Shown here: positions 1 through 64,000 of the stretch, piece by piece | Numbering within the stretch: position 1 is the stretch's first letter | Layout of the letters: every line of letters begins with the position of its first letter | Assembly (NCBI GenBank): GCA_043803685.1 | Contig: JAZDJU010000040.1 | Span: forward strand, 23,997 to 87,996 | Direction of reading: 5' to 3' | DNA from: Candidatus Omnitrophota bacterium | Lineage (GTDB): Bacteria; Omnitrophota; Omnitrophia; Omnitrophales; Aquincolibacteriaceae | Length of the DNA stretch: 64,000 bases | Position numbers and translations under genes: made by a program | Notes under the pieces: model-generated | The model's input: the letters and a program-made list of their open reading frames with translations, nothing else | The model's database searches: none | What the model was told of the DNA's origin: nothing

Positions 1-2
1 TC

Positions 3-1400
3 GAGAATATCGTGCAGGGCTCTGTCCGGCGGATAGAAAAAAGGGCGCTCAGCGTTTCTGAAACGCTGGACGGAGTGTTGACCCATCGTGTCTGGGGCCT
101 GCTCGCATTCGTGGGGGTCATGGCGTTCGTGTTCCAGTCCATTTTCAGCTGGGCGCAGGTTCCCATGGGATGGATCTCGCACGGGATCGAGTCCTTGTCT
201 GTTTTCGCGAAAGCGGCGCTGCCTGACGGCGCGCTCGAAAGCCTCGTGGTGGATGGAGTGATCGCCGGCGTCGGCAACGTGCTCGTGTTCCTGCCGCAGA
301 TCATGCTTCTTTTCTTTTTTATCGCGTTCTTCGAGGACACGGGCTATATGGCGCGCGCGGTGTTCGTGCTGGACCGGGTCATGAAAACCGTAGGACTGAA
401 CGGGAAGGCGTTCCTGCCGCTTCTCAGTTCCTTCGCATGTACGGTCCCCGGGGTGCTCGCGACGCGCACGATCGAGGACCGGAACGACCGGCTCGCGACG
501 ATCCTTGTGGCGCCTCTTATGAGTTGCAGCGCGCGCCTTCCGATCTACACGCTGCTCGCGGCCGCCTTTATTCCCCCAACATTTCTTTTCGGGATCTTTT
601 CCATGCAGGGGTTGACGCTTCTGGTCATGTATCTTCTCAGCATCGGGGCAGGGCTTGGCATGGCGGCGATCTTCCGGAAAACATTTCTCAAGGGGAACCG
701 GATGCCGTTCGTTTTCGAGCTTCCGCCTTACCGGATGCCGCATTGGAGGAATGTTCTTTCGGCCATGTGGGACCGGTCGAAGGAGTTTCTGGTCCGTGCG
801 GGAAGTATTATCTTCCTGCTTTCGATCGTGCTCTGGTTCTGTGTGAATTATCCCAAGGACCCTGCGGCGGAGATCCGTTTCAAGGAAGCAAGAGGAGTGG
901 CGAGCGTGACGATGAGTGGCGAGACTCTCAGGGGACGCCTTGAGGTGATCGAACAGGACCAAAAAGATCTTCAGCTCCGTTCGAGTTTTGCCGGCGTTCT
1001 CGGAAGAACGATCGAGCCCGTGATCCGACCTTTGGGATTTAACTGGGAGATCGGCATCGGGATCGTGGCTTCCTTCGCGGCGCGCGAACTTCTGATCAGC
1101 ACGCTTGCGATCGTTCATCACGTGAAAAGCGAAGGGACGGGCATGACCGAGGGTCTGATCAAGGCCCTGCAGTCCGTGAAGGCTCCCGATACCGGAAAAC
1201 CGATCTATACGCCGCTGGGCGCTGTCGCGCTCATGGTTTTTTATGTGTTCGCGTGCCAGTGCTTCTCGACCTTCGCGATCGTGAAGCGCGAGACTGGGTC
1301 CTGGGGTTGGATGTTCTTTATGATCGCTTACATGACCGGCCTCGCGTGGGCGGCTTCTTTTGCGGTCTATCAGGGCGGGCGGCTTTTGGGGTTTGAATAA
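3..1400 (+). CDS. feoB: Ferrous iron transport protein B, C-terminal membrane part (5' end lies upstream of window)
   Basis: FeoB gate/membrane motifs EDTGYMARAVF, PLMSCSARLPIY, FVFELPPYRMP; frame open from window start. Confidence 0.93.
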   Translation, partial: ENIVQGSVRRIEKRALSVSETLDGVLTHRVWGLLAFVGVMAFVFQSIFSWAQVPMGWISHGIESLSVFAKAALPDGALESLVVDGVIAGVGNVLVFLPQIMLLFFFIAFFEDTGYMARAVFVLDRVMKTVGLNGKAFLPLLSSFACTVPGVLATRTIEDRNDRLATILVAPLMSCSARLPIYTLLAAAFIPPTFLFGIFSMQGLTLLVMYLLSIGAGLGMAAIFRKTFLKGNRMPFVFELPPYRMPHWRNVLSAMWDRSKEFLVRAGSIIFLLSIVLWFCVNYPKDPAAEIRFKEARGVASVTMSGETLRGRLEVIEQDQKDLQLRSSFAGVLGRTIEPVIRPLGFNWEIGIGIVASFAARELLISTLAIVHHVKSEGTGMTEGLIKALQSVKAPDTGKPIYTPLGAVALMVFYVFACQCFSTFAIVKRETGSWGWMFFMIAYMTGLAWAASFAVYQGGRLLGFE

Positions 1401-1409
1401 AAAATAGAT

Positions 1410-1490
1410 CCACGAGCCAAGGTCCACGAACCACGAAGGAGCGGGTTGCGTGGATCGTGGCGCGTGGCACAGGGTGCGTGGCACGGGAGA
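1410..1490. repeat. 7-nt-periodic inverted-repeat element (CCACGnn / CGTGGnn family)
   Basis: CCACGAG CCAAGGT CCACGAA CCACGAA ... CGTGGAT CGTGGCG CGTGGCA CAGGGTG CGTGGCA. Confidence 0.8.
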
Positions 1491-1494
1491 TCTT

Positions 1495-1662
1495 ATGGAC
1501 ACAAATGAAATGATCGCATTAAGCATCGTGGCACTGGCCGCCTTTCTTGCCTTGCGTCATTTTTTTGGGAAAAAAGGCGGCGGGTGCTGCGGTTCCGATT
1601 GCCTCCCGAAGTTTGAAAAGAAAGATAAAGTCGAAAAAACCGGGATGGGAGAAAAGAAATGA
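1495..1662 (+). CDS. FeoB-associated Cys-rich small membrane protein
   Basis: MDTNEMIALSIVALAAFLALRHFFGKKGGGCCGSDC: one TM helix plus GCC..C, directly after feoB. Confidence 0.7.
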   Translation: MDTNEMIALSIVALAAFLALRHFFGKKGGGCCGSDCLPKFEKKDKVEKTGMGEKK

Positions 1663-2588
1663 TTTTCAGAAATATTTTGATGGCGCTCGTTCTTTTGGCA
1701 TGTTGGGGGGCACTACCCACCTCGGCTGATGCAACGCACGTTGCGGACAACCTGGCTATCGAGGAACATTCCAAGGTAGTGACAGGCGATGCGACGCCCA
1801 ATGATCCCGGGCAAGTGGAGATCTGGGGCTCTTATGTTGTCCAGGGAGGAAAATTCGCCTGGCGGTCCGATGGGGAACGGCAGAAGAGAGGCTCTTATCT
1901 CGCCCAGAGCTTTCAAACCCAGGTTACTGTGGGGGTGATCAAGGACGTTGACGTGGGGATCATCAACGGGTTCCAGCACACGCTTGATAAGGAAAATAAT
2001 TACGATGAATTCAGGGACATGCTGGACCCGGACACGGGGGAGGCGATCGAGGACGGGACGGTGGGACCTACGCACGGCTTTGGATTCAGGGATCTTGGGG
2101 TTGCGGGGCGGTGGCGTTTCTACGATTCGGCGGAAAAGAAGCTTGAGATCTCCTACACGTCCACGATCTTTGTGCCGACCGGACGGCGCAGCAATTTTGA
2201 CCACCTCGGCGCCAGTCAGGGGTATACCAGCCTGGACAATTCTTTCGCGTTCACCAAAGACCTCGGGCGCTGGAATGGGACCGTGAACGTGGGGCATAAC
2301 ACACCGCTCGCGCACTGGGAACGTACGAATTATTATTACGGGACGACCCACGCGAATTTCGCGGTCGGATACCAGGTTTTCTGGTGGCTGCAGCCTGAAG
2401 CCGAGTTGGTGTATCTTCATGATTTTGGCGGTCACGGACAGACCGGAAATCTTGCGAGTGTTGTTCTGGGGTTGATCATGCCTTTGGGCGACCACTTGCG
2501 TCTGGAGATGGGCGCTCAACAAGATATTTTCGGAAGCAACAAGGTGCAGACGACCTCCGGCATTTTTAGCGTCGCCTTCCTGACCTGA
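1659..2588 (+). CDS. Exported putative outer-membrane beta-barrel (transporter-like) protein
   Basis: N-terminal signal peptide, amphipathic beta-strand pattern, GFRDLGVAGRWRF motif, aromatic residue near C-terminus. Confidence 0.55.
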   Translation: MIFRNILMALVLLACWGALPTSADATHVADNLAIEEHSKVVTGDATPNDPGQVEIWGSYVVQGGKFAWRSDGERQKRGSYLAQSFQTQVTVGVIKDVDVGIINGFQHTLDKENNYDEFRDMLDPDTGEAIEDGTVGPTHGFGFRDLGVAGRWRFYDSAEKKLEISYTSTIFVPTGRRSNFDHLGASQGYTSLDNSFAFTKDLGRWNGTVNVGHNTPLAHWERTNYYYGTTHANFAVGYQVFWWLQPEAELVYLHDFGGHGQTGNLASVVLGLIMPLGDHLRLEMGAQQDIFGSNKVQTTSGIFSVAFLT

Positions 2589-2611
2589 TCCGACTTTCCC
2601 CTAAAAAACAT

Positions 2612-2656
2612 TTGACGGAACCCCGGCGCGCGTCTATTATGCACATATGTGCATAA
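2612..2656 (+). promoter_or_regulatory. Sigma70 promoter with overlapping 20-bp palindromic operator
   Basis: TTGACG(2612)-N17-TATTAT(2635); perfect palindrome TTATGCACATATGTGCATAA 2637-2656. Confidence 0.75.
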
Positions 2657-2668
2657 CTGAGATGGGCC

Positions 2669-2974
2669 ATGCGTCCTAAAAAAACAAGACATGTGGGTTG
2701 CAAGCCGGGGGACCGGTGTTTCCGTCCGCTTCACGTGCCGCGCAAGGATATCGTGGTCACGAAGATCACCCTCGATGAACTAGAGGCCCTGCGGCTTTGT
2801 GACGGGATGCGTCTCGAACAGAACGCCGCGGCCCGGAAAATGAAAGTCCACCGTTCGACCGTTTCCCGCATTCTCACCTCAGCCCGCAAGAAAATCGCTA
2901 ATGCCCTCGTCCACCATCACGGCATTAAGATCGAGGGGGGCTGCTGCCAGCCCGCCCGGGGGAACATTCGATGA
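2669..2974 (+). CDS. DUF134 family HTH DNA-binding protein
   Basis: MRPKKTRHV..., ITLDELEALRLCD, AAARKMKVHRSTVSRILTSARKKIANALV..IKIEGG. Confidence 0.85.
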   Translation: MRPKKTRHVGCKPGDRCFRPLHVPRKDIVVTKITLDELEALRLCDGMRLEQNAAARKMKVHRSTVSRILTSARKKIANALVHHHGIKIEGGCCQPARGNIR

Positions 2975-4143
2975 ATGAATGGAAAAAAATTCTTTATGTC
3001 TTAGCGGGATTTCTGGCGTGTTTTTATCTTCCGGTCGAAAACCTTCGCTTCACCAACGCGATCTTTGAGGCGCTCGCGCTGGTCAAATGGTATGCCCGCG
3101 AGCATGTGATCCTTTGTCTTGTCCCCGCGTTTTTTATCGCCGGAGCCATTTCCGTATTTGTCAGTCAGGCGTCTGTCATGAAATATTTCGGAGCGAAAGC
3201 CAATAAATTCCTTTCTTACAGCGTTGCTTCGGTTTCGGGGACGATCCTGGCCGTATGTTCCTGCACCGTTTTGCCGCTTTTTTCGGGGATCTATAAAAGA
3301 GGCTCCGGCCTCGGGCCCGCGATCGCCTTCCTTTATTCGGGGCCTGCCATCAATGTTCTCGCGATCATCCTGACGGCCCGCATCCTCGGGTGGGAACTTG
3401 GCCTTGCCCGAGCGATCGGAGCGGTAGTTTTTAGTGTGGTGATCGGGCTCCTGATGCATCTGATCTTCCTCAAAGAGGAACAAGCGCGCCATGCAGAAGG
3501 TAATTTCAATGTGGGGGAAGTGAAAGAAACCCGGCCGTTAGGTAAAACGATCCTGTATTTTGGTTCGATGATCGCGTTCCTGGTTTTTGCGAACTGGGGC
3601 AAGCCTCTTGAGGGCGATCATGGTGTTTGGGCTCTGATCTATCAATATAAGTGGTGGATCTCCGGTCTGTCCTTGGCTTCGCTTGCGATCATGTTGATCT
3701 CATGGTTCAAAAAAGAAGAACTGAAGGAATGGACCTCTGCCTCATGGACTTTTGCGCTTCAGATCCTGCCGCTTCTTTTGGGCGGAGTGCTGATCTCCGG
3801 ATTCCTGTTGGGCCGTGTAGGTCATGAAGGGATCATTCCTTCGAAGTACGTGGTGGCGCTAGTGGGCGGGAATTCCTTTTTTGCTAATTTCTTTTCGTCC
3901 ATTGTCGCGGCCTTTATGTATTTTGCCACATTGACCGAAGTGCCGATCCTGCAGGGGCTGATGAATTCCGGGATGGGGAAAGGACCCGCGCTTGCGCTTC
4001 TTCTCGCCGGTCCCGCGCTCAGTCTTCCTAGCATGCTCGTGATACGAAGTGTGATCGGAACAAAAAAAACAGTGGTCTATGTAAGCCTCGTCGTAGTCAT
4101 GGCCACGATCAGCGGCATGATCTTTGGTGTGATCGCTCAATAG
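2971..4143 (+). CDS. arsP: ArsP/DUF318-family permease
   Basis: AVCSCTVLPLF, FLYSGPAIN, MYFATLTEVPI motifs; ars context. Confidence 0.8.
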   Translation: MNEWKKILYVLAGFLACFYLPVENLRFTNAIFEALALVKWYAREHVILCLVPAFFIAGAISVFVSQASVMKYFGAKANKFLSYSVASVSGTILAVCSCTVLPLFSGIYKRGSGLGPAIAFLYSGPAINVLAIILTARILGWELGLARAIGAVVFSVVIGLLMHLIFLKEEQARHAEGNFNVGEVKETRPLGKTILYFGSMIAFLVFANWGKPLEGDHGVWALIYQYKWWISGLSLASLAIMLISWFKKEELKEWTSASWTFALQILPLLLGGVLISGFLLGRVGHEGIIPSKYVVALVGGNSFFANFFSSIVAAFMYFATLTEVPILQGLMNSGMGKGPALALLLAGPALSLPSMLVIRSVIGTKKTVVYVSLVVVMATISGMIFGVIAQ

Positions 4144-4154
4144 GAGATTGGGAA

Positions 4155-4388
4155 ATGAAAATAGAGATTTTGGGAACGGGTTGTCCGAAATGCAAACAGC
4201 TCACCGCGAATGTCGAAGCGGCGGTCAAAGAGCTGAATCTTCAGGCCGAGGTTGGCAAGGTCACGGATATCGACAAGATCACGGACTACGGAGTCATGAT
4301 GACGCCCGCGCTGGTGGTTGACGGGATCGTGGTCTCCTCGGGAAAATTGCTCAACAAGGACGAGATCAAAAGGATCCTCGCGAAATAA
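4155..4388 (+). CDS. arsE: MTH895/ArsE-family small thioredoxin-like redox protein
   Basis: MKIEILGTGCPKC...YGVMMTPALVVDG, 77 aa. Confidence 0.85.
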   Translation: MKIEILGTGCPKCKQLTANVEAAVKELNLQAEVGKVTDIDKITDYGVMMTPALVVDGIVVSSGKLLNKDEIKRILAK

Positions 4389-4400
4389 CAGGAGAGAGAA

Positions 4401-4841
4401 ATGAAAAAGAATTTTGGGATCTTTCTTTTACTGGCGGCTGTTGCGCTGGCAAGTAATTTATTTTTTGGTGGTTCTGCGACCTTGGCCGAGGAGGCTCCGG
4501 CGGGGGGCACGGTCACGGCGTATTATTTCCACGGGACCTTTCGCTGCCCTACTTGTCATAAATTGGAAGCGTATGCCAAAGAGGCCATAGAAAATAATTT
4601 CAGGAATGAGCTGGCTTCCGGAAAACTCTCGTTCAAGATCGTGAATATCGAGAACAAGGGGAACGAGCACTTCGTAAAGGACTACCAGCTCTACACAAAA
4701 TCTGTGGTCCTTTCTCTCACAAGGGATGGCAAAGAGATCCGCTCTAAGAATCTCGATAAGATCTGGGAATATGTCCGGAATAAAGACCGTTACGAAAATT
4801 ATGTTAGGGATGAAGTGGCCGCATTTCTGAAGGAGGCGTGA
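4401..4841 (+). CDS. arsF: ArsF-family exported thioredoxin-like protein
   Basis: Signal peptide; YYFHGTFRCPTC motif; lies between arsE-like and arsG-like genes. Confidence 0.8.
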   Translation: MKKNFGIFLLLAAVALASNLFFGGSATLAEEAPAGGTVTAYYFHGTFRCPTCHKLEAYAKEAIENNFRNELASGKLSFKIVNIENKGNEHFVKDYQLYTKSVVLSLTRDGKEIRSKNLDKIWEYVRNKDRYENYVRDEVAAFLKEA

Positions 4842-5536
4842 TGGATCCTTTTTGGGTGGGCTGGTTTTCCGCGCTTTGGCTCGGCATTCTGACTTCAATC
4901 AGTCCGTGCCCGTTGGCTTCGAATATCGCGGCGGTTTCTTTCTTGTCGAAAAAGATCGCGCACCCGGCGGCTGTTTTTGTTTCAGGCCTCGCGTATACGT
5001 TTGGCAGAATGGCATCCTATGCTGCGGTGGGGTGGCTCATCATTCATTCTTTGGTGGGCATTCCGCAGATCTCCATGTTTCTCCAGAAATACATGGGGAA
5101 AGCGCTAGGGCCGATCTTGGTCGTGACAGGGTTGATCCTGCTCGAGGTCCTTGTGTTCCGGCTTCCCGGATTTTCTCTTTCCCAAAAGCATCACCATAAA
5201 CTCGCCGAATCCGGGGCGCCGGGCGCTTTTCTTCTCGGTTTTATCTTCGCGCTCGCGTTCTGTCCCGTGTCCGCGGCGCTTTTCTTTGGAAGCCTCATTC
5301 CCCTGGCGCTGAATCATCCTTCGAGCACGCTCCTGCCATTCATCTACGGGATCGGTACCGGCTTGCCTGTGTTGGCGTTCGCTGTGGCAATAGCCCTTGG
5401 CGTAAAGTCGCTAAGCCATTGGTTCCACAAGCTGACGAAGATCGAACTTTATACGCGCAAGATCACAGGCGTCATCTTCATCGGCGCGGGCATTTACTAC
5501 GTTTGGGCTTATTGGTTACAGGGAGGGAGCTCATGA
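4838..5536 (+). CDS. arsG: ArsG-family (CcdA/DsbD-like) membrane protein
   Basis: [15 protein letters not shown] and [19 protein letters not shown] motifs. Confidence 0.8.
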
Positions 5537-6579
5537 GCGAATGCCCTAAAAAGCAGTTGTCATTTTTAGACCGCTTTTTAACACTTTGGATCTTTCTCGG
5601 CATGGGGGTGGGCGTTCTCGCGGGGTATTTTTATCCGCCGGTCGTAAGCTTTTGGAACAAATTCCAGGTGGGCACGACCAATATCCCGATCGCCATAGGG
5701 CTTATTCTCATGATGTACCCGCCGCTCGCCAAGGTGAAATACGAAGAGCTCGGCGATGTGTTCAAGAACGTCAGGGTCCTCGGGTTGTCGCTCGTCCAGA
5801 ACTGGGTGATCGGTCCCGTGCTCATGTTCGTGCTGGCGATCACTTTTTTGCGCGGTTATCCGGAGTACATGGTCGGGCTCATTATGATCGGCCTTGCCCG
5901 TTGCATTGCCATGGTCATTGTCTGGAACGACCTCGCGGAAGGGGACGCCGAATATTGCGCGGGACTTGTGGCGTTCAACTCGATCTTTCAGGTCCTGTTT
6001 TTTTCGCTTTACGCGTGGGTCTTCATCACGGTCCTGCCGCAGTGGTTCGGACTTCAGGGCGCGGCGGTGGATATCACGATCACCCAGATCGCCAAGAGCG
6101 TATTTATCTATCTCGGCATTCCTTTTCTTGCGGGGATGCTGACACGGTTCGTCCTGCTTAAGATCAAGAGCAAAGTCTGGTATGAAACTAAATTTATCCC
6201 GTCGATCAGCCCCGTGACGCTCATCGCGCTTCTCTTCACGATCGTTGTGATGTTCTCGCTGAAAGGGGAGGCGATCGTTAAGATCCCTATGGATGTTGTC
6301 CGTATCGCGGTCCCGCTGCTTATTTATTTTGTCGTGATGTTCCTCATTTCTTTTTTTATGAGCCGCAAGATTAGGGCGACCTATGCTCAATCCGCGACGC
6401 TGTCCTTTACCGCCGCGAGCAATAATTTCGAGCTTGCTATCGCGGTGTCCGTGGCGGTGTTTGGCATTCATTCCGGAGCCGCTTTCGCGGCGGTGATTGG
6501 ACCTTTGGTTGAGGTGCCTGTCCTGATCGGACTTGTGCATGTGGCGCTCTGGCTCAAACGTAAATATTACGCCGAATGA
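5533..6579 (+). CDS. acr3: ACR3-family arsenite efflux transporter
   Basis: [48 protein letters not shown] 5533 overlaps arsG stop. Confidence 0.93.
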
Positions 6580-6670
6580 AAAGGAGGGTGTGGCGATTTT
6601 TCCAGGTTGGATAAAGTGTGTGATGGGGATAGAATAACAGCGGTTTTTTCATAACCACAAGGGGGACGCG

Positions 6671-7447
6671 ATGAAAAAAGCACTTTCGATACTCATTATT
6701 TTAACGCTTGTCTTGGGGGTAGCCCCGAGAGGTTTTGCCGCGGAGGCCGCCGCCACGCACTTGCCTTTGATCGGTGAAGACGCGCCCGCTTTTACGGCGG
6801 AGACCACTCAGGGGACGATCAATTTTCCGGCGGACTACAAAGGAAAATGGATCATTCTTTTCAGCCACCCGGCGGATTTTACGCCCGTCTGCACCACCGA
6901 GTTCATGACTTTTGCTTCCATGAAACCCGAGTTCGATCAATTGAACACCCAGCTGGTCGGGCTTTCGATCGATGGTCTTTACAGCCATATCGCGTGGCTC
7001 AGGACGATCAAGGAAAAGATCGAATTTAAAGGGATGAAGAACGTCGAAGTGATTTTCCCGCTCATCGCGGACATCAAGATGGAAGTGGCCAAGAAATACG
7101 GCATGCTCCAACCCTCGGCGAGCGACACCAAAGCGGTGCGCGCGGTCTTCATCATTGACCCGGCAGGCAAGATCCGGGCCGTCCTCTATTATCCACTCTC
7201 GAACGGCCGCAACTTCGAGGAGATCAAGCGCTTGCTGATCGCCATGCAGACCTCCGATGCCTACCAGATCGCCACGCCGGCCAACTGGCAGCCGGGCGAT
7301 GATGTGATCGTGCCTCCGGCGGGTTCCTGCGGGACCGCCAAGGAACGCATGGAAAAATCCGGGCAGGGAGAGATCGATTGCAAGGACTGGTTCATGTGCT
7401 TCAAAAAACTCTCCAAAGAAGAGGTCGAGACGGCAACCCGTTCGTAG
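6671..7447 (+). CDS. Peroxiredoxin (Prx6-type) with signal peptide
   Basis: FSHPADFTPVCTTEF active site; C-terminal CKDWFMC; hydrophobic N-terminal leader. Confidence 0.88.
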   Translation: MKKALSILIILTLVLGVAPRGFAAEAAATHLPLIGEDAPAFTAETTQGTINFPADYKGKWIILFSHPADFTPVCTTEFMTFASMKPEFDQLNTQLVGLSIDGLYSHIAWLRTIKEKIEFKGMKNVEVIFPLIADIKMEVAKKYGMLQPSASDTKAVRAVFIIDPAGKIRAVLYYPLSNGRNFEEIKRLLIAMQTSDAYQIATPANWQPGDDVIVPPAGSCGTAKERMEKSGQGEIDCKDWFMCFKKLSKEEVETATRS

Positions 7448-7458
7448 ATCCAAGATCT

Positions 7459-7487
7459 CCGGGGGCCCGCCACAGACGGGCTCCCGG
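7459..7487 (+). terminator. GC-rich hairpin after peroxiredoxin
   Basis: CCGGGGGCCCG-CCACAGA-CGGGCTCCCGG; no strong U-tract. Confidence 0.4.
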
Positions 7488-7527
7488 GAATTGGTCGTGT
7501 GTAGCGGAAAAAATGGGAAATAACTCT

Positions 7528-8922
7528 ATGAAAAAGATGATGGCCCTGCTCCTGAGCGCTTTTTTGATGATGCCTTCGGTCCTTTTTGCCGGAGAGGCCG
7601 CGGCGCCGGTTTCAAACGCCGGAATGCAGACGATGACCTTTCTCGATTGCTACGCGAAGGTGCTCGCCCATTACCCCGCGCTGAAAAAGAAATATGAAGA
7701 GCTCGCGCAGGCGAAGGCCGGGAAGAACCTCGCTTGGGCGGAACTCTTTCCAAAAGTCCAGGGCGTCACCTCCTTGACCACGACGGACGATCCCGTGGGC
7801 GTTTTCGGGGATCTTCTCCGGCAGGAGTCCTTCACCGCGCGGGATTTTGAGCTGAACTCGCTCAATTCACCGCGCCACCGCACGAACTATCATTTCGGCC
7901 TGACGGGGGAGATGCTTCTCTTCGATTCTTTCAACACGATTTCCAAGATCCGCTCCGCGCGCCGGCTCGTGAAGTCCGCGGACCTCGAGGCGGATTTCAC
8001 GGAAATGGAAGCTTCGCTTGTGACCCTTGAAAGTTATCTGGCGGTCCTGCATGCTCAAGAACTTCTGAATATCACGGCCGCTCTGAAAGAAGTCGTCGAC
8101 CGGGACCTCAAACAAGCTGAGGACCTGAAACAAAAAGGCATGATCCTGGGCGCGGATTTCTACGCGGCCAAGGTCGCCGCGGCGGGGATCGAACGCGCGC
8201 TCAACCGGGCGCGGGCCAGGGTGAAGACCTCGCGCATGTTCATGAATATTCTCATGGGTGAAGATCCCGTGCTGGAATGGAACGCGACGGGAAAACTTTC
8301 CGGGTCGGCGCAGGACAAAGGCCCGCTTCAGGAGTGGATCGCCCAGGCGTATCAACAGCGCAAGGACCTTGTGGCGATGGATCAGCTGATCGACGCCCAG
8401 CGCATTGAGTCGCTTCGTCAGAAGACCTCATTCCTTCCCAAGATCTACGGGTTCGGCAGTCTCGACGCCGATAGCCACGACCTGCGCTCGAGCGGCAAGA
8501 ATTTTACCGTGGGGATCAAAGGCACGATGGACCTTTTCGATCCGTCATATTTAGGACGCACGCAGCAGGCCAAACACCGTTATGAGGCACTCAAAGCGGA
8601 TCGCCAGGCGCTTCGTGACGAGATCGCGAAACAGTTGATCGGGGAACTCGCGAGTTACGAGACTGTGGTTATCGATCAGCCGGTCCTGTCGCAGGCCTTC
8701 CAGGACGCGAAAGAGGCGAGCGACCAGACCGCGAAGCTTTATCAGGAGGGCCGGAAATCCATCGCCGATCTTCTCACGATCCGCGGCGTGTATCTCGAGA
8801 CCGCGTCCGGATTGCAGCAGCTCTTGCTCGCGCTTGAGCTGGAGCACGCGAAACTTCTTTTTCTTTCAGGGCAGTTGACCGAGGATAACCTTCACCTGGT
8901 GAATGCAAGGTTGCAGGGATAA
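7528..8922 (+). CDS. TolC-family outer membrane efflux protein
   Basis: Signal peptide, two OEP repeats (AELFPKV.., SFLPKIY..), YQEGRKSIADLL. Confidence 0.85.
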   Translation: MKKMMALLLSAFLMMPSVLFAGEAAAPVSNAGMQTMTFLDCYAKVLAHYPALKKKYEELAQAKAGKNLAWAELFPKVQGVTSLTTTDDPVGVFGDLLRQESFTARDFELNSLNSPRHRTNYHFGLTGEMLLFDSFNTISKIRSARRLVKSADLEADFTEMEASLVTLESYLAVLHAQELLNITAALKEVVDRDLKQAEDLKQKGMILGADFYAAKVAAAGIERALNRARARVKTSRMFMNILMGEDPVLEWNATGKLSGSAQDKGPLQEWIAQAYQQRKDLVAMDQLIDAQRIESLRQKTSFLPKIYGFGSLDADSHDLRSSGKNFTVGIKGTMDLFDPSYLGRTQQAKHRYEALKADRQALRDEIAKQLIGELASYETVVIDQPVLSQAFQDAKEASDQTAKLYQEGRKSIADLLTIRGVYLETASGLQQLLLALELEHAKLLFLSGQLTEDNLHLVNARLQG

Positions 8923-8933
8923 GTGAACCAAGA

Positions 8934-8972
8934 CAACACCCGGTGTTGCGGGTATTCCAACACCGGGTGTTG
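8934..8972. repeat. Pair of 15-nt palindromes CAACACCSGGTGTTG
   Basis: CAACACCCGGTGTTG 8934-8948 and CAACACCGGGTGTTG 8958-8972. Confidence 0.75.
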
Positions 8973-8990
8973 ATAAAGCGACAGGTATCT

Positions 8991-11900
8991 ATGACCCAAC
9001 ACCACTCGGATATCATCAGCGGTATTGTCAGCTATTTCGCGCGTTCCAAGATCACACCGCTGATCATTCTCACTTCCTTTCTGATCGGGATCTTCGCGGT
9101 CGTGAACCTCCCGCGCGAGGAAGAGCCGCAGATCTCGGTGCCGATGTTCGATGTGTTCGTGTCCTATCCCGGCGCGAATTCCGAAGAGGTGGAACAGCGC
9201 ATTGTGAACCTCGGGGAGCGGAAATTCTGGGAGATCCCGGGCGTCGAATACGTTTACACCACCGCCGAGCCGGAAGGCGCGCTTTTCATCATTCGTTTCA
9301 AGGTCGGCGAAAACGTCGAAAAGAGCCTGATCAAACTTTATACCAAGGTCTATTCCAACCTCGATTTCCTGCCGCGGGGCGGGACGCAGCCTCTGATCAA
9401 GGTCCGGTCCATTGATGATGTGCCGATCATGACGCTCACGTTCCACAGCGAGAAACAGGAACCCGTGGAGCTTCGCAAGACCGTGGCGAACCTCCAGAGG
9501 ATCATCAACGCCATTCCGGACGTTTCCGAAACGCATATTACCGGAGGACGCAAGCGCCAGTTCCAGGTTTTTTTTGACGAAGAGAAATTGAAGGCGCGGC
9601 TCATGAACCCGCTTGAGATCGGTCAGCTCATTCGCGCGGCGAACGTCAAACAAAGCGCCGGGCATCTTGAAGGGGTGTCCGTGCTCACGCAGGTCGAGGC
9701 GGATTCCTTTTTCCGCACGAAGACCGATCTTGAGAACCTCGTGGTCGGCGCGAGCGGAGGCGGCACCGTGATGCTCAAGGACGTGGCGCAAGTCGTGGAC
9801 GGCCCCGACGAGGAAGAGCGTTCGGCGCACATCCTTTTTGGACCCGCGGAAAAGGGTGCGAAGCCGGGCATTTTTGAGGCCGTGACGCTCGCCATTTCCA
9901 AACGCAAGGGCGCGAACGCGGCGCATCTCTCAGAGGTGATCCTCCACACGCTGAAGAAACTTCCTGAGGCGGTCTTTCCGAAGGATGTTGAAATGACCGT
10001 GACGCGCGATTACGGGGAAACGGCCAAGGAAAAATCCGACGAGCTTTTATTCCATATGGCGATCGCGGTGTTCGGTGTAAGCCTTTTGATCGCGTGGTCG
10101 CTGGGCCGCCGCGAGGCCGGGGTGGTGGCGATCGCGATCCCGATGACCCTGGCGCTCACGCTCGCGACGTTCTATTTCCTCGGATTTACGCTGAACCGCA
10201 TCACACTTTTCGCGCTTATCTTTTCGATCGGGATCCTGGTCGATGACCCGATCGTGGATGTGGAAAATATCGTGCGGCATCTTCGAATGCCTTCTAATAA
10301 AGGAAAGAACCTTCTCGACGTGACGATCGATGCCGTGAACGAAGTCCGGAGCCCGCTCATCCTTGCGACACTTACTGTGATCGCGGCGATCCTTCCCATG
10401 GCGTTCGTGAGCGGTCTTATGGGCCCTTACATGCGGCCTATTCCGATCGGCGCGAGCGCGGCGATGGTGTTCTCCATGTTCGTGGCGTTCGTGGCCACGC
10501 CGTGGGCCGCGTATCAGATCCTGGGACGGGCGTTCACTCAGGGGAAACTCAAGGCGCACGAGGAGGGTGAGAAGGAAGACTTTCTGACTCGCCTTTACCG
10601 TTCTTATATGAATCCGTTGATCCACAATCCCAAAGTGCGCCGGATATTCCTTTGGGCGCTGGGAGGGATGTTGATCGCCGCGGTGATGCTCGTGCCGCTC
10701 AAACTTGTGCGTATGAAGATGCTGCCATTCGACAACAAGAACGAGTTCCAGGTCGTGCTCAACATGCCGGAAGGGACGCCGGAACCGAAGACGCATCAGG
10801 TGATCGAAGAGGTCGCGAAATATCTGGCGACGGTGCCGGAAGTGAAGGACATCGAGATGTATGTCGGGACCGCGGCGCCTTATAACTTCAATGGGCTCGT
10901 GAGGCATTATTTCCTGCGCTCCAAACCCTACCAGGCGGACCTTCAGGTGAACCTCGCGGCCAAGCACGACCGCAAGCGGCAGAGCCATGATATCGCGAAG
11001 GCCGTGCGGCCGAAGGTCCATGAGATCGTGAAAAAATACGGCGGACATGTCCAGGTCGCGGAAGTTCCGCCCGGGCCGCCCGTCCTTTCAACGCTCGTGC
11101 TGGAAGTCTACGGGCCAACTCTTGAAGGGCAGAACGAGCTTGCGGCAAGTATCGAAAAACTTCTTTCCGATGCGGGAGACGTGACGGATATCGATACCTA
11201 TGTGCAGGCAAAAGAAAAGCTCGCGCGATTCCGCGTAAATACGCAGAAGGCGTCGCTCAATGGTATTCCGGTCACGCAGATCGCGGGGGCGATTACGACC
11301 GCGATCGGAGGCCAGACCGTTGACCTCGCGCATTTGCCTGAGGAATACGAGCCGGTCGAGATCCTCCTGCGCCTGCCGGAGGCCAAGCGCAAGACGCTCG
11401 ACGCGGTGCTCAACACGACGCTTCTGTCGCGCTTCGGCAGTCCCATTCCCATCCGGGATCTCGTGGACGTTGAAGATGCTACGAAGGACCGTGCGATCTA
11501 TCATAAGAATCTCATGCGCGTCTCTTACGTGATCGCGGACGTCGCGGGAAAATTCGAAAGTCCGGCCTACGCGATCCTGAAACTCAAGGATTCAGTGGCC
11601 CAGTTGCCCTTGCCTCCGGGCGCGGGGGGGCAGAAAAAGCTCGAGCAGATCTTCACGGGACAGCCGGCCTCGACCGATCAGTGGACGCTCAAGTGGGACG
11701 GGGAGTGGCAGATCACCTATGAAGTGTTCCGCGACCTCGGGATCGCGTTCGCGTTTGTGATGATCCTCATTTATGTGCTCGTGGTCGGCTGGTTCCAGTC
11801 GTTCAAGACGCCGTGGATCATCATGCTTCCCATTCCGCTCACGCTGATCGGCATTCTGCCCGCGCACTGGCTCGGCGGCGTGTTCTTCACCGCGACCTCG

Positions 11901-12221
11901 ATGATAGGCATGATCGCGGGCGCGGGGATCGTGGTGCGTAATTCCATCATCCTTGTGGATTTTATCGAGCTCCGGCGCTCGGAAGGCATGCCGCTCGAGG
12001 AAGCGGTGATCGATGCCGGCGTGAAACGGTTCAGGCCCATGCTTCTTACCGCCGCTGCCGTGGTGGTCGGGGCTTCCGTGATCCTCTTTGATCCGATCTT
12101 TCAGGGACTCGCCGTGGCATTGATGGCAGGAGAGATCGCCTCCACCATTCTTTCTCGCACCGCCGTGCCGGTTTTTTATTACATGATGGCTAGAAAGAAC
12201 CCGGGGAACGTGGAACGCTAA
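8991..12221 (+). CDS. RND efflux transporter permease (AcrB/CusA superfamily)
   Basis: LPREEEPQI, GILVDDPIVDVENI, GIVVRNSIILVDF, RFRPMLLT; ~1076 aa. Confidence 0.92.
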   Translation: MTQHHSDIISGIVSYFARSKITPLIILTSFLIGIFAVVNLPREEEPQISVPMFDVFVSYPGANSEEVEQRIVNLGERKFWEIPGVEYVYTTAEPEGALFIIRFKVGENVEKSLIKLYTKVYSNLDFLPRGGTQPLIKVRSIDDVPIMTLTFHSEKQEPVELRKTVANLQRIINAIPDVSETHITGGRKRQFQVFFDEEKLKARLMNPLEIGQLIRAANVKQSAGHLEGVSVLTQVEADSFFRTKTDLENLVVGASGGGTVMLKDVAQVVDGPDEEERSAHILFGPAEKGAKPGIFEAVTLAISKRKGANAAHLSEVILHTLKKLPEAVFPKDVEMTVTRDYGETAKEKSDELLFHMAIAVFGVSLLIAWSLGRREAGVVAIAIPMTLALTLATFYFLGFTLNRITLFALIFSIGILVDDPIVDVENIVRHLRMPSNKGKNLLDVTIDAVNEVRSPLILATLTVIAAILPMAFVSGLMGPYMRPIPIGASAAMVFSMFVAFVATPWAAYQILGRAFTQGKLKAHEEGEKEDFLTRLYRSYMNPLIHNPKVRRIFLWALGGMLIAAVMLVPLKLVRMKMLPFDNKNEFQVVLNMPEGTPEPKTHQVIEEVAKYLATVPEVKDIEMYVGTAAPYNFNGLVRHYFLRSKPYQADLQVNLAAKHDRKRQSHDIAKAVRPKVHEIVKKYGGHVQVAEVPPGPPVLSTLVLEVYGPTLEGQNELAASIEKLLSDAGDVTDIDTYVQAKEKLARFRVNTQKASLNGIPVTQIAGAITTAIGGQTVDLAHLPEEYEPVEILLRLPEAKRKTLDAVLNTTLLSRFGSPIPIRDLVDVEDATKDRAIYHKNLMRVSYVIADVAGKFESPAYAILKLKDSVAQLPLPPGAGGQKKLEQIFTGQPASTDQWTLKWDGEWQITYEVFRDLGIAFAFVMILIYVLVVGWFQSFKTPWIIMLPIPLTLIGILPAHWLGGVFFTATSMIGMIAGAGIVVRNSIILVDFIELRRSEGMPLEEAVIDAGVKRFRPMLLTAAAVVVGASVILFDPIFQGLAVALMAGEIASTILSRTAVPVFYYMMARKNPGNVER

Positions 12222-12266
12222 GCGGGGAACGAAAAAGTATTTACATTCCCCGTTCCCCGAAATCTC
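12201..12266. repeat. 7-nt-periodic inverted-repeat element overlapping RND stop codon
   Basis: CGGGGAA CGTGGAA CGCTAAG CGGGGAA ... TTCCCCG TTCCCCG. Confidence 0.6.
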
Positions 12267-12280
12267 AATGGAGATTTCAC

Positions 12281-12481
12281 ATGACCATGGAAAAATACAT
12301 TCGTATCATCGCGGGAACTTTTATTCTCGTGAGCGTCGCGCTGGCGGTGTGGGTGAATCCCTGGTGGCTTCTCTGGACCGCGTTTGTCGGTGTGAATCTC
12401 ATCCAGTCCGCCTTTACCGGCTGGTGTCCTGCCGAGAAGCTCTTGAAGAAGCTCGGCGTCAAATCTAGCTGCTGCTCCTAG
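12281..12481 (+). CDS. DUF2892 (YgaP-like) membrane protein
   Basis: MEKYIRIIAG..FVGVNLIQSAFTGWCP. Confidence 0.85.
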   Translation: MTMEKYIRIIAGTFILVSVALAVWVNPWWLLWTAFVGVNLIQSAFTGWCPAEKLLKKLGVKSSCCS

Positions 12482-12483
12482 CG

Positions 12484-12523
12484 CCCTTCCAAGACCCGGC
12501 TCTAGAACCCGGTCTTGGAAGGG
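12484..12523. terminator. Strong hairpin (terminator or REP-like)
   Basis: CCCTTCCAAGACC...GGTCTTGGAAGGG inverted repeat. Confidence 0.5.
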
Positions 12524-12557
12524 GGATGTCACTGCAGGCGTTTCAAAGGAGGTGGTT

Positions 12558-13211
12558 ATGAGACTTACACGTTTTGTTTGCTCAGTAGCTTTCATCGCTG
12601 TCATGGCGGTCGTGGTCAGTTTTTTTGGCGTTCCCGAGGCACGGGCGGCGACGAGTGCGGAAGGAAAGAAAGAACTTCTCAAGCTTGGGAGCGAGGCCCC
12701 CGATTTCGCGCTTCCCGATGTGGTGACTGGAAAGGTCGTCCGGCGCGACGATCTCAAGGACTCGAAAGCGCTCCTCGTCGTCATTTTGTGCCGGCACTGT
12801 CCCTACGTGAAGCATATTCGCCAGGACCTTTCGAAACTGGGAAAGGATTATGAGGGCCAAGGGCTCGCGATTGTGGGAATCAGCGCGAATGATCCTGCCG
12901 CTTATCCGGAGGACGGTCCGGAAAGTCTCAAGGAGATGGCCGTCAGCGAGGGTTTTACGTTCCCGGTCCTCTTCGACGGACCTCAGGAGGTGGCGAAGGC
13001 TTACACCGCGGTTGCGACTCCGGATTTCCTTCTTTTTGATAAAGATCGCAAGCTGGTGTACCGGGGCCAGTACGACGACGCACGTCCGGGAAACGCGTCC
13101 CCGGTGACGGGCAAGGATCTCCGTGCCGCCGTGGATGCGGTGCTTGCGGGAAACCCCGTGCCTACGGACCAGAAACACGCGGTCGGTTGTTCGATCAAAT
13201 GGAAGAAATAA
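12558..13211 (+). CDS. Exported thioredoxin/AhpC-TSA family protein
   Basis: CRHCPYV motif, YRGQYDDARP, GCSIKWK; GGAGG RBS. Confidence 0.85.
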   Translation: MRLTRFVCSVAFIAVMAVVVSFFGVPEARAATSAEGKKELLKLGSEAPDFALPDVVTGKVVRRDDLKDSKALLVVILCRHCPYVKHIRQDLSKLGKDYEGQGLAIVGISANDPAAYPEDGPESLKEMAVSEGFTFPVLFDGPQEVAKAYTAVATPDFLLFDKDRKLVYRGQYDDARPGNASPVTGKDLRAAVDAVLAGNPVPTDQKHAVGCSIKWKK

Positions 13212-13235
13212 GAACGTTCTTCTGAAGGGACGGTC

Positions 13236-14093
13236 ATGATCCTCGCAAAGCTCGGACTGGAGCACCAATCCCTTCTCCAGAACCGTCTGAAAAGCACCGG
13301 CTCCTCTCTTTCCGAATTCAGTTTCGCGAACCTTTATCTTTTCCGCGAAACCCACGACTACCATGTGCTCACGGCTCCGGAAGGGATCTTCGTCCGCGGT
13401 AAGGCCTACGACGGCGGCCGTTTTCTGATGCCGGCTGAAAAGATCGAAACCGAACGGGCGGACGTCCTGCTCGGGCTTTTAAAGGATGGGGAATATCTTT
13501 TCCCGGTTCCTGAAGAATGGCTCCCGGCTTTCGACGGGAAAAAAGTTTCTTTCGAGGCTTCGGAAGACGATTCGGATTATGTTTATACGGTCGAGAAGCT
13601 TTCGGCCTACCGGGGACCGGAACTCCACGGTCAGAAGAATCTTTTGAACCAGTTCCTTGCGCGGTACACGCCCGAAGCCCGGCCCCTGACCCAAGACCGC
13701 ATGGACGACGCGCGGACGGTCCTTGATGCCTGGCAGGAGGATGTGGGCGAGGAAAAGTCCTCGACGGATTTTTTCCCGTGCCGTGAGGCTTTCGAGCGTT
13801 ACGACGAACTCATTCTTTGTGGCGGGATCTATTATGTCGAAGGGGAACCGGCAGGGTTCGTGATCGGCGAGGAGATTCGCCCCGACATGTTCGCCCTTCA
13901 TTTCGCGAAAGGCCGGCGCAAGTTCAAAGGGCTCTACCAGTATATGTACAACCACTTCGCGAAGCTCTTGCCGAAGCAGTACGCCTTTCTCAATTTCGAG
14001 CAGGACCTCGGGAAACTGGCGCTCCGCATTGCGAAATCCTCTTACCACCCCGACAAGGTCCTCAAAAAATTCCGCGTCCGTCCCGTTCTTTAG
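13236..14093 (+). CDS. DUF2156 / phosphatidylglycerol lysyltransferase-like domain protein
   Basis: SEFSFANLYLF, DYVY, HFAKG, NFEQDLG..LRIAKSSYHP. Confidence 0.75.
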   Translation: MILAKLGLEHQSLLQNRLKSTGSSLSEFSFANLYLFRETHDYHVLTAPEGIFVRGKAYDGGRFLMPAEKIETERADVLLGLLKDGEYLFPVPEEWLPAFDGKKVSFEASEDDSDYVYTVEKLSAYRGPELHGQKNLLNQFLARYTPEARPLTQDRMDDARTVLDAWQEDVGEEKSSTDFFPCREAFERYDELILCGGIYYVEGEPAGFVIGEEIRPDMFALHFAKGRRKFKGLYQYMYNHFAKLLPKQYAFLNFEQDLGKLALRIAKSSYHPDKVLKKFRVRPVL

Positions 14094-14112
14094 CGGCAGA
14101 GACTGTCTTGGA

Positions 14113-14571
14113 TCAACGGTAGGCGCTGCCGCCGTCGAAGACGATGGTGGTTTTGTTCAGACCCGAGAGGTCCGAATAATCCAAAGTGATCTCTTCTCCC
14201 TTATAGTAACCCTTCCACATGTAATGCTTGGCCCCGGGGCTAACTTCGCTGGGATTCCCGAAATCCCGTAGCAGTCTTTTCCTGATATCGTCACCGACGC
14301 GCGTCGTGTCCCAAGTGACCCGGATCTTGTTGAGTCTCAGGGCGTCGTTGAACATGAATTGCGCGACGCAGGGTTCGCCTCCGAGGAAAACGTCTGCCTC
14401 GATCATTTGCTTCGTCCGTGTAGAACGGATATCCCAGTCTTTCTTTTCCAGTTTTTCGAGGACGCTTGCCTTGCTGTCGCCCCAGTTATAGCCCTCCAGA
14501 CGAAAGGCCAGGGCGGACGGAGCTCCGAGGATGGCGGTCAGTAATACAGTCAGCAAGATCTTCTTAAGCAT
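14113..14571 (-). CDS. Hypothetical exported protein
   Basis: MLKKILLTVLLTAILGAPSALA signal peptide; GGAGG RBS. Confidence 0.65.
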   Translation of the reverse strand: MLKKILLTVLLTAILGAPSALAFRLEGYNWGDSKASVLEKLEKKDWDIRSTRTKQMIEADVFLGGEPCVAQFMFNDALRLNKIRVTWDTTRVGDDIRKRLLRDFGNPSEVSPGAKHYMWKGYYKGEEITLDYSDLSGLNKTTIVFDGGSAYR

Positions 14572-14737
14572 GGATAACCTCCTTGGAGTCCAATGTTCGA
14601 TATATGCATCGCCCTTTCGGAGTATAAATTGACAGCTGTTTTCACGAAAGTTCTCGGGAACGGCGGGACTCCTTATTTGACACGCTCCACCCATTCGGGC
14701 AGAATGTGACCGCTTTTAACCCGTTAGTAGAGGACTT

Positions 14738-14973
14738 GCCCCGTTAGAGATTGACGGGGGATATTTAAAGAATGGGTTTGCAGCAGGATGTGAAAATTTT
14801 TTTGATGGAATTTCTGACATAGACGGAAACGCTCTGGGCGTTTCCTATCTCTAAAAAGGGGTTCACCCCGTTAGAGATTCATTTATGGCTAGGGCGAAAT
14901 ATTTTAAAAGAGTTCCAGTCTAAACATGAAATACGGAAGAATTCAGAGCGTTTCCTATCTCTAACGGGGTGAA
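14738..14973. mobile_element. Two tandem MITE-like units with CCCCGTTAGAGAT terminal inverted repeats
   Basis: Perfect 17-bp TIR TTCACCCCGTTAGAGAT (14862) / ATCTCTAACGGGGTGAA (14957); upstream degenerate unit 14738-14862; both end GCGTTTCCTATCTCTAA. Confidence 0.7.
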
Positions 14974-14974
14974 T

Positions 14975-15256
14975 ATGGAATTCAATATTGAACGGGTCGC
15001 GGAACTCGCGCGGCTCAATCTGAAACCCGAAGAAAAGCAGAAGCTCGCCAAAGACCTTGGCGCCATTCTGACCTATGTTCAGAAGCTGGACGCCCTGGAC
15101 ACGAAAAATGTCGAGCCCACGAGCCACGTCCTTAATATGGAGAACGTGTTCCGCGCTGACGAGGTGAAACCCTCGGACGCCGCGACGAAGGCTCTGGAGC
15201 ACGCTCCGGAGACGGAAGGCCCTTTCTTTAAAGTTCCAAAAATTGTGAACAGATAA
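14975..15256 (+). CDS. gatC: Asp/Glu-tRNA amidotransferase subunit C
   Basis: VAELARL, VEPTSHV, NVFRADE, FFKVPKIV. Confidence 0.93.
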   Translation: MEFNIERVAELARLNLKPEEKQKLAKDLGAILTYVQKLDALDTKNVEPTSHVLNMENVFRADEVKPSDAATKALEHAPETEGPFFKVPKIVNR

Positions 15257-15283
15257 GCGTTAAGTGATAAGCGTTAGGCTAAA

Positions 15284-16714
15284 ATGAATACACCCCTGCA
15301 CCAACTGACAGTAAAAGAAGCGATTGAGTTCTGCCAAAAAGGCGGGGCCCGGGATCTCCTGCACGCCTTGACCGAACGGTCTCAAAAACTAAATCCCCGG
15401 GTAAATGCTTTTTTGCGGATGGGTGCCTCTGACAGCAACTTGCCGCTTTCTGCTGAACGCTTACCGCTCTCCGGCGTTCCCATCTCTATTAAAGACAACA
15501 TCTGTATCGACGGCGCGGAGGTGACTTGTGCTTCAAAGATCCTTGAAAAACACGTGCCGCCTTACGACGCGACCGTGATCACAAAACTTAAAAATGCCGG
15601 CGCAACACTTTTCGGCCAGTGCAACATGGACGAGTTCGCGTTCGGTTCCTCCTGCGAAACCTCGGCGTTCGGCCCGTGCCGGAACCCGTGGGACCTCGAG
15701 CGTGTACCGGGCGGTTCAAGCGGCGGCTCCGCGGCCTCGGTCGCGGCGGACATGACGGTTGCGGCGCTCGGCTCCGACACCGGAGGCTCCATTCGTCAGC
15801 CCGCGGCTCTTTGCGGCATTGTCGGCGTGAAACCCACGTACGGGCGCGTGTCACGTTATGGACTCATTGCCTTCGGTTCAAGCTTTGACCAGATCGGTCC
15901 TCTTACGAAGACCGTGGAGGACTCGGCTATTTTGTTGAATGTCCTGTGCGGCCACGACCCGAAGGACTCGACCTCGTCACCGGTGAAAGTTCCGGATTTT
16001 ACGCAGGCGCTCACGCGCGACGTGAAGGGCCTGAGGATCGGCTTGCCGAAAGAGTATTTCATTGAAGGGATCGATCCTGAGATCGAGAAAAGCGTGCTCC
16101 AGGCCGCGGAAACTTATAAGAAGCTCGGCGCCGAGATCAAAACCATCAGTCTGCCGCACACGGAGCACTCAGTCGCGGTCTACTATATTGTGGCCGTCGC
16201 GGAGGCGAGCTCGAACCTCGGCCGCTTTGACGGCGTGGAGTACGGCCTTCGCGTGCCGTCGAAGGACCTGCGCGAAATGTATTTCGAGACCCGCGACCGG
16301 GGATTCGGTCACGAAGCGAAGCGTCGCATTCTGCTCGGAACCTTTGTTCTCTCGGCGGGTTATTACGAGGCGTATTACCTGAAAGGGCAGAAGGTCCGCA
16401 CGCTCATTCGCCAGGATTTCGAACAGGCGTTCAAAGAAGTGGACGTCATCCTTTCGCCGACGTCGCCCACCGCGGCGTTCAAGATCGGCGAAAAGGTCTC
16501 GGATCCTATTGCCATGTACCTCTCGGATATTTTTACGATTCCCGCGAACCTGGCCGGGATTCCCGCGATGTCGGTGCCGTGCGGTTTCACCTCGGGCGGA
16601 CTTCCCATCGGCATGCAGCTCATGGCTCGTCCGTTCGACGAGTCCACCATGCTCCGCGCCGCCCACGCCTTCGAGCAGGAAGCCGGAATCTATAAGCTCA
16701 AACCCAAATTGTAG
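15284..16714 (+). CDS. gatA: Asp/Glu-tRNA amidotransferase subunit A
   Basis: IKDN, PGGSSGGSAA, GSDTGGSIRQPA amidase signature; EAKRRILLGT. Confidence 0.96.
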   Translation: MNTPLHQLTVKEAIEFCQKGGARDLLHALTERSQKLNPRVNAFLRMGASDSNLPLSAERLPLSGVPISIKDNICIDGAEVTCASKILEKHVPPYDATVITKLKNAGATLFGQCNMDEFAFGSSCETSAFGPCRNPWDLERVPGGSSGGSAASVAADMTVAALGSDTGGSIRQPAALCGIVGVKPTYGRVSRYGLIAFGSSFDQIGPLTKTVEDSAILLNVLCGHDPKDSTSSPVKVPDFTQALTRDVKGLRIGLPKEYFIEGIDPEIEKSVLQAAETYKKLGAEIKTISLPHTEHSVAVYYIVAVAEASSNLGRFDGVEYGLRVPSKDLREMYFETRDRGFGHEAKRRILLGTFVLSAGYYEAYYLKGQKVRTLIRQDFEQAFKEVDVILSPTSPTAAFKIGEKVSDPIAMYLSDIFTIPANLAGIPAMSVPCGFTSGGLPIGMQLMARPFDESTMLRAAHAFEQEAGIYKLKPKL

Positions 16715-16718
16715 GCGT

Positions 16719-16759
16719 TTGACAGGGTGGTTACTTGGTGCTACAATGTAGCTACATTG
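16719..16759 (+). promoter_or_regulatory. Sigma70 promoter and operator of TA pair
   Basis: TTGACA(16719)-N17-TACAAT(16742); perfect palindrome CAATGTAGCTACATTG 16744-16759. Confidence 0.8.
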
Positions 16760-16777
16760 GGTTAACCGGAGGAACTT

Positions 16778-17005
16778 ATGATAAAGCACCTAACGAGCCA
16801 CGGAAACAGTCTCGCCTTGATTATCGAAAAACCGGTGTTGCAGCTTTTGCGCATTACTGCCAAGACTCCGCTGGAGGTCAACACCGACGGTCGTAGTCTC
16901 ATTATTTCGCCTGTGAATGACGATGCCAGGGAAAAGAAATTTAATGCCGTCATGGAAAAGATCCACAAGCAGTACGCGACCACTTTCAAGGCGCTTGCGG
17001 ATTAA
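16778..17005 (+). CDS. AbrB/MazE-family antitoxin
   Basis: MIKHLTSHGNSLALIIEKP...FKALAD. Confidence 0.85.
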   Translation: MIKHLTSHGNSLALIIEKPVLQLLRITAKTPLEVNTDGRSLIISPVNDDAREKKFNAVMEKIHKQYATTFKALAD

Positions 17006-17010
17006 TAGCT

Positions 17011-17460
17011 GTGAAGCGCAAAACTAAAAAAACAAAATTCTCCGTTCGCGAAGAGGGCGCTGTTTATAGGCCTTCTGCCCCTGTTTTTTTGACGCACGAC
17101 GAGGTGTTGAAGCTACATGTCCGGCAAATTGAGCTTTTTGGCGGCACCGACGGCATTCGAGATATGGCGTTATTGCATTCGGCATTGGCTCAGCCAGAGG
17201 CGAGTTTTGGAGGACATTGGCTTCACAATGACATTTTTGAAATGGCCGCCGCTTATGCTTATCATATTTGCCAGAACCACCCGTTTTTTGATGGCAATAA
17301 GCGCACAGCCCTTGACGCGGCCCTGATGTTCCTAGGCACGAACGGAATCTTGTTCAAAGATCCTAAAGAGATCTTTATTGGCGTGATGCTTTCGGTCGCG
17401 AGAGGGAAGATGGGTAAAAAAGAGCTGGCGCAGATTTTTCGCGATCTGCCCCGGGAATAG
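17011..17460 (+). CDS. doc: Doc/Fic-family toxin (death-on-curing)
   Basis: FGGTDGIRD..LLHSALAQP; HPFFDGNKRTA motif. Confidence 0.88.
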   Translation: MKRKTKKTKFSVREEGAVYRPSAPVFLTHDEVLKLHVRQIELFGGTDGIRDMALLHSALAQPEASFGGHWLHNDIFEMAAAYAYHICQNHPFFDGNKRTALDAALMFLGTNGILFKDPKEIFIGVMLSVARGKMGKKELAQIFRDLPRE

Positions 17461-17484
17461 ACATTCGGGCGTGCGTCAGCAGCT

Positions 17485-17914
17485 GATTTTCCAGCGGGCT
17501 GGGAAATTGGGCAAGGGGGCGTAGATTTTTCCGGCGCCGGAAAAATTAGCAGCCAATTCATCGGCGGGCCGATGAATTGAGGCGAACAGAAGATTTATCG
17601 GACGTCCGACGAATTGAGGGGGCAAGGCCTCCCGGGTAGCTCGAGGCTTTATAGCTTAAAGGATATACAGCAAAACAGCCGCCAGCGGCTGAATTGACCA
17701 ACCGTGCGGCGAAGTTGTTAAGCAGAATGTACGTAAAACAAATGGGGAGCTAACCCCTCCCCACCGGACGCCGTCCGGTTTTCTCGCATGCGGGAAAATT
17801 GGAGCACTGAATTCATCGGCGGGCCGATGAATTGAGGGGGCAAGGCTTCCCGGGTAGTTCGAGGCCTCATATCATATATGATATGAGGCAAAAACGGGCG
17901 CGGGCGACTGAATT
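17485..17914. repeat. Array of eight 24-nt palindromes with two copies of a constant 32-nt linker
   Basis: 24-mers ending AATT at 17485, 17524, 17555, 17592, 17672, 17777, 17810, 17891; GAGGGGGCAAGGCYTCCCGGGTAGYTCGAGGC at 17616 and 17834. Confidence 0.85.
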
Positions 17915-17964
17915 GGCTGGTGAGATAATTCAAAATAATGAGAGAACCAAGGCGAGGTGGCGAT

Positions 17965-18456
17965 ATGCGTAGAATGACAGCGGGTCTGATCGCTTTTATG
18001 TTTCCGCTCATGTTGGGGACCACCTACATTGTCAGAGAGAATGGCAAAGAGGTAGGGACTTGGGTGGAGAAGGATGGAAGTGATGTTACTCGATATATCG
18101 ACAATACAGTGACCAAGACAGGATCGCAAGCTATCGCAGAGCAGCAGATTGTTACCTCCGGACGAGCTAAGGTCAGCGACGAGCAAGAGAGAATAGAAGG
18201 TGAAAAATACATGGAAAGGGAAGAGACCTTTGGTATTCGTGAGGGATTGACGCGAGCGCAACTTGAAAATATTTCCATGGAAAAAGGCCTGCTCCGAAAA
18301 ACAAAATATTCAGATAATGATACTTCCACAGGGGAAGGATTTTGGATCTTTGAGTATGTGACAGAAACAAAACATTACAAGCACCTTTTTAAGGTCTATC
18401 TAGAATCAAACTATTGGACGGTAAAGAAAGTTTTTCATAGCGTTGAAGAGCGGTGA
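17965..18456 (+). CDS. Hypothetical exported/membrane-anchored protein (ORFan-like)
   Basis: GAGGTGG RBS; hydrophobic N-terminus; AT-richer than flanks; bounded by repeat modules. Confidence 0.6.
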   Translation: MRRMTAGLIAFMFPLMLGTTYIVRENGKEVGTWVEKDGSDVTRYIDNTVTKTGSQAIAEQQIVTSGRAKVSDEQERIEGEKYMEREETFGIREGLTRAQLENISMEKGLLRKTKYSDNDTSTGEGFWIFEYVTETKHYKHLFKVYLESNYWTVKKVFHSVEER

Positions 18457-18492
18457 CAAATCCTGGCAGTGATTTAACCGGACGTGATTTTC

Positions 18493-18632
18493 AATTTTCC
18501 AGTGGGCTGAAGAATTTGTACTGAATTAGTCGGCGGGCCGACGAATTGAGGGGGCAAGGCCTCCCGGGCAGTTCGAGGCCTCATATCATATATGATATGA
18601 GGCGATTTAGTCGCTGGCGACCAAATTGACCA
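18493..18632. repeat. Third palindrome module (three 24-mers, 32-nt linker, 26-nt palindrome)
   Basis: 24-mers at 18493, 18524, 18604; linker 18548-18579; GCCTCATATCATATATGATATGAGGC 18578-18603 identical to 17864-17889. Confidence 0.85.
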
Positions 18633-18729
18633 GGAAATTATAGGCCCGAGACTTCGGTAAAAGGAAATACGTAGGGCGTCCAGTGGCAGGCCGCCTACTT
18701 TTGAACGCTAACACTGAGGAGAAAATCAG

Positions 18730-18912
18730 ATGAAAGAATATATTAATGGATTGGAGAAAGCGATAAACGACGAAAATGAACATCTTAACTTAATCAATCG
18801 ATGTGAAAAAAAGGGGATACAAGGCTTTGATTATGAGGTGTTGCGTCGTCGAATTAAAGAGAACATATCCTTGTATCAAAGGTTGAAAAAACAAACAGAG
18901 AGCTCCTCTTAA
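18730..18912 (+). CDS. Hypothetical protein (60 aa)
   Basis: GAGGAG RBS; AT-rich ORF just upstream of zinc-finger gene. Confidence 0.5.
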   Translation: MKEYINGLEKAINDENEHLNLINRCEKKGIQGFDYEVLRRRIKENISLYQRLKKQTESSS

Positions 18913-18920
18913 GGATCTTT

Positions 18921-19733
18921 ATGGGCTTATTTCTTTTTGATGCGTTTAAATGCTTTTACAGCGGGGGGGTTGGTCCATTTTCAGTTAGAACATTGCATGA
19001 TATCAAATCCTCTCGCTGTTGTTTATGTGGAAGTAAGGTTTACCCAACCGAGCTATTGGGGAATGCATGGATAAAGCAAAATGATGAATATAAAATCTTA
19101 TGCTATCGATGCAGAGGGCTAGAAGGTAAATTTAATAGCGCAAAATTGAGTGGAGAAGTAGTCCTTTCAACAGCAAAAGTGGCGGCAGAAATTATTCGTT
19201 CAAGGTGCCATAAATGCAATCGCAAGATAGATGCAAACTCTGTTATTCAAGGAATAAGGTCAGGCGGCTCACATGTAACAGTGCATTGCGAAGAATGCCA
19301 GTTTTGGCCTTTTCCGAACTCAACGAGATTTAGTTGCGGAGAATGTGGAGCTTTGAACACACATCGCGACGAGGGCAGCTGGGAGGATGAGAAATGCTGG
19401 AGTTGCAATCTATCACATAAAGAGCAATGGTTTTATAACTTGCCTTGCGAAGATGAAACCATGTATCTAGAAAAAGAATGTCCCAATTGCGATAGAGAAA
19501 ATCCTCAAAAAAATTGTTCCGTATGTAAGGGGGGTGGAATTTTAGTTGCGAGCCAAGAAATACCAGAATGGATTTCTTATCTAAAAAAGAAAAAAGGATA
19601 TACGCAAAAGAATTTAGCGATATTGTTAGATGCTTCCGAGGATTTAATAAATGATATCATGGCCAAAAAAGCAAAACTAACGCATGGCCAACTTCAGAAG
19701 CTATACGTCGATATTGAGAAAGAATCTTCTTAA
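18921..19733 (+). CDS. Multi-CxxC zinc-finger protein with C-terminal XRE-like HTH
   Basis: Eight CxxC motifs; C-terminal LKKKKGYTQKNLAILLDASEDLINDI. Confidence 0.65.
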   Translation: MGLFLFDAFKCFYSGGVGPFSVRTLHDIKSSRCCLCGSKVYPTELLGNAWIKQNDEYKILCYRCRGLEGKFNSAKLSGEVVLSTAKVAAEIIRSRCHKCNRKIDANSVIQGIRSGGSHVTVHCEECQFWPFPNSTRFSCGECGALNTHRDEGSWEDEKCWSCNLSHKEQWFYNLPCEDETMYLEKECPNCDRENPQKNCSVCKGGGILVASQEIPEWISYLKKKKGYTQKNLAILLDASEDLINDIMAKKAKLTHGQLQKLYVDIEKESS

Positions 19734-19829
19734 CCGTAGTAACGTTAATAGCCGAGCAGTGTTTGGCGAAGAGCAATAAAAAGGAATTTTGGCTATAGTC
19801 TGTGGTCTGCAGTCTAAGCGGAGCGAAAT

Positions 19830-21323
19830 ATGAATTACGAACCTGTGATTGGACTTGAGGTCCACGTACAACTGAAGACGAAGAGCAAGCTCTTCTGCTC
19901 ATGCTCCACGGAATTTGGGGCGGGGGGGAACGAGCATACGTGCCCGGTGTGTCTGGGGTGGCCGGGGTCGTTGCCGGTCTTAAACGAAGCGGCCTTGAAG
20001 CTCGGGATCCGCGTCGGGCTCGCGCTTAATTGCAAGGTGGCGGAGCGGCTCAAATTCGACCGGAAGAATTATTTCTATCCCGACCTTCCCAAGGCGTATC
20101 AGATCTCGCAATTCGACATGCCGGTGAATGGCAAAGGTTTCCTCGATATCGAAACGCGAGCCAAGAGCCAAGGGCCACGGGCCACGAAGAACGAAGAACA
20201 AAACGTGGGGCGTGGGTCGTGGGACGTGGAACGAAAGAGGATCGGTATCACTCGCGCGCACCTGGAAGAGGACGCGGGGAAGCTTCTCCATGAAGGCATC
20301 GCGGACGGGAGCCTCGTGGATTACAACCGTGGCGGCATTCCGCTCCTCGAGATCGTTTCCGAGCCGGACCTTGGCAGTCCGCAGGAGGCCTATGATTACC
20401 TCACGGCGCTCAAAGCCATTCTTCAATATCTGGAAGTGAGCGACTGCGATATGGAAAAGGGGAGCCTCCGCTGTGACGCGAACGTGTCGGTGCGCCCCGT
20501 GAGTCAGGCCAAGCTTGGCACGAAAGTCGAGATCAAGAATCTGAATTCCTTCAAGATGGTGCACAAAGCCATTCAGTATGAGATCGAACGCCAGACCGAG
20601 GCGCTCGAACGCGGGGAAACCATTGTTCAGGAAACGCGGCTCTGGAATGACGGGAAAGGCACGACCTTTTCCATGCGTTCCAAGGAAGAAGCGCACGATT
20701 ACCGTTATTTCCCGGAGCCGGACCTTGTGCCGTTCACGCTCACGCGCGAAACCGTGGAAGAGATCCGCAAGACGCTGCCCGAGCTGCCGCTTGAGCGCGC
20801 GAAACGGTTCATCAAAGAATTTGGCATTCCGGAATACGACGCCTACGTGCTCGTGCAGGAAAAGAAAGTCGCGGCCTATTTCGAATCGTGTGTGCGCGAA
20901 GGGGCCGCGGCAAAGTCCGCGAGCAATTGGATCCAAACCGAGCTTTTGGCGCTACTTAACGCGAAAAATATCGCGATCGACCAATGTCTGGTTTCACCGC
21001 ACGCGCTCGCGGGACTCATTCGTCTTGTCGAGAAAGGGACGCTGAGCGGCAAGACCGCGAAGGATGTGCTTCAGGAAATGGCGGCGACGGGCAAGGCTGC
21101 GGACACAATCGTTCAGGAAAAAGGACTTACGCAGGTCTCGGACACGGGGTTGATCGAGAAAGCGGTCGAGAAGGCCATTGCCGCGAACCCGACCGCTGTC
21201 GCGGAATTCAAGGCCGGGAAGCAGAAGGCCCTCGGCGCGCTCGTCGGCGCGGTGATGAAAGAGACCGGCGGCAAGGCGAACCCGAAAATCGTGAATGAAA
21301 TTTTGATGAAGAAGTTGTCCTAA
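19830..21323 (+). CDS. gatB: Asp/Glu-tRNA amidotransferase subunit B, with repeat-derived loop insertion
   Basis: VIGLEVHVQL, RKNYFYPDLPK, HLEEDAGK, YRYFPEPDL. Confidence 0.96.
   Translation: MNYEPVIGLEVHVQLKTKSKLFCSCSTEFGAGGNEHTCPVCLGWPGSLPVLNEAALKLGIRVGLALNCKVAERLKFDRKNYFYPDLPKAYQISQFDMPVNGKGFLDIETRAKSQGPRATKNEEQNVGRGSWDVERKRIGITRAHLEEDAGKLLHEGIADGSLVDYNRGGIPLLEIVSEPDLGSPQEAYDYLTALKAILQYLEVSDCDMEKGSLRCDANVSVRPVSQAKLGTKVEIKNLNSFKMVHKAIQYEIERQTEALERGETIVQETRLWNDGKGTTFSMRSKEEAHDYRYFPEPDLVPFTLTRETVEEIRKTLPELPLERAKRFIKEFGIPEYDAYVLVQEKKVAAYFESCVREGAAAKSASNWIQTELLALLNAKNIAIDQCLVSPHALAGLIRLVEKGTLSGKTAKDVLQEMAATGKAADTIVQEKGLTQVSDTGLIEKAVEKAIAANPTAVAEFKAGKQKALGALVGAVMKETGGKANPKIVNEILMKKLS
20155..20232. 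repeat. CCACG/CGTGG 7-nt-periodic hairpin inserted in frame in gatB
   Basis: CGCGAGC CAAGAGC CAAGGGC CACGGGC CACGAAG ... CGTGGGG CGTGGGT CGTGGGA CGTGGAA. Confidence 0.8.
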
Positions 21324-21331
21324 CTGCCGGG

Positions 21332-21390
21332 ACACGTGCCACGATCCACGCACCACGAAATCCGTTTTTCGCGCCCCGTGGCCCATGGGA
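21332..21390. repeat. CCACG/CGTGG 7-nt-periodic element
   Basis: ACACGTG CCACGAT CCACGCA CCACGAA ... CGTGGCC CATGGGA. Confidence 0.7.
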
Positions 21391-21425
21391 ATGACAAGCG
21401 TTCAGTCTAAAACGCGGGAGAGAAC

Positions 21426-21731
21426 ATGACGGTCGTATTTGCTCAGCTGACGATGGTTTTCGCGGGCCTTGTTTTTTTGATGCTCGCCGGGTCTTTTTTC
21501 GCGAGGATCCGAAATCCCCAGGGAGGGAAGAAGCCCATCGCTTTGTTCTGTCTGGTGGAGTTCATGATCTTTGTTTGCGCGGTCATGTTCCTGATCTTTC
21601 GTAATGGGACCTCTGAAAGCGTTACGGCGCTCTTGATGCCCGCTTTGGGTCTGACCTTGATCGTGAGCCTTCCGGTCCTCGCGATCGTTTGGGCGACACA
21701 GAAAACGCCGCAAGCGAAGAAGAAAAAATAA
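21426..21731 (+). CDS. Hypothetical membrane protein (3 TM)
   Basis: GGGAG RBS; three hydrophobic segments, basic tail. Confidence 0.6.
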   Translation: MTVVFAQLTMVFAGLVFLMLAGSFFARIRNPQGGKKPIALFCLVEFMIFVCAVMFLIFRNGTSESVTALLMPALGLTLIVSLPVLAIVWATQKTPQAKKKK

Positions 21732-21796
21732 CAGGATGACGGTAAGCCAGAGAGTGCCCATGAAGTTCTTCCTCAGAAAATATTCTAAATTCGGGG

Positions 21797-21868
21797 GCAC
21801 GTGCCATGAGCCACGGGCCACGAAAAACGGCTTTCGTGGTGCGTGGTACGTGGCACGTGGCACGCGTA
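21797..21868. repeat. CCACG/CGTGG 7-nt-periodic element
   Basis: GCACGTG CCATGAG CCACGGG CCACGAA ... CGTGGTG CGTGGTA CGTGGCA CGTGGCA. Confidence 0.8.
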
Positions 21869-21875
21869 GGTCAGC

Positions 21876-22880
21876 ATGCTGACCCTCGGCATCGAAACCT
21901 CGTGCGACGAAACGTCGTGCTCCATTCTTCGCGGTAAAGACACGCTTCTTTCGAACGTCGTTTCCTCCAGTCTTTTCCGGCATAAGCAATTCGGCGGCGT
22001 CGTGCCCGAGATCGCGTCCCGGCATTGCATGGAGCAGATCCAATGCGTGTTCGAGGAAGCGCTTCAGGAAGCCAAGATCAAACCCAAAGACCTTGATCTT
22101 ATTGCCGTAACGCAGGGACCGGGGCTCATTGGTTCACTGCTGGTCGGCGTCGCGTTCGCCAAGGCGCTCGCTTACCAACTCGAAATTCCTCTCGTAGGTG
22201 TGAATCATATGGAAGGTCATCTCGTCGCGAACTTTCTCGGGCAAAAGGAACCCAAACGTTACGTGGGGCTTCTCGTCTCGGGCGGGCACACGATGCTCAC
22301 CTTCTGCGAAAAAGGAAAGATCCATATCCTGGGCGAGACGGTGGACGACGCCGTGGGCGAAGCCTATGACAAGGTCGCGAAGATCATGGGACTCAGTTAT
22401 CCCGGTGGGCCCATGCTCGACAAACTCGCGCGGCAGGGGAATCCTCGCGCAGTCCCGTTCACGCGGCCCAAACAGGATGAGCGTTTCGGCTTCAGTTTCA
22501 GCGGCGTGAAAACAGCCGTACTTTACAAGATGAAAGACCCGAAGACGGGAGCGCCGCTTCCGGACGCGCCGTCCGTGAAAGACATGGTGGCGAGTTTCCA
22601 ACATGCCGCGATCGGCTGGCTCGTCGAGAAGACGCTTGACGCCGCGGAGTTCAAAAAAGTTTCCGATGTCGTGGTGGGCGGAGGCGTGAGCGCGAATTCC
22701 TGGCTCCGCGAAAAACTAACGCGGGACGCCGCGGCCAAAGGCATCAAAGTCTGGCTTCCGCCGTTCGTCCTGAGCACGGACAACGCCGCGATGATCGCAC
22801 GCCGCGGGTTCGAGCTTTATCAAAACGGGAAACGGTCGAAACTAAATATGACCGGAGATCCTGCGCTGCAAATAAAATAA
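21876..22880 (+). CDS. tsaD: tRNA N6-adenosine threonylcarbamoyltransferase
   Basis: LGIETSCDET, GGVVPEIASRH, VNHMEGH, SGGHT, TDNAAMI. Confidence 0.96.
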   Translation: MLTLGIETSCDETSCSILRGKDTLLSNVVSSSLFRHKQFGGVVPEIASRHCMEQIQCVFEEALQEAKIKPKDLDLIAVTQGPGLIGSLLVGVAFAKALAYQLEIPLVGVNHMEGHLVANFLGQKEPKRYVGLLVSGGHTMLTFCEKGKIHILGETVDDAVGEAYDKVAKIMGLSYPGGPMLDKLARQGNPRAVPFTRPKQDERFGFSFSGVKTAVLYKMKDPKTGAPLPDAPSVKDMVASFQHAAIGWLVEKTLDAAEFKKVSDVVVGGGVSANSWLREKLTRDAAAKGIKVWLPPFVLSTDNAAMIARRGFELYQNGKRSKLNMTGDPALQIK

Positions 22881-22940
22881 GTGTCAGAGTTTCATGATAC
22901 GCTGACACTTTGATACGCGTTTTGATAGGGGAGGGTCCTT

Positions 22941-23414
22941 ATGTGTACTTTTTTTTCGTGGCTTACGCCGACGGATATCCAGTTCGCGGTCAAATTGTGC
23001 GTCGCGACATTGCTCGGCGCTTTGATCGGTCTCGAGCGGGAGGTTCACGGCAAAGAAGCCGGTTTCAAGACCTATTCGCTCGTGTGTCTGGGGTCGGCGC
23101 TCATGATGATCGTTTCTATTGACGTTTTTGAGATCTACAAGGGCGTCGCAGCCGTGGACCCGGGACGCATTGCAGCCCAGGCGGTGACCGGCATTGGATT
23201 CCTCGGCGCGGGTGCCATTATCCGTTCTTCGGAGGGAAGTATCAGAGGTTTGACGACGGCCGCCGGGATATGGTCCGCTTGCGCCATTGGATTGGCGTGC
23301 GGGTTGGGGCTTTACAAACAGGCGATCATGACCACGATCCTCGTGCTGGTGATCCTTGTGATCTTTTCCAAGCTTCAGAAAAGTATGCTCCACAAAAAGC
23401 ATCCTGGGCAGTGA
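22941..23414 (+). CDS. MgtC/SapB family membrane protein
   Basis: IGLERE..KEAG, DPGRIAAQ..GIGFLGAG, GLTTAA. Confidence 0.88.
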   Translation: MCTFFSWLTPTDIQFAVKLCVATLLGALIGLEREVHGKEAGFKTYSLVCLGSALMMIVSIDVFEIYKGVAAVDPGRIAAQAVTGIGFLGAGAIIRSSEGSIRGLTTAAGIWSACAIGLACGLGLYKQAIMTTILVLVILVIFSKLQKSMLHKKHPGQ

Positions 23415-23492
23415 CGGTCCCAATACTGATTATCCCGCTTTTTTCGGGATGGGCCGTCCAAACTACGATTTTTAAAATAATGAAAAGTTTGG
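23413..23492. repeat. Two-hairpin intergenic element (shared with 25628-25740)
   Basis: GGTCCCAATACTGAT ... GGGCCGTCCAAACT-N21-AGTTTGG. Confidence 0.65.
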
Positions 23493-23509
23493 CATCACAT
23501 TCTCTGGGA

Positions 23510-23538
23510 TTGACACTCGAGGGGCAAAAAGCTAGAAT
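23510..23538 (+). promoter_or_regulatory. Sigma70 promoter of hisG (near-leaderless)
   Basis: TTGACA(23510)-N17-TAGAAT(23533), 9 nt before ATG. Confidence 0.65.
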
Positions 23539-23547
23539 TCGCCCCCT

Positions 23548-24429
23548 ATGACATCCACAAACAAGCTTAAGATCGCGATACCCAAGGGAAGTCTCGAAGA
23601 GGCGACCTGTAATCTTTTCAAGCGGGCCGGCTACAAGATCAACGTCAGCTCCCGTTCCTACATTCCTTCCATCGACGACCCCGAGATCGAGGTCGTGCTC
23701 TTTCGTCCCCAGGAAATGTCGCGGTACGTTGAAGATGGTATTGTGGATTGCGGCCTGACGGGGCATGACTGGATCGTGGAGAACGATTCCGATATCGTGG
23801 AACTGTGTGAACTTCAATACTCCAAGCGCACCTCGAACCCCGTTCGCTGGGTCCTGGCCGTGCACGAGTCTTCGCCGTTCAAAAGCATCAAGGACCTGAA
23901 CGGGAAGAAGATCGTGACCGAGCTTGTGAGCGTCACGAAACGTTATCTTAAGAAGAACAAAGTGAACGCGGAAGTCGAATTTTCGTGGGGCGCCACGGAA
24001 GCCAAACCGCCGAAACTCGCGGATGCTATCGTGGAAGCGACCGAGACAGGGTCCAGTCTTCGCGCGAACAAACTCAAGATCATCGACACTGTCATCGTTT
24101 CTATCCCTAAGTTCATCGCGAACAAGCAGAGCGTGAAGAACCCCTGGAAAAAGCAGAAGATGGACAATCTGATGATGCTCCTCGAAGGCGCCATGCGCGC
24201 TCAGGAGAAGGTGGGCCTGAAGATGAACGTCGAGAAGAAGCACCTGCAAAGGGTCCTGAGCCTTCTTCCGGCCATGAAAAAACCGACCATCGCGAACCTG
24301 ACGGACAAGAACTGGCTCGATGTCGAGACCATTATTGACGAGTCCGTGGTCCGGGAATTGATCCCGGCGCTCAAGAAGGCCGGCGCGTCGGGCATTATCG
24401 AATATCCGCTCAATAAAGTGATTCCGTAA
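23548..24429 (+). CDS. hisG: ATP phosphoribosyltransferase (long form)
   Basis: [24 protein letters not shown]-terminal regulatory domain. Confidence 0.95.
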
Positions 24430-24430
24430 A

Positions 24431-24500
24431 AGCAGGGATAGGCGGTAAGCGTAAAGCGTTAAGAGAACTTACCGCTTACCGCTTGACGCTTACAACTAAC
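24431..24500. repeat. 7-nt-periodic inverted-repeat element (TAAGCG/CGCTTA family)
   Basis: ATAGGCG GTAAGCG TAAAGCG TTAAGAG / CTTACCG CTTACCG CTTGACG CTTACAA. Confidence 0.7.
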
Positions 24501-24511
24501 TGGAGGCAACA

Positions 24512-24610
24512 ATGCCTTGGGCTCGTAAACAGCGCAAGAAGAAGATGAACAAGCATAAGCGCAAGAAGAAACTGCGCCGGAACCGCCACAAGAAAAAAGA
24601 CTGGTCCTAG
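24512..24610 (+). CDS. 32-aa basic protein, AURKAIP1/COX24 (bS22/mS38-like) small ribosomal protein
   Basis: MPWARKQRKKKMNKHKRKKKLRRNRHKKKDWS; GGAGG RBS at 24502; below the ORF-track cutoff. Confidence 0.8.
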   Translation: MPWARKQRKKKMNKHKRKKKLRRNRHKKKDWS

Positions 24611-24640
24611 CAAAGTGTCGCCTGGAAAGGCGACGCTTTG

Positions 24641-24710
24641 CGTGAAGGCGGGGAACGGTCAGCGGGAAGCGCATTCTTTGCGTTCCCCGTTCTCCGTTTC
24701 CCGTTTTTTT
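24641..24710. repeat. 7-nt-periodic inverted-repeat element (CGGGGAA/TTCCCCG family)
   Basis: CGGGGAA CGGTCAG CGGGAAG ... CGTTCCC CGTTCTC CGTTTCC CGTTTTT. Confidence 0.7.
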
Positions 24711-24749
24711 CTTTCCAATGGTTTTTCACAGACTGCCCGCAGGCTGAGT

Positions 24750-25628
24750 ATGAAAAAAATCACCCTTCAGAGTCCCGCGAAACTCAATCTCCACCTGCGC
24801 ATTCTTGGGAAACAGCCGGACGGGTATCACAAGCTTTTGACGCTTTTCCACCGCATTTCGCTCGTGGACACGATCGTGATCCGCAAACGTTCCGCGGGTT
24901 TCAAGCTCACGACGAACATTCCTTCGCTTGAGACCGGGGAAGGGAACCTCATTACCAAAGCCTACCGCGCGCTTCAGAAGAGATTCCCGGAGTTGGGCGG
25001 GGTTTCTGTGCGACTTACCAAGCGTATTCCTCTGGGGGCGGGGCTCGGCGGCGGTTCCAGCAATGCGGCGTTCTTTCTCTTGGGGATGAAAAGACTTTTC
25101 CGGCTCAAGCTTTCCACGAAGGAGCTCTTGGCCATGGGGAAGAAGCTCGGGGCCGATGTCCCGTTCTTCCTTCTCGAGGCACGGCAGGCGTTGGCCTGGG
25201 GGATCGGGGACAAGCTCGAAAAGACGCCGTGCCGTGCACGTCTCGGATTTCTCTTACTTGTAACAGACCAGGGGCTGAATACGCGAAAAGTCTATCAAAC
25301 GCTTGCCTGGAGCGGGCGGCCCCTTTCCTTGACAAAGGAAAGGCGTATTGCTAAAATCCTGCGCTCTTTTCTAGATAGAAAGAGGATCCGGGAAGCATCG
25401 ACGCTCGCGCAAAATGACCTGGAAACACCGGCCTTTCGCTTAATGCCGTCCGTTCCCAAAGCCATGTCGGTCCTCAAAGACCACGGCGCGCCTTTCGTTC
25501 TCATGAGTGGAAGCGGGGCCACGGTCTTCGTAGCATTCTCCAGCCGGAAAAAAGCTTTAGATTTATCGAAGAGATTGAAAGAAGTTCCCTTTCCTTTTCG
25601 CAAGGTGATTTGTCACTCATACGAGTAG
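24750..25628 (+). CDS. ispE: 4-diphosphocytidyl-2-C-methyl-D-erythritol kinase
   Basis: SPAKLNLHL, KRIPLGAGLGGGSSNAA, LGADVPFF, MSGSG. Confidence 0.95.
   Translation: MKKITLQSPAKLNLHLRILGKQPDGYHKLLTLFHRISLVDTIVIRKRSAGFKLTTNIPSLETGEGNLITKAYRALQKRFPELGGVSVRLTKRIPLGAGLGGGSSNAAFFLLGMKRLFRLKLSTKELLAMGKKLGADVPFFLLEARQALAWGIGDKLEKTPCRARLGFLLLVTDQGLNTRKVYQTLAWSGRPLSLTKERRIAKILRSFLDRKRIREASTLAQNDLETPAFRLMPSVPKAMSVLKDHGAPFVLMSGSGATVFVAFSSRKKALDLSKRLKEVPFPFRKVICHSYE
25329..25357 (+). promoter_or_regulatory. Internal sigma70 promoter within ispE, probably for tRNA-Gln
   Basis: TTGACA(25329)-N17-TAAAAT(25352) with TGn extended -10. Confidence 0.6.
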
Positions 25629-25740
25629 TCCCAATACTGATCAAATGAAGCGAATCGGTCCCAATACCGATCAATCAAAGCGTAGCTGAGATTGGGGCCG
25701 TCCAAACTTCCATCGTGGAAAAGAATAAAAAGTTTGGGCG
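25628..25740. repeat. Two-hairpin intergenic element with 30-nt tandem duplication
   Basis: GTCCCAATACTGATCAA / GTCCCAATACCGATCAA; GGGCCGTCCAAACT-N22-AGTTTGGGCG. Confidence 0.65.
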
Positions 25741-25822
25741 GAAATTGGGGCAATCCTTTCTCAGGCTTTTGATTCAAAGCACGGCTGGAAGAAGATCTTT
25801 AAGGACGGTTTTGTAAGTTTAT

Positions 25823-25931
25823 TGCCCGGTGGTGAAATGGTATCACACTGCCCTTTTCCGCCTGAGGCGGATTCGTCCGCGAGGCGAATCCCCCGATGGA
25901 CGGATTCGCCTCTGGCGAAGGAGGCAAGATT
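25823..25931 (+). pseudogene. 5' part of a split tRNA-Gln (acceptor 5' strand, D arm, anticodon arm with 63-nt insert)
   Basis: TGCCCGG TG GTGA AATGGTA TCAC A CTGCC CTTT [63 nt, 25857-25919] GGA GGCAA GATT; no T arm follows. Confidence 0.85.
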
Positions 25932-25936
25932 TTTAA

Positions 25937-26173
25937 ATGTGGGTCTATGTTTTGGAAAGTCAAAAAGACAACCGTCATTACGTTGGCAGCGGTGAAGACG
26001 TCGAAGAAAGATTGCGGCGGCACAATTTAGGCGATTATCGCTATACTAAGGGTCATCGTCCGTGGATTGCGATTTACCGGGAGTTTTGCAAGTCTCGCTC
26101 GAAGGCTGTTAAGCGCGAACGGTTTTTGAAGTCAGGTGTCGGGCGAAAGTATTTGAAAACAGTTTTACAGTAG
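25937..26173 (+). CDS. Small GIY-YIG endonuclease (UPF0213/SLX1-like)
   Basis: WVYVLES..HYVGS..RLRRHN..YTK..RPW..AVKRERFLKSG. Confidence 0.9.
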   Translation: MWVYVLESQKDNRHYVGSGEDVEERLRRHNLGDYRYTKGHRPWIAIYREFCKSRSKAVKRERFLKSGVGRKYLKTVLQ

Positions 26174-26186
26174 CTTGATCAGTTAG

Positions 26187-26257
26187 TGCCCCGTGGTGAA
26201 ATGGTATCACACTGCCCTTTGGAGGCAAGGTTCCTGGTTCGAGCCCAGGCGGGGCAG
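26187..26257 (+). tRNA. tRNA-Gln (anticodon TTG), intact, CCA not encoded
   Basis: Acceptor TGCCCCG/CGGGGCA, D stem GTGA/TCAC, anticodon loop CTTTGGA, T arm CCTGG TTCGAGC CCAGG. Confidence 0.93.
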
Positions 26258-26267
26258 ATTTGAGCAT

Positions 26268-26780
26268 ATGATGGAAAAATTAATGATAGAAATATTAGAA
26301 AAGTTTCAAGGCGCCTTTTTAGTTTTACTGAGCTCTCTGTTGAGTTTCCTGTTTGCGTTATGGGCATTCAATCATCAGGAAGCGAGAAGAGAAGGAAAAA
26401 ACGAAAAAGATGTTTTAAAGAATTTTCTTAGCGAGATTAAATTAAATGAAATTCGTTGTGGAATGATGGTCGATTCCGAATCATTTAATTTATTCGATAT
26501 CGATGTTCTTAACAGGTTTAAGAATAGCGCGCAATTTTTGAGCAAAGCCATTGCCAAATATGTAATTTTCATTGGACTCGTTAATAATAGCGTTGCTGAT
26601 TTTTTGGATTTCGAGCGATTTTATACTGGTGATGCAAAAAACGGGACTCAAGAAAACGAGAAAGCGTCGAATTCTAAAAGAATCAGACTGCTTGAAAGCC
26701 TGAAAAGTTTCCAAGAAACTTTGGCTATGGCTAAGGCTGATGTCGCGGCTATTTTAGAAAAGGGTAAGATGGGTAAATAA
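26268..26780 (+). CDS. Hypothetical AT-rich protein with N-terminal TM helix
   Basis: ORF fills the gap between intact tRNA and right repeat; start placed after the tRNA. Confidence 0.6.
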   Translation: MMEKLMIEILEKFQGAFLVLLSSLLSFLFALWAFNHQEARREGKNEKDVLKNFLSEIKLNEIRCGMMVDSESFNLFDIDVLNRFKNSAQFLSKAIAKYVIFIGLVNNSVADFLDFERFYTGDAKNGTQENEKASNSKRIRLLESLKSFQETLAMAKADVAAILEKGKMGK

Positions 26781-26782
26781 TT

Positions 26783-26892
26783 ACTGCCCTTTTCCGCCTG
26801 AGGCGGATTCGTCCGCGAGGCGAATCCCCCGATGGACGGATTCGCCTCTGGCGAAGGAGACAAGATTCCTGGTTCGAGTCCAGGCCGGGCAG
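26783..26892 (+). pseudogene. 3' part of split tRNA-Gln (anticodon arm with same 63-nt insert, T arm, acceptor 3' strand)
   Basis: A CTGCC CTTT [63 nt, 26793-26855] GGA GACAA GATT CCTGG TTCGAGT CCAGG CCGGGCA G; CCGGGCA pairs with TGCCCGG at 25823. Confidence 0.85.
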
Positions 26893-26906
26893 TTGTTCTA
26901 GTGAAC

Positions 26907-27033
26907 AACTACTATGCCGTGAGAGTTCAGGGATAACTCTCTACGGCATGGCAGTTTTGCCAGTGCAAAACTACTACGCTGTGACGGCTCAATGAAAGCC
27001 GTCTACCGCGTCGCCGTCTCTGTCGCAGTTTTG
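26907..27033. repeat. Two tandem hairpins with shared architecture
   Basis: AACTACTA TGCCGT GAGAGTT CAGGGAT AACTCTC T ACGGCA / AACTACTA CGCTGT GACGGCT CAATGAA AGCCGTC T ACCGCG. Confidence 0.6.
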
Positions 27034-27056
27034 TAAATGAGGATGTCTGAACTTAC

Positions 27057-27968
27057 ATGAAAAACGGAATGAAGGATAAAACGAAGGAAACGATCGCGGC
27101 GTACGGCTTTCTCATGCCGAACCTGCTCGGGTTCCTTCTGTTCACGTCGATCCCGGTGCTGGCGTCTATGGGACTCAGTTTCGTGAAGTGGGACCTTTTG
27201 TCGGACGGTCCGCAGTTCACGGGGCTTGCGAACTTTATCGAGCTCGTCAAAGACCCGTTCTTCGGGAAGTACTGCTGGAACACGATGGTCCTGATGGTGG
27301 CCATTCCCATCAGTATGACCGGGTCGCTTCTCTTGGCGATCGCGCTCAACCAGAAGCTTAAAGGTACGGTCGTTTTCAGGACGCTCTATTTTCTCCCGAC
27401 CATCTGCTCGGGCGTTGCGATCTTCATGCTCTGGCGTTTGATCTATAATCCCAATTTTGGCCTCTTGAATGGGATGATCGCAAATTTTGGGGATTTGCTG
27501 GGGCTGCATTTGACGGGACCGAACTGGCTAACCGACGAGGCGTGGGCCAAACCGTCTTTTATTATCATGAGTGTGTGGCAATCGATCGGCGGATATAACA
27601 TGATCCTTTATCTCGCGGCGTTGCAGGGGGTGCCGCGGGACCTTTATGACGCCGCGGAAGTGGACGGCGCGAACAACTGGCAGAAGTTCTGGAACGTGAC
27701 CTGGCCGCAGATCTCACCGACGACCTTTTTTATCGCGACCATGAGCTTGATCGGCGGGTTCCAGGCGGGGTTCGACCAGGCGTACATCATGACGGGCGGC
27801 GGGCCGAACGGGTCCACGACGACGATCATTTATTACATTTTCAACAACGCGTTCGAATGGTACCGCATGGGATACGCGGCCGCTATTTCGTGGGTCCTGT
27901 TCCTGATCATTTTTGCCGCGACGGTCGTGAAATGGCGTTTTTTCGGCAAGTCGGTCCATTACACCTGA
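27057..27968 (+). CDS. Carbohydrate ABC transporter permease (MalF/UgpA-like)
   Basis: LYDAAEVDGA EAA loop, MTGGGP, MGYAAAI. Confidence 0.9.
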   Translation: MKNGMKDKTKETIAAYGFLMPNLLGFLLFTSIPVLASMGLSFVKWDLLSDGPQFTGLANFIELVKDPFFGKYCWNTMVLMVAIPISMTGSLLLAIALNQKLKGTVVFRTLYFLPTICSGVAIFMLWRLIYNPNFGLLNGMIANFGDLLGLHLTGPNWLTDEAWAKPSFIIMSVWQSIGGYNMILYLAALQGVPRDLYDAAEVDGANNWQKFWNVTWPQISPTTFFIATMSLIGGFQAGFDQAYIMTGGGPNGSTTTIIYYIFNNAFEWYRMGYAAAISWVLFLIIFAATVVKWRFFGKSVHYT

Positions 27969-27977
27969 GGAAAAATT

Positions 27978-28934
27978 ATGGGAACGCATATCGATCAGTT
28001 GATCCATGAAGAGATGAAGCAAGAGATCGCCGCGTCCGCTTCCCGATCCAAAAAGAAAAGAGTCGTGAAGGTGGTGACCGAGCTCAAGGAAAAGTCTCCT
28101 TTAAAGAGGAGACTCCAGCGTGCGGTGCTTTTTGTGGCGCTTTCGGTGGGGGCGGTAAGTATGGCCGCGCCATTCCTTTGGATGATCTCAACCTCGCTCG
28201 CTGATGCGGGACAGGTGTTTGCCGAGAACCGTCCGTGGTGGCAGGAATGGTTGCCCACCACTTTCGTATGGCAGAATTATGTCCGGGTCTGGGCCGTGGT
28301 CCCATTCGCGCAGTTTTTTCTGAATTCCATCTTTGTCAGTCTTTGCATCACGTTCGGGCAGGTCGTCACGAGTTCGATGGCCGCGTACGCGTTCGCGCGC
28401 TTGAATTTTCCGGGCCGCGACAGGCTCTTTTTCGGTTATCTCGCGACCATGATGATCCCTGGCGCGGTGACTATGATCCCAGTCTTTATCCTGCTCCGCC
28501 ATTTTGGCTGGATCGACACGTACAAGGCTCTGATCCTTCCTGGGATCTTTACCGCTTACGGGACGTTCATGCTGCGGCAGTTCTTTCTCACGCTGCCCAA
28601 GGATCTGGAAGACGCCGCGAAGATCGACGGATGCTCGTATGTCCGTATTTTCTGGCATATCATTCTTCCGCTTTCAAAACCGGCCCTCGCGACCTTGACC
28701 ACGTTTACATTCATGGGGTCGTGGATGAACCTGATGTGGCCTTTGATCGTGGTGAATACGCACACGAAATACACGCTGCCGGTTGGACTGGCTTATTTTC
28801 AGGGAGTGCACGGCACGGACTGGACGCTCCTCATGGCGGCATCGATGATGATGGTCCTGCCGATCTTGATCGTCTTTTTATTCAATCAACGGTTCTTTGT
28901 TGAAGGTATCAAGCTAACCGGGATCAAGGGATAA
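27978..28934 (+). CDS. Carbohydrate ABC transporter permease (MalG/UgpE-like)
   Basis: LEDAAKIDG EAA loop, ILPLSKPALAT, FVEGI..GIKG. Confidence 0.9.
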   Translation: MGTHIDQLIHEEMKQEIAASASRSKKKRVVKVVTELKEKSPLKRRLQRAVLFVALSVGAVSMAAPFLWMISTSLADAGQVFAENRPWWQEWLPTTFVWQNYVRVWAVVPFAQFFLNSIFVSLCITFGQVVTSSMAAYAFARLNFPGRDRLFFGYLATMMIPGAVTMIPVFILLRHFGWIDTYKALILPGIFTAYGTFMLRQFFLTLPKDLEDAAKIDGCSYVRIFWHIILPLSKPALATLTTFTFMGSWMNLMWPLIVVNTHTKYTLPVGLAYFQGVHGTDWTLLMAASMMMVLPILIVFLFNQRFFVEGIKLTGIKG

Positions 28935-28940
28935 TCTTTC

Positions 28941-30191
28941 ATGGAAGCGATCGTGCTCGCGGCGGGAAAAGGAACGCGGATGTGTTCCGAGCTGCCGAAA
29001 GTCCTGCATCCGGTGTTCGGAAAGCCCGTGCTCGGATACGTGCTCGAGACTTTGGCCGGTGCCGGGATCAAGAACCTCCTGGTGGTCGTGGGCCACAAGG
29101 CCGATGAAGTGCGTTCCTTCGCGAAAAATTATGGCGCGACCTCGGTGCTTCAGCGCGAGCAAAAAGGGACCGGCCACGCGGTGATGATGGCCAAGGCCGC
29201 GATTAAACAGGCGCAAGGTCCTGTGCTGGTTTGGCCGGGGGATATGCCGCTTGTGAAGGCGGAAACGCTTACGAAGTTTCTGGCGGCGCATAAAAAGTCG
29301 CAGGCGCATGTGAGTGTTCTGTCCTGTATCCAGAACGACCCGTTCGGTTATGGAAGGATCGTGAGAGAAGAAGGGCATTTTGCCGCGATCCGCGAAGAGC
29401 TGGACGCCACGCCCGAAGAGCGCGCGATCCGGGAAGTGAATACCGGTATCTATCTTTTTGATAAAAAAGTTTTGTTTGAAGCTCTGGGAAAGATCGGACA
29501 GAACAATCAAAAGGGCGAGTATTATTTGACGGACACTGTGGAAATTCTCCGGCGCGAAGGTTATTGCGTGGAGGCTTTCGCGCTTGCGGACGCGGAAGAA
29601 GGGCAGGGGATCAATTCCCAGAATGATCTGGCCGCCGTGACGAAAAAGATCAATGAACGGGAGATCGCCAAGCACCAGGGAAAAGGCGTGACGTTCATGG
29701 CTCCCGAGCAGACCTTTGTGGCGCCGGGCGTGAAGATCGGCAAAGGTGCGACGATCTATCCGTGGTGTTTCATTGAAGGTGGGGTCGAGATCGGTGCGGG
29801 AAGTGAGATCGGTCCTTTCGCGAAGATCCGCCGCGGCACCGTGATCGGCGACGGCGCGGTGATCGGGAGTTTTGTCGAGGTGAACCGGAGCCGTCTCGGG
29901 AAAAAAGTTTCAGCCAAGCATTTGACTTATTTGGGGGACGCGGTGATCGGCGACGGTGTGAATATCGGAGCCGGGACGGTCACGGCGAATTTTGACGGAA
30001 AGAAGAAGCACCCGACCGTGATCGGGAAAAATGTGATGGTGGGTTCTAATACGGTCTTTGTGGCGCCTGTCCGCATCCCGGATGGAGTAAAAACGGGCGC
30101 GGGGTCCGTGGTGATCTCAAAAATTAAAATTAAAAAAGGGGATGTGGTCGTCGGCGTTCCAGCCCGGCCCGTCTCGAAGAAGAAAAGGTAG
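28941..30191 (+). CDS. glmU: Bifunctional UDP-GlcNAc pyrophosphorylase / GlcN-1-P acetyltransferase
   Basis: VLAAGKGTRM..LPKVLH, GEYYLTD, HLTYLGDA, hexapeptide repeats. Confidence 0.92.
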   Translation: MEAIVLAAGKGTRMCSELPKVLHPVFGKPVLGYVLETLAGAGIKNLLVVVGHKADEVRSFAKNYGATSVLQREQKGTGHAVMMAKAAIKQAQGPVLVWPGDMPLVKAETLTKFLAAHKKSQAHVSVLSCIQNDPFGYGRIVREEGHFAAIREELDATPEERAIREVNTGIYLFDKKVLFEALGKIGQNNQKGEYYLTDTVEILRREGYCVEAFALADAEEGQGINSQNDLAAVTKKINEREIAKHQGKGVTFMAPEQTFVAPGVKIGKGATIYPWCFIEGGVEIGAGSEIGPFAKIRRGTVIGDGAVIGSFVEVNRSRLGKKVSAKHLTYLGDAVIGDGVNIGAGTVTANFDGKKKHPTVIGKNVMVGSNTVFVAPVRIPDGVKTGAGSVVISKIKIKKGDVVVGVPARPVSKKKR

Positions 30192-30199
30192 GTATTTTT

Positions 30200-31177
30200 A
30201 TGGCGAGGATCCAGAAGAAACAGAACGGGGATATGGTGCTTTTAACGGGGAGCTCTCATCCCGAGCTTGCCAAGGAGATCGCAAGGCATCTCCGAATTCC
30301 GCTCGGCGATGTGTTGCTCGGTCGCTTTCCAGAAGGCGAGATCCAGCTCCAGATCCGCGATAATATTCGCGGCAAGGACGTTTTTATCGTTCAGCCGACC
30401 TGCACGCCGCCCAACGAGAGTTTGATGGAGCTTTTGATCCTGATCGACGCCGCGCGCCGAGCCTCGGCCAAGCGCATCACGGCGGTGTTGCCGTTCTTTG
30501 GTTACGCCCGTCAGGACCGCAAGGACAAACCGCGTGTTCCGATCACGGCGAAACTTGTCGCAAATCTGATCGTGAGCGCCGGCGCGAACCGTGTGCTTGC
30601 GATGGATCTTCACGCGGGACAGATCCAGGGATTCTTCGATATTCCGGTGGACCATCTCTATTCGATCACCGTGATGGGAAGCTATTTCAAAAAAAAGAAG
30701 ATCAAGGACCTCGTCGTGGTTTCGCCTGACGTGGGCGGGATCAAAATGGCGCGCGGGTATGCCAAGCTTTTCGATTGCGATTTCGCGATCGTGGACAAAC
30801 GGCGCGAAAGCGCGTCCCAGACGCATGTGATGCACATCATCGGCTCCGTGGAGGGGAAGAACGTCATCATTATTGATGACATGATCTCGACCGGTGGATC
30901 ACTCGTCGAAGCCGCCAAAGCCCTCAAGAAAGCGGGCGCATTGGACATCTATGCTAATATTGTCCACCCTGTTCTGGCCGGTCAGGCCGTGGAGAGGATC
31001 CGGGACTCTGTGATCAAGGAACTGATTGTGACCAACAGTATCCCGCTCGGGAAAGAAAAACGGATCAAAAAGATCACGCAGCTTTCGATCGCCTCGCTTT
31101 TAGCGGACGCGATCTGCAGGATCCATTATAACGAATCGATCAGCAGTCTTTTTTCAAGTGCAGGAGTTGAAGCATAG
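30200..31177 (+). CDS. prs: Ribose-phosphate pyrophosphokinase
   Basis: YARQDRK, MDLHAGQIQGFF, VSPDVGG, DDMISTGG. Confidence 0.96.
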   Translation: MARIQKKQNGDMVLLTGSSHPELAKEIARHLRIPLGDVLLGRFPEGEIQLQIRDNIRGKDVFIVQPTCTPPNESLMELLILIDAARRASAKRITAVLPFFGYARQDRKDKPRVPITAKLVANLIVSAGANRVLAMDLHAGQIQGFFDIPVDHLYSITVMGSYFKKKKIKDLVVVSPDVGGIKMARGYAKLFDCDFAIVDKRRESASQTHVMHIIGSVEGKNVIIIDDMISTGGSLVEAAKALKKAGALDIYANIVHPVLAGQAVERIRDSVIKELIVTNSIPLGKEKRIKKITQLSIASLLADAICRIHYNESISSLFSSAGVEA

Positions 31178-31244
31178 CAGCATAAACCGAACGAGAGGGA
31201 AGTCACTTCCGTCTTAATCACAGGACATCAAGGAGGAATTTTCA

Positions 31245-31967
31245 ATGCAAACCATCGAATTGCAGGCTAAACCACGCACTCCCAACGGGACCAGCAAGGC
31301 ACGCGGGGTCCGTCGCAACGAAATGTTTCCGGCCATCGTCTACGGCCACGGCATGAAGCCGCTCGCGATCGAAGTTCAGGATAAGGCCTTTCTCAAGGCC
31401 GTCCACACCAAGGCCGGCGCCAACGTCCTGATCACGCTTCAGGTCGAAGGCGTGAAGCTGAAGGAATCCACGTGCCGTATCAAGGCTATTCAGAGCAATC
31501 CTATTACCGACAAGATCGACCATATTGATTTTATGGTCATTTCGTTGACGGAAAAGATCAAGGTGAAGGTGCCGGTGATCCTTCTTCATGTTGAAGACGC
31601 GCCCGGTATCAAGGAAGGCGGATCGCCTGATCTGGTGCATCGTGAGATCGAGATCGAATGTTTGCCGACCCAGATCCCGGAAAAGATCGAGATCGAGACA
31701 AAGGCCATGAAGATCAATGATGCCGTTCATGCCAAAGATCTGATCCTACCGCAAGGCCTTGTTTGCCTGCTCCAGCCTGAGGAAGTGGTTTTCGCGATCC
31801 ATCCTCCTCGTGAGGAAGAAGTGAAGCCCACCGAAGAGGGTGGCGCGGAACCTGAGGTCATGGAAAAGGGTAAGAAAGAGAAGGAAGGCGAGGAAGGGGC
31901 GGCTCCTGCGAAGGCCGCGCCTGCTGCCGGAAAACCTGCCGCGGCACCTGCCAAGGACGCTAAGTAA
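31245..31967 (+). CDS. rplY: 50S ribosomal protein L25/Ctc
   Basis: PAIVYG, HIDF, ECLPTQIPEKI. Confidence 0.93.
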   Translation: MQTIELQAKPRTPNGTSKARGVRRNEMFPAIVYGHGMKPLAIEVQDKAFLKAVHTKAGANVLITLQVEGVKLKESTCRIKAIQSNPITDKIDHIDFMVISLTEKIKVKVPVILLHVEDAPGIKEGGSPDLVHREIEIECLPTQIPEKIEIETKAMKINDAVHAKDLILPQGLVCLLQPEEVVFAIHPPREEEVKPTEEGGAEPEVMEKGKKEKEGEEGAAPAKAAPAAGKPAAAPAKDAK

Positions 31968-31979
31968 CGACGATGGATC

Positions 31980-32009
31980 TCTCGAGGGACGCGTGAGCGC
32001 CCCTCGAGA
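31980..32009 (+). terminator. Hairpin after rplY
   Basis: TCTCGAGGG ACGC GTGA GCGC CCCTCGAGA. Confidence 0.4.
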
Positions 32010-32025
32010 AGGTCCTGAGGTTCTG

Positions 32026-32628
32026 ATGAAACTCATCATTGGGCTTGGAAATCCAGGGGATGAATATGTCCGTACGCGACATAACATCGGCCGGCGGCTC
32101 ATGGAGTTCATCGCGGGAGAAGAAAAGGCGAAGTTCGCCTTTAAGAAATCCCGGTGCTCGGCCGAGACTCCCGTCTCGTGGAGCGGCGAGACACTTTATC
32201 TGGCATTCCCCATGACCTACATGAATCTTTCCGGGGCGGCGGTTGCTGCGCTTGTCAGATATTGGAAAGTCTCCGCGGACAAAGACCTCTTGGTGGTGGT
32301 CGATGACGTCGCGCTTCCATTCGGAAAATTCCGTTTGCGCGGCGAAGGAAGTTCGGGGGGGCACAATGGTCTCGCTTCGATCGAAGAACATCTCGGGAGT
32401 CGAAAATATCAAAGGCTCCGCGTCGGGATCGGTTCTTCTGGAGACAGGACGGAGACGGGATCAGTCGGGTTCGAAGGAGTGCTTCGGGATTATGTTCTCT
32501 CATCTTTTTCTGTTACCGAAGAGAAAAAAATGAGCGGGCTTCTTGAAAAAGGAATGGAAGCGTGCCGCGTTTGGGCCGGGGAACCTCTGACGAAGGCCAT
32601 GAGCCGGATCAACGCGATGGCTTTATAG
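32026..32628 (+). CDS. pth: Peptidyl-tRNA hydrolase
   Basis: MKLIIGLGNPG, TRHNIG, TYMNLSG, GGHNGL. Confidence 0.95.
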   Translation: MKLIIGLGNPGDEYVRTRHNIGRRLMEFIAGEEKAKFAFKKSRCSAETPVSWSGETLYLAFPMTYMNLSGAAVAALVRYWKVSADKDLLVVVDDVALPFGKFRLRGEGSSGGHNGLASIEEHLGSRKYQRLRVGIGSSGDRTETGSVGFEGVLRDYVLSSFSVTEEKKMSGLLEKGMEACRVWAGEPLTKAMSRINAMAL

Positions 32629-32657
32629 AGGCTGTTTGGGGTGCCCGCCATGGGAAA

Positions 32658-32789
32658 ATCCTGATTTCTGCATCATAAAAGAAAATGAAAGTCAGGGTTG
32701 CCCAGGGTCTTTTATTCATTTCCAGGTGGTTGACCCTGGACTATCCTGACTTCTGTATCATAAAAGAAAATGAAAGTCAGGGTTGCCCA
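32658..32789. repeat. 47-nt direct repeat pair separated by a 38-nt hairpin (A-B-A hairpins)
   Basis: ATCCTGAYTTCTGYATCATAAAAGAAAATGAAAGTCAGGGTTGCCCA at 32658 and 32743; middle CCAGGGTC..GACCCTGG. Confidence 0.8.
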
Positions 32790-32936
32790 AGTAAAGCATT
32801 TGTGTTACATTGTCACCTCTTTTAGCCCTCTCCATGGGCCAAAAACTTCATAACTGCTTCTGTAGCTTCTGCTTATGAAACTTACGGGAAGAGTTATCAT
32901 TTTAATCTGGAATTGCGCTAGACACTGAGGGAGTGT

Positions 32937-33287
32937 GTGATGAAAAAATACGAAGGGTTGTTCATTTTTCCGCCGGAGATCACGGGCGAGTCTCACAAGG
33001 ATCCTGCCGCGGAAGTCGTGAAATGGATCGAGAAGTACCAGGGCAAAGTGATCCAGAAAACCGATCTCGGGAAAAAGACGTTGGGCCATATGATCGGGAA
33101 GTATAAAGACGGCCGGACGTTCGTGTTCGAGTTCGAGATGGATCCTTCCCGGACGCAGGATTTTCGTAAGGAACTTGAGCTTCAGGAGAACCTTTTGAAA
33201 TACATGGTGAGCATTCCTGCCAAAAAGCCGGCGTTGCCGCCTCTTGCAACCACGCCCGTGACTCCTGTCGCGGCGCCTAAAGTATAA
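32937..33287 (+). CDS. rpsF: 30S ribosomal protein S6
   Basis: KYEGLFIF, LGKKTLGHMI; position before ssb-rpsR-rplI. Confidence 0.88.
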   Translation: MMKKYEGLFIFPPEITGESHKDPAAEVVKWIEKYQGKVIQKTDLGKKTLGHMIGKYKDGRTFVFEFEMDPSRTQDFRKELELQENLLKYMVSIPAKKPALPPLATTPVTPVAAPKV

Positions 33288-33314
33288 TTCATCTAACGCG
33301 CGAGATATTGACCT

Positions 33315-33800
33315 ATGGCCGTAAGTTTGAATAAAGTCATGTTGATCGGGAATCTCACCCGGGATCCGGAACTCCGGTATATCCCTTCGGGACAGGCCGT
33401 GACGACTTTTACGATCGCGGTCAACCGTACGTTCAACTCCAAGGCCGGAGAAAAAAAAGAAGAAGTTTGTTTTATCCGGATCGTGGTCTGGGCGCGTCTC
33501 GCGGAGATCTGCAATGAATACTTGAAAAAAGGTCGCCCTGTTTTCGTGGAAGGAAGGATCCAGACACGGAGTTGGGATGGACCGGATGGTAATAAACGGT
33601 ACTCCACGGAAGTCGTCGCTGACAATGTCCAGTTCCTCGGCTCGAAACCCGGAAGCGGGAAGGGCGAGGGCTCTGACGTGCCGGCCATGGATGTGGATGA
33701 CAGCATTTTTGAAGCCCCGGAGGGCGGCATGCCTTCCAAAAAGGGTTCCGTCTCCCTTTCAAAGGACGAACTTAAACCCGACGAAGAAATTCCCTTCTAA
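33315..33800 (+). CDS. ssb: Single-stranded DNA-binding protein
   Basis: LNKVMLIGNLTRDPELRY, C-terminal EEIPF. Confidence 0.96.
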   Translation: MAVSLNKVMLIGNLTRDPELRYIPSGQAVTTFTIAVNRTFNSKAGEKKEEVCFIRIVVWARLAEICNEYLKKGRPVFVEGRIQTRSWDGPDGNKRYSTEVVADNVQFLGSKPGSGKGEGSDVPAMDVDDSIFEAPEGGMPSKKGSVSLSKDELKPDEEIPF

Positions 33801-33898
33801 TACCGCGTTACTATTGATTTTTTACGGGTTCGCAGCATTGTACCGTTAACCCGTAAGAAAAATAAAAAACGGTGCTAAATCAGCCAGGTGTGAAAGAT

Positions 33899-34216
33899 AT
33901 GAAACCGAGATCTTCTAAGTTTGGAAAATTTGAAAAGAAAAAACCTTTCGACAAGAATGCCCGCGGTCCGAAAAAAGGCGAAAAGGGCTACGGTTCTCCC
34001 GTCCGGACTCCTTCGCGCGCGCCGCGTAAGCGGATGCGCCGTGTGCTTCCTCACATGGATTACAAGGATGTGGAAGCTCTCGGGAAATATGTTACTGAAA
34101 AGGGCAAGATCCTGCCGCGTCGTATCACGCGCTTGAGCTCGAAGGACCAGCGGACGCTCACGCGTCTCATCAAGAAGTCGCGTCACTCGGGGCTTCTGGC
34201 GTTCCAGGCGAATTGA
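33899..34216 (+). CDS. rpsR: 30S ribosomal protein S18 (Cys-less, N-terminally extended)
   Basis: [23 protein letters not shown]...IKKSR..GLL. Confidence 0.9.
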
Positions 34217-34260
34217 TCGCCCGGCCACTTTAAAAATATAGAAAAAAGAGGAATCGATCC

Positions 34261-34716
34261 ATGGAGTTATTGCTTCTGAAGAATGTGGCGGATGTCGGAA
34301 AAAAAGGCGATGTCGTGCGTGTGCGTGACGGGTTTGCGCGGAATTTCCTGCTCCCTCAAGATCTCGCGATCCCGGCGACCCGCGCCAACAAACAATTCTT
34401 TGCGGAAAAGCGCGCCCGGAATACCGTGCGTAAAGCCAAGGAAAAAGAAGCGGCCGAGAAGCGCGCCAAGGATATGAAGGATCTGACGATCTCGATCGAG
34501 GTCAAGGCGGGCGAGGGGGATAAGCTTTATGGTTCCGTGACGGCTGAAGATCTTCGCGTGGCGCTTGAAAAGATGGGGCACGCTTTTGAAAAGAAGCAGA
34601 TCCGGATCAAAGATCCCTTGAAGACCTTGGGATCCCACCAGGTCGATCTGGAGATCTACCCGCAAGTCAAGACGCGTCTGACGGTCGAGCTCATTCGCAG
34701 TTCCGAACCGCAATAA
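34261..34716 (+). CDS. rplI: 50S ribosomal protein L9
   Basis: GKKGDVVRVRDGFARNFLLP, KLYGSVT. Confidence 0.95.
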   Translation: MELLLLKNVADVGKKGDVVRVRDGFARNFLLPQDLAIPATRANKQFFAEKRARNTVRKAKEKEAAEKRAKDMKDLTISIEVKAGEGDKLYGSVTAEDLRVALEKMGHAFEKKQIRIKDPLKTLGSHQVDLEIYPQVKTRLTVELIRSSEPQ

Positions 34717-34813
34717 TTTTAGAGAAATCAGGCAAGGAATCCCGGACGGTTCTCTTCAGCGTTTATAATAAGGGAGATCGGCCGGCCGTTTTAGTTCCCC
34801 TCTGAGGTCATTT

Positions 34814-36175
34814 GTGGCTGAATTGCAGACAACGGTCAATCATTACGAAAAACTTCCGCCCCAGAATCGCGAAGCTGAAATGAGCGTTCTGGGCGCGATG
34901 TTTTTTGACGAGATCGCGCTCGCGAAGGCCATTGAAGTCCTGTCCCCCGATTTTTTCTACGACCAGCGTCACCAGAATATCTTCACGGTCATGACCGGTC
35001 TTTTTTCCAAAAACCAGCCTGTGGACCTCATCACCGTCTCCGAAGAGCTTAAGCAGCGCAAACAGCTTGAGGAATTGGGCGGGATCAGCTACCTGACCCA
35101 ACTCACCACGATTGTTCCGACCGCGGCGAATATCGAACACTATGCCCGTATCGTTAAGGACAAGGCGCTGCTCCGTAAGCTCATCCAGTCGGGGACGCAG
35201 ATCGTGCAAAGCAGTCTTGAGTCTGACGGGAATGCTCGCGAGATGATCGATAACGCCGAGAAGATGATCTTTGATATCGGTCAATCGCAGATCGAGAACA
35301 AGACCGTTCAGATCAAGGACATCATTCACGAGAGCATGGAGACGATCGACCAACTCTTTCAGCGCAAGGAACATATCACAGGGGTCGCGACCGGTTTTCA
35401 CGAATTCGACATGAAGACCGCGGGGCTTCAACCTTCGGACCTGATCATCGTGGCGGGCCGTCCTTCAATGGGGAAATCCGCTTTCGCCACAGCGATCATT
35501 GAACACGCGGGCATTAATCTGAAAAAACCCGTCGTCATTTTCTCGCTTGAAATGAGCAAAGAACAGCTCGTGCAGAGGATGCTGTGTTCGCATGCGCGTG
35601 TGGACGCTCAAAAAGTCCGCACAGGGTATCTGTCCCACCAGGATTGGCCGAAGCTCACGGCCGCCGCCGGGAAACTTTCCGAAGCGCCGATCTTCATTGA
35701 TGACACGCCGGGTCAGACCGTGCTCGAGATCCGCGCGAAGGCGCGCCGTCTCAAGATGAAGCACGATATTTCGCTGATCGTGATCGACTATTTGCAGCTC
35801 ATGCAAGGCTCGAAGGCCGAGAACCGCCAGCAGGAGATCTCCGAGATCTCCCGGTCTCTTAAGGCCCTTGCGCGCGAGGTCCGGGTTCCCGTGATCGCGG
35901 TCAGCCAGCTTTCCCGGGCCGTGGAGTCCAGGACCGGCAACCGGCCGCAGTTGTCCGATCTTCGTGAGTCAGGCGCCATTGAACAGGACGCAGACGTAGT
36001 TGTATTTCTTTTCAGAGAGGAGTATTATCAACCCTCCGAAGAGAACAAGAATAAGGCCGAGGCGATCATCGCCAAGCAGCGTAACGGCCCCACGGGTGCC
36101 ATCCCGCTTGTGTTTCTCAAGGAATGGACACGTTTCGATAATCCAGAATTTTTTAGATCTGAGGAATCTGCATGA
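34814..36175 (+). CDS. dnaB: Replicative DNA helicase
   Basis: AGRPSMGKS, FSLEMS, IDYLQLM, LSDLRESGAIEQDAD. Confidence 0.96.
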   Translation: MAELQTTVNHYEKLPPQNREAEMSVLGAMFFDEIALAKAIEVLSPDFFYDQRHQNIFTVMTGLFSKNQPVDLITVSEELKQRKQLEELGGISYLTQLTTIVPTAANIEHYARIVKDKALLRKLIQSGTQIVQSSLESDGNAREMIDNAEKMIFDIGQSQIENKTVQIKDIIHESMETIDQLFQRKEHITGVATGFHEFDMKTAGLQPSDLIIVAGRPSMGKSAFATAIIEHAGINLKKPVVIFSLEMSKEQLVQRMLCSHARVDAQKVRTGYLSHQDWPKLTAAAGKLSEAPIFIDDTPGQTVLEIRAKARRLKMKHDISLIVIDYLQLMQGSKAENRQQEISEISRSLKALAREVRVPVIAVSQLSRAVESRTGNRPQLSDLRESGAIEQDADVVVFLFREEYYQPSEENKNKAEAIIAKQRNGPTGAIPLVFLKEWTRFDNPEFFRSEESA

Positions 36176-38535
36176 AGCGTTTCGTAGCTCTCTTGTTAGT
36201 GCTCACTCTCTGCGTGACCGGTTCGTCCGCGTTGTGGGCGGAAGATGTCGCCCCAAAGGCGACGGATCAAGCGGTCGCGGCCTCCCCAAGTTCTGGCGCC
36301 TCAGACCCACAGGGTGTTTCCAAAGTCACCCCGACGGTCGTGGCGGTGGAAGTACGTGGGAACCGTATCGTGAGCACGAACACGATTCTGAGCAAGATCC
36401 AAACAAAACAGGGGCTCGCGCTCAAACAGCAGACGGTCAATGAAGATATTAAGCGCCTTTACGCGACCGGATTCTTTGAGGATGTGAAGCTCGAGGTGGA
36501 GGAACTTCCCGCGGGTTATAAGCTGATCGTGGAAGTGGATGAGAAACCGATCGTCAAGCAGATCACCTTTGACGGGGCGATCACCTTTAAAGAGGACAAA
36601 CTTCGCAAGACGCTCGGCGTGATCGAAGGACAGATCCTGGACCGCAAGGCCGTTAAGAAGGGCGAAGAGGAGATCCGCAAACTTTACGCGGACAAGGGGT
36701 TCCGATTCCTGGACCTGCAGACTTCCGTGAATGTGGATTCGTCGACCAAGGAAGCCATCATCACGATCACGATCTTCGAAGGGAAAAAGTTCAAGATCAG
36801 CAAGATCTCGTTCGAAGGGCAGAAGGCCTTTAAGGCCAAGCAACTCTCCAAGCTCATGAAGACCAAAGAGAAGTTGTTCTTTCTCTTCGGTTCGTTCAAA
36901 GAGGGCGATTTCGAGAAAGACCTTGAAAAGATCAGCTTCTTCTATCAGAAGGAGGGTTATCTGGATGTGAAAGTTGTTCCGGAATTCAATTATGACAAGG
37001 ATCGGAACACGATCCAGATCGTGATCAAAATCGAAGAAGGACAACATTATGTGACCGGCGAGGTGAAGTTCAAGGGTAACACCCTTTTCCCGGAATCCGA
37101 ACTTTGGCAGCAACTCGAGATGTTGCCCGGTCTGACCTATTCGCAGTACTATGTGGCGCAGGACATCGAAAAGATCCGCCAGTTCTACGCCAGTGAAGGT
37201 TATATAGAAGCCCGCGTGGTGCCTGACGTGAAGCTGAACCGTGACAGCGGGAAGGTAGACGTCGCTTACGAGATCCAGGAAGGGGACCTCTACTTTGTGG
37301 AGAAGGTCCAGATCCGTGGGAACACCAAGACCCGGGATAAGGTCATCCGTCGCGAGCTTCGCATCCGCCCAGGTGAGCGCTTTGACGGGAAGAAGATCGA
37401 CAAGTCCAAGGAACGCCTCGAGAATCTGAACTATTTTGAAGAGATCACCTATGATACCGAGCCCACGGAGTCCGGGTCGAACCGGAAGGACCTTATTTTC
37501 AGGGTCAAAGAGAAACGCACTGGAGAACTTTCGTTCGGCGGCGGTGTCAGCTCGGTCGATACCTTCATGGGTTTTGCCGAGATCTCCCAGCGCAACTTTG
37601 ACATGTTCAATTGGCCCCGTTTTACCGGCGGCGGGCAATCGCTTTCGATCCGCGGACAGATGGGGACCGTTCATCAGGAATACGACGTCAGTTTCGTTGA
37701 GCCCTATCTTTTCAATAAACCGATCTCTTGGGGCACGAATATTTTTCTTAACTCCCAGGACAACAAGAACACCCTCTTTGGCGAGCGTCGCATGGGCGCT
37801 TCGACGACCGTGTCGCGTCTTTTCAAGGATGTTCTCCGTGTCGGTAGCGGGTATACGCTGGAGCGCGTGAAACTCGAGGATGTTGCGGATACGGCCCCTG
37901 TTTCTGTGACGGAGTTTGAAGGGCCGGACTGGCTTTCCAGGCTTCGCGCGTTCACGACCTTTGACAATCGCGACAACGTGTTCAATCCCAGCAAAGGGCG
38001 CGTGCTCAATCTTTCGGGTGAGCTCGTCGGAAGTTTCCTCGGGGGCGATCAGGAGTTTTACATCCTCCGGTCGGGGTATACGGAATATCTTACGATCCGC
38101 AAGAAGCATCAGTTGGAATTCCAGGCCCGGTTGGCCACGTCGCAGGCGTTCGGGAAATCCTCAACGACTCCGGCCTACGACAGGTTTTTTGCCGGCGGTC
38201 TTGGAACGGTGCGCGGTTATAATTACCGTCGTGTCGGTCCCCAGGAAGATGGAGAAGCTGTGGGTGGTCAGACCATGGCCATTGTGAATCTGGACTACAC
38301 TTTCCCGCTTCCTTATCTTGACGCGTTCCGCGGCGTGCTGTTTGTGGACGCGGGAAATGTCAGCGCGGATTCTTACAATGTCGATTTCGGGGATTTCGCC
38401 GTCAGCGTGGGGCCCGGGATCAAAGTGAAGACGCCGATCGGGCCTTTGGCGTTTTATTACGGGCTTCCCGTCCTCAATCGGGATACCAAGAACAGAAATG
38501 GACGTTTTGAATTTAGTTTGAGCCGCAGTTTCTAA
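36172..38535 (+). CDS. bamA: Outer membrane protein assembly factor BamA
   Basis: POTRA repeats, GNTKTRDKVIRRE, VRGY, C-terminal F. Confidence 0.94.
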   Translation: MKRFVALLLVLTLCVTGSSALWAEDVAPKATDQAVAASPSSGASDPQGVSKVTPTVVAVEVRGNRIVSTNTILSKIQTKQGLALKQQTVNEDIKRLYATGFFEDVKLEVEELPAGYKLIVEVDEKPIVKQITFDGAITFKEDKLRKTLGVIEGQILDRKAVKKGEEEIRKLYADKGFRFLDLQTSVNVDSSTKEAIITITIFEGKKFKISKISFEGQKAFKAKQLSKLMKTKEKLFFLFGSFKEGDFEKDLEKISFFYQKEGYLDVKVVPEFNYDKDRNTIQIVIKIEEGQHYVTGEVKFKGNTLFPESELWQQLEMLPGLTYSQYYVAQDIEKIRQFYASEGYIEARVVPDVKLNRDSGKVDVAYEIQEGDLYFVEKVQIRGNTKTRDKVIRRELRIRPGERFDGKKIDKSKERLENLNYFEEITYDTEPTESGSNRKDLIFRVKEKRTGELSFGGGVSSVDTFMGFAEISQRNFDMFNWPRFTGGGQSLSIRGQMGTVHQEYDVSFVEPYLFNKPISWGTNIFLNSQDNKNTLFGERRMGASTTVSRLFKDVLRVGSGYTLERVKLEDVADTAPVSVTEFEGPDWLSRLRAFTTFDNRDNVFNPSKGRVLNLSGELVGSFLGGDQEFYILRSGYTEYLTIRKKHQLEFQARLATSQAFGKSSTTPAYDRFFAGGLGTVRGYNYRRVGPQEDGEAVGGQTMAIVNLDYTFPLPYLDAFRGVLFVDAGNVSADSYNVDFGDFAVSVGPGIKVKTPIGPLAFYYGLPVLNRDTKNRNGRFEFSLSRSF

Positions 38536-38577
38536 AGTCTTTCAACTGTCATCCCATTCAAAAAAAGGAGAAATACC

Positions 38578-39090
38578 ATGGATCGTAAAGTCAAAGCGGG
38601 TCTTTTAGCAATATTGTTGGTCGTCAGTCTGGTGCTACCGGCTTTCGCGGCCGAGATGAAGTTTGCCTATGTCGATGTCGGCGAAGTTTTTGATAATTAC
38701 CAGAGGACCAAGGACCAGGACCTGATGCTCAAAACAGCGGGGGAAGCCAAGGAAAAAGAACGCGCTGAGATGGCGACAAAGATCCGTTCGATGGAAGACG
38801 AATTGGCCCTTCTGGCAGCCGATGCCCGTGCCACCAAGCAGGAGCAACTGATCGAAAAGAAACGCCAACTTGAGGATTTTGATCGCGTGGTCCGTCAGCA
38901 ACTCGCGGAACAGCGTGACAAGGTGGTCCGTGAGATCTTCCAGGAGATCGACGCGATCGTTCAGGACCTTTCGGCTAAGGGCGGTTATGACATGGTCTTC
39001 AACAAACGCGTCCTTCTCGCTCAGAAAAAGAACTTTGACATTACCCCGCAGGTTTCTGCTGAGCTTGCGAAAAAATACAAAAAGGTCTAA
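38578..39090 (+). CDS. skp: OmpH/Skp periplasmic chaperone
   Basis: KFAYVD, coiled coil, GYDMVF, DITPQV; follows bamA. Confidence 0.88.
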   Translation: MDRKVKAGLLAILLVVSLVLPAFAAEMKFAYVDVGEVFDNYQRTKDQDLMLKTAGEAKEKERAEMATKIRSMEDELALLAADARATKQEQLIEKKRQLEDFDRVVRQQLAEQRDKVVREIFQEIDAIVQDLSAKGGYDMVFNKRVLLAQKKNFDITPQVSAELAKKYKKV

Positions 39091-39099
39091 GCCGGAACG

Positions 39100-40380
39100 A
39101 TGAAACAAAGAACCCTAAAAGCCCGAGCTGTTTTTGAAGGAACGGGACTTCATACCGGCCGTAAGGTGACCGTGTGTGTGCGTCCAGCCGCGGAAAATGC
39201 CGGGATCCTCTTTTGTCGCGTGGATCTGGCACCGGAACTCAAGGTCAAGGCCGCGATCGAGAATGTCCGCTCCGATGAAATGCGCCAGACCGCGATCACG
39301 GTCGGGGAAGGATGCGTTCGCACGATCGAGCATCTCATGGCCTCTTTCCACGGACTCGGGATCGACAACGCGTTGGTGGAGATCGACGGCGAGGAAGTCC
39401 CGGGGATGGACGGAAGCGCTCTGGAATTCACGCAAGGGTTGATCTCGGCCGGGCTTGAGGAGCAGAGCGCGGAACGCAAGTTTCTTGAGGTCACCGTCCC
39501 TGTGTACGTCGATCAGGGCGATCAGTCGATCGTCATTCTTCCGGCCGATTCGTTCTCGATCTCGTATATGCTGAACTACCGGGATGCCGACCTTCTAGAC
39601 CAGTATCTTTCGCTCCCCATCATGCCGGAGATCTTTGAGCGGGAATTGGCACCGGCCCGCACTTTTTGTCTTAAAAAGGAAGCGGAGCTACTGCTTTCCA
39701 AAGGGTTCGGGAAAGGCGCGAATCCTTCCAACACGCTTATTTTCGAAAAGAACCGGCCGCTCCAGAACACGCTTCGATTTGAGAATGAAGCTTGCCGCCA
39801 CAAAATGATGGATATTCTCGGCGATATTTTTTTGTGCGGAAAATTCATCCGCGGGCACGTGATCGCTTCCCGGAGCGGCCATGCCCTTAACGTTGAACTT
39901 GTGAGGAAACTGATGATGAACATTCCTTCGGAACCGAAGCCGCTTGCCAAAACGTTGAATGTGGAAGAGATCCAAAAGATCATTCCCCACCGCTATCCCT
40001 TTCTTTTTGTGGACCGGATCGAGAATTTCGAGCCGGGAACGCGCGCGACGGGGTTCAAACAGGTGACGATGAATGACTATTTTTTCCAGGGGCATTTTCC
40101 GGGGCATCCCGTAATGCCGGGGGTATTGATCGTGGAAGCCATGGCCCAGGTGGGCGGGGTGATCATGTTGGGAGAACCCGAGAACCGCGGGAAGATCGCT
40201 TATTTCATGAGTGTCGATGCCGTGAAGTGGCGCAGTCCCGTGCTTCCGGGGGATACGCTCCGGATGGAAGTCGAGGTCTTGAAGAAGCGCGCCAAGTTCG
40301 GTCAATGTTCCGGAAAAGCTTACGTAGGGGATAAACTCGTATGCGAAGCGGATGTGAAGTTCGCAGTGGTGGATGCGTGA
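39100..40380 (+). CDS. lpxC: Bifunctional LpxC / FabZ fusion
   Basis: [29 protein letters not shown] (LpxC); [32 protein letters not shown] (FabZ). Confidence 0.93.
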
Positions 40381-41147
40381 AGATCCACCCGACGGCGATC
40401 GTTCATCCGGACGCCGTCCTTGGGGAAGGGGTCGAAGTCGGACCGTGGGCCATCATCGAGGGCACCGTGAAAATCGGAGCCCGGACGAAGGTCGGGCCGC
40501 GCGTGACGATCGAAGGTCATACCACGATCGGAGAAGATAATGAGATCTTTACCGGAGCGGTGGTGGGGAGCCTCACCCAGGACAAAAAAGCTGATGGAGG
40601 CGTGAGCTATCTCAAGATCGGCGACCGCAACGTTATCCGCGAATATGCGACTTTGAATCCCGGGACCTTGAATGGCACCGAAACCGTGGTCGGGAACGAC
40701 AATCTTCTTATGGCTTACGCGCATGTCGCGCACGACTGCATTATCCACAACGGCGCGACGCTCGCCAATAACGCGACGCTTGCCGGCCACGTGATCGTGG
40801 AAGACAAGGCGATCATTGGCGGTCTTTCCGCGGTGCACCAGTTCGTCCGGATCGGAAAACTTTCGATCACGGGCGGTTGCTCCAAAGTGGTTCAGGACAT
40901 CCCACCTTTTATGATGGTCGATGGTCATCCGGCGCATGCCTTCGGTATCAATACCGTAGGGCTGGATCGCGCGGGATTTCCCGTCGAAGAAAAATCCGCT
41001 ATCAAAAAAGCCTTCAAGATCATTTTCAAATCCGGTCTTATTTTGAAGAACGTCATCAAACAGATCCGCCAGGATATTCCGCTGACACCCTCCATTGAGA
41101 CGATCCTCGCATTTCTGGAAAAGTCCGAACGGGGCATTTGCGGCTGA
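40377..41147 (+). CDS. lpxA: Acyl-ACP--UDP-GlcNAc O-acyltransferase
   Basis: IHPTAIV, MAYAHVAHDC, LAGHV, VHQFVRIG. Confidence 0.95.
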   Translation: MKIHPTAIVHPDAVLGEGVEVGPWAIIEGTVKIGARTKVGPRVTIEGHTTIGEDNEIFTGAVVGSLTQDKKADGGVSYLKIGDRNVIREYATLNPGTLNGTETVVGNDNLLMAYAHVAHDCIIHNGATLANNATLAGHVIVEDKAIIGGLSAVHQFVRIGKLSITGGCSKVVQDIPPFMMVDGHPAHAFGINTVGLDRAGFPVEEKSAIKKAFKIIFKSGLILKNVIKQIRQDIPLTPSIETILAFLEKSERGICG

Positions 41148-41237
41148 TCCCGTTCCCTCTCGAGCTCATCCGGAGATATCAGGTCCCGCGCGGTCGCTGC
41201 CATAGACTTTATTTTTAGAACAAGGACGAGGTGGATC

Positions 41238-42053
41238 ATGAAGACCATGGGGATCATCGCGGGGAACGGTCGCTTTCCCATCCTGGTGGCGGAAGAGGCC
41301 AAAAAGGCGGGATACCGGGTCGTCACGTGCGGCATTGAGCAGGAAGCCGAGCCCGCTTTAGAGAAACTGTCGGACGCTTTTTCCTGGGTCAAGATTGGCG
41401 AGCTTAAGAAGCTCTCGAAATTCCTCAAGGACGAAGGCGCTCACGAAGCCATCATGGCCGGGAAGGTCGAGAAGGTCCGCTTTTTTAAGGAGAACGTGCG
41501 GTTCGATCTCGATATGATGTCGGTCCTGGTGAAGTTAAAGAATCAAAAGGACGACTCGCTTCTTGGTGGGATCGCCGATTATCTTTTCAAAAAAGGGATC
41601 GTGCTTCAGGATTCGACCCTTTTTCTCAAGGATATGATGCCGGGCCCGGGGCTCCTCGGGAAGAAGAAACCGTCCAAGTCGGTCATGGACAATATTGATT
41701 TTGGTTTCGAAATGGCTCAGAAGGTCGCCGGCGCGGATATCGGGCAGACGGTCGTCGTGAAGAACAAGGCCGTGCTCGCGGTCGAGGCGATCGAAGGCAC
41801 CGACGAAGCGATCCGTCGTGGCGCGGCGTTGGGACAGGGCAAGATCATCGTCGTGAAGATCGCCAAGCCGGACCAGGACATGCGTTTCGATGTGCCGGCG
41901 GTGGGCTTGAAAACCCTGGAAGGATTGATCGAGGCGCACGCCGAGGCGTTCGCCTTTGAAGCGCACAAGACCCTATTTATCGGGAAAGATATTTTTGTGG
42001 AGAAAGCCAACCGCGCGGGCATCGTTCTTTACGGTGTCAGTGACAGGCCCTGA
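41238..42053 (+). CDS. lpxI: UDP-2,3-diacylglucosamine diphosphatase LpxI
   Basis: GIIAGNGRFP, DIGQTVV, AVEAIEGTD, QDMRFDVP. Confidence 0.92.
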   Translation: MKTMGIIAGNGRFPILVAEEAKKAGYRVVTCGIEQEAEPALEKLSDAFSWVKIGELKKLSKFLKDEGAHEAIMAGKVEKVRFFKENVRFDLDMMSVLVKLKNQKDDSLLGGIADYLFKKGIVLQDSTLFLKDMMPGPGLLGKKKPSKSVMDNIDFGFEMAQKVAGADIGQTVVVKNKAVLAVEAIEGTDEAIRRGAALGQGKIIVVKIAKPDQDMRFDVPAVGLKTLEGLIEAHAEAFAFEAHKTLFIGKDIFVEKANRAGIVLYGVSDRP

Positions 42054-42057
42054 GAAT

Positions 42058-43635
42058 ATGACGAGCGAAAAAACAAAACCCTGCGGAGGACTTCAGCGTG
42101 AGATCCAGGAGCTGAGTGTGCTCTTTGAGATCACCCGGCACATGACGGCCCCGGTTCCTATCGAGGACCGGATGCGGAAGGCGCTCGATGTCCTTCACGA
42201 GAAAATGGGGATGCACCGCGGGACGCTGACGCTTCTGGACGCCGACGGGGAAAGCCTTACGATCGAGATCGCTCACGGGTTGGATGATCTGGCCAAGAAA
42301 AAAGGACGCTACAAGATCGGGGAAGGCATCACCGGCAAAGTCGTGGAGGCGGGCGAGCCGATCGCCGTGCCGAACATCGGAGAGGAACCTCTCTTTCTCA
42401 ACCGCACCGGCGCGCGAAAGGATTTCCGGCGCAACCGGATCGCTTTTATCTGCGTTCCGATCAAGATCGACCAGGAAACGATCGGCGCCTTGAGCGTGGA
42501 CCGTCTTTTCGAAGGCAATGTTTCTCTGGATGAGGATCTGAGACTTCTGACCATCATCAGTTCCATTCTCGCGCAGACCGTTGCCAGCTACCGGCTTCGC
42601 GAAAAGGAAAGAACAAAACTTCAGACGGAGAACGTCGAGCTCAAGCGCGAGCTTGCCAAAAAGTTCCACCCCACCAATATCGTTGGCAAAAGCAAGCGTA
42701 TGGAGGAAGTGTACGAGGCTATCGAAATGGTGAGCCAGACACGTTCGACGGTGCTTCTCCGCGGGGAAACCGGGACCGGGAAAGAACTGGTTGCCCACGC
42801 GATCCATTACGGGAGCCATCGCGCTAAGGGGCCGTTCGTGAAAGTCTCCTGCGCGGCGCTCCCGGAAACTCTTCTTGAGAGCGAGCTTTTTGGATACGAG
42901 AAAGGCGCTTTTACCGGCGCGGTCTCGAAGAAGCAGGGACGTTTTGAGTTGGCGAACGGAGGGACATTATTCCTCGACGAGATTGGGGACATTTCGGCAT
43001 CGATGCAGGTGAAACTCCTACGGGCCCTTCAGGAGAGGGAATTCGAGCGCGTGGGCGGGGTCCAGACGATCCGCGTGGATGTCCGGGTGATCGCGGCCAC
43101 GAACCGTGATCTCGAAAAGGCTATCCGTGAAAATCAGTTCCGGGAAGATCTGTATTACCGGCTCAATGTGGTGCCGATCCTTCTTCCGCCCTTGCGGGAA
43201 AGACGGGAAGACATTCCGCTTCTCGTTGCGCATTTTCTGAAAAAATCCGTGCTCGAGAACGGAAAGAAAGTGAAGTACGTCTCCGACAAGGGCATGGAGT
43301 ATCTGATGAACTATTCCTGGCCCGGCAATATCCGCGAGCTTGGGAACGCCGTCGAGAGAGCCGTGATCCATTGCAAAACCGATACTCTTGAAGCTGAGCT
43401 TTTTCCGATTCCGGGGCCCAAGGGGCATCCGATCACCGTGCAGCTGAAGCCCCAAGGGACTGAGGGGAAGAGCGAGGAAGCGAGAGACCTTCCCGGCGCG
43501 GTGGAAGAACTTGAAAAACATATGATCCAGGAAGCCCTTCATACTCACGGCGGGAATCAGCGGAAAGCGGCCAAGGCGCTCGGTGTGACCGAACGCATCC
43601 TTGGGTATAAAATTCGAACGTATGACCTGAGGTAG
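42058..43635 (+). CDS. NifA-like GAF-AAA+-HTH sigma54 enhancer-binding protein
   Basis: GAF (YKIGEGITGKV), GETGTGKE, ESELFGYEKGAFTGA, WPGNIREL, Fis HTH. Confidence 0.9.
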   Translation: MTSEKTKPCGGLQREIQELSVLFEITRHMTAPVPIEDRMRKALDVLHEKMGMHRGTLTLLDADGESLTIEIAHGLDDLAKKKGRYKIGEGITGKVVEAGEPIAVPNIGEEPLFLNRTGARKDFRRNRIAFICVPIKIDQETIGALSVDRLFEGNVSLDEDLRLLTIISSILAQTVASYRLREKERTKLQTENVELKRELAKKFHPTNIVGKSKRMEEVYEAIEMVSQTRSTVLLRGETGTGKELVAHAIHYGSHRAKGPFVKVSCAALPETLLESELFGYEKGAFTGAVSKKQGRFELANGGTLFLDEIGDISASMQVKLLRALQEREFERVGGVQTIRVDVRVIAATNRDLEKAIRENQFREDLYYRLNVVPILLPPLRERREDIPLLVAHFLKKSVLENGKKVKYVSDKGMEYLMNYSWPGNIRELGNAVERAVIHCKTDTLEAELFPIPGPKGHPITVQLKPQGTEGKSEEARDLPGAVEELEKHMIQEALHTHGGNQRKAAKALGVTERILGYKIRTYDLR

Positions 43636-43643
43636 GGCGTGTC

Positions 43644-43752
43644 CTACAAAATTGTAGACCGGAGCGCTTAAACGACAAATTTGTGGCTTTCGAGGGTCTG
43701 CAGTACAGGTTCCTATAGGGGAAATATCCTGCAATTTGGCACAAAAATTGCT
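43644..43752 (+). promoter_or_regulatory. Sigma54 promoter of glnA with upstream ACA-N4-TGT palindromes
   Basis: TGGCAC AAAAA TTGCT 43737-43752; CTACAAAATTGTAG 43644, CGACAAATTTGTGG 43673. Confidence 0.8.
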
Positions 43753-43832
43753 TTATGCGTGTTAAGTTGTTTTCTGTGCTTTGATAGAGAAAAGTGGGTT
43801 TTAAGGACATTCAATTAAAAAAGGGGGGATGT

Positions 43833-45974
43833 ATGAGCGAAGATAAAGGTTGCTGCTGCGATTGTGAGAAGGTGGATGTGCCGAAGATCTTTGGAAGCAA
43901 TGTGTTTAATGACAGGACCATGAAGGAACGTCTCCCGAAGGACACCTACAAGGCTCTCAAAAAAACGATCCAATTAGGGCTTCCGCTTTCGCCTGAGGTC
44001 GCCAATGTTGTCGCTAACGCGATGAAGGATTGGGCCATCGAAAAGGGCGCCACGCACTACACGCATTGGTTCCAGCCTCTCACAGGCCGCACGGCGGAAA
44101 AGCACGATTCCTTTATTTCGCCGACCGATGACGGCAGTGTCATCATGGAATTTTCCGGGAAACAGTTGGCCCAGGGTGAGCCCGACGCGTCTTCGTTCCC
44201 GAGCGGCGGTCTGCGTTCCACCTTCGAAGCCCGCGGCTACACGGCGTGGGATTGCACGTCTCCCGCGTTCCTCAAAGAGGACGCTTCGGGAAATGTGACC
44301 CTTGCCATTCCGACGGCTTTTTGCTCGTACACGAGCGAAGCGCTTGATAAGAAAACGCCGCTCCTCCGTTCCATGGAAGCGGTCTCGAAACAGGCGGTGC
44401 GCGTCCTGAAGGCGCTCGGCAACAAGACCGCCAAACGCGTGACCTCGACCGTCGGTCCCGAGCAGGAATACTTCCTGATCGACAAGACCTGCTACGAAAA
44501 ACGTCTCGATCTGATCGTTTCCGGGAGAACGCTTTTTGGCGCTCCTTCTCCGAAAGGACAGGAACTTGAGGACCAGTATTTTGGCGCCATCAAGGACCGC
44601 ATTTCGGCGTTCATGAAGGACCTCGATATCGAACTCTGGAAGATGGGCATCTCCTCCAAGACCAAGCACAACGAAGTGGCCCCTGCTCAGTATGAAATGG
44701 CGCCGATCTTTTCCACGACCAACATCGCGGCCGATCACAACCAACTTGTCATGGAGACCATGCAGAAAGTGGCGCTTCGCCACGACCTCGTGTGCCTTCT
44801 CCATGAGAAACCGTTCGCGGGTGTGAACGGTTCGGGCAAGCACAACAACTGGTCGCTTTCGACCGATGACGGGCAGAACCTTCTCGAGCCGGGAAAAACG
44901 CCCTCCGAGAACGAGCAGTTCCTGATCTTTGTGAGTGCCCTTCTCATGGCGGTGGACCGTCATGCCGACAAGCTCCGCGCGAGCTGCGGAAACCCGGGCA
45001 ATGATCTTCGCCTCGGTGCCAACGAAGCGCCTCCGGCCATTATTTCCGTTTTCATGGGAGAAGAGTTCACGGAGATCCTTGAAGGGATCGCTAAGGGGAA
45101 GAAAGTCGAATCTCGTGGCCAGAGTTTCCTTCAGATCGGGGTCGACGCGTTGCCGCCGCTTCCGAAGGACAACACCGACCGTAACCGGACTTCGCCCTTT
45201 GCGTTCACGGGGAATAAGTTCGAGTTCCGTATGGTCGGCTCTTCGGCCTCCGTGTCGGGCCCGAACATCGTGATCAACACCATCGTCGCGGAAGCGCTCG
45301 ATGAGATCGCGACGCGTCTTGAGAAGGCCGGTAAGAGCGGTCTCAACAAAGAAGCGACGGCGATCGTCCGGGATTCAGTGAAAAAACACGGACGCATCAT
45401 TTTTAACGGGAACAATTACTCCGAGGAGTGGGTCGCGGAAGCCAAGAAGCGTGGTCTGCCGAACATCAAGACCGGGATCGACGCGTTGGCGACCATGGCA
45501 ACGCCGCAGGCGGAGAAGCTCTTTGATAAGTATCAGGTGCTCTCTCCCAAGGAGTTGCATTCCCGCTACGAGATCTACCTCGAAGGTTATGTGAAGCACG
45601 TGAATATCGAGGCCCAAGCGTCTGTTCAGATGGTTCGGCGTCTCTTCATTCCTGCCGGAATGAAGTTCGCGGCGGAACTTGCGAGCGGTATTGGCGCTTT
45701 GAAGGCCGCTTCAGCGCCGGCCACGGTCCAGAAGGAATTGCTCGCGACCGTAAGCGGCCTTTTGTCGGTCGCTTCTGAAAAAGTCGCGGAGCTCGAGACC
45801 GCGATCGAGAAGGCGCATCATATCGCCGATATCGTGAAGCGTGCCGAGGCGTTCCGTGACAAGGTCGTTGTTACGATGAATGCGCTTCGCAAGGACATTG
45901 ACGCTCTCGAGGGCGTGACACCCACCGAAATTTGGCCGGTGCCGACCTACGCGGAAATGCTCTTCAAGCTGTAA
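43833..45974 (+). CDS. glnA: Glutamine synthetase type III
   Basis: [55 protein letters not shown]; ~713 aa. Confidence 0.95.
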
Positions 45975-46047
45975 ATTCAAGCTGATCCGCGGTCCCTCTT
46001 TAACCGGAGGGATCGCGGGCCGGTCTGTTTTGAAGTTTTAGCTTTTT

Positions 46048-46077
46048 AAAAAAGCCCTCTTCAAAGAGGGCTTTTTT
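46048..46077 (+). terminator. Rho-independent terminator after glnA
   Basis: AAAAAAGCCCTCT TCAA AGAGGGCTTTTTT. Confidence 0.8.
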
Positions 46078-46130
46078 GCTTTCAAGACCCCCTCATTTTT
46101 TCCCCGAATAGACGGTACCTTCCTTAAGGT

Positions 46131-46220
46131 TGGCACGCCTCTTGCACTTCTTAGTGTGTCTAGGAATACAAAGGAATTTTTGTTGCATCAAAAATACAAA
46201 AATGTGCAACAAAATTGTAA
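46131..46220 (+). promoter_or_regulatory. Sigma54 promoter of amtB1 with downstream ACA-N4-TGT pair
   Basis: TGGCAC GCCTC TTGCA 46131-46146; sites at 46194 and 46207. Confidence 0.8.
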
Positions 46221-46246
46221 ATGATGACATTAAAGGAGACTCGGCG

Positions 46247-47575
46247 ATGAAGAAAACAAAAGGATGGCTGTTAGGGGTAGCAGGCTTTCTGGCTTTTTTG
46301 GGCATGTCTAAACTCGGTTGGGCCGCGGACGCGGCGGCGCCTGTCGTCAATACGGGGGATACCGCGTGGGTGTTGCTTTCCGCGGCGTTCGTGTTCCTCA
46401 TGACGCCGGGGCTGGCCTTCTTCTACGGCGGGTTGGTCCGTAAGAAGAACATGCTGTCGGTGCTCATGCAGTGCTTTATGCTGATGTGCATTATCACGCT
46501 TCAGTGGGTGATCTTTGGTTACAGTCTTTCGTTCGGGCCGGATATCAAAGGGATGATCGGCAGTCTGAGTTGGGCGGGTCTCCACGGTGTGGGGATCGAA
46601 CCTTTCGCGGATTACTCGGCCACGGTGCCGCATCAGGCTTTCATGATCTATCAGGCGATGTTCGCGATCATCACCCCGGGCCTCATCCTGGGCGCTTTTG
46701 CGGAACGGATGAAATTCTCCGCCTTTGTCGTTTTTTCCCTTCTCTGGTCCACGTTCGTGTATGACCCCGTTTGTCATTGGGTCTGGGCCGTGGGCGGTTT
46801 CTTGAGGAACATGGGCGCTCTCGATTTCGCGGGGGGCACGGTGGTCCATATCAATGCCGGTATCGCGGCGCTTGTCTGCGCGCTCGTGCTCGGCAAGAGG
46901 AAGGGGTATCCCAGTCATATGTCGCCTCCGCACAACCTTCCGTTCGCGGTGCTGGGCGCGGGATTGCTCTGGTTCGGCTGGTTCGGCTTTAACGGAGGAA
47001 GCGCGCTTGGAGCGAATGGTCTGGCGACGAGCGCTTTGGTCGTGACGCATGTGGCAGCCGCGGCAGCAGGACTCACCTGGTCGCTTCTCGAGTGGAAACT
47101 GAGTTCGAAACCCACCATGCTTGGCATGATCACTGGCGCGGTTGGGGGACTTGTCGCTATTACGCCTGCCGCGGGTTTTGTCGGTCCGATCGACGCGATC
47201 TGGATCGGGGTCGGCGTTTCTGTGATCTGCTACTTTTTCGTGGCGGTGGTCAAACCGAAACTCGGTTACGACGACTCCCTGGATGCTTTCGGAGTTCACG
47301 GAGTGGGCGGGATCTGGGGAGCCTTGGCCACGGGTCTTTGGGCTTCCAAGTCAGTCAACCCGGCCGGGAATGACGGGCTCTTCTACGGGAATCCGGGATT
47401 ATTCCTGATCCAGTTGAAAGCCGTGGTCATTACGATCGTTTTTTCATTCATTGTTTCCTGGATCCTTTTGAAGCTCGTGGACGCCGTGATAGGCCTGCGT
47501 GTTTCCGAGGATGAGGAACGCATCGGGTTGGATCTCACGCAGCATCGTGAATCTGCCTACACTCTGTTGGATTAA
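46247..47575 (+). CDS. amtB: Ammonium transporter (copy 1)
   Basis: MTPGLAFFYGG, DFAGGTVVH, WFGWFGFNGGS, DAFGVHG (twin His). Confidence 0.96.
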   Translation: MKKTKGWLLGVAGFLAFLGMSKLGWAADAAAPVVNTGDTAWVLLSAAFVFLMTPGLAFFYGGLVRKKNMLSVLMQCFMLMCIITLQWVIFGYSLSFGPDIKGMIGSLSWAGLHGVGIEPFADYSATVPHQAFMIYQAMFAIITPGLILGAFAERMKFSAFVVFSLLWSTFVYDPVCHWVWAVGGFLRNMGALDFAGGTVVHINAGIAALVCALVLGKRKGYPSHMSPPHNLPFAVLGAGLLWFGWFGFNGGSALGANGLATSALVVTHVAAAAAGLTWSLLEWKLSSKPTMLGMITGAVGGLVAITPAAGFVGPIDAIWIGVGVSVICYFFVAVVKPKLGYDDSLDAFGVHGVGGIWGALATGLWASKSVNPAGNDGLFYGNPGLFLIQLKAVVITIVFSFIVSWILLKLVDAVIGLRVSEDEERIGLDLTQHRESAYTLLD

Positions 47576-47588
47576 AGGAGGAGCTTCT

Positions 47589-47930
47589 ATGAAATACATC
47601 GTCGCAGTGATCCAGCCGGACCGGTTGGACGAAGTGCTTCAGATCCTTGAGGAAAAAGAGATCCATCTCGTGACCGTGACCAATGTGCTCGGCCGCGGCC
47701 GTCAGAAGGGGATCTCGGAAGTCTACCGTGGGCATAAAGAAGGCGGCAGGCTTCTCAAGAAAATAAAGCTCGAGATCGCGGTGAACGAGGAGTTCGTGAA
47801 ACCCACGATCGCCGCGATCACCCAGGGCGCTCGGACCAATCACATCGGGGATGGCAAGATCTTCGTCCTGGACCTGGAAGAATGTTTCCGCATCCGCACG
47901 GGAGAGACTGGCAAAGTCGCGATCGGTTAA
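47589..47930 (+). CDS. glnK: P-II nitrogen regulatory protein (copy 1)
   Basis: GRGRQKG..VYRG, IGDGKIFV, RIRTGE. Confidence 0.92.
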   Translation: MKYIVAVIQPDRLDEVLQILEEKEIHLVTVTNVLGRGRQKGISEVYRGHKEGGRLLKKIKLEIAVNEEFVKPTIAAITQGARTNHIGDGKIFVLDLEECFRIRTGETGKVAIG

Positions 47931-48014
47931 ATAAAGATCGGGGAACGGTTAACGGGGGACGGTGAGCGCTAAAGCACGGCGTTTATTTTCCCCCATTCGC
48001 CGTTGTTTTAAAGT

Positions 48015-48126
48015 TGGCATGTCTTTTGCATCTATAGCCCTTATAAGAAGGCTTCTTTATTCCTTGCAGAATAGAGAGGTTTTTTTGTTATCCAAAATCC
48101 TACAAAAATGTAGGACGAATTCGTCG
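48015..48126 (+). promoter_or_regulatory. Sigma54 promoter of amtB2 with downstream palindrome
   Basis: TGGCAT GTCTT TTGCA 48015-48030; TCCTACAAAAATGTAGGA 48098-48115. Confidence 0.75.
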
Positions 48127-48161
48127 AATAGTGGCTTTTTTGACAAAAAGGGGGACGTGGA

Positions 48162-49490
48162 ATGCGAGGGAAAAGGAGTTTTTTTGGGGGAAGTCTGGTC
48201 CTTTTTATTCTTCTTGGGATATCCCGGATGGCCTGGGCGGAAGGTCCTGAGGTCCCGGACGTGAGCGCGGGGGATATCTCCTGGGTGCTTGTTTCCGCGG
48301 CCCTGGTGTTCCTCATGACGCCGGGTCTGGCGTTCTTCTACGGCGGCCTGGTCCGCAGGAAGAACATGCTTTCGATCCTGATGCAGTGCTTCATGCTGAT
48401 CTGTATCATCACGCTCCAGTGGGTGCTTTTCGGTTACAGTCTCGCTTTTGGCCCGGATGTGAAGGGTCTGATCGGAAGTTTGGGCTGGGCCGGGCTTCAG
48501 GGCGTTGGGTTGGACCCGTTCGCGCCTTATTCGGCGACGATCCCGCACCAGCTTTTCATGATCTATCAGGCGATGTTCGCGATCATCACGCCGGGACTGA
48601 TCCTGGGCGCTTTCGCGGAGCGCATGAAATTCTCGTCCTTCTGCGTCTTCTCGCTTCTTTGGGCTACGTTCGTTTATGACCCGGTCTGTCACTGGATCTG
48701 GGGCGTCGGCGGATTTTTAAGGAACATGGGCATGCTCGATTTCGCCGGAGGAGCCGTCGTTCATATCAATGCCGGCATCGCGGCGCTGGTTTGCGCGATC
48801 ATGCTCGGAAAACGAAGAGGCTATCCCACACACATGTCGCCTCCGCACAATCTTCCGTTCGCGGTGCTGGGCGCGGGACTGCTCTGGTTCGGCTGGTTCG
48901 GTTTTAACGGGGGAAGCGCGCTAGGCGCCAACCGGATCGCCGTGAGCGCCATGGTCGTGTCTCATATCGCCGGAGCGGCCGCGGGTCTTACGTGGGCGCT
49001 TCTGGAATGGAAGTTCAACTCCAAGCCCACCATGCTCGGGATGATCACCGGCGCCGTCGCGGGGCTTGCCACGATCACGCCGGCCGCGGGTTTCGTGGGG
49101 CCGGTCAGCGCGATCTGGATCGGGATCCTGGCGTCAGGGGTCTGCTTCTTTTTTGTCGCGGTGGTCAAAACGAAATTTGGCTATGACGATTCGCTGGACG
49201 CCTTCGGCGTTCACGGGGTGGGCGGGATCCTCGGAACATTGGCCACGGGTCTTTGGGCTTCCAAGGCCGTGAATCCGGCCGGCAATGACGGGCTCTTTTT
49301 CGGGAATCCCGAACTTTTCCTGATCCAGGCGAAAGGGACGATCATTACGATCGTCTACTCCTTCATCGTTTCCTGGGTCCTTTTGAAACTCGTGGACGTC
49401 GTGATGGGCCTGCGCGTTTCCGACGACGAAGAACGCATCGGGTTGGATCTCACGCAGCATCGTGAATCCGGCTACACCATGGTGGACTGA
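48162..49490 (+). CDS. amtB: Ammonium transporter (copy 2)
   Basis: Same motifs and same length (442 aa) as copy 1. Confidence 0.96.
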   Translation: MRGKRSFFGGSLVLFILLGISRMAWAEGPEVPDVSAGDISWVLVSAALVFLMTPGLAFFYGGLVRRKNMLSILMQCFMLICIITLQWVLFGYSLAFGPDVKGLIGSLGWAGLQGVGLDPFAPYSATIPHQLFMIYQAMFAIITPGLILGAFAERMKFSSFCVFSLLWATFVYDPVCHWIWGVGGFLRNMGMLDFAGGAVVHINAGIAALVCAIMLGKRRGYPTHMSPPHNLPFAVLGAGLLWFGWFGFNGGSALGANRIAVSAMVVSHIAGAAAGLTWALLEWKFNSKPTMLGMITGAVAGLATITPAAGFVGPVSAIWIGILASGVCFFFVAVVKTKFGYDDSLDAFGVHGVGGILGTLATGLWASKAVNPAGNDGLFFGNPELFLIQAKGTIITIVYSFIVSWVLLKLVDVVMGLRVSDDEERIGLDLTQHRESGYTMVD

Positions 49491-49502
49491 TTCAGAAAAT
49501 GG

Positions 49503-49627
49503 CCAAGAAACAAGATGCAAGAAACAAGCAAAGAACGAAAACGAACGGACTCTTTTCCGTCCGGGATTTGGTGATTGTTTTTTGAGATTCGTTTGTAACT
49601 TGTCTCTTGGTGTTTGGTCATTGGATA
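49503..49627. repeat. 7-nt-periodic inverted-repeat element (CAAG/CTTG family)
   Basis: CAAGAAA CAAGATG CAAGAAA CAAGCAA ... TTGTAAC TTGTCTC TTGGTGT TTGGTCA TTGGATA. Confidence 0.75.
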
Positions 49628-49679
49628 GATGAAGCTTAAGTGTCTATAGACAATCGCGATTCAAAGGAGGGTCGATGCC

Positions 49680-50021
49680 ATGAAATACATTGTTGCAGTC
49701 ATTCAGCCGGACCGTTTGGACGAAGTGCTTCAGATCCTGGAAGAAAAAGAGATCCATCTCGTGACCGTGACCAATGTGCTTGGTCGCGGCCGCCAGAAGG
49801 GGATCTCGGAAGTTTACCGCGGACACAAAGAGGGCGGCAGGCTCCTGAAGAAGATCAAGCTTGAGATCGCGGTCAATGAGGAGTTCGTCAAGGCGACCGT
49901 GGATGCCATTATCCAGGGCGCGCGCACGAACCACATCGGGGACGGCAAGATCTTCGTTCTTGATCTTGAGCAGTGTTTCCGCATTCGCACAGGAGAGACC
50001 GGCAAGATCGCGATCGGATAG
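49680..50021 (+). CDS. glnK: P-II nitrogen regulatory protein (copy 2)
   Basis: Near-identical to copy 1. Confidence 0.92.
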   Translation: MKYIVAVIQPDRLDEVLQILEEKEIHLVTVTNVLGRGRQKGISEVYRGHKEGGRLLKKIKLEIAVNEEFVKATVDAIIQGARTNHIGDGKIFVLDLEQCFRIRTGETGKIAIG

Positions 50022-50041
50022 AGCGTCTCAGGAAATTTTCC

Positions 50042-50105
50042 CCCGGCCCGCATCGCCTCCCCGGGTGATGACGAGAAGTTCCCCTTCTCGGGGCCGGGTT
50101 TTTTT
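50042..50105 (+). terminator. Branched terminator between convergent glnK and nif operons
   Basis: CCCGGCCC...GGGCCGGG followed by T7; two internal hairpins. Confidence 0.55.
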
Positions 50106-50184
50106 GACTTTCACTCCTTGAGGACCCGAGCCGTTCTTTTTTCTCTCGCCAAAATTTTGGAATAATGCGACTCTTAGCCTAAGA

Positions 50185-50925
50185 CTACAACGCGATCAAT
50201 TTGATCCCGGCGATCAGCAGGAGGGTGCTGAGCGCGTAATAAATTTGGCGAGGTCGTAGAGAACTCGAACCTAAGGCTGCGCCGAGACAGCCGCCACAGC
50301 CCACGGTGAGCGCCCAAAGGCCGATGTGGGGTGGTAGCGAGTGTGTCGCGAAGCCGTGTCCCAATAGCCCTGCCATCGAGTTGAGCAAGATGAACGCGGC
50401 GGAAATACCGGAGGTTGTGCGCGGCGTGCTCCAGCGGAACGTGAGGAGCAGCGGGCTCAGAAAAATGCCGCCGCCGACTCCCGTCATTCCGGAGAGCAGG
50501 CCAAGGCCGCTTCCGATAACCAGGGAAAGGGTTTTCGAAGGGATGCGGTAGATCGCTTCGGAAGTTTGGATCTTTTGAGCGTTGAACAGAAAACGTAACG
50601 CCGTAAAGATCAGCGCCAGGCCCACCAGAATTTTATAGATCGCGCCGTGCATCGGTAAAGCGCCCCCCAGAAATGCGCAGGGGATCGAGGATGCCGCGAA
50701 CGGCCAGAAAACATCCCAGGAAAAATAACCGCGGCGCATATAGATCGTTGTGGTGATCGAAGCGACGACGATGTTGAGTAGCAAGGCGATGGGTTTCATT
50801 TCCGCGGGCGCCATTCCGGCAATGACCATCGTGGCCAAATAGGCCGACGCGCCGGCATGCCCGACCATGGCCGAAAGCAGAGCGATGCAGAAAAAGACAA
50901 AGGTTAGAACAGTAGTTTCGGTCAT
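50185..50925 (-). CDS. Sulfite exporter TauE/SafE family protein
   Basis: MVGHAGASAY, GMTGVGGGIFLSP, 8 TM. Confidence 0.85.
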   Translation of the reverse strand: MTETTVLTFVFFCIALLSAMVGHAGASAYLATMVIAGMAPAEMKPIALLLNIVVASITTTIYMRRGYFSWDVFWPFAASSIPCAFLGGALPMHGAIYKILVGLALIFTALRFLFNAQKIQTSEAIYRIPSKTLSLVIGSGLGLLSGMTGVGGGIFLSPLLLTFRWSTPRTTSGISAAFILLNSMAGLLGHGFATHSLPPHIGLWALTVGCGGCLGAALGSSSLRPRQIYYALSTLLLIAGIKLIAL

Positions 50926-52100
50926 CTTGGCGTTCCTTCCATGACGGTCAATGAGGGGAGCACCTCTTCGTGATAAAGCCGGAGCACTTCCTCGGACGAA
51001 AGAGCCCTCTTTTTACGGGAAGCCTGAAAGCGCACTTTTCGCATCAACATTTTCGCCTGTTCCGTCGAGGTCGTGCAGCCCAGCTCACGCAGCGTTTCAA
51101 GTAGCATCCGAGATCCCGAATGTTTTCCGATGACGGTGCGGGCCGGCGGCCGTCCGACTTGTTCCGGGTGAATAAGCTCGTAGGCGGTACGGTCCACCAG
51201 TTGCCCGGCGCCATGAATGCCCGATTCATGGCGGAAGATGGCAGGGCCGACGATGGGTTGGTTCACGGCCAGCGGTCGGCCCGAAGCGGTGGCTACGAGA
51301 TCACTTAGTTTGGCGAGGCAATGGGTGTCGATCCCGGTACGTTTGCCAAGGCCCACGTGTAAGGCCATAACGACAGATTCTAGCGCCGCATTTCCCGCGC
51401 GCTCCCCAAGACCGTTCACCGTTACGTTGACACATTGCGCTCCGCCCGTGACTGCCATGAGTGTATTGGCTACGGCCATGCCTAGATCGTTATGTCCGTG
51501 AAAATCCAGCGCCACGGCCGGTGCTTTCCCGCGAATAAGGGAGACCAGACGAAGGGTTTCCAGAGGCGTGAGCAGGCCCACCGTATCCGCGATGCGAATG
51601 CGATCCACGCCAAGCTGCTCCGCGAGTTCCACAAATGCCAGAAGAAAATCCGGGTCCGCGCGCGAGGCATCTTGCAGACCCAGAGAGATAACGCGCCTGG
51701 AAGGTCGTACCCGTTCGACGAGTTGTTCGAGTTGATCCAGCGCCCACGCTTGGGTCTTTCCGAATGCCGTGAGAAGACGTTCCGAAATAGGGAAAGAAAT
51801 ATGGAGGATGTTCACGCCGCAATCCAGCGCGCGTTCCACATCATCCAGATGGGCACGGCACCAACAGGAGAGCGCCGCTTTGAGATTCAGACCGGCCAAT
51901 GTCCGTATGTCCAGGATCTCATCGTGCCCCATCGCGGGCGTCCCGATCTCCAGTTCCGGCACCCCTGCTTCGCTAAGAAGCGTGGCGATGGCGATCTTTT
52001 CATTCCGTGAAAAAACAACACCGGCGGCCTGCTCCCCATCGCGGAGCGTGGTGTCCACGAGCCAGACATCCCGGGTCGTATCGACGAACGCATGGGTCAT
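50922..52100 (-). CDS. nifV: Homocitrate synthase
   Basis: DTTLRDGEQ, HGHNDLGMA, GLGERAGNA, HESGIH; end of nif operon. Confidence 0.9.
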   Translation of the reverse strand: MTHAFVDTTRDVWLVDTTLRDGEQAAGVVFSRNEKIAIATLLSEAGVPELEIGTPAMGHDEILDIRTLAGLNLKAALSCWCRAHLDDVERALDCGVNILHISFPISERLLTAFGKTQAWALDQLEQLVERVRPSRRVISLGLQDASRADPDFLLAFVELAEQLGVDRIRIADTVGLLTPLETLRLVSLIRGKAPAVALDFHGHNDLGMAVANTLMAVTGGAQCVNVTVNGLGERAGNAALESVVMALHVGLGKRTGIDTHCLAKLSDLVATASGRPLAVNQPIVGPAIFRHESGIHGAGQLVDRTAYELIHPEQVGRPPARTVIGKHSGSRMLLETLRELGCTTSTEQAKMLMRKVRFQASRKKRALSSEEVLRLYHEEVLPSLTVMEGTPR

Positions 52101-52136
52101 AACATTCCCTCCTTTCTGCATAGTACGCCGTAGACT

Positions 52137-52442
52137 TCAGGCGATAAGATAAGCGCTCGCGGCTTTCCCTTCGGCCAAGGCGTCCAGGATCGCATCCGCG
52201 GCTTCTTCATTCACGCCGCCGTACCAGTGTCCTTCCGGATAGACCACCATCACAGGCGCCTTTTCACACAGTTTGAGGCAGCCGCTCGTGGAGACCATGA
52301 CGTCATCCATCCCGCGATCCGAGAGTTCGCTTTCAAGGTATTGCACCAGGTCTCTCGCGCCTTTTTTGGCGCAACCTCCCTGAGCTTCTCCTGAGACGCG
52401 AAAACTTCCGCAAATGAAAATATGGTGTTTGGGTTTCTGCAT
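52137..52442 (-). CDS. Thioredoxin-like [2Fe-2S] ferredoxin
   Basis: HHIFICGSFR..GGC, SGCLKLC..PVMVVYPEGHWY. Confidence 0.88.
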   Translation of the reverse strand: MQKPKHHIFICGSFRVSGEAQGGCAKKGARDLVQYLESELSDRGMDDVMVSTSGCLKLCEKAPVMVVYPEGHWYGGVNEEAADAILDALAEGKAASAYLIA

Positions 52443-52465
52443 GTTTTTCTCCTTATGGTTTTGTA

Positions 52466-53764
52466 TCAGCCGCAGCCGTTTCCTCTGCCCGTGCAGCTTG
52501 CGCCACATTGGGTGATTTTTCGAAGTGAGCACGGAACATCCTTGCCGGAAAACGCGATCTCCAGCCCGTCGGAGATCATGCCCTCCATTTCGAGGACACG
52601 CACCCCGCTTTTATCCAGAAATTCCGAGGGTTTGCGGCCGACGCCGCTCACGACCACGGCGCGACAGTCGTGGAGAAGTGCGGCCAACTTCTCCCAGCGG
52701 GCATCGCCTTCCCCTCGAGGAGGCGTTTCACGCACCGCAATCAGCTCAAAGTTGTCCGGAGCCTGAGCATAGATCGCAAGCCGCTCCGCCTCGCCGAGAT
52801 GCTGGTTGATCAGCATCCCTTCGCGTGAGGCGACTGCGACATAAGGCCGCTCGGGTACGCTTTTTAGTTCGGTCGCGGGTTCTTTTTTGAATGCCGGAGC
52901 CTGGGATGCTTCCTGCAAGCTTTTCACGACGTCTTCACACATATCTTCACCGATCTTTCCCGCCGCGTCCGCGCGGCAGCGGCCGCAATGGGTCATTTGC
53001 GGCAGATGGCGGCCGGTTTCGGCACGCACTCGCGCGACAAGTTCCCCAGTCGGAGCGGGGATGTCGCCGAATTTTGTCCCACTGACCGGGATCAAAGGGA
53101 TGCAATTCATCATATCCACCCCTAGATCATGCAATTTGCTTGCCAAATCGCCCATATGAAGGTCATTAATGCCGGGAATGAGGATCGAATTGCTCTTCAC
53201 GATCATGCCGTGTGCTTTAAGCGCGAGGATGGCTTCGACCTGCCTCCTGATCAGTAATCGAGCGGCATCCAAACCGCTCAGCTTTCGTCCGCCGTCCATC
53301 ACCCATTCATAAACTTGACTGACAACGGCGGGATCTACACCATTGATCGTGATCGTGACGTGACTCACCTTGATTCGCGCCAACTCATCGACATAGGGCG
53401 CAAGGTTGAGGCCGTTCGAGGCGACGCAGAGCAGCATGTTCGGAAATTGGGCACGCACCCGGCGCAAAGTTTCCAGCGTGAGTTCTGGCTGGGCAAAAGG
53501 ATCACCGGGCCCTGCGATACCCACGACGGTGGTTTCCGGTCGACGTTCGAGCACTTTAAAAAGATGTTGTAGCGCTTGCGGGGGAGTGAGGACCGCGCTC
53601 GTGACGCCCGGCCGGCTCTCATTCATGCAATCAAATTTCCGGTTGCAGAATCCGCACTGCACGTTGCAGGCGGGCGCTACCGGCAAATGAATTCGCGCGA
53701 ATTTGTGCCGCGCTTCGGCGTCAAAGCAGGGATGATTTTTAAAAAGCGGAGTCATGGAATTCAT
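52466..53764 (-). CDS. nifB: FeMo-cofactor biosynthesis radical SAM protein with NifX-like C-terminal domain
   Basis: HPCF, HLPVAPACNVQCGFC, NESRPG, IAGPGD, HCGRCRADA. Confidence 0.95.
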   Translation of the reverse strand: MNSMTPLFKNHPCFDAEARHKFARIHLPVAPACNVQCGFCNRKFDCMNESRPGVTSAVLTPPQALQHLFKVLERRPETTVVGIAGPGDPFAQPELTLETLRRVRAQFPNMLLCVASNGLNLAPYVDELARIKVSHVTITINGVDPAVVSQVYEWVMDGGRKLSGLDAARLLIRRQVEAILALKAHGMIVKSNSILIPGINDLHMGDLASKLHDLGVDMMNCIPLIPVSGTKFGDIPAPTGELVARVRAETGRHLPQMTHCGRCRADAAGKIGEDMCEDVVKSLQEASQAPAFKKEPATELKSVPERPYVAVASREGMLINQHLGEAERLAIYAQAPDNFELIAVRETPPRGEGDARWEKLAALLHDCRAVVVSGVGRKPSEFLDKSGVRVLEMEGMISDGLEIAFSGKDVPCSLRKITQCGASCTGRGNGCG

Positions 53765-55158
53765 AAGTAGCTATAGCCTCCCACCGATTCGTTCTGTTTC
53801 TTTTCCAACAGGGCATTGACCAGACGGTCGAAAAGTTGTTGTGTGCCGCGATACCCGAGATGCGCGATACGTTGGGCGCCAAAGCGGTCGTGGACCGGAA
53901 ATCCGACGCGCACGAGCGGCACCGCTAGTTTCCGCGCCAGACCGGAGGCCTTACTGCTTCCAAGGATCAGGTCCGGTTTCAATTCTGTGGCTGCGGCTTC
54001 CACCCGTGCGAAATCGGCATCCGCCAGCACCTGGATCTGCTTGAGATCCAGGCCCATTTCAGTCAGTGCGGTCTTCAAGTGAAATTCGTGTCCCCCGGCG
54101 GCCACGAGCACGGGCTTCGCGCCGATCTCGGCGAGCCAGCCCGCCAAGGCCACCGCAAGATCGTCCTCGGCAATGATCGCGACGCGTTGTCCGAAGACGT
54201 ATTTGTGTCCATCTGCGTAGGCATCGACAAGCCGGCCGCGTTCGCGGAGGACGGGTTCCGGAATAGCGTTTCCGGAGCATCGTTTCAATGTCTGACACAG
54301 AGTGTCAGAAGCATCGATGCCGATCGGCGATCCTGAGAACAAGGCCGGCACGGCGAGCTTTTCCGCGAGATAAGCTGCGGCGGAGGGGTGGTGTGCCGCA
54401 ATGCGCCCGAACGCGAGAGAGGCTTGCGCGGACCCCGTGCGGGCGATGTCGGCGATCGTGGTGCCGCCCGCGGGGATACGGTGGAATTCGCTCCACGATT
54501 CGCCATCCAACGTGTCGGAATAATCCGGAAGCATGATGATCTCGATCGCGAAAGCCGACGCCAGTTCCTTGAGGTACCGGAGATCCTCCGGCGAAACAAT
54601 GCCGGGGAACAGGTTGAGATGCGCGCCCGCCGGTTCCTTTTTGGCGAGCGCCACGACCGTTTCGCGCACGGCGGCATGGAAGCCGTCCACATAGGTGCCG
54701 GTATAACTCGGCGTAGAGACAGGAACGATCGGCGGATCGCCCGGCTTGGCATTTTGGATGAATTCACACAGGATACGCTTCACATCATCGCCGATCGTTT
54801 CGGTGAGGCAGGTGGTGGCGACGCCGATCAATTGAGGCGCGTATTGGCGGATGACGTTGCGTAATCCTTCCTGGAGATTCTCGCCGCCGCCAAAGATCGC
54901 GCTGTGCTCTGAAAAATTGGAGGATGCGATGTCGACCGGTTCGCGGAAGTGGCTGATCAGATAACGTCGCATATAGGTGGAACAGCCTTGCGACCCATGG
55001 ACCAGGGGAACTGCTCCGTGGATACCCCGGAAGGCCAGACAAGCGCCAAGCGGAGTGCAGAGCTTGCAGGTATTTTGCGCCGCCGAACGAACGGGTTTAT
55101 TCGCGGCGTCCATTTTGACTGGGAGTTTCGGGTGTGCCGGAGTCTGGAAGCTGATCAT
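53761..55158 (-). CDS. nifN: Nitrogenase cofactor scaffold subunit NifN
   Basis: CKLCTPLGA, HGSQGCSTY..HFREP, TTCLTETIGDD. Confidence 0.92.
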   Translation of the reverse strand: MISFQTPAHPKLPVKMDAANKPVRSAAQNTCKLCTPLGACLAFRGIHGAVPLVHGSQGCSTYMRRYLISHFREPVDIASSNFSEHSAIFGGGENLQEGLRNVIRQYAPQLIGVATTCLTETIGDDVKRILCEFIQNAKPGDPPIVPVSTPSYTGTYVDGFHAAVRETVVALAKKEPAGAHLNLFPGIVSPEDLRYLKELASAFAIEIIMLPDYSDTLDGESWSEFHRIPAGGTTIADIARTGSAQASLAFGRIAAHHPSAAAYLAEKLAVPALFSGSPIGIDASDTLCQTLKRCSGNAIPEPVLRERGRLVDAYADGHKYVFGQRVAIIAEDDLAVALAGWLAEIGAKPVLVAAGGHEFHLKTALTEMGLDLKQIQVLADADFARVEAAATELKPDLILGSSKASGLARKLAVPLVRVGFPVHDRFGAQRIAHLGYRGTQQLFDRLVNALLEKKQNESVGGYSYL

Positions 55159-56549
55159 AGAAGTCCTCCATGCCGGGCAGGCGCGAAACGCCACACCGGA
55201 CTCATGCAGGTGGCATGCGCTTCTTTCGCGAAATTCAGCATGCCGGCGAAACCCGCCAGCGCGATCTTGCGTTCGTGGTTGTGGTCGCAGAAACCCACGC
55301 CGAGTTTGTAGGCGATGGGACGCTCCTTCACGCCGCCGATGAACAGGTCCACCTTTTTCTCGCGAATGAACTGCGCCAGTTCGACCGGGTTGGAGTCGTC
55401 GACGATGATCGTGCCGGGGTCGCACAATTCCTTGAGAGAATCGTAATCTTCGCGGTTTCCGGTTTGCGTGCCGACGACGACGGTTTGCATGCCCAGGAGC
55501 CGCAAGGCGCGCACGAGCGAGAAAGCCTTGAACGCGCCCCCCACGTAGATCGCAGCGCGTTTGCCCTGAAGATCTTGCTTCAGAATGCGCAGCTGCGGAT
55601 CTACATCGGTGATCTCAGACCGGATCAATTCCTGCGTGCGGGTCAGGAGCTCGCGATCGCCAAAAAAATCCGCGGTCTCATAAAGCGCTTTGGCCGTGTC
55701 TTCCAGACCGAACCAGGAAACTCGTTTGAAAGGAATGCCGTATTTTTCCTGATAGAGTTGCGCCAGCCGCGTCATCGAGCCGGAGCATTGCACCAGATTG
55801 AGCTGCGCGCCGTGGGAACGGCGGACGTCATCCACGCGGCCATCTCCTGTGAGAGTAGAGACCACCGTGATGCCCATCTGATCAAAATATTTTTTCAGGA
55901 TCCACGTCTCGCCGCCGATGTTGAACTCCCCGAGAAGATTGATCCGGAAGCGGCCTTCACTCGCGGCCGGGAGGGTGCCGACAATCGTGAATAAGGCCTC
56001 GCAGGCGGCGCGGTAGCCGTCTTTCTTGGTGCCCTTGAATCCCTCGGACTGAACGGGGAGCACCGGAATTCCGTTTTCCTGAGCCACACGGCGGCAGACG
56101 GCCTCCACATCATCGCCGATCAAGCCGACGATGCAGGTGGAATAGACAAAGGCCGCCTTCGGCTGGTGGGCCGCGATCAGTTCCGTCAATGCCGCGTAGA
56201 GTTTCTTTTCGCCACCATAAATGACTTCGGTCTCACGCAGGTCGGTGGAGAAGCTATTGCGATAAAGCTGTGAGCCGGAGGATTGCGCGCCCCGGATATC
56301 CCACGTGTAGGCGGCGCAACCGATGGGACCGTGCACCAGGTGAAGCGCGTCGGCGATAGGGTAGAGCACCACGCGCGCGCCGCAAAAAACGCAGGCGCGT
56401 TGGCTGACCGATCCCGCGAGACTTTTCTTTTCACAGGCGAGCTCGTGCTCAGTTTCGCCTTTCCGGAAGATCTGTCCTTGGCGCTCAGTCAGGATCGCGG
56501 GCGTTATCCCACTCTTCCGGCACCCCAAGGCAGTCTCTGGCGTAGGCAT
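55155..56549 (-). CDS. nifE: Nitrogenase cofactor scaffold subunit NifE
   Basis: SQRACVFCGA, HGPIGCAAYTWD, STCIVGLIGDD, VQCSGS. Confidence 0.94.
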   Translation of the reverse strand: MPTPETALGCRKSGITPAILTERQGQIFRKGETEHELACEKKSLAGSVSQRACVFCGARVVLYPIADALHLVHGPIGCAAYTWDIRGAQSSGSQLYRNSFSTDLRETEVIYGGEKKLYAALTELIAAHQPKAAFVYSTCIVGLIGDDVEAVCRRVAQENGIPVLPVQSEGFKGTKKDGYRAACEALFTIVGTLPAASEGRFRINLLGEFNIGGETWILKKYFDQMGITVVSTLTGDGRVDDVRRSHGAQLNLVQCSGSMTRLAQLYQEKYGIPFKRVSWFGLEDTAKALYETADFFGDRELLTRTQELIRSEITDVDPQLRILKQDLQGKRAAIYVGGAFKAFSLVRALRLLGMQTVVVGTQTGNREDYDSLKELCDPGTIIVDDSNPVELAQFIREKKVDLFIGGVKERPIAYKLGVGFCDHNHERKIALAGFAGMLNFAKEAHATCMSPVWRFAPARHGGLL

Positions 56550-57928
56550 CAGAGCACCAGTTCAAAGCCTTCTTCGGGCGTGTCCCGGTCTTTGCGGTCC
56601 AGGATCGCGTCGAGGATCTTTTCCAGCAATCTCAAGCCGCCGCGATAACCCACCGTCGGAAAATCGGCGTGCCCGACGCGGTCCATGATCGGGAAACCGT
56701 GGCGAACGAGGGGAATATCCTCGTCGCGCGCGATGTACTTCCCGTAGGTATTGCCGATGAGCAGGTCCACCTTTTCGTTCTTGATCCACTGATGGAGCAA
56801 AAACATATCGGCGCAGGAACCGCTCTTGAACTTCGCTTCCGGGATGGGCGCGAGGAATTCTGCCATGCGCTTGTCGAACTTGTTGCCTCCGGTGCCGGAG
56901 ACGACATACACCGGGCGCATATCAAGACTGATGAGGAACTCGCAAAGTCCTTCCAGTTGATCCGGGTCTCCCCAGAGAGCGACGCGCTTGCCATAAAGGT
57001 ACTGATGCATATTGATGATCATGTCGATCAAGCGGCCCCGTTCTTCCGTGATACTTTCCGGAACGGAGACACCGCCGAGACGGCGCAGCGTATCGAGAAA
57101 GCGGTCCGTCGCATGCAGTCCGATGGGCAGCGTGAGTGATTCGCAGGGTACGCCGCACTTTTTGTCGAGTTCTTCTGCCGCGGCGTTGGAGGCGACCGGG
57201 CCGAGAGCCAACGTGGCGAGGCTGTCGCCCGTCGTTTGCAACTCCTCGATCGTCACGCCCCCTTTGGGGTACATATGAAAGTGTCCGGTTTGGGGTGTGT
57301 CGAGGACATTCGATGTGTCCGGGAAAAGAACGATCTTTACGCCCAAAGCGGCCGCGAGACGTTTGATTTCGCGCATGTCAGAAGGTTCGACCCAACCCGG
57401 GATGATGTTGATCTGGTTCTTCTGGGCGCCGGTATGGGCGGCAAAATAGCTGACCAGACTTTTGGCCATGCCCGCGAAGCCTGTCACATGCGAGCCTTGA
57501 TAACTGGGCGTATTGACGTGAATGACATGACGGCCCTCCGGGATCTTACCTTCTTCCTTGGCTTTCTGGATGATCTGCGGCAGATCGTCGCCGATGGTTT
57601 CGGACAGACACGTGGTGTGCACCGCGATCACGCGCGGGTTATAAACGGTAAAGATCGTCTGGATCGCTTGGAGCATATTGGCCTGTCCGCCGAACACGGA
57701 GGCTCCCTCGGTGAAGGAGCTCGAGGCCCCCATGACCGGTTCTTTGTAGTGACGTGTGAGCGTGCTGCGGTGATAAGAACAGCAACCTTGGGAACCGTGG
57801 CTGTGCGGTAGGCAGTCGCGCAAACCGAGCGCGGCGTACATCGCGCCTATCGGCTGGCACGCTTTGGCCGGGTTGATGGTGAGCGCCTCTCGTGGCTTGA
57901 TCTCTTTGGGTGTATGTCTTAGTAACAT
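56549..57928 (-). CDS. nifK: Nitrogenase MoFe protein beta chain
   Basis: INPAKACQPIGA, HGSQGCCSY, TTCLSETIGDD, GFPIMDR; short (group II) N-terminus. Confidence 0.96.
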   Translation of the reverse strand: MLLRHTPKEIKPREALTINPAKACQPIGAMYAALGLRDCLPHSHGSQGCCSYHRSTLTRHYKEPVMGASSSFTEGASVFGGQANMLQAIQTIFTVYNPRVIAVHTTCLSETIGDDLPQIIQKAKEEGKIPEGRHVIHVNTPSYQGSHVTGFAGMAKSLVSYFAAHTGAQKNQINIIPGWVEPSDMREIKRLAAALGVKIVLFPDTSNVLDTPQTGHFHMYPKGGVTIEELQTTGDSLATLALGPVASNAAAEELDKKCGVPCESLTLPIGLHATDRFLDTLRRLGGVSVPESITEERGRLIDMIINMHQYLYGKRVALWGDPDQLEGLCEFLISLDMRPVYVVSGTGGNKFDKRMAEFLAPIPEAKFKSGSCADMFLLHQWIKNEKVDLLIGNTYGKYIARDEDIPLVRHGFPIMDRVGHADFPTVGYRGGLRLLEKILDAILDRKDRDTPEEGFELVL

Positions 57929-58037
57929 GGCTGTTCTCCTTTTCTGGTACAGCTTTAGGATTGAAATTGTCCGCAATTTCAATCTGTTCTATGTCCTGTA
58001 CCGTTTACCTAAAAAATCAAAACTGAAACGGTGCTGC

Positions 58038-59666
58038 TCAGTTGGCAAACCTTGCCGTTAATTCCGGATGTGCCTGCCACGGAGCTTTGACGTGTTTCCA
58101 GATCTGTGCGTTCACCATACGGTCAATATCGCGATAAAAATTCGACGCACCGCGGAAGCCGGCGTAGGGGCCTCCGTAGTCGTAGCTGTGCAACTGCTTG
58201 CAGGGGACGCCGGATTTTTGGATCACGAACTTCTCCTTGATGCCCGCGCCGATGATGTCGGGCTTATAGAGCTCGATCAGTTTCTCGGTTTCGTGATGGC
58301 TGATGTCGTCCACCACGAGAGCTTCGGACTCCATCTGCTTCATCATGCCGTGATAATCGTTGAATTCCAGGTCCGGATTGGCGCGATACTTCGCGAGCTC
58401 CTCCTCAGTGCGGCGCGCGCGATAGCGCTTCGGGTCGGCTTCCACCGTGAGCTCCTCGATACTGCGGCTGTCCGCATCGACCTGGATGCTGGGAAGCACC
58501 TTGCGGCCCTCGTAATCGTCCCGGTGGGCGAATTCGTAGCCGGCCGCGACCGTGCGGATTCCGATCTCACCGAAGAGATCCTGATAATGGTGCGCCCGGG
58601 ACCCTCCCACGAAGAGCATCGCCGTCTTGCCTTTGCAGCGGCTGTGTACGTCTTCCATTATTTTTTCGACCGGGGGCATTTCTTCGGCGATCACCTTTTC
58701 GATCTGCTCGCTTAAGGCCTTGTCGTCGAAATATTCCCCGATCTTGCGAAGACTTTTGGCGGTCGATCTCGCTCCGATGAAATTCACCTTGAGCCAGGGG
58801 ATGCCGAATTTCGTTTTCATCATTTCAGCCATGTAGTTGATCGAACGGTGGCACATGACGCAGTTGAGGTCCGCGTAATGCGATTGAGTGAAGGCCGCGT
58901 AGGTCGTGTTGCCGCTGAAAGTGGTCACGAGGGTGATGCCGCATTTCTTGAAGATCCGTTCCAACTCGAAGGAATCACCGCCGATGTTGTACTCCCCGAG
59001 CAGGTTGATCTTGAATTTCCCGGCCACGGGCTGGTCGCTACGCCCGACGATGTTTTTAAACACCGCGTTATTAGCAATATGATGGCCGGCGGACTGAGAG
59101 ACGCCTTTGTAGCCTTCGCAGGAGCAGGCGAACACATTGCACCCCAACTTCTCGGTCATCTCACGGGCGATATTATGAATGTCGTCACCGATCAAGCCCA
59201 CGGGGCAGGTGGCGAAAATGCTGATCGCCTTGGGATGGAAAAGATCCCAGGCTTCCTGGACGGCCTGGCGAAGTTTTTTCTCGCCGCCAAAGATGATGTT
59301 CTCTTCCTGCATGTCGGTAGAAAAACAATAGACCATGAAGTTCTCGCCGTCTTTCCCGGCGTCCGTCTGATTGCGGCGTGTGAGCCAGGAGTAGTAACCG
59401 CATCCGATCGGGCCGTGCGTGATGATGACGATATCGCGTGTCGGGCCAAGCACGACGCCCTTGCAGCCGGCGTAAGTGCAACCGCGTTGGGTAATGATGC
59501 CCGGTACCGTGCGCGTGTTGACCTTGATCTCCGGAACATTGCCCTCCGCGTCGACCTGATTAACGACGATCTGCTGGGCGCGTTTGCGAGCGACCTTGGT
59601 AGGGTAGATCTTGATCAGCGCTTCTTTGGCTTTTTCGGGATCGAGATGCGGGTTTTCTGTGATCAT
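58038..59666 (-). CDS. nifD: Nitrogenase MoFe protein alpha chain (group II)
   Basis: RGCTYAGC, GPIGCGYY, ATCPVG, GVSQSAGHH, MCHRS, QLHSYDYGGPY; insertion after HRDDYEGR. Confidence 0.97.
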   Translation of the reverse strand: MITENPHLDPEKAKEALIKIYPTKVARKRAQQIVVNQVDAEGNVPEIKVNTRTVPGIITQRGCTYAGCKGVVLGPTRDIVIITHGPIGCGYYSWLTRRNQTDAGKDGENFMVYCFSTDMQEENIIFGGEKKLRQAVQEAWDLFHPKAISIFATCPVGLIGDDIHNIAREMTEKLGCNVFACSCEGYKGVSQSAGHHIANNAVFKNIVGRSDQPVAGKFKINLLGEYNIGGDSFELERIFKKCGITLVTTFSGNTTYAAFTQSHYADLNCVMCHRSINYMAEMMKTKFGIPWLKVNFIGARSTAKSLRKIGEYFDDKALSEQIEKVIAEEMPPVEKIMEDVHSRCKGKTAMLFVGGSRAHHYQDLFGEIGIRTVAAGYEFAHRDDYEGRKVLPSIQVDADSRSIEELTVEADPKRYRARRTEEELAKYRANPDLEFNDYHGMMKQMESEALVVDDISHHETEKLIELYKPDIIGAGIKEKFVIQKSGVPCKQLHSYDYGGPYAGFRGASNFYRDIDRMVNAQIWKHVKAPWQAHPELTARFAN

Positions 59667-59667
59667 G

Positions 59668-60051
59668 TCAGTTCTCCTCGTTTAAAGCGAGATCACCGGT
59701 TTCACCGGTGCGGACCCGGCAGGCATCCGAGGTGGGTAGTACAAAGATCTTTCCATCTCCCGGCTTGCCGGTTTGATTGGCTTTGATGATCGTCTCGACG
59801 GCCACGGGCACTTTGTCGTCGGGCAGGACGAGCAAGAGCATGCGCTTGGGGATGAGGCGTGGCCCCTGGCCGAGTTGTGAGATCGCTTCCTCATGTCCAT
59901 CCTCCGCGCCGTGCAGTACGCGGAAATCCACGCCACCTTTCCCGCGACCTAATACCTTCGTAGCGGTCAAACTGTAAATGCCCGCCGCGGTGAGGGCGGT
60001 TTTGGTTTCACTCATCTTGTTCTGCCGGATGATGGCAAAGATCTCTTTCAT
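59668..60051 (-). CDS. nifI2: P-II family protein NifI2
   Basis: MKEIFAIIR..K, GRGKG, RLIPKR, GDGKIFV; between nifH and nifD. Confidence 0.9.
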   Translation of the reverse strand: MKEIFAIIRQNKMSETKTALTAAGIYSLTATKVLGRGKGGVDFRVLHGAEDGHEEAISQLGQGPRLIPKRMLLLVLPDDKVPVAVETIIKANQTGKPGDGKIFVLPTSDACRVRTGETGDLALNEEN

Positions 60052-60088
60052 AAGAACGCCTCCTTTTCATGACAGCCTTGGTCGTGGT

Positions 60089-60415
60089 TCATAGGTCCTT
60101 GTGGCCCGAGCTGATGGTGTAGGCCTCGATCACGGGCGAAACGAAGATCTTGCCGTCACCGTGCGCCCCTTTGGTATTGGTTCGTGCCACGGGCATGATC
60201 GTGTTGATGACAAAATCCTTGTCCTCGTCCTTGACGATCGTGATGAGCATTTCCTTGGGGAGTTCGTCGTAGTGAACGTCCCCGATCTTCATGCCGCGTT
60301 GCTTCCCGCGGCCGAAGACGGCGAGTTTGGTGACAGCCGGGAAACCGGCTTCCATGAGAGCGGCCATGACGTTGTCCACTTTTTCGGGTCTGACGATTGC
60401 GCGTATCATGATCAT
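60089..60415 (-). CDS. nifI1: P-II family protein NifI1
   Basis: MIRAIVRPEK, GRGKQRG..YDELPK, GAHGDGKIFV, YTISSG. Confidence 0.9.
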   Translation of the reverse strand: MIMIRAIVRPEKVDNVMAALMEAGFPAVTKLAVFGRGKQRGMKIGDVHYDELPKEMLITIVKDEDKDFVINTIMPVARTNTKGAHGDGKIFVSPVIEAYTISSGHKDL

Positions 60416-60443
60416 AATATTTCTCCTGTCTTCGTAGAGTTGA

Positions 60444-61274
<831 letters not shown>

Positions 61275-61340
61275 TCATTTTTTTCGGTCCGATCGTTCGG
61301 CCGAAATTTTCGAGCTTTGTAAACCTTTGTAAATGGATAA

Positions 61341-61538
61341 AGCATAAGCCGTGCCAACTTGGTGACACAAATGTCGAAAAGACTTGCGCGCGGCTTTGCG
61401 GCTATAGACTGGGAGGGAAGAGAAGCCTTCAAGGAAAAATATTTTTTCTGGAGCTTGCCGTGACCGTTCCGGACAAAGATGTACCTGAAATAGCTACATT
61501 CCGGTAGGTTGGGTGGTCAAGAACCTACCCATGTGTAG
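61341..61538 (-). promoter_or_regulatory. Sigma54 promoter of nifH with upstream ACA-N4-TGT-like sites
   Basis: Minus strand TGGCAC GGCTT ATGCT (61356-61341); sites at 61363, 61471, 61494, 61525. Confidence 0.75.
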
Positions 61539-61548
61539 GGCCCAGGAC

Positions 61549-62004
61549 TCAGGACAGATGAAGGCGCAGCGGGACCATGGAAGAAGGTTCAAAGCCGTGG
61601 CGACGGTAGAGACCCCGGGCGGACGCGTTGTGAGGATCCGTGAGCAAAGTGATGCGGCTAAATTTTTCGCGGCGGGCAAAAGTAATGACATGCCGCAAGA
61701 GGAGCGTTCCCAGGCCTTGTTTCCGAAAGTCCGGATGCACGATCAAATCCTCCAATAATAGTACTCTGCCGCCCTCGGCCGTGCTGATGAGGACGAGGAG
61801 ACTCACCATTCCGACGATCCTCTCCTCCCAGCGCGCTACGAAAATGTGACCCGCGCCTGGATCTTCCAGGATCAGGGCGAGAGCGCGGTGCTGTTTTTTC
61901 CTGTCCGGCTGAAAATCTTTTTCCTGAGAGAACAGCAATTCCAGAAGCTCAACGAGAGCCGGGATATCTTTAGACCCCGCGGGTCCGACGATCACACTTC
62001 TCAT
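61549..62004 (-). CDS. GNAT family N-acetyltransferase
   Basis: LLEDLIVHPDFRKQGLG, N.SARGLY..HGF; coupled to nifA stop. Confidence 0.85.
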   Translation of the reverse strand: MRSVIVGPAGSKDIPALVELLELLFSQEKDFQPDRKKQHRALALILEDPGAGHIFVARWEERIVGMVSLLVLISTAEGGRVLLLEDLIVHPDFRKQGLGTLLLRHVITFARREKFSRITLLTDPHNASARGLYRRHGFEPSSMVPLRLHLS

Positions 62005-63587
62005 GTCTTTCCTGAATTTTTCTGATTGTCTTTGAAGCGGGCAGGATCGATGGCGGAGGCATGCACTCGAAGCCGCATGGCGCGCTCCGTCAATCCCAGA
62101 GCTCTTGCGGCAGCCGCCATGTTGCCGTGATGGATCTTGAGCGCATCGGTGATCATTTCCCGTTCGAGGGCGTGCAGTGTGGCTTCCAGTTTTCCGGAGG
62201 AGGGCGCGAGCGGCAGAGGGGACTTATGCAATGAGGGCGGCAAGTGATAGCTGTGGATCACGCCATCCGTGGAAAGCAGGACCGCACGCTCGATACAATT
62301 CTCCAGTTCGCGGACGTTCCCGGGCCAGTGATGATGGGTCAGAAGATCAATGGCGGTGGTGCAAATGCGCTTGATCTGCTTCTTGCCCGCCTGGTTGTAT
62401 TTTTCGATGAAATGATCGGTCAGTTGCAGGATATCCGATTTGCGTTCGCGCAGTGGCGGAATGAAGATCGGGAAAACATTGAGCCGGTAGTAGAGGTCTT
62501 CGCGGAATTTTCCCTCTCGCATCAGGTTTTCCAGCGACCGGTTCGTGGCGGCCAGTACGTGCACGTCCACCGGGATCGTTTGACTTCCGCCGAGCCGTTC
62601 AAATTCCCGCTCCTGCAACACGCGCAGTAGTTTGATCTGGATCACGGGAGAGAGATCCCCGATCTCATCAAGAAAAATGGTGCCGCCGTGAGCCATCTCA
62701 AACCGGCCCTTCCTCGCGGACACGGCGCCCGTGAAGGAGCCTTTTTCATGCCCGAAGAGCTCGCTTTCAATGATGCTCTCAGGCAGGGCCGCGCAGTTGA
62801 CCCTGACGAACGGCTTGTTTGCGCGCGGGCTGTTGCAATGGATCGCCTCGGCGACGCGCTCTTTGCCGACGCCGCTTTCTCCGAGGATAAGGACAGTCGC
62901 TTTGCTCGGCGCCACCAGCTGGATCTGTTGCATGACCGATCGGAGGGCGTCGGAGTTTCCGATCAAATGATGGTCTTTCAGTTTGTTCAGCAGCTCTCCG
63001 TGCAGTCGTTGATTTTCCGCCTCCAGGCTCTGCACCTGTTCCTGGCTTGCCTGGCGCAGACGCACGGCTTGAGCGATCAGGGAGGCGATGATGGATAACA
63101 GGCGGATGTCTTCCTTACAGGCGAGGTCGCCTGTGAACAGTCGGTCGACACTGAGCGCGCCGATGGTCTCCTCGCCCAACCGGATGGGAACGCAGATAAA
63201 AGAGATCTCTTTTCGGTCGCGTTCAATGTCCCGGCGACGCGTTTTGGTGCGGTCCAGAAAAAGCGGTTCCTGGGATATCCGGGGAACGACCACCGGCCTT
63301 CCGGTTTTTACGACTTGGCCCGTGACTCCTTCGCCAAGTTTGTAGCGCCCGCGTGAGCGCTCCTCCGGGGACAATCCGTAGGCGGCGTCGATGGTAAGTT
63401 CGCCTGTTTCGCGATTCAGGATCGTGATCGTGCCGCGCAACATGCCCATGTGCTCGGCCATCATCTGGAGCAGGGGAGTCACCCCTTCGCTCAGGTTCAG
63501 ACTGCGATTCAGCAGTTGAGTGATCTGGAACAATAGAGAGAGTTCCTGGATCTCTCTTTGAGCGTCTTTCAGGGCCCGGATGCTCAT
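62001..63587 (-). CDS. nifA: NifA-family sigma54 activator (GAF-AAA+-HTH)
   Basis: [50 protein letters not shown] before ATG 63587. Confidence 0.88.
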
Positions 63588-63646
63588 TTTGGATTCCTCG
63601 CTTCTGTGATCTCTCGCGTGAATAGTTTGAGCCTTAACTCTAAATG

Positions 63647-63662
63647 AGCACAAATCGTGCCA
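63647..63662 (-). promoter_or_regulatory. Sigma54 promoter of nifA
   Basis: Minus strand TGGCAC GATTT GTGCT. Confidence 0.65.
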
Positions 63663-63770
63663 ACCGGATGTGAAGGGTCCTCGGGCGGAAGTTGAAGCCG
63701 GCGCAGCGCTTTTTTCATTTGTCGACAAATATGAATTCTGGAAGCTTCAAAAACGTTGCTCGCTACATTT

Positions 63771-63868
63771 TCCCCTCTTTTCCGCCACAAGGCACTGGAC
63801 GGATCCGTCCTTCGGCGGAGGAAAAGAGGGGTTAGGGGAGATTTATTAAATCCCCCTTCATCCCCCTC
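63771..63868. repeat. CCCCTCTTT..AAAGAGGGG hairpin repeat interrupted by a 39-nt TCCGCC..GGCGGA element
   Basis: TCCCCTCTTT [TCCGCCACAAGGCACTGGACGGATCCGTCCTTCGGCGGA, 63781-63819] GGAAAAGAGGGG TTAGGGGAGATTT. Confidence 0.7.
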
Positions 63869-64000
63869 ATATGGATGACCGCCAGTCAAGCTTGGCAGTT
63901 GGCCTTGGATTCGAAGCAACCCGGCATGAGCCATCGAGTGCCATCAACCTCATATTCGCGTGCTGGTTAACGCATTAAGTTGAGTCCGAATGGTATAGGA

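Follow-up and report, generated by a model that had tools for sequence, protein, structure and literature searches.

A palindrome array between gatA and gatB in an Omnitrophota genome and its apparent source in DUF1016_N-SNase genes

Sequence comparisons indicate that the 24-nt palindromic units arrayed between gatA and gatB in an uncultured Omnitrophota MAG are copies of a palindrome that occupies a fixed site within nuclease genes combining DUF1016_N and SNase domains. REP/BIME and NIME mosaics have been known for decades, with the source of their units unclear. Here the units appear to trace to one site in one gene family, and this traceability makes the building of an array testable. Searches of open-access full text, covering palindromes or hairpins of DUF1016/YhcG and palindromic repeats of Omnitrophota, gave no earlier description of such a feature.

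Anatomy of the gatA-gatB array

Within the window – the whole 64,000-nucleotide stretch of DNA that was analyzed – the array is real, and every element described in a first-pass annotation of the sequence was recovered in place. The gatA-gatB island spans 3.1 kb, has a lowered GC content, and holds 11 units, three linkers, and two perfect 26-nt AT-rich palindromes (Table 1). The 24-nt units share the consensus RATT-N16-AATT (n = 11). AATT is terminal in all of them, as the annotation had stated, though the units at 17672 and 17891 are degenerate. Spacers of 7–15 nt separate the units, which differ from one another in sequence (except for the identical units 3 and 7). Pairing, scored as Watson-Crick (WC) pairs out of 12, is weakest in the units at 18493 (8 WC) and 17891 (~7 WC, counted by hand).

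We identified 165 xATT-N16-AATT sites across the 2.89 Mb genome. At least six of the eight inner positions form WC pairs in 17 of these, whereas random re-pairing of the halves predicts 1.5 such sites. Seven fall within the 1.15-kb array, and most of the others lie inside ORFs.

The annotation had also described three modules built around a constant 32-nt linker, and this holds: the three linker copies have no mismatches to the pattern (0.00 expected from shuffles), and the modules, each 108 nt long and beginning at 17593, 17811, and 18525, are 69–76% alike. Its perfect AT-rich palindrome was likewise confirmed in two modules, as the 13+13 sequence GCCTCATATCATATATGATATGAGGC at 17864-17889 and 18578-18603. 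The core of this palindrome also immediately precedes predicted HTH-type genes on contigs C31 and C117 of genome G000 (type judged from the translations). A hairpin from the 17749..17783 region, CCGGACGCCGTCCGG, was found again on G000 contigs C10 and C98, and AAAACAGTCGGCGCCGACTGTTTT occupies the position homologous to unit 5 at loci L036 and L037.

Table 1. Features of the gatA-gatB island and its borders (window coordinates)
Feature	Coordinates	Strand	Evidence
gatC	14969..15256	+	Pfam GatC, E 3.4e-23
gatA, left border of variable gap	15284..16714	+	Pfam Amidase, E 2.3e-156; orthologues in 20/20 genus genomes including G000
Promoter-like site before toxin-antitoxin pair	16719..16747	+	TTGACA-17-TACAAT, 11/12 matches, with TG
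Doc-partner-like antitoxin, cargo	16778..17005	+	NCBIfam TIGR02609, E 2.8e-07, under curated cut-off
Doc/Fic toxin, cargo	17011..17460	+	Pfam Fic, E 5.7e-18; TIGR01550, E 5.7e-19
Unit 1, palindrome	17485..17508	.	9/12 WC
Unit 2	17524..17547	.	11/12 WC; best gene match 19/24 among 37 genome-derived genes
Unit 3, sequence identical to unit 7	17555..17578	.	11/12 WC; 23/24 to genes L093 and L106
Unit 4, opening 24-mer of module 1	17592..17615	.	9/12 WC; 24/24 to nuclease gene L030 of G012; sequence = L134
Linker copy 1	17616..17647	+	Exact pattern match
Degenerate AT-rich segment, module 1	17648..17671	.	Aligns with AT-rich segments of L008 and L036 modules
Unit 5, degenerate; terminator-like on minus strand	17672..17695	.	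9/12 WC; terminator scan 17691-17676 (-)
Pair of small GC hairpins; TTTT after the second	17749..17783	+	35-nt match, 91%, to G000 C31:29546-29512
Unit 6	17777..17800	.	9 WC + 3 G-T (hand count); 22/24 to gene L108; 23/25 antisense to G000 C116
Unit 7, opening 24-mer of module 2	17810..17833	.	11/12 WC
Linker copy 2	17834..17865	+	Pattern match
Perfect 26-nt AT-rich palindrome, promoter-/operator-like	17864..17889	.	Inverted-repeat search
Unit 8, degenerate	17891..17914	.	~7 WC + 1 G-T (hand count)
Near-orphan cargo ORF of 163 aa, flanked by modules 2 and 3	17965..18456	+	
Unit 9	18493..18516	.	8 WC, 2 G-T; 20/24 to reverse complement of C74 gene palindrome
Unit 10, opening 24-mer of module 3	18524..18547	.	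10/12 WC
Linker copy 3	18548..18579	+	Pattern match
Perfect 26-nt AT-rich palindrome, copy 2	18578..18603	.	Inverted-repeat search
Unit 11	18604..18627	.	9/12 WC
Cargo ORF, 60 aa, AT-rich	18730..18912	+	ORF list; GC 0.39-0.44
Cargo ORF of 270 aa with weak hint of a zinc ribbon	18921..19733	+	Pfam E 0.0057, under cut-off
gatB, right border of variable gap	19830..21323	+	Pfam GatB_N, E 1.9e-119

The gatA-gatB spacer as a cassette hotspot

The gatA-gatB spacer behaves as a cassette hotspot. Gap lengths in the genus are 0, 0, ~110, 195, 430, 455, 840, 1096, 1226, and 1278 nt, with the longest at ~1.9, 2.0, 2.1, and 3.1 kb, and the cargo differs from species to species. At 16 loci of the family outside the genus, the gap is 0–21 nt in six and at least 270 nt in the rest. 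The toxin-antitoxin pair of the window recurs in the gaps of G006 and G008. The ORF flanked by modules 2 and 3, which the annotation had called an ORFan, has only four relatives beyond its own copy (E<=1e-3), and neither it nor the 60-aa cargo ORF matches a Pfam, NCBIfam, or PADLOC family.

At least two array-type units are present in eight of the 17 readable genus gaps (G000, G001, G002, G004, G007, G008, G012, and G016), and the gap of G028, which belongs to another genus, also contains such units. Arrays turn over fast, even among the closest species. The exact 32-nt linker is confined to this genome, where it has three copies; it was found in none of 60 relatives and in no metagenome contig. 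Relatives do contain diverged homologues of the whole module. With these homologues and the variable cargo, the array is not a one-off local duplication around fixed genes. A lone linker match in Bacillota genome contigs is probably due to chance, as every other module part is absent there.

The annotation had suggested cassette-capture sites. The hotspot component of this idea stands, with gaps from 0 to ~3.1 kb and varying cargo. The capture chemistry does not: the fixed length and covarying arms of the units are better accounted for by descent from a palindrome internal to a gene, as described below, than by chemistry at the array.

A conserved palindrome within DUF1016_N-SNase genes

We observed that DUF1016_N-SNase genes hold a 24-bp palindrome at fixed codons, encoding the pattern Y-P-[I-x6-L]-S-W. 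All 91 distinct genes that we read at this site carry the palindrome, with 9/12 WC pairs or more in 88. The 30 homologues from genomes have 7–12 WC pairs (at least nine in 29), and 59 of the 61 distinct metagenome homologues have at least nine, with 18 perfect. We counted 88 distinct versions of the palindrome. In three canonical YhcG-type genes of G000, by comparison, the count is no higher than 6–7 WC pairs.

Several observations suggest that pairing itself is constrained. Among 86 genes, palindrome cores diverge together with their flanks: core identities are 0.91, 0.85, and 0.70 where flank identities are 0.80–0.90, 0.75–0.80, and 0.70–0.75, respectively, and no gene pair with flanks of at least 0.75 has a core below 0.5. 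Because core identity tracks flank identity, the palindromes must diverge in step with the genes that hold them, through compensatory change and not frequent switching. Inner pairs in 37 genes comprise 348 WC, 8 G-T, 8 A-C, and 6 other combinations, and inner mismatches in the 61 metagenome genes comprise 20 G-T versus 16 A-C. This lack of strand bias favors a site that acts at the DNA level over an mRNA hairpin and points to a cis site that would take the form of an extruded hairpin or cruciform, or of a two-fold-symmetric binding site.

The encoded residues, 149–157, lie between two helices in the predicted structure, with pLDDT below 50 at residues 152–154; the palindrome is thus predicted to encode a low-confidence surface loop, which is highly variable among paralogues. 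Compensatory change maintains pairing as the peptide drifts – a strong constraint within an uncharacterized multi-copy nuclease family whose N-terminal domain matches a candidate phage-defense family (PADLOC defense candidate PDC-S02 for DUF1016_N, E 2.1e-25). Residues of the SNase catalytic type are invariant in the family. Comparison by sequence or fold matched only the SNase domain to solved structures, leaving the N-terminal domain without a match.

The nuclease genes lack conserved neighbors and terminal repeats, and are surrounded by unrelated housekeeping genes. None lies inside any gat gap that we read. A second AATT-type palindrome is present within 1.5 kb at only five of up to 110 nuclease loci, and none of these matches the gene's own palindrome. 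Genomes with an array contain 10, 1, 5, 10, 11, 6, 5, and 2 nuclease matches, compared to 0, 0, 1, 1, 2, 1, 1, 5, and 9 in genomes without one – a suggestive association of arrays with higher nuclease copy number among relatives that are not independent of each other.

Array units as copies of gene palindromes

Among 38 distinct array units, five match a gene palindrome at 24/24 positions, eight at 23 or more, and 16 at 22 or more. Column-shuffled palindromes gave means of 0.24, 1.17, and 5.29 at the same thresholds, and reached at most 2, 4, and 12 over 300 shuffles. Within the window, positions 17486-17511 (unit 1) match the reverse complement of the palindrome in the nuclease gene on G000 C74 at 26/26 positions, and unit 3, read by eye, is the exact reverse complement of the palindrome in gene L148. 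These matches, in excess of the shuffled controls, argue that array units are copies of the palindrome at the fixed nuclease-gene site. Two observations weigh against this reading: similarity ends close to the palindrome, with flank matches of just 0–8 nt, and the genes matched by most G000 units belong to other species and are not resident in G000. The annotation's word 'library' is apt in that each unit corresponds to the palindrome of a different DUF1016_N-SNase gene.

Palindromes in housekeeping genes

The same palindromes have replaced short segments of the essential genes trpB and glpD and have enlarged part of valS. In trpB, a palindrome is present at the same codons in four of 19 orthologues with length unchanged; the 27-nt block is 37–59% identical to non-palindromic orthologues, compared to 69–84% for the flanks. 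A full palindrome occurs in one of 17 glpD orthologues and a partial one in three. In G012, valS has two units within a segment that exceeds its counterpart in most orthologues by ~10 codons, and the first unit shares its flanks, TATCC and GAG, with the nuclease genes. A palindrome also occupies a site in ileS of some species, where the ancestor already had a quasi-palindromic sequence and gradual compensatory change fits as well as copying.

The changes to trpB, glpD, and valS represent a small-scale counterpart of the palindromes in Rickettsia protein-coding genes. These elements, reportedly described by Ogata in 2000 and 2002, are said to lie in frame as insertions of 100–150 bp. The two systems are alike in placing palindromes in frame in housekeeping genes, where they are tolerated at the protein surface, but differ in that the palindromes described here are 24-bp replacements of equal length (trpB and glpD) or add ~10 codons (valS).

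Possible origins of the array

We tentatively propose, with a little less than even confidence, that the array is a mosaic of the NIME/BIME kind, assembled from secondary copies of the cis palindrome of the nuclease family, and marks a break-and-join hotspot. The home of each unit would be the fixed site in the multi-copy nuclease genes, and the mosaic would accumulate in the gatA-gatB spacer as a location that tolerates insertions. The palindromes would be points at which DNA is broken and rejoined, whether through the nuclease family itself or through host repair of the structures. Such a process could explain why tandem copies with 0–8 nt of flank accumulate in the gap, why stretches of housekeeping genes are occasionally overwritten, and why foreign cargo (the toxin-antitoxin pair and orphan ORFs) is gained and lost beside the units. 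The linker and AT-rich palindrome would be a separate promoter-like repeat that moves with the cargo.

A more far-reaching version, which we consider doubtful, is that the nucleases and their in-gene palindromes constitute a new selfish or defense-linked system. The nuclease would act on the hairpin or cruciform of its own gene, short fragments carrying the palindrome would be re-inserted elsewhere, ordered arrays at a tolerated chromosomal spacer would record past and present nuclease lineages, and loops of essential proteins would occasionally be rewritten. If the nuclease does act on its own palindrome, the family could yield structure- or sequence-specific DNA reagents.

Units could alternatively serve as decoy or regulatory sites, with each paralogue binding its own palindrome (for example, in self-regulation) and the array titrating or buffering potentially toxic nucleases or controlling the cargo or gatB. 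The excess of unit-gene identities over shuffled palindromes agrees with this, the symmetric mismatches of the genes fit a two-fold-symmetric protein site, and the PDC-S02 match and invariant SNase residues make a need to restrain the nuclease plausible. We nonetheless judge it unlikely, since most G000 units lack a resident cognate gene, a second copy of the gene's own palindrome is absent within 1.5 kb of any nuclease gene, arrays turn over quickly, and nearly every inner position differs between sites, so that each paralogue would need its own specificity. An RNA role, in which units act as REP-like stabilizers, processing signals, or insulators in the gatCAB transcript and their likeness to genes is secondary, seems less likely again. 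Every island ORF lies on the gat operon strand, and predicted folding is more stable on the plus than on the minus strand (-65 vs -46.7 and -53.8 vs -49 kcal/mol). Array units also favor G-T over A-C pairs (31 vs 6) and GG over CC centers (10 vs 1) on the operon strand, in counts that are not independent insofar as arrays of related species may be homologous; this asymmetry counts against a purely DNA-level relic, which would not predict it. However, the outermost G...T accounts for 18 of the G-T pairs, and without it the bias falls to 13:6; the mismatches in the nuclease genes are symmetric (8:8 and 20:16). Units are also lost or replaced between close species, yet gatB expression is required in all. 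A search of Rfam 15 gave four weak hits, the best at 21.9 bits compared to a gathering score of 45, and thus no match to a known RNA family.

That the array stores silent eight-codon cassettes for the specificity loop of the nuclease, in the manner of pilS/pilE or vls, appears improbable. The array does hold palindromes that resident genes lack, and the encoded loop is variable and on the predicted surface, as such a store would have it, but the co-divergence of cores and flanks in 86 genes runs counter to frequent cassette exchange. We give almost no credence to an integron-like or CRISPR-like array, even though hairpins with variable stems and conserved ends do adjoin variable cargo. There is no constant direct repeat, as a CRISPR array would have, and units differ and are separated by only 7–15 nt. 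Integron attC sites are roughly 57–141 nt long, occur once per cassette, and carry RYYYAAC and GTTRRRY boxes. The array resembles them in its variable stems, conserved ends, association with cassettes, and possible recognition as a folded structure, but its units are 24 nt long, end in RATT and AATT, and stand three to six in tandem without intervening ORFs, an anatomy that rules out attC and CALIN elements and upholds the annotation on this point. Pfam identified no integrase domain in the 11 ORFs from 14113 to 22880.

Comparison with other systems

In type III toxin-antitoxin loci, the gene of an endoRNase toxin is immediately preceded by tandem repeats that are almost identical. We ruled out this class for the array, in which units differ and the adjacent toxin is a Doc protein with a protein antitoxin-like partner. 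In phiX174 gene A and pT181 repC, the nick or origin hairpin lies inside the gene of the protein that acts on it. The DUF1016_N-SNase genes similarly hold a cis DNA structure in a nuclease-type coding sequence that differs between related members, but they encode an SNase fold rather than an HUH enzyme, no replicon is involved, and any effect of the protein at the site is putative.

Enzymes of other mobile systems gave no link to the array. The annotation had proposed checking for a recombinase or HUH enzyme accompanying the linker, and none was found: the three Y1_Tnp genes of G000 lie elsewhere, with no near-perfect 20–30-nt palindrome within 1.2 kb of any. The genome contains no detected IS110-type transposase. 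It encodes one reverse transcriptase, for which no connection to the array was seen.

In REP/BIME elements, imperfect palindromes of 20–40 bp cluster between cistrons together with other conserved motifs (PMC3733652, PMC4690160). The gatA-gatB array shares this organization and, unlike those elements, has counterparts inside coding genes. Its low copy number (17 sites in 2.89 Mb) and lack of a GTAG or CGTC tag rule out a REP/BIME system with a RAYT. Neisseria NIMEs comprise dRS3 repeats (ATTCCC-N8-GGGAAT, 20 bp) that flank 50–150-bp RS elements in hundreds of copies, and their arrays differ by strain, adjoin variable genes, and are proposed recombinase sites (PMC1797815). The gatA-gatB array similarly consists of short inverted repeats with conserved ends and variable cores, in an intergenic cluster split by other repeats. 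It differs in that the whole 24 bp is palindromic, copies number in the tens rather than hundreds and are nearly confined to one spacer, units appear to trace to a nuclease gene site, and the host belongs to another phylum. The dRS3 pattern occurs four times in G000 and the Neisseria uptake sequence three times per strand, without enrichment, which excludes identity with NIME; the likeness is one of architecture only.

The annotation had proposed to seek the 24-mers in phage; one generic palindrome pattern, run against 2.9 million viral contigs, matched only once, imperfectly and within an unrelated ORF. Among sequencing runs, no RNA run was listed, and words from the array occurred in only two DNA runs (shares 0.08 and 0.06).

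The gatA-gatB spacer is a hotspot across the genus

The genome that holds the window (G000) is a 2.89-Mb MAG of 133 contigs that is 91% complete and has a GC content of 52%. Protein-atlas clusters of one of its proteins are most frequent in Omnitrophota. Its gatA-gatB interval spans ~3.1 kb and has a GC content of 0.36–0.54, versus 0.55–0.60 for the flanking genes. The order after gatA is a promoter-like site, an antitoxin and toxin, the palindrome array, and three ORFs that have no family in Pfam, NCBIfam or PADLOC. Apart from the copy in the window itself, the first of these ORFs has just 4 relatives at a threshold of E≤1e-3.

All 19 other genomes of the genus contain gatA orthologues. Where contigs permitted a reading, gatA-gatB distances within the genus were 0, 0, ~110, 195, 430, 455, 840, 1096, 1226 and 1278 nt or, at the long end, ~1.9, 2.0, 2.1 and 3.1 kb. 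The first-pass annotation had raised cassette capture as an explanation of the array, and the cargo of the gap indeed varies from species to species within the genus. Two or more RATT-N16-AATT units are present in 8 of 17 readable genus gaps, always with different stems. In other genera of this taxonomic family, the gap is likewise variable at 16 loci (0 to >1500 nt), with AATT-type units in two. The gatA-gatB gap is thus a hotspot across the genus.

Features of the gatA-gatB gap and related sites. Cargo labels in relatives come from ORF reading without family search, except for the tblastn-supported antitoxin/Doc and Doc-like matches.
Feature	Location	Position	Basis
gatC	Window	14969-15256	Pfam
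gatA	Window	15284-16714	Pfam
Promoter-like site	Window, first element of island		
Doc-partner-like antitoxin and Doc toxin	Window island, 5' of palindrome array		Family searches
Inverted TAGAC/TATAG-rich motif	Window, right before gatB	19790-19818	
gatB	Window	19830-21323	Pfam
Antitoxin and Doc	Gap of G006, G008		tblastn
Doc/Fic-like protein, 330 aa	Gap of G012, G004		tblastn
Small two-gene pair	Gap of G016, G009, G004		ORF reading
Small cysteine-rich protein	Gap of G014, G011		ORF reading
Larger ORF	Gap of G005		ORF reading
AT-rich orphan ORFs	Gap of several genus genomes		ORF reading
gatB 5' duplicate	G016 (L037)	2010-2084	
Palindrome AGACCGGGTTCTAGAACCGGGTCT	G000, 3' of two nuclease genes	C74:5697, C31:24626	
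AT-rich palindromes like TATATCATATATGATATA or TATAGCTTATAAGCTATA	G000	C31:29837, C31:30123, C31:156751, C117:15892, C117:16153	
Overlapping AATT-type units	L034	G012:C2:28149-28192	
Linker-like match	L004, Bacillota MAG contig	832-853	

In two relatives, G016 and G004, a duplicated gatB 5'-end fragment marks the right edge of the cargo. The G016 copy comprises 25 codons, is 100% identical and immediately precedes the true start of gatB; the G004 copy (L038) likewise lies at the right end of the gap. The duplicate looks like an insertion scar at the very start of gatB. A TAGAC/TATAG-rich motif (e.g., TTAGACTAGAGACTACAGACC) lies within the first ~40 nt 3' of gatA at four loci of relatives (L037, L039, L008 and L014). 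Its inverted placement before gatB in G000 may reflect an inversion, or inverted repeats bordering the gap.

A palindrome conserved within nuclease genes

Counted over the whole genome, G000 contains 165 xATT-N16-AATT sites, 17 of which form Watson-Crick pairs at 6 or more of the 8 inner positions (1.5 expected), and seven of these 17 fall inside the 1.15-kb array. Outside the array, G000 has ~10 more AATT-type palindromes, mostly within long ORFs. Three of them occupy identical codons of paralogous genes with a DUF1016 N-terminal domain and a staphylococcal-nuclease (SNase) domain. Among 201 genomes sampled from the phylum, 70 have this family at E≤1e-10; it is multi-copy, with 10 to 12 matches each in G000, G012 and G117.

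Within these genes the codons for Y-P-[I-x6-L]-S-W form a 24-nt palindrome, the stem of which differs gene by gene. The palindrome was found in 30 of 30 genome-derived homologues (7–12 of 12 pairs; at least 9 in 29), and 59 of 61 distinct metagenome-contig homologues have at least 9 pairs, 18 being perfect. Seven G000 paralogues have 9–11 pairs each, versus just 6–7 at the equivalent place in the three canonical YhcG-type genes of that genome. Among 37 distinct nuclease genes, the inner ten pairs comprise 348 Watson-Crick, 8 G-T, 8 A-C and 6 other pairs; mismatches in the 61 metagenome genes include 20 G-T and 16 A-C. In an mRNA hairpin, sense-strand G-U would be favored over A-C, so the observed symmetry suggests that the constraint acts on DNA rather than mRNA.

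Palindrome identity follows flanking-gene identity (0.91, 0.85 and 0.70 over successive flank bins), and no gene pairs with close flanks have unrelated palindrome cores. By these comparisons, compensatory changes keep each palindrome diverging in step with its gene, and cassettes are unlikely to be switched frequently. In an AlphaFold model (mean pLDDT 77.9), the encoded residues 149–157 lie between two helices, with pLDDT <50 at residues 152–154; the palindrome is thus predicted to encode a tolerant loop.

The protein is likely an active nuclease: none of the catalytic-type SNase residues varies within the family, and the C-terminal domain matches thermonuclease by both sequence and fold. The N-terminal domain matches the PADLOC defense candidate PDC-S02. 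The genes are solitary, amid unrelated housekeeping genes, and a search for terminal repeats found none. The motif CATCACTTAATT(AG), common to the nuclease genes on three G000 contigs (C74, C31 and C129), lies 50–100 nt 5' of the start codon and may be a shared regulatory element. Two nuclease genes are followed, after 70–180 nt, by the 24-nt palindrome AGACCGGGTTCTAGAACCGGGTCT, one of a six-member family of 24-mers ending GTCT.

Array units match nuclease-gene palindromes

Positions 17486-17511 of the window are the reverse complement of the C74 nuclease-gene palindrome (26/26), and unit 17592 is identical (24/24) to the palindrome of a G012 nuclease gene. When 38 distinct array units, drawn from eight genomes, were compared with 88 gene palindromes, 5 matched at 24/24, 8 at ≥23 and 16 at ≥22; column-shuffled palindromes gave means of 0.24, 1.17 and 5.29, respectively. 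Certain array spacers (GGATAAGCAGCA) resemble the reverse complement of the nuclease genes' 5' flank GCTTATCC, while remaining flank agreement extends just 0–8 nt. Judged by these matches, array units originate from nuclease-gene palindromes.

Alignments of housekeeping genes indicate that palindromes also overwrote parts of other genes. At codons where 15 of 19 trpB orthologues are IVKAAGRL-like with 4–6 pairs, three different palindromes occur in G000, in G003, and in G012 and G018, with length unchanged. This 27-nt trpB block is 37–59% identical to non-palindromic orthologues, versus 69–84% for its flanks. A full glpD unit (11/12 pairs) is found in G000 alone, with a partial unit in three species. 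In G012, valS carries two units; the segment that holds them exceeds that of most orthologues by ~10 codons, and the first unit shares the flanks TATCC and GAG with nuclease genes. The ileS case is ambiguous because the ancestor was already a quasi-palindrome: of 18 orthologues, seven have a palindrome there (six at ≥9 Watson-Crick pairs, one at 8 plus 3 G-T), falling into at least three sequence types, and G-T intermediates occur. The same valS loop holds an inserted palindrome of a second family (CCTGCCTGCCGGCAGGCAGG-like) in G019 and G009 (L229 and L230), and this family also occurs in a gat-gap module of G016 (L037, gap offset ~617).

Interpretation of the array

The closest architecture is that of NIMEs, dynamic arrays adjoining variable genes in which the ends of the 20-bp dRS3 units are conserved and the cores vary (PMC1797815). 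REP/BIME elements are also near. The array and G000 lack the tested membership features of both classes. The copies inside housekeeping genes recall the protein-coding palindromes of Rickettsia. In searches of the open-access literature, neither a palindrome within DUF1016-family genes nor palindromic repeats of this kind in Omnitrophota turned up.

The best-supported reading, which we favor tentatively, is that the array is a NIME/BIME-like mosaic whose units are secondary copies of a cis palindrome belonging to the nuclease family. Such copies would pile up in the insertion-tolerant gatA-gatB spacer, the array marking a site of repeated DNA breaking and rejoining; the nuclease or host repair may act at the palindromes, copying them and importing cargo. 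Strand bias among the units speaks against this mosaic, as does the lack, for most units of G000, of a cognate gene in that genome. That the units are instead decoy sites for nucleases seems unlikely. Mismatches in the nuclease genes show DNA-level symmetry, and we consider it less probable still that the units act as RNA hairpins of the gat transcript. A silent-cassette library is improbable, being weakened by the co-divergence of palindrome cores with gene flanks. The anatomy of the array rules out an integron or a CRISPR array, in agreement with the first-pass annotation, which had likened it to neither CRISPR nor canonical attC.

The module and its linker

All eleven 24-mers, three 32-nt linkers, two perfect 26-nt AT-rich palindromes and three 108-nt modules described in the first-pass annotation were recovered at their positions. 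The exact 32-mer is absent from the rest of G000, from 60 relatives and from metagenome contigs, but G012, G016 and G007 carry diverged homologues of the entire module. These run from a palindrome through a linker (~GGGCAAGGCgGTTCrGGCAGcTCGgGg) and an AT-rich segment to a terminator-like palindrome, implying that the module is old and that the identical 32-mers of G000 are local copies of it. A scan of species-representative genomes for the exact linker gave one doubtful match, probably due to chance – an intergenic Bacillota site identical to the linker start at 25/26 nt and without any palindrome.

The core of the AT-rich palindrome recurs on C31 and C117 directly 5' of the ribosome-binding site and start codon in small genes, predicted from translation to be XRE-type HTH genes, one of which sits just 3' of a nuclease gene. 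We infer that the module's AT-rich palindrome serves as a promoter or an operator. Unit 17672 and the units related to it (AAAACAGTCGGCGCCGACTGTTTT) resemble terminators that act in both directions. At L034, two units of the AATT type share 4 nt (…CGAACGATTGTCGCG…), and the resulting 20-nt period would be the expected product of an N16+AATT piece inserting at an AATT/GATT site. The commonest 10-mers of G000 contain GATC (e.g., GATCNNGATC and GATCTTTTTC).

Follow-up and report, generated by a model that had tools for sequence, protein, structure and literature searches.

Introduction

The published systems closest to the locus analyzed here are the phage nuclease SegB and the Ssn nuclease–hairpin pairs, and neither is described, in the portions of those reports on which we draw, as splitting chromosomal tRNA genes. 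SegB of phages T4/T6 has its cleavage sites within tRNA genes, and the tandem amplification that it brings about takes in segB plus a tRNA gene (PMC13096335). The Ssn proteins are single-domain GIY-YIG nucleases that cut single-stranded DNA (ssDNA) beside hairpin repeats flanking their genes, and the authors of that work remark on the resulting repeat–gene–repeat layout, which is like that of an insertion sequence (Chenal et al. 2025, PMC11893778). In the anticodon loops of bacterial tRNA genes, group I introns associated with homing endonucleases of the GIY-YIG type are reported (PMC3984707, as far as the part of that article used here extends). A search of the literature outside subscription journals found no paper on chromosomal cassettes in which a mini GIY-YIG nuclease and a hairpin split tRNA genes.

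Few sequences in biology are as conserved as tRNA genes, which makes these genes ideal landing sites common to many species. Integrase-type islands and prophages insert in a tRNA gene, are bounded by a repeat that is part of the tRNA, and restore an intact gene; islands that target tRNA genes usually duplicate the 3′ end and encode an integrase. The present study concerns a locus of another build, found in a 64,000-nucleotide stretch of DNA from an uncultured bacterium (hereafter the window), in which a tRNA-Gln(UUG) gene is split around an intact gene of the same specificity. The locus is probably a nested, integrase-free selfish cassette, composed of a GIY-YIG gene and its putative cognate GC-rich hairpin and lodged inside a tRNA gene; the pairing of the nuclease with the hairpin, which we call E, is one of association.

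Results

A tRNA-Gln Gene in Two Pieces Around an Intact Copy

The features of the locus are collected in Table 1. The resident tRNA-Gln(UUG) gene, which is of type A, is present as two overlapping pieces comprising bases 1–47 and 26–76, each of which is interrupted by E precisely at the boundary of bases 35 and 36 in the anticodon loop, and the insertion between the pieces consists of the nuclease gene, a complete type-B tRNA-Gln(UUG) and an orphan ORF. The pieces share a direct repeat of 85 nt (25847–25931 and 26783–26867; one mismatch, 936-nt spacing), in which 63 bases are non-tRNA sequence, namely E, and the rest are tRNA bases 26–47. The nuclease ORF starts 5 nt past the left repeat, and the orphan ORF ends 2 nt ahead of the right one. 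The intact inner gene is the one tRNA that ARAGORN finds in the window. A first-pass annotation had described the three tRNA-Gln pieces, the 85-bp repeat with its spacing, a 78-residue GIY-YIG protein encoded just beyond the left repeat and an AT-rich ORFan ending just before the right one, and all of these, coordinates included, were borne out by the sequence, ARAGORN, Rfam and Pfam.

Table 1. Features of the split tRNA-Gln locus and its neighbors (positions in the window)
Feature	Position	Strand	Remarks
ispE (GHMP kinase)	24615..25628	+	Pfam GHMP_kinases_N and _C; synteny with tRNA-Gln in relatives; conserved left neighbor
Resident tRNA-Gln(UUG), 5′ part, type A	25823..25856	+	Acceptor CCCGG; ends at second anticodon base
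Hairpin element E, copy 1, 63 nt	25857..25919	+	Three short TYCGCC-N3/4-GGCGRA hairpins
Resident tRNA continuation, 12 nt	25920..25931	+	Anticodon-stem 3′ strand; type-A diagnostic GATT; contains GGAGG
GIY-YIG nuclease gene, 78 aa, single-domain	25937..26173	+	Pfam PF01541, E 2.1e-14
Intact tRNA-Gln(UUG), type B	26187..26257	+	Acceptor CCCCG/CGGGG; ARAGORN; Rfam 57.2 bits
AT-rich orphan ORF, 170 aa	26268..26780	+	Cargo; N-terminal hydrophobic stretch; no Pfam, NCBIfam or PADLOC family
tRNA anticodon stem-loop 5′-strand stub, 10 nt	26783..26792	+	Precedes E copy 2; from sequence
Hairpin element E, copy 2	26793..26855	+	Identical to copy 1 at 63/63 positions
Resident tRNA-Gln(UUG), 3′ part, type A	26856..26892	+	Acceptor CCGGG; G-to-A change breaking anticodon stem
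ABC-transporter permease gene	27057..27968	+	Pfam BPD_transp_1; conserved right neighbor
glmU	28941-30191		Two ABC-permease genes between glmU and tRNA

The 5′ part agrees with the first 34 nt of the inner tRNA at 33/34 positions, the difference lying in the acceptor stem (CCCGG vs. CCCCG), and the acceptor strand of the 3′ part, CCGGGCA, pairs with the outer 5′ part and not with the inner tRNA, as had been claimed. Two types of tRNA-Gln, A and B, exist in the genus. The inner, type-B tRNA is identical to that of six congeneric genomes (G001, G002, G004, G008, G014, and G015), and the outer 5′ part agrees at every position with the intact type-A tRNA carried by G012, G007, G010, and others. 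The flank downstream of the 3′ part matches the stretch beyond the intact tRNA in an empty-site genome (G011), and the flank upstream of the 5′ part resembles the native upstream region of the tRNA in G008. Since they have native flanks on both sides, the outer halves are the resident gene. The inner type-B tRNA is an imported replacement copy. The inner tRNA is also the sole tRNA-Gln(UUG) among the 45 tRNAs found in this 91%-complete assembly, which makes it reasonable to suppose, as the first reading did, that the internal copy could render the cassette indispensable. The difference in allelic type between resident and imported copies, together with the native flanks of the resident halves, makes this a particularly clear case. 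The notion that many tRNAs are split in this genome (G000), where ARAGORN returned 27 tRNAs with its intron option and 45 without it, was dropped.

The locus had been placed in an ispE–tRNA(Gln)–glmU interval, a description that holds on the left, where ispE adjoins the tRNA, and fails on the right, where two ABC-permease genes intervene before glmU; the permease gene beside tRNA-Gln is 87–93% identical in genus relatives. No integrase, recombinase or transposase domain was found in the large ORFs between 15.3 and 38.5 kb, where all the family-matched ones are housekeeping genes and two have no family match, and the element may accordingly keep the description integrase-free. Nor was a direct repeat of the tRNA 3′ end, of the kind that bounds integrase-type islands, encountered at this locus.

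The orphan ORF has a G+C content of 32–37%, compared with about 52–58% in the flanks. Pfam, NCBIfam, and PADLOC contain no family for it, and its one PHROG match is weak and of unknown function (E 0.0027). Homologues were found in 0/40 relatives and nowhere else among 5.8 billion proteins, so that the 936-bp stretch, first taken as the element, does not stand as a conserved unit.

Recurrence of the Junctions in Independent Assemblies

The genome is metagenome-assembled (133 contigs, 6.6% contamination, 91% complete), and the two tRNA types could stem from two populations. The layout might thus be an artefact, either a chimera of two strains or a repeat collapsed or expanded in assembly, an explanation that we regard as very unlikely. 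Against it, the junction running from the 5′ part through E and the stub into the nuclease gene recurs in the independently assembled genomes G012 and G022, and the junction of stub, E, and 3′ part recurs in the independently assembled G018 and G016. Both junction types were found again in metagenome contigs and in the short contigs of one sequencing run (X1), which reproduce the 5′ part–E junction with 0 differences and the passage from E through the stub to the nuclease start with 1 difference. Moreover, the two repeat copies differ at one base, and the flanks are syntenic on both sides. No public run contained more than 7% of the sampled words, and the four runs that were compared gave only relatives' pieces of E and of the tRNA, with no coverage of the orphan ORF.

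A Conserved and Cleanly Inserted Hairpin Element

The 85-nt repeat is not a product of chance, since 13 copies of E, found across 8 genomes, have a mean identity of 95%. Variation is almost confined to one loop, and the copies of one locus have lineage-specific loop variants in common, both copies here carrying a variant found in this genome alone. E has a stable predicted fold, as DNA or RNA (z = −4.2), and by its conservation it is evidently under strong constraint. Its insertion neither duplicates nor deletes target bases, and the 21 distinct contexts in which it lies give the consensus CTTY|GRAG (the bar marking the insertion point). It is also present, with no nuclease gene nearby, in tRNA-Arg gene fragments and at sites outside tRNA genes, and in one contig (G017 C30) it is inverted relative to the tRNA. 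The repeat had initially been interpreted as a tRNA arm used as a recombination site; as three quarters of it are E, which has copies elsewhere and a target preference of its own, it is not simply such an arm.

The location of E in the anticodon loop, a site of group I introns in bacteria, its stable fold, and a weak match to a structured RNA are the points that would favor E being an intron or processing signal, with the outer halves still giving a functional tRNA-Gln. The match in question is to Actinomyces-1 and is sub-threshold (23.2 bits against a threshold of 39.1); apart from it, an Rfam scan of positions 25500–27200 (E-values up to 5) returned only the tRNA, and no group I intron or ribozyme. 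Actinomyces-1 goes unmentioned in the main text of the paper introducing the motif. Deletion of E in silico restored a tRNA in 0/14 copies, because each E-bearing piece is a partial tRNA. The halves at this locus are, in addition, 936 nt apart with a complete tRNA in between, the outer 3′ half bears a stem-breaking change, and E can be inverted relative to a tRNA or lie at non-tRNA sites. To judge from these deletions and arrangements, E is not an intron, and the production of a functional tRNA from the outer halves is extremely improbable. As E is never found between both complete exons and can be inverted or outside tRNAs, its insertion would kill the gene, which would not be spliced, and a spare copy would be needed.

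The occurrence of E in tRNA-Arg fragments and at non-tRNA sites with no nuclease gene close by also bears on a passive explanation, in which GC-rich hairpins such as E stall replication or are cut by host enzymes, repair of the ensuing breaks leaves tRNA genes partly duplicated, and the GIY-YIG gene either rides along as a passenger or serves some unrelated purpose, without mobilizing E or the cassette. In its favor too, close homologues of this nuclease are missing from two E-bearing genomes, G017 and G036, where the best matches are 52% and 44% identical; the G017 assembly is only 75% complete.

A Single-Domain Nuclease Under Selection

The nuclease scores 54 bits against PF01541, for which the cut-off is 22.6, and the domain spans residues 1–70. 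Residues Y4, Y15, R25, H29, and E61 are invariant in 10 homologues, and we take them to be the conserved Tyr, Tyr, Arg, His, and Glu of the GIY-YIG active site. The structure model (pLDDT 94.8) adopts the GIY-YIG α/β fold, and its nearest folds in the PDB are UPF0213 BH0048, Slx1, and I-TevI (1zg2 among the best), with probabilities of 0.96–1.00 and Foldseek E-values of only 2.5e-3 or weaker for the best matches; the Slx1/UPF0213 matches have TM scores of 0.58–0.68 and 28–35% identity. By sequence, the closest solved relatives are among the Slx1/UPF0213 proteins (BH0048 and EF2693; E 7.5e-4 and 1.2e-3), and a PDB sequence search with the nuclease returned UPF0213 and I-TevI only. The protein is the catalytic domain alone, and a separate DNA-binding domain, such as Seg-like homing endonucleases have, was not encountered in it.

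Between genomes, the dN/dS ratio of the nuclease gene is 0.06–0.16, with the pairs involving G022, which are out of register by one codon, left out; synonymous sites differ by 49–62% between genomes and by 28% between two tandem copies in G012. By this measure the gene is under strong purifying selection, which speaks against its being a passenger at hairpins broken by other means. The GGAGG of the 12-nt tRNA stub is likely to be the ribosome-binding site of the nuclease gene, and in G012 a TTG start lies 8 nt past the same GGAGG. A promoter scan returned nothing beyond the shuffled expectation.

Relatives and the Wider Cassette Family

Comparison with relatives, which the first-pass annotation had suggested as a way to find empty sites and other cargo, revealed a polymorphic site: of 27 tRNA-Gln(UUG) loci examined, 21 lack a GIY-YIG gene and 6 have one, and the 6 occupied loci differ in the order of their modules. 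In G012 the locus consists of tandem units of 370 nt in which the fragments are of type B and the intact gene is of type A, a layout that a simple insertion model could accommodate only provided that selection acts on the crossover point; its unit 2 holds a nuclease copy pseudogenized by one TAG stop. Three one-step models were set aside because each, unless extra assumptions are made, misses at least one of the G000, G012, and G016 layouts: insertion of a fixed element at 35|36, duplication of an 85-bp target, and circle integration of the Campbell type.

The family was surveyed in the best 79 loci of 540 nuclease relatives, from many phyla. In 51 of these 79 a tRNA gene lies within 1.2 kb of the nuclease gene, where chance would give about 3 of 79 (45 tRNAs in 2.9 Mb). 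All 51 have their nearest tRNA on the strand of the nuclease gene, at most 100 nt away in 34, and partial copies of that tRNA, tandem arrays included, are present in 44 of the 51; homologues of the nuclease are thus strongly associated with tRNA genes and with fragments of them. The arrays seen are built of 316–370-nt units. Of 57 fragment ends from the same best 79 of 540 loci, 40 have a perfect GC-rich hairpin (6 bp or more) directly alongside, as against 30/789 control windows. This genome contains a second cassette of the same build at tRNA-Lys(CUU). As far as sequence comparison can tell, cassettes of this kind are widespread. The family is chromosomal and almost absent from viral contigs, which yielded 3 nuclease relatives and 0 exact E cores.

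Same-strand adjacency to tRNA genes, tRNA fragments, and hairpins at the breakpoints, in the proportions found among the best 79 of 540 loci, are hard to explain for a passenger gene, and we consider the passive explanation unlikely. A different possibility is that the nuclease–hairpin pair performs a host function, either as an Ssn-like limiter of incoming ssDNA or as a SegB-like amplifier or exchanger of tRNA genes, with the split tRNA as a by-product. In the parts of the two reports on which we rely, Ssn nucleases, flanked by their own hairpin repeats, modulate transformation (PMC11893778), and SegB-driven tRNA amplification aids phage escape from tRNA-cleaving defence (PMC13096335). The number of mini GIY-YIG genes, 1–8 per genome, is likewise compatible with such a function. 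However, the gene is patchy among congeners and has pseudogenized copies (such as unit 2 of G012), its arrangements vary from genome to genome, and an essential gene is disrupted, all three of which are typical of selfish DNA; domestication of the pair therefore seems to us quite unlikely.

Discussion

The selfish cassette that we favor could have arisen and spread in the following way. The nuclease would break DNA at E itself or in its vicinity, or else within tRNA gene loops that have CTTY|GRAG but no E, and the break would be repaired by recombination for which the highly conserved tRNA sequence provides homology, the only surviving products being those in which one intact tRNA is kept. Unequal recombination between a fragment and an intact copy could then give rise to tandem arrays, and E might be passed on to whichever copies of its target are dispensable. 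The resident tRNA promoter may read through the nuclease gene and the inner tRNA, and the nuclease would be translated from the ribosome-binding site in the anticodon-stem stub, a site that the last E hairpin could sequester.

Several observations sit uneasily with the selfish-cassette reading. The published degenerate SRM motif of the Ssn systems has 0 matches on either strand in positions 25700–27000 or in the whole window, and E is thus without a match to it. The unit hairpin is not enriched in G000 (14 matches, compared with 6–16 in five simulated genomes), and E is found in G017 and G036 without a close homologue of the nuclease. In the inner tRNA, finally, the anticodon loop does not differ from that of the split gene, and selection is the only candidate explanation for the escape of this tRNA from cleavage or from insertion of E.

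More tentatively, the locus may exemplify mobile elements of a new, integrase-free class that act on tRNA genes as a break-and-replace drive, in which nuclease and hairpin disable the resident tRNA by clean insertion at CTTY|GRAG. As the cassette would give the only working copy of the tRNA, the host could not lose it. The hairpin would in this case be a non-autonomous element moved by the GIY-YIG enzyme in a structure-directed manner, through a single-stranded or cruciform form; we know of no structure-directed transposition or homing chemistry currently attributed to a GIY-YIG enzyme. If cassettes of this kind are what they seem to be, a 78-residue nuclease and a hairpin are all that is needed, with no recombinase, for essential tRNA genes of many phyla to be invaded, split, and replaced, which would be a natural case of addiction via replacement of an essential gene. 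It would also account for many of the orphan tRNA halves and tandemly arranged tRNA fragments that annotated genomes contain, connect the hairpin-specific Ssn nucleases with SegB-driven tRNA amplification, and give ssDNA technology a source of very small nucleases with specificity for a structure or a site.

The comparison with known systems reveals partial likeness to each. Slx1 is a structure-specific nuclease for branched DNA, with Slx4 as its partner in eukaryotic repair, and a specificity for branched structures would suit hairpin targets; to our knowledge, UPF0213 proteins have no known target and neither they nor Slx1 have been linked to tRNA genes. Integrase islands have in common with the locus the insertion in a tRNA gene, the direct repeat of part of the tRNA, and the restored intact gene. 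Here, in contrast, there is no integrase, the element is less than 1 kb long, a whole tRNA gene is brought along, and the repeat is an anticodon arm with a foreign insert and not the 3′ end. The group I introns in the article cited above are similar in that an anticodon-loop insertion is associated with a GIY-YIG nuclease, but E is 63 nt long, has no ribozyme match, and never lies between both complete exons.

The locus shares with SegB, to the extent that its source covers these points, a free-standing GIY-YIG gene beside tRNA genes and nuclease–tRNA tandem arrays, which for SegB are nuclease- and recombination-dependent and here have 316–370-nt units; with Seg-like genes in general it shares presence/absence polymorphism between conserved genes (21/27 loci without, 6/27 with). 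SegB is presumably a larger protein with a separate DNA-binding region. It is a phage protein, whereas the protein described here is a chromosomal, 78-aa catalytic domain alone, and neither a hairpin element nor a split resident tRNA is described for SegB in the portion of the report used. The likeness to Ssn, as portrayed in the corresponding portion of its report, extends to the single-domain GIY-YIG protein of about 80–100 aa (78 aa here) and to the position of the gene between copies of a conserved GC-rich hairpin (NTS/SRM there, E here) that is also dispersed in genomes. The two systems differ in that E does not match the SRM motif and the word tRNA is absent from the main text of the Ssn paper (PMC11893778), while at the present locus the hairpins lie inside broken copies of a tRNA gene and an intact tRNA stands alongside the nuclease gene.

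The split tRNA-Gln locus

ARAGORN detects a single tRNA gene in the whole window, a tRNA-Gln(UUG), and this complete inner copy lies between the 5′ and 3′ parts of another tRNA-Gln(UUG), together with a gene for a 78-residue GIY-YIG protein (the nuclease) and an AT-rich open reading frame (the orphan ORF). The layout of tRNA pieces, repeat, and ORFs described in the first-pass annotation is confirmed (see the table). The 85-nt repeat, however, which had been described as covering the anticodon arm, is mostly an independent element: tRNA accounts for 22 of its bases (positions 26-35 and 36-47), and the remaining 63 form a triple-hairpin element, E, inserted exactly between anticodon bases 2 and 3 (35|36). 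Because both repeats carry these tRNA bases and E, the outer tRNA exists as two pieces that overlap (bases 1-47 and 26-76), and E interrupts both of them at 35|36.

Features of the tRNA-Gln(UUG) locus and of related loci (G, genome, G000 being that of the window; C, contig; L, locus)
Feature	Position	Description
Interval between ispE and tRNA-Gln	25629-25822	Small gene of relatives absent
Direct repeat in the 195-nt ispE-tRNA gap	25628-25652 / 25658-25682	25 nt, 84% identical
Outer 5′ part	25823-25856	First 34 bases of the inner tRNA, acceptor CCCGG replacing CCCCG
Direct repeat	25847-25931 / 26783-26867	85 nt, 1 mismatch, spacing 936 nt
Sub-threshold Actinomyces-1 match	25854-25923 and 26790-26859	E and following GGAG; Rfam
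Nuclease ORF	25937-26173	GIY-YIG domain PF01541, E-value 2.1e-14
Inner tRNA-Gln(UUG)	26187-26257	ARAGORN; Rfam, 57.2 bits
Orphan ORF	26268-26780	No assignable family
Outer 3′ part	26856-26892	Acceptor CCGGGCA, pairing solely with the outer 5′ part
Modules 3′ of the outer 3′ part	26893-27030	Two in tandem, ~66 nt, each beginning GTTKTKCYAGTG and with a hairpin
Second G000 cassette	C104:5590-6100 (L165), minus strand	At the genome's only tRNA-Lys(CUU)
tRNA-Arg(UCU)-like gene	G000 C33:483-761 (L164)	~203-nt insert in anticodon loop
Second hairpin element	L024:1591-1677 (G016); L031:1705-1745 (G005)	TCCGCC...GGACGGATTCGTCC...GGCGAA, in T loop

The proposal of an integrase-free cassette was largely right, in that no recombinase is found among large ORFs lying between 15.3 and 38.5 kb of the window. 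These encode housekeeping proteins (GatA- and GatB-like, TsaD, MgtC, HisG, IspE, two ABC permeases, GlmU-like, Prs, L25, Pth, SSB, L9, DnaB, and an Omp85-family, BamA-like protein), with two having no family match. The 936-bp unit itself, proposed as the element, is not fixed: occupied relatives differ, and the orphan ORF (G+C 32-37% versus about 52-58% in its surroundings) has no copy in any other genome searched and no second occurrence in a database of 5.8 billion proteins.

The ispE-tRNA-Gln-permease order is conserved across the genus, and the genus tRNA-Gln(UUG) occurs as two allelic types with linked differences, type A (CCCGG ... GATT ... CCGGG) and type B (CCCCG ... GGTT ... CGGGG). 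The outer pieces are of type A; the downstream flank of the 3′ part matches that of an intact type-A tRNA in G011, where the nuclease gene is absent, and the upstream flank of the 5′ part resembles the native upstream region of G008. Six relatives (G001, G002, G004, G008, G014, and G015) have a type-B tRNA with exactly the sequence of the inner copy. Thus, a resident gene has been split and a gene of foreign type brought in. The anticodon stem of the outer 3′ part is broken by a G-to-A change. Of the 45 tRNAs detected in the assembly (91% complete), no tRNA-Gln(UUG) other than the inner copy is present, the second glutamine tRNA having anticodon CUG; the suggestion that the internal tRNA could be indispensable therefore largely holds.

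Modules resembling those behind the outer 3′ part also follow tRNA-Gln in G011, G010, G006, and G008. The small gene that relatives carry between ispE and tRNA-Gln is presumably SpoVG-like, judging by its appearance.

Polymorphism among relatives

Empty sites, which the first-pass annotation had raised as a point for comparison, are common: 21 of the relatives' 27 tRNA-Gln(UUG) loci lack a GIY-YIG gene over a distance of about 1.5 kb, and in 7 of these 21 ispE, a plain tRNA, and the permease stand together. The six occupied loci differ in arrangement. Specifically, G012 has, in order, a nuclease gene, two 370-nt units (type-B 5′ part with E, a stub continuing the tRNA sequence, nuclease gene), and an intact type-A tRNA, and a stop codon interrupts one of its nuclease copies. 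In G022, a 5′ part, whose 25-nt upstream flank is duplicated, precedes E, which is followed by a stub matching this genome's own tRNA type and then by the nuclease gene and an intact tRNA. In G018 and G016 the nuclease gene and a type-B tRNA precede a unit, present once or twice, made up of a 33-nt spacer, a stub of 6 nt, E, and a 3′ part. G005 and G004 encode a nuclease 53-54% identical to that of the window, and there a short 5′ fragment has another hairpin, of 61 nt, in its D-arm. The stub adjacent to E is always of the same type as the neighboring fragment, and E therefore lies inside a contiguous piece of tRNA gene.

A second hairpin element occupies the outermost tRNA-Gln 3′ fragment at L024 and L031, and a relic of it at the same position is common to two species.

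The hairpin element and the nuclease

E comprises three short hairpins of the form TYCGCC-N3/4-GGCGRA, folds stably as DNA or RNA (z about -4.2), and occurs near full length in 6 of 40 relatives. It is also found in the anticodon and T loops of partial tRNA-Arg genes; one copy in G000 adjoins a 3′ fragment of tRNA-Arg(UCG), and one in G017 (C30) is inverted relative to the tRNA. In metagenome contigs, E is present at non-tRNA sites as well, with a tRNA context for about 11 of 28 copies at 26 loci, several of which duplicate genomes already counted. Insertion is clean, with a preference for CTTY|GRAG (21 distinct flank contexts). E is a DNA element rather than an intron: when it is deleted in silico, 0 of 14 copies give back a tRNA. 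Loop variants are genome-specific and common to the E copies of one locus, and this sharing points to local copying. In G016, a 3′ fragment of tRNA-Arg(UCU)-like type has E in its anticodon loop.

The sole Rfam match for E is Actinomyces-1, below threshold (23.2 versus 39.1 bits); the two share the outer stem and the 3′ end GGCGAAGGAG. The Actinomyces-1 motif may be a hairpin element of the same kind rather than a small RNA.

The nuclease is a catalytic domain alone, with invariant residues Y4, Y15, R25, H29, and E61 and a confidently predicted structure (pLDDT 94.8). Among solved structures, the protein is closest to UPF0213 proteins, the catalytic domain of I-TevI, and the nuclease domain of Slx1, which is structure-specific. 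Between genomes, 49-62% of its synonymous sites differ (28% between the two G012 tandem copies), and dN/dS is 0.06-0.16 in a set that leaves out pairs with G022, whose alignments are mis-registered. Set beside these values, the 95% mean identity of E (13 copies, 8 genomes) indicates that both protein and E are kept by selection.

A wider family beside tRNA genes

A scan with one genome per species yields at least 540 nuclease relatives. The best 79 loci fall in Bacteroidota, Ignavibacteriota, Chloroflexota, Patescibacteria, Verrucomicrobiota, Pseudomonadota, and others, the best match in the named genome collection being Candidatus Omnitrophota; the family is almost missing from viral contigs. 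Among these 79 loci, 51 have a tRNA within 1.2 kb, against about 3 expected from 45 tRNAs per 2.9 Mb; in every one of the 51 the nearest tRNA shares the strand of the nuclease gene, and in 34 it is no more than 100 nt away. The association of GIY-YIG homologs with tRNA pieces, which the first-pass annotation had put forward for comparison, is borne out by partial copies of the neighboring tRNA at 44 of the 51, some of them tandemly repeated with a period of 316 or 349 nt. Of 57 fragment ends, 40 abut a GC-rich hairpin with perfect pairing over 6 bp or more, versus 30 of 789 control windows. Hairpins of two families are found repeatedly in different phyla: one is CCTGCCTGCCGGCAGGCAGG, and the other, TCCGCC-N3-5-GGCGGA, is the first unit of E. 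Two layouts recur: a 5′ fragment with hairpin, short continuation, nuclease gene, and intact tRNA (layout 1), or an intact tRNA, nuclease gene, stub, hairpin, and 3′ fragment (layout 2).

The second cassette of G000 follows layout 1. A 7-nt upstream flank and tRNA-Lys(CUU) bases 1-17 come first, followed by two hairpins (TCCGCC...GGCGGA, then CCCGCC...GGCGGG) and a stub of 7 nt; next is a GIY-YIG gene encoding 106 aa, the 3′ end of which overlaps the intact tRNA-Lys(CUU). A third nuclease gene lies 158 nt past tRNA-Gln(CUG).

Other insertions were also seen. The L164 insert is placed after U and ends in G, like group I introns, but has no Rfam match even when E-values as high as 1 are allowed; the G000 assembly yielded no intact tRNA-Arg(UCU). 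In addition, several tRNA genes are directly followed by a module of ~110-170 nt in which the motif GAAGGGAGC and GCGGGTGGCCGACC accompany a long AT-rich hairpin and whose end is a copy of the respective tRNA's 3′ end (on G000 C104 after tRNA-Arg(UCG) and tRNA-Leu(UAG), and in L031 and L027 after tRNA-Gln). These modules look like a separate family of small elements gathering behind tRNA genes.

A model and its relation to known systems

The most economical reading of the locus is a selfish nuclease-hairpin cassette. The nuclease would break DNA at E or in target loops that have no E, and repair would use conserved tRNA sequence as homology, with survival limited to products retaining one intact tRNA. 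Arrays would arise by unequal recombination between a fragment and an intact copy, and dispensable target copies would gain E. Expression of the nuclease from the tRNA promoter is suggested by the same-strand rule together with the stub's GGAGG, which lies 8-12 nt upstream of the start codon; both also point to the stub as a putative ribosome-binding site, maskable by the last hairpin of E.

Our literature search found no account of chromosomal nuclease-hairpin cassettes splitting tRNA genes, and the available portion of a 2006 survey of the GIY-YIG superfamily ties no clade to tRNA genes (PMC1564403). Ssn nucleases, which consist of a lone GIY-YIG domain, are described as cutting single-stranded DNA beside hairpin repeats that flank their own genes; the main text of that paper, as available, makes no mention of tRNA, and E of the window does not fit the Ssn hairpin motif as given there (PMC11893778). 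Phage SegB, as described in the accessible part of its report, cuts inside tRNA genes and causes segB and a tRNA gene to be amplified together in tandem, a process that depends on recombination; SegB homologs in phages are enriched close to tRNAs (PMC13096335).

Follow-up and report, generated by a model that had tools for sequence, protein, structure and literature searches.

Short hairpin inserts in repeats and tRNA fragments of a Candidatus Omnitrophota genome and their possible link to a minimal GIY-YIG nuclease

A 39-nt Insert in a Host Hairpin Upstream of nifA

The stretch of DNA analyzed here (the window) comprises 64,000 nt of a Candidatus Omnitrophota bacterium (GCA_043803685.1, contig JAZDJU010000040.1, positions 23,997-87,996 of the forward strand); its source genome is denoted G000, and other G and L numbers refer to the further genomes and loci that were compared. 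The window carries nifA, and about 195 nt upstream of the nifA ATG a REP-like host hairpin is interrupted by a 39-nt insert (Table 1), which is flanked by CCCCTCTTT at 63772-63780 and by GGAAAAGAGGGG at 63820-63831. An earlier note on this DNA had described the insert with the same coordinates and flanks. A search of six loci against Rfam returned only tRNA above the gathering cut-off, and at the 39-nt insert only chance-level matches. Between nifA and the insert, at 63648-63662 on the minus strand, lies a sigma-54-like -24/-12 site, identified by eye. The insert is therefore probably outside the nifA transcript. We regard this copy as a passenger that is most likely neutral. In this Omnitrophota bin, nifA is accompanied by four genes of the nitrogenase component type (PF00148; window positions 53809-59480, minus strand), and their assignment to Omnitrophota needs checking because the contamination of the bin is 6.6%.

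Table 1. Features of the window and additional monomer copies in the source genome.
Feature	Position	Strand	Basis or remarks
Dead 5' fragment of tRNA-Gln(TTG)	25823..25931	+	Interrupted at 35/36, ends about 12 nt past the insert
63-nt insert, four tandem mini-hairpin units (15, 17, 16 and 15 nt)	25857..25919	.	Same family
78-aa stand-alone GIY-YIG nuclease, candidate mobilizer	25937..26173	+	PF01541, E 2e-14
Intact tRNA-Gln(TTG)	26187..26257	+	ARAGORN
Dead 3' duplicate of tRNA-Gln	26783..26891	+	Contains second 63-nt insert (26793-26855)
nifA	62001..63587	-	TIGR01817, 529.5 bits (cut-off 528.85)
Left arm of host REP-like hairpin	63772..63780	.	Comparison with other copies
39-nt insert, inverted doublet of two bulged mini-hairpins	63781..63819	.	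Sequence, junction palindrome
Insert unit 1 (23 nt)	63781..63803		
14-nt palindrome joining units 1 and 2	63797..63810		
Insert unit 2 (16 nt)	63804..63819		
Host hairpin loop and right arm, remaining REP-like doublet to IS insertion point	63820..63867	.	Alignment with 10 other genomic copies
Right end of separate IS1111-like element	63868..64000	-	13-bp sub-terminal repeat 63871-63883; runs off contig
21-nt monomer copies	G000 C31:24685, C84:4378, C103:36565, C103:39132, C103:43625		

The uninterrupted host hairpin, CCCCTCTTTGGAAAAGAGGGG, is present in exact form once in the source genome (G000:C24:898-918), three times in G017 and twice in G006. Thus, the insertion lengthened the hairpin by 39 nt and neither duplicated nor removed target bases, which bears out the earlier claim of an insertion without duplication and supplies the empty sites in relatives that the note had proposed to look for. 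The terminal GGA precedes varied flanks in 80 metagenome copies picked for that terminus (at least 121 such stretches exist), and we therefore consider it as part of the element and not as a duplication. In the source genome, the host hairpin is filled at three places, once in reversed orientation and one base over, and 12 copies are empty; a fourth filling occupies a hairpin related to the host hairpin of the window. GNA loops are present in 3/3 filled versus 3/12 empty host hairpins of the source genome (p ~0.04, calculated by hand from few and non-independent cases), and in 5/17 empty ones of G017. A stand-alone DUF559 gene was sought as a partner of the host repeat and was not found. The region upstream of nifA has no close orthologue among 19 genomes of the same genus, and an empty allele of this very locus was found neither in these genomes nor in four public sequencing runs that contain a small share of the genome; none of the runs spans the locus, no RNA run is among those listed, and no joint skipping the insert was detected in them.

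The host repeat of the window bears two different parasites, the hairpin insert and an IS1111-like element, which has entered the doublet's second hairpin. Five copies of this element, with identical ends, 13-bp sub-terminal repeats and the start of a transposase-like ORF, were observed. Right ends lie at the ends of C10, C42, C57 and C60 of the source genome and in the window, left ends at the ends of C31, C85, C86, C114 and C117; the body is absent from the assembly, in which the element broke the contigs. Its ends have no match in the other 19 genomes of the genus.

Interrupted tRNA Fragments Beside a Small GIY-YIG Gene

Two 63-nt inserts, located 37.9 kb from the nifA copy in duplicates of tRNA-Gln, share with the 39-nt insert the termini, an internal word and the flanks CTTT and GGA, as the earlier note had recognized. 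The locus consists of a dead 5' tRNA fragment with its insert, the gene for a 78-aa GIY-YIG nuclease and the intact tRNA, in this order, and a second locus in the source genome follows an identical plan with tRNA-Lys. An AT-rich ORF (approximately 26269-26780, plus strand) without a Pfam or NCBIfam match separates the intact tRNA-Gln from the dead 3' duplicate, and in L066 an ORF of similar appearance comes after the tRNA (from about position 1578 onward). The 63-nt insert at the anticodon bond 35/36 recurs in related genomes, where the Gln 35/36 sites also read CTTT^GGA, and the 63-nt composite is found at other sites in G017 (four) and in G036.

Ten interrupted fragments, chosen after viewing, were compared base by base with their own intact tRNA, and the insertion was clean in 10/10. 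All of them end 4-12 nt past the last insert, wherever this insert is placed (9/10 to 56/57), which ties the position of the insert to the junction of the cassette. In L064 (900-1900), the arrangement of tRNA fragment, insert and GIY-YIG gene is repeated three times in tandem before the intact tRNA follows, and the last of these GIY-YIG genes has an internal stop.

Architecture of the Hairpin Units

The units of the family are hairpins of 15-30 nt with the arms TCCG(T)CC and GG(A)CGGA, including C/T and A/G variants. In the 39-nt insert, unit 2 is of the reverse-complement type of unit 1, which generates an inverted doublet without a spacer, and the internal word common to the 39-nt and the tRNA inserts corresponds to the junction of this doublet. 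Monomers, 30-nt dimers, inverted doublets, tandem arrays and nested copies were seen, among them dimers in which a purine-loop unit is followed by a pyrimidine-loop unit. Five copies of a 21-nt monomer of the family lie in the source genome, all at the identical bond of a GTCATTGCGA-type repeat (Table 1).

The minimum-energy fold predicted for the 39-mer alone is a single long hairpin; a two-hairpin fold is clear in a larger subtype of 55-62 nt (consensus fold of 12 sequences). In these 12 large doublets, the inner stems covary, with two-sided changes in 8/21 pairs, and the arms are invariant. The large subtype frequently, though not always, follows the tetranucleotide AGCT, on either strand. 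On one strand, the short units have purine triplets as loops. Because loops of this kind are stable in small DNA hairpins, their presence fits a handling of the units as single-stranded DNA.

The 14-nt junction palindrome occurs in 13 exact copies in the genome versus none in each of three base shuffles, and this count supports the earlier proposal of a family of non-coding mini-elements, as does its presence in 17/19 genomes of the genus. Looser patterns are less discriminating: a loose terminus pattern matched four times in the window, with a shuffle mean of 1.93 and 16/100 shuffles reaching four, and a strict-unit scan gave 75 matches versus 16-36 in five shuffles. Because loose terminus patterns are near chance, the copy counts reported here rest on the junction palindrome and on hand-curated copies.

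Distribution of the Family

The doublet junction is present in 17/19 genomes of the same genus, in 1/5 other genomes of the family and in 3/16 other genomes of the order, and a reversed control gave none. A related junction was detected in 65/151 genomes of the phylum Omnitrophota, with up to 42 copies; G038 has 20 junctions. The highest count of the 15-nt monomer is 94 copies (in G037), compared with 0-4 for the control. A metagenome scan revealed at least 121 stretches with the family, 80 of which were inspected, and the commonest metagenome variant occurs in none of the 151 Omnitrophota genomes, which hints that it may come from another host lineage. Viral contigs and plasmids that were searched for the family gave no match. 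Close relatives of the GIY-YIG nuclease of the window are found in Ca. Omnitrophota records. Short inserts in Patescibacteria genes may be similar.

Target Sites

The inserts occupy the gap between two adjacent target bases, without duplication or loss. Most copies reside inside other repeats or tRNA fragments, at a bond that varies little or not at all within each kind of host. The earlier note had proposed a specific targeting of CTTT^GGA, and this is not what the flanks show. CTTT^GGA surrounds 1/10 short doublets in the source genome, 0/62 distinct copies among the matches listed in relatives and 0/80 inspected metagenome copies (of at least 121 stretches), where TTT^GGA occurs once; the flank counts outside the source genome were taken by eye from predicted folds and alignments, without a logo or formal statistics. 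Nor are the flanks random, the outcome that the note had set against its own proposal, as each host repeat or tRNA position has its own constant flanks.

Its suggestion that hairpin tips are the targets holds for part of the copies. Some loops are indeed filled, but 36/80 metagenome copies are located at the stem foot of a repeat, and 14/80 in heptamer arrays; both groups are probably few events that were multiplied with their host repeats. By eye, about 29 distinct flank contexts can be distinguished among the 80 copies. One REP loop is filled at the identical bond in both orientations (L161 versus L189 and L195). In tRNAs, the anticodon bond 35/36 is filled in Gln(TTG), Arg(TCG), Ser(TGA) and Ser(CGA) tRNAs of differing sequence, further filled bonds are T-loop 56/57 and positions in the D-loop and D-stem, and tRNA-Gln is also filled at 9/10 and in the anticodon stem. 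Different inserts occur at one and the same tRNA bond. The 63-nt composite displays a weak preference for T or C followed by a pyrimidine before the bond.

The Link to a Minimal GIY-YIG Nuclease

The earlier note named the GIY-YIG nuclease as the obvious candidate mobilizer; its tie to the inserts is seen at the level of the locus, and a mobilizing role is what we deduce from it. The nucleases in question form a clade of about 80 aa, with an intact copy of the fragment's tRNA downstream of the gene and hairpin units piling up in the fragments directly upstream. Y4, Y15, G17, R25, H29 and E61 are invariant in the clade and presumably catalytic, judged by I-TevI. The 78-aa protein of the window comprises the catalytic domain only and scores 18.5 bits against TIGR01453 (cut-off 56). 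Among solved structures, UPF0213 proteins and SLX1 (PDB 1zg2, 1ywl, 7cq2) are closest to it; a fold search with the nuclease returned UPF0213 and SLX1 in the same order, but no match at E<=0.001.

A tRNA fragment with an interruption lies upstream of all seven top matches from other genera, and in six cases the interruption belongs to the mini-hairpin family. A fresh set was compiled from the 20 top-scoring GIY-YIG matches in previously unviewed genomes, from which L285 was dropped as a duplicate of L066. Within 150 nt upstream of the 19 remaining genes, a family unit was found at eight, another hairpin family in a tRNA fragment at five and neither at six; an intact tRNA follows immediately downstream in 13/19. 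When one strict pattern was applied throughout, 4/19 fresh GIY-YIG loci had an upstream unit, compared with a unit anywhere within about 3 kb at 1/31 Y1 transposase loci. None of four fused GIY-YIG domains is accompanied by a family unit, and inserts are absent at all six small GIY-YIG genes flanked by another motif. ORFs beside 4/80 metagenome copies were inspected by eye and had no GIY-YIG start motif, and at two places of the source genome (C103 and C104:13579) tRNA fragments with inserts were seen with no GIY-YIG gene adjoining.

The note's proposed check of co-occurrence succeeds at the locus level (8/19 GIY-YIG versus 1/31 Y1 loci), but it is weak at the genome level: the clade, present in 91/151 Omnitrophota genomes, occurs in 46/65 genomes with the doublet junction versus 45/86 without, numbers in which kin are non-independent and single junction matches are partly due to chance. 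Among genomes with at least six junctions, 10/11 contain the clade. G037 and G038 possess the clade, and no Y1 transposase was detected in these genomes, which are 87% and 93% complete, respectively.

Hairpin families unrelated to the one described here, including a 20-nt CCTGCC-type palindrome and CCTCCGG-type nests, also interrupt such tRNA fragments upstream of GIY-YIG genes. Loci with other hairpin families are L280, L286, L295, L296, L301, L303, L304, L088, L089 and L096. In addition, a second class of small GIY-YIG genes, which is not linked to tRNAs, shares the upstream motif CCCGTTAGAGAT (L072, L076, L078, L079, L090 and L091).

Comparison with Known Systems

No description of the family, or of a system combining a GIY-YIG nuclease, hairpins and tRNA fragments, was found in the full-text literature, which was searched mostly outside subscription journals. 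The hairpin inserts resemble REPINs but differ in their tag and in RAYT flanking. As far as the available text of the respective sources goes, REPs and REPINs are likewise short, repeated, extragenic, non-coding imperfect hairpins, with recurrent inverted doublets and higher-order clusters (PMC3116915, PMC6006769, PMC3733652). In contrast, the family described here has neither GTAG/GTGG nor an unpaired terminal CGTC foot tag, and CGTC occurs only within the stem. Its units have no spacer, do not lie beside RAYT genes (1/31 Y1 loci, non-adjacent), enter other repeats and tRNA arms, and are linked to a GIY-YIG nuclease gene. A few REP families residing inside other palindromes are described in PMC3733652, which treats CGTC repeats without a known transposase as an open question and contains no mention of GIY-YIG.

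Compared with free-standing GIY-YIG homing endonucleases, the nuclease of the window retains the catalytic residues, but a separate DNA-binding domain and a long recognition site are absent. The phage homing endonuclease SegB also belongs to the GIY-YIG class. According to the accessible part of PMC13096335, its gene lies beside tRNA genes and is linked to the tandem amplification of a tRNA segment, to be compared with the tandem units observed here. The nuclease considered here is instead chromosomal, has 78 aa with the catalytic domain only and is associated with hairpin inserts in an upstream tRNA duplicate. UPF0213 proteins and SLX1 share the minimal GIY-YIG fold, and SLX1 is structure-specific; in the literature searched, neither is tied to mobile hairpins or to tRNA cassettes. 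Elements of the IS200/IS605 type insert without target duplication. They differ from the short doublet, which lacks a fixed 5' tetra- or pentanucleotide, enters one bond in both orientations and has no TnpA link; their imperfect hairpins are a likeness, as described in the consulted sections of PMC6006769.

MITEs and Rickettsia palindromic elements are also small, non-autonomous, palindromic inserts, but MITEs measure 70-300 bp and are based on a transposase and TIRs, at least in the available sections of PMC3733652; the units here are 15-63 nt long and cause no duplication. An assignment to MITEs was rejected on account of this size and of the missing target-site duplication relative to empty alleles and intact tRNAs. 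A derivative of IS110/IS1111 was dismissed because of the 6-bp terminal arms, the many targets and the different repeat of the neighboring IS, and a tRNA intron because the inserts lie in truncated duplicates beside intact genes.

Possible Mechanism and Alternatives

With moderate confidence, we interpret the units as REPIN-like, non-autonomous hairpins that enter structured DNA at nicks, with a minimal GIY-YIG nuclease as the probable agent. The hairpin units would be mobile units handled as folded single-stranded DNA. The small, structure-selective nuclease would nick extruded stem-loops, such as tRNA arms, REP hairpins and the edges of the units themselves, and the ligase or repair machinery of the host would then join a blunt hairpin piece into the nick. 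The tRNA duplicate upstream of the nuclease gene would be struck most often, and once interrupted it may protect the cassette against renewed cutting or against a deletion between direct repeats; passive multiplication within host repeats would subsequently give rise to many copies. Nicking and joining would account for the absent duplication, for both orientations and for the repeated insertion at one bond. Against this interpretation, GIY-YIG enzymes are hydrolases that are not known to carry out strand transfer, and no movement of units was observed. The weak genome-level co-occurrence, the six fresh loci with neither kind of insert, the unrelated hairpin families in such fragments, the filled fragments with no adjoining GIY-YIG gene and the 50/80 metagenome copies outside loops also count against it. 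Only tentatively do we advance a bolder version, which seems possible rather than probable: the tRNA-resident nuclease of about 80 aa would itself excise hairpins of 15-60 nt and reinsert them at nicks in any extruded stem-loop, without HUH, DDE or recombinase chemistry, and the hairpins would parasitize other repeats and immunize the cassette.

Alternatively, an HUH transposase (RAYT/TnpA-Y1) could move REP/REPIN-type units in trans, and the GIY-YIG cassettes would merely offer harmless spare tRNA copies. Bulged hairpins, inverted doublets and insertion without duplication fit IS200/IS605-RAYT chemistry as presented in the accessible parts of PMC6006769 and PMC3116915, Y1 genes exist in the source genome and in 8/10 high-copy genomes, and the AGCT that often precedes the large subtype on either strand could be read in the same sense. 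Nevertheless, we consider this rather unlikely: the single Y1 locus with a strict unit has it about 680 nt from the matched part, the three RAYT-like Y1 genes of the source genome (L097-L099) carry short flanking inverted repeats unrelated to the units, the short doublet has neither the GTAG/GTGG tag nor a conserved target, and G037 and G038 contain no detected Y1 gene. Similarly improbable in our view is that the units move rarely or no longer, so that old insertions spread with host repeats or by gene conversion and the interruption preserves the GIY-YIG cassette by blocking direct-repeat deletion. The concentration of metagenome copies in two host contexts (36/80 and 14/80), the recurrence of the 63-nt insert at 35/36 among related genomes and the lack of polymorphism in the four small-share public runs, none spanning the locus, are in line with such passive spread. 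It is countered by the roughly 29 flank contexts, by insertions into one host that differ in orientation or by a single-base shift, by differing inserts at one tRNA bond and by the 63-nt composite at four other sites of G017, and it leaves the first insertions and the fragment ends at 4-12 nt unexplained.

Two further explanations carry little weight. That an IS110/IS1111 recombinase, for instance that of the adjoining element, inserts the units is very unlikely, even though the five-copy IS1111-like element targets the same host doublet and the IS110/IS1111 family makes no target duplication, as stated in the available text of PMC11187229. The 13-bp sub-terminal repeat is unlike the arms of the units, each such IS has a single target that is set by its guide, in contrast to units found in dozens of unrelated sequences, and the IS ends are unmatched in the other 19 genomes of the genus, 17 of which have the doublet junction. 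A sequence-specific element for CTTT^GGA, as in the earlier note, could draw on both sites of the window and on the Gln 35/36 sites of relatives, but the flank counts refute it as a general rule, the identical tRNA position is used in other sequences and tRNA-Gln is struck elsewhere too; it is the most improbable of these explanations.

Conclusions

The family offers a testable pair of enzyme and substrate, with a nuclease of 78 aa, defined hairpin donors and tRNA bonds that are known to the base. If GIY-YIG is only a bystander, what is described here would still be an apparently undescribed repeat family. If the nuclease-driven reading is true, the units would be among the smallest mobile elements described. 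Such a role of the nuclease would provide a function for the common small stand-alone GIY-YIG genes and would explain the interrupted tRNA pseudogenes in these genomes.
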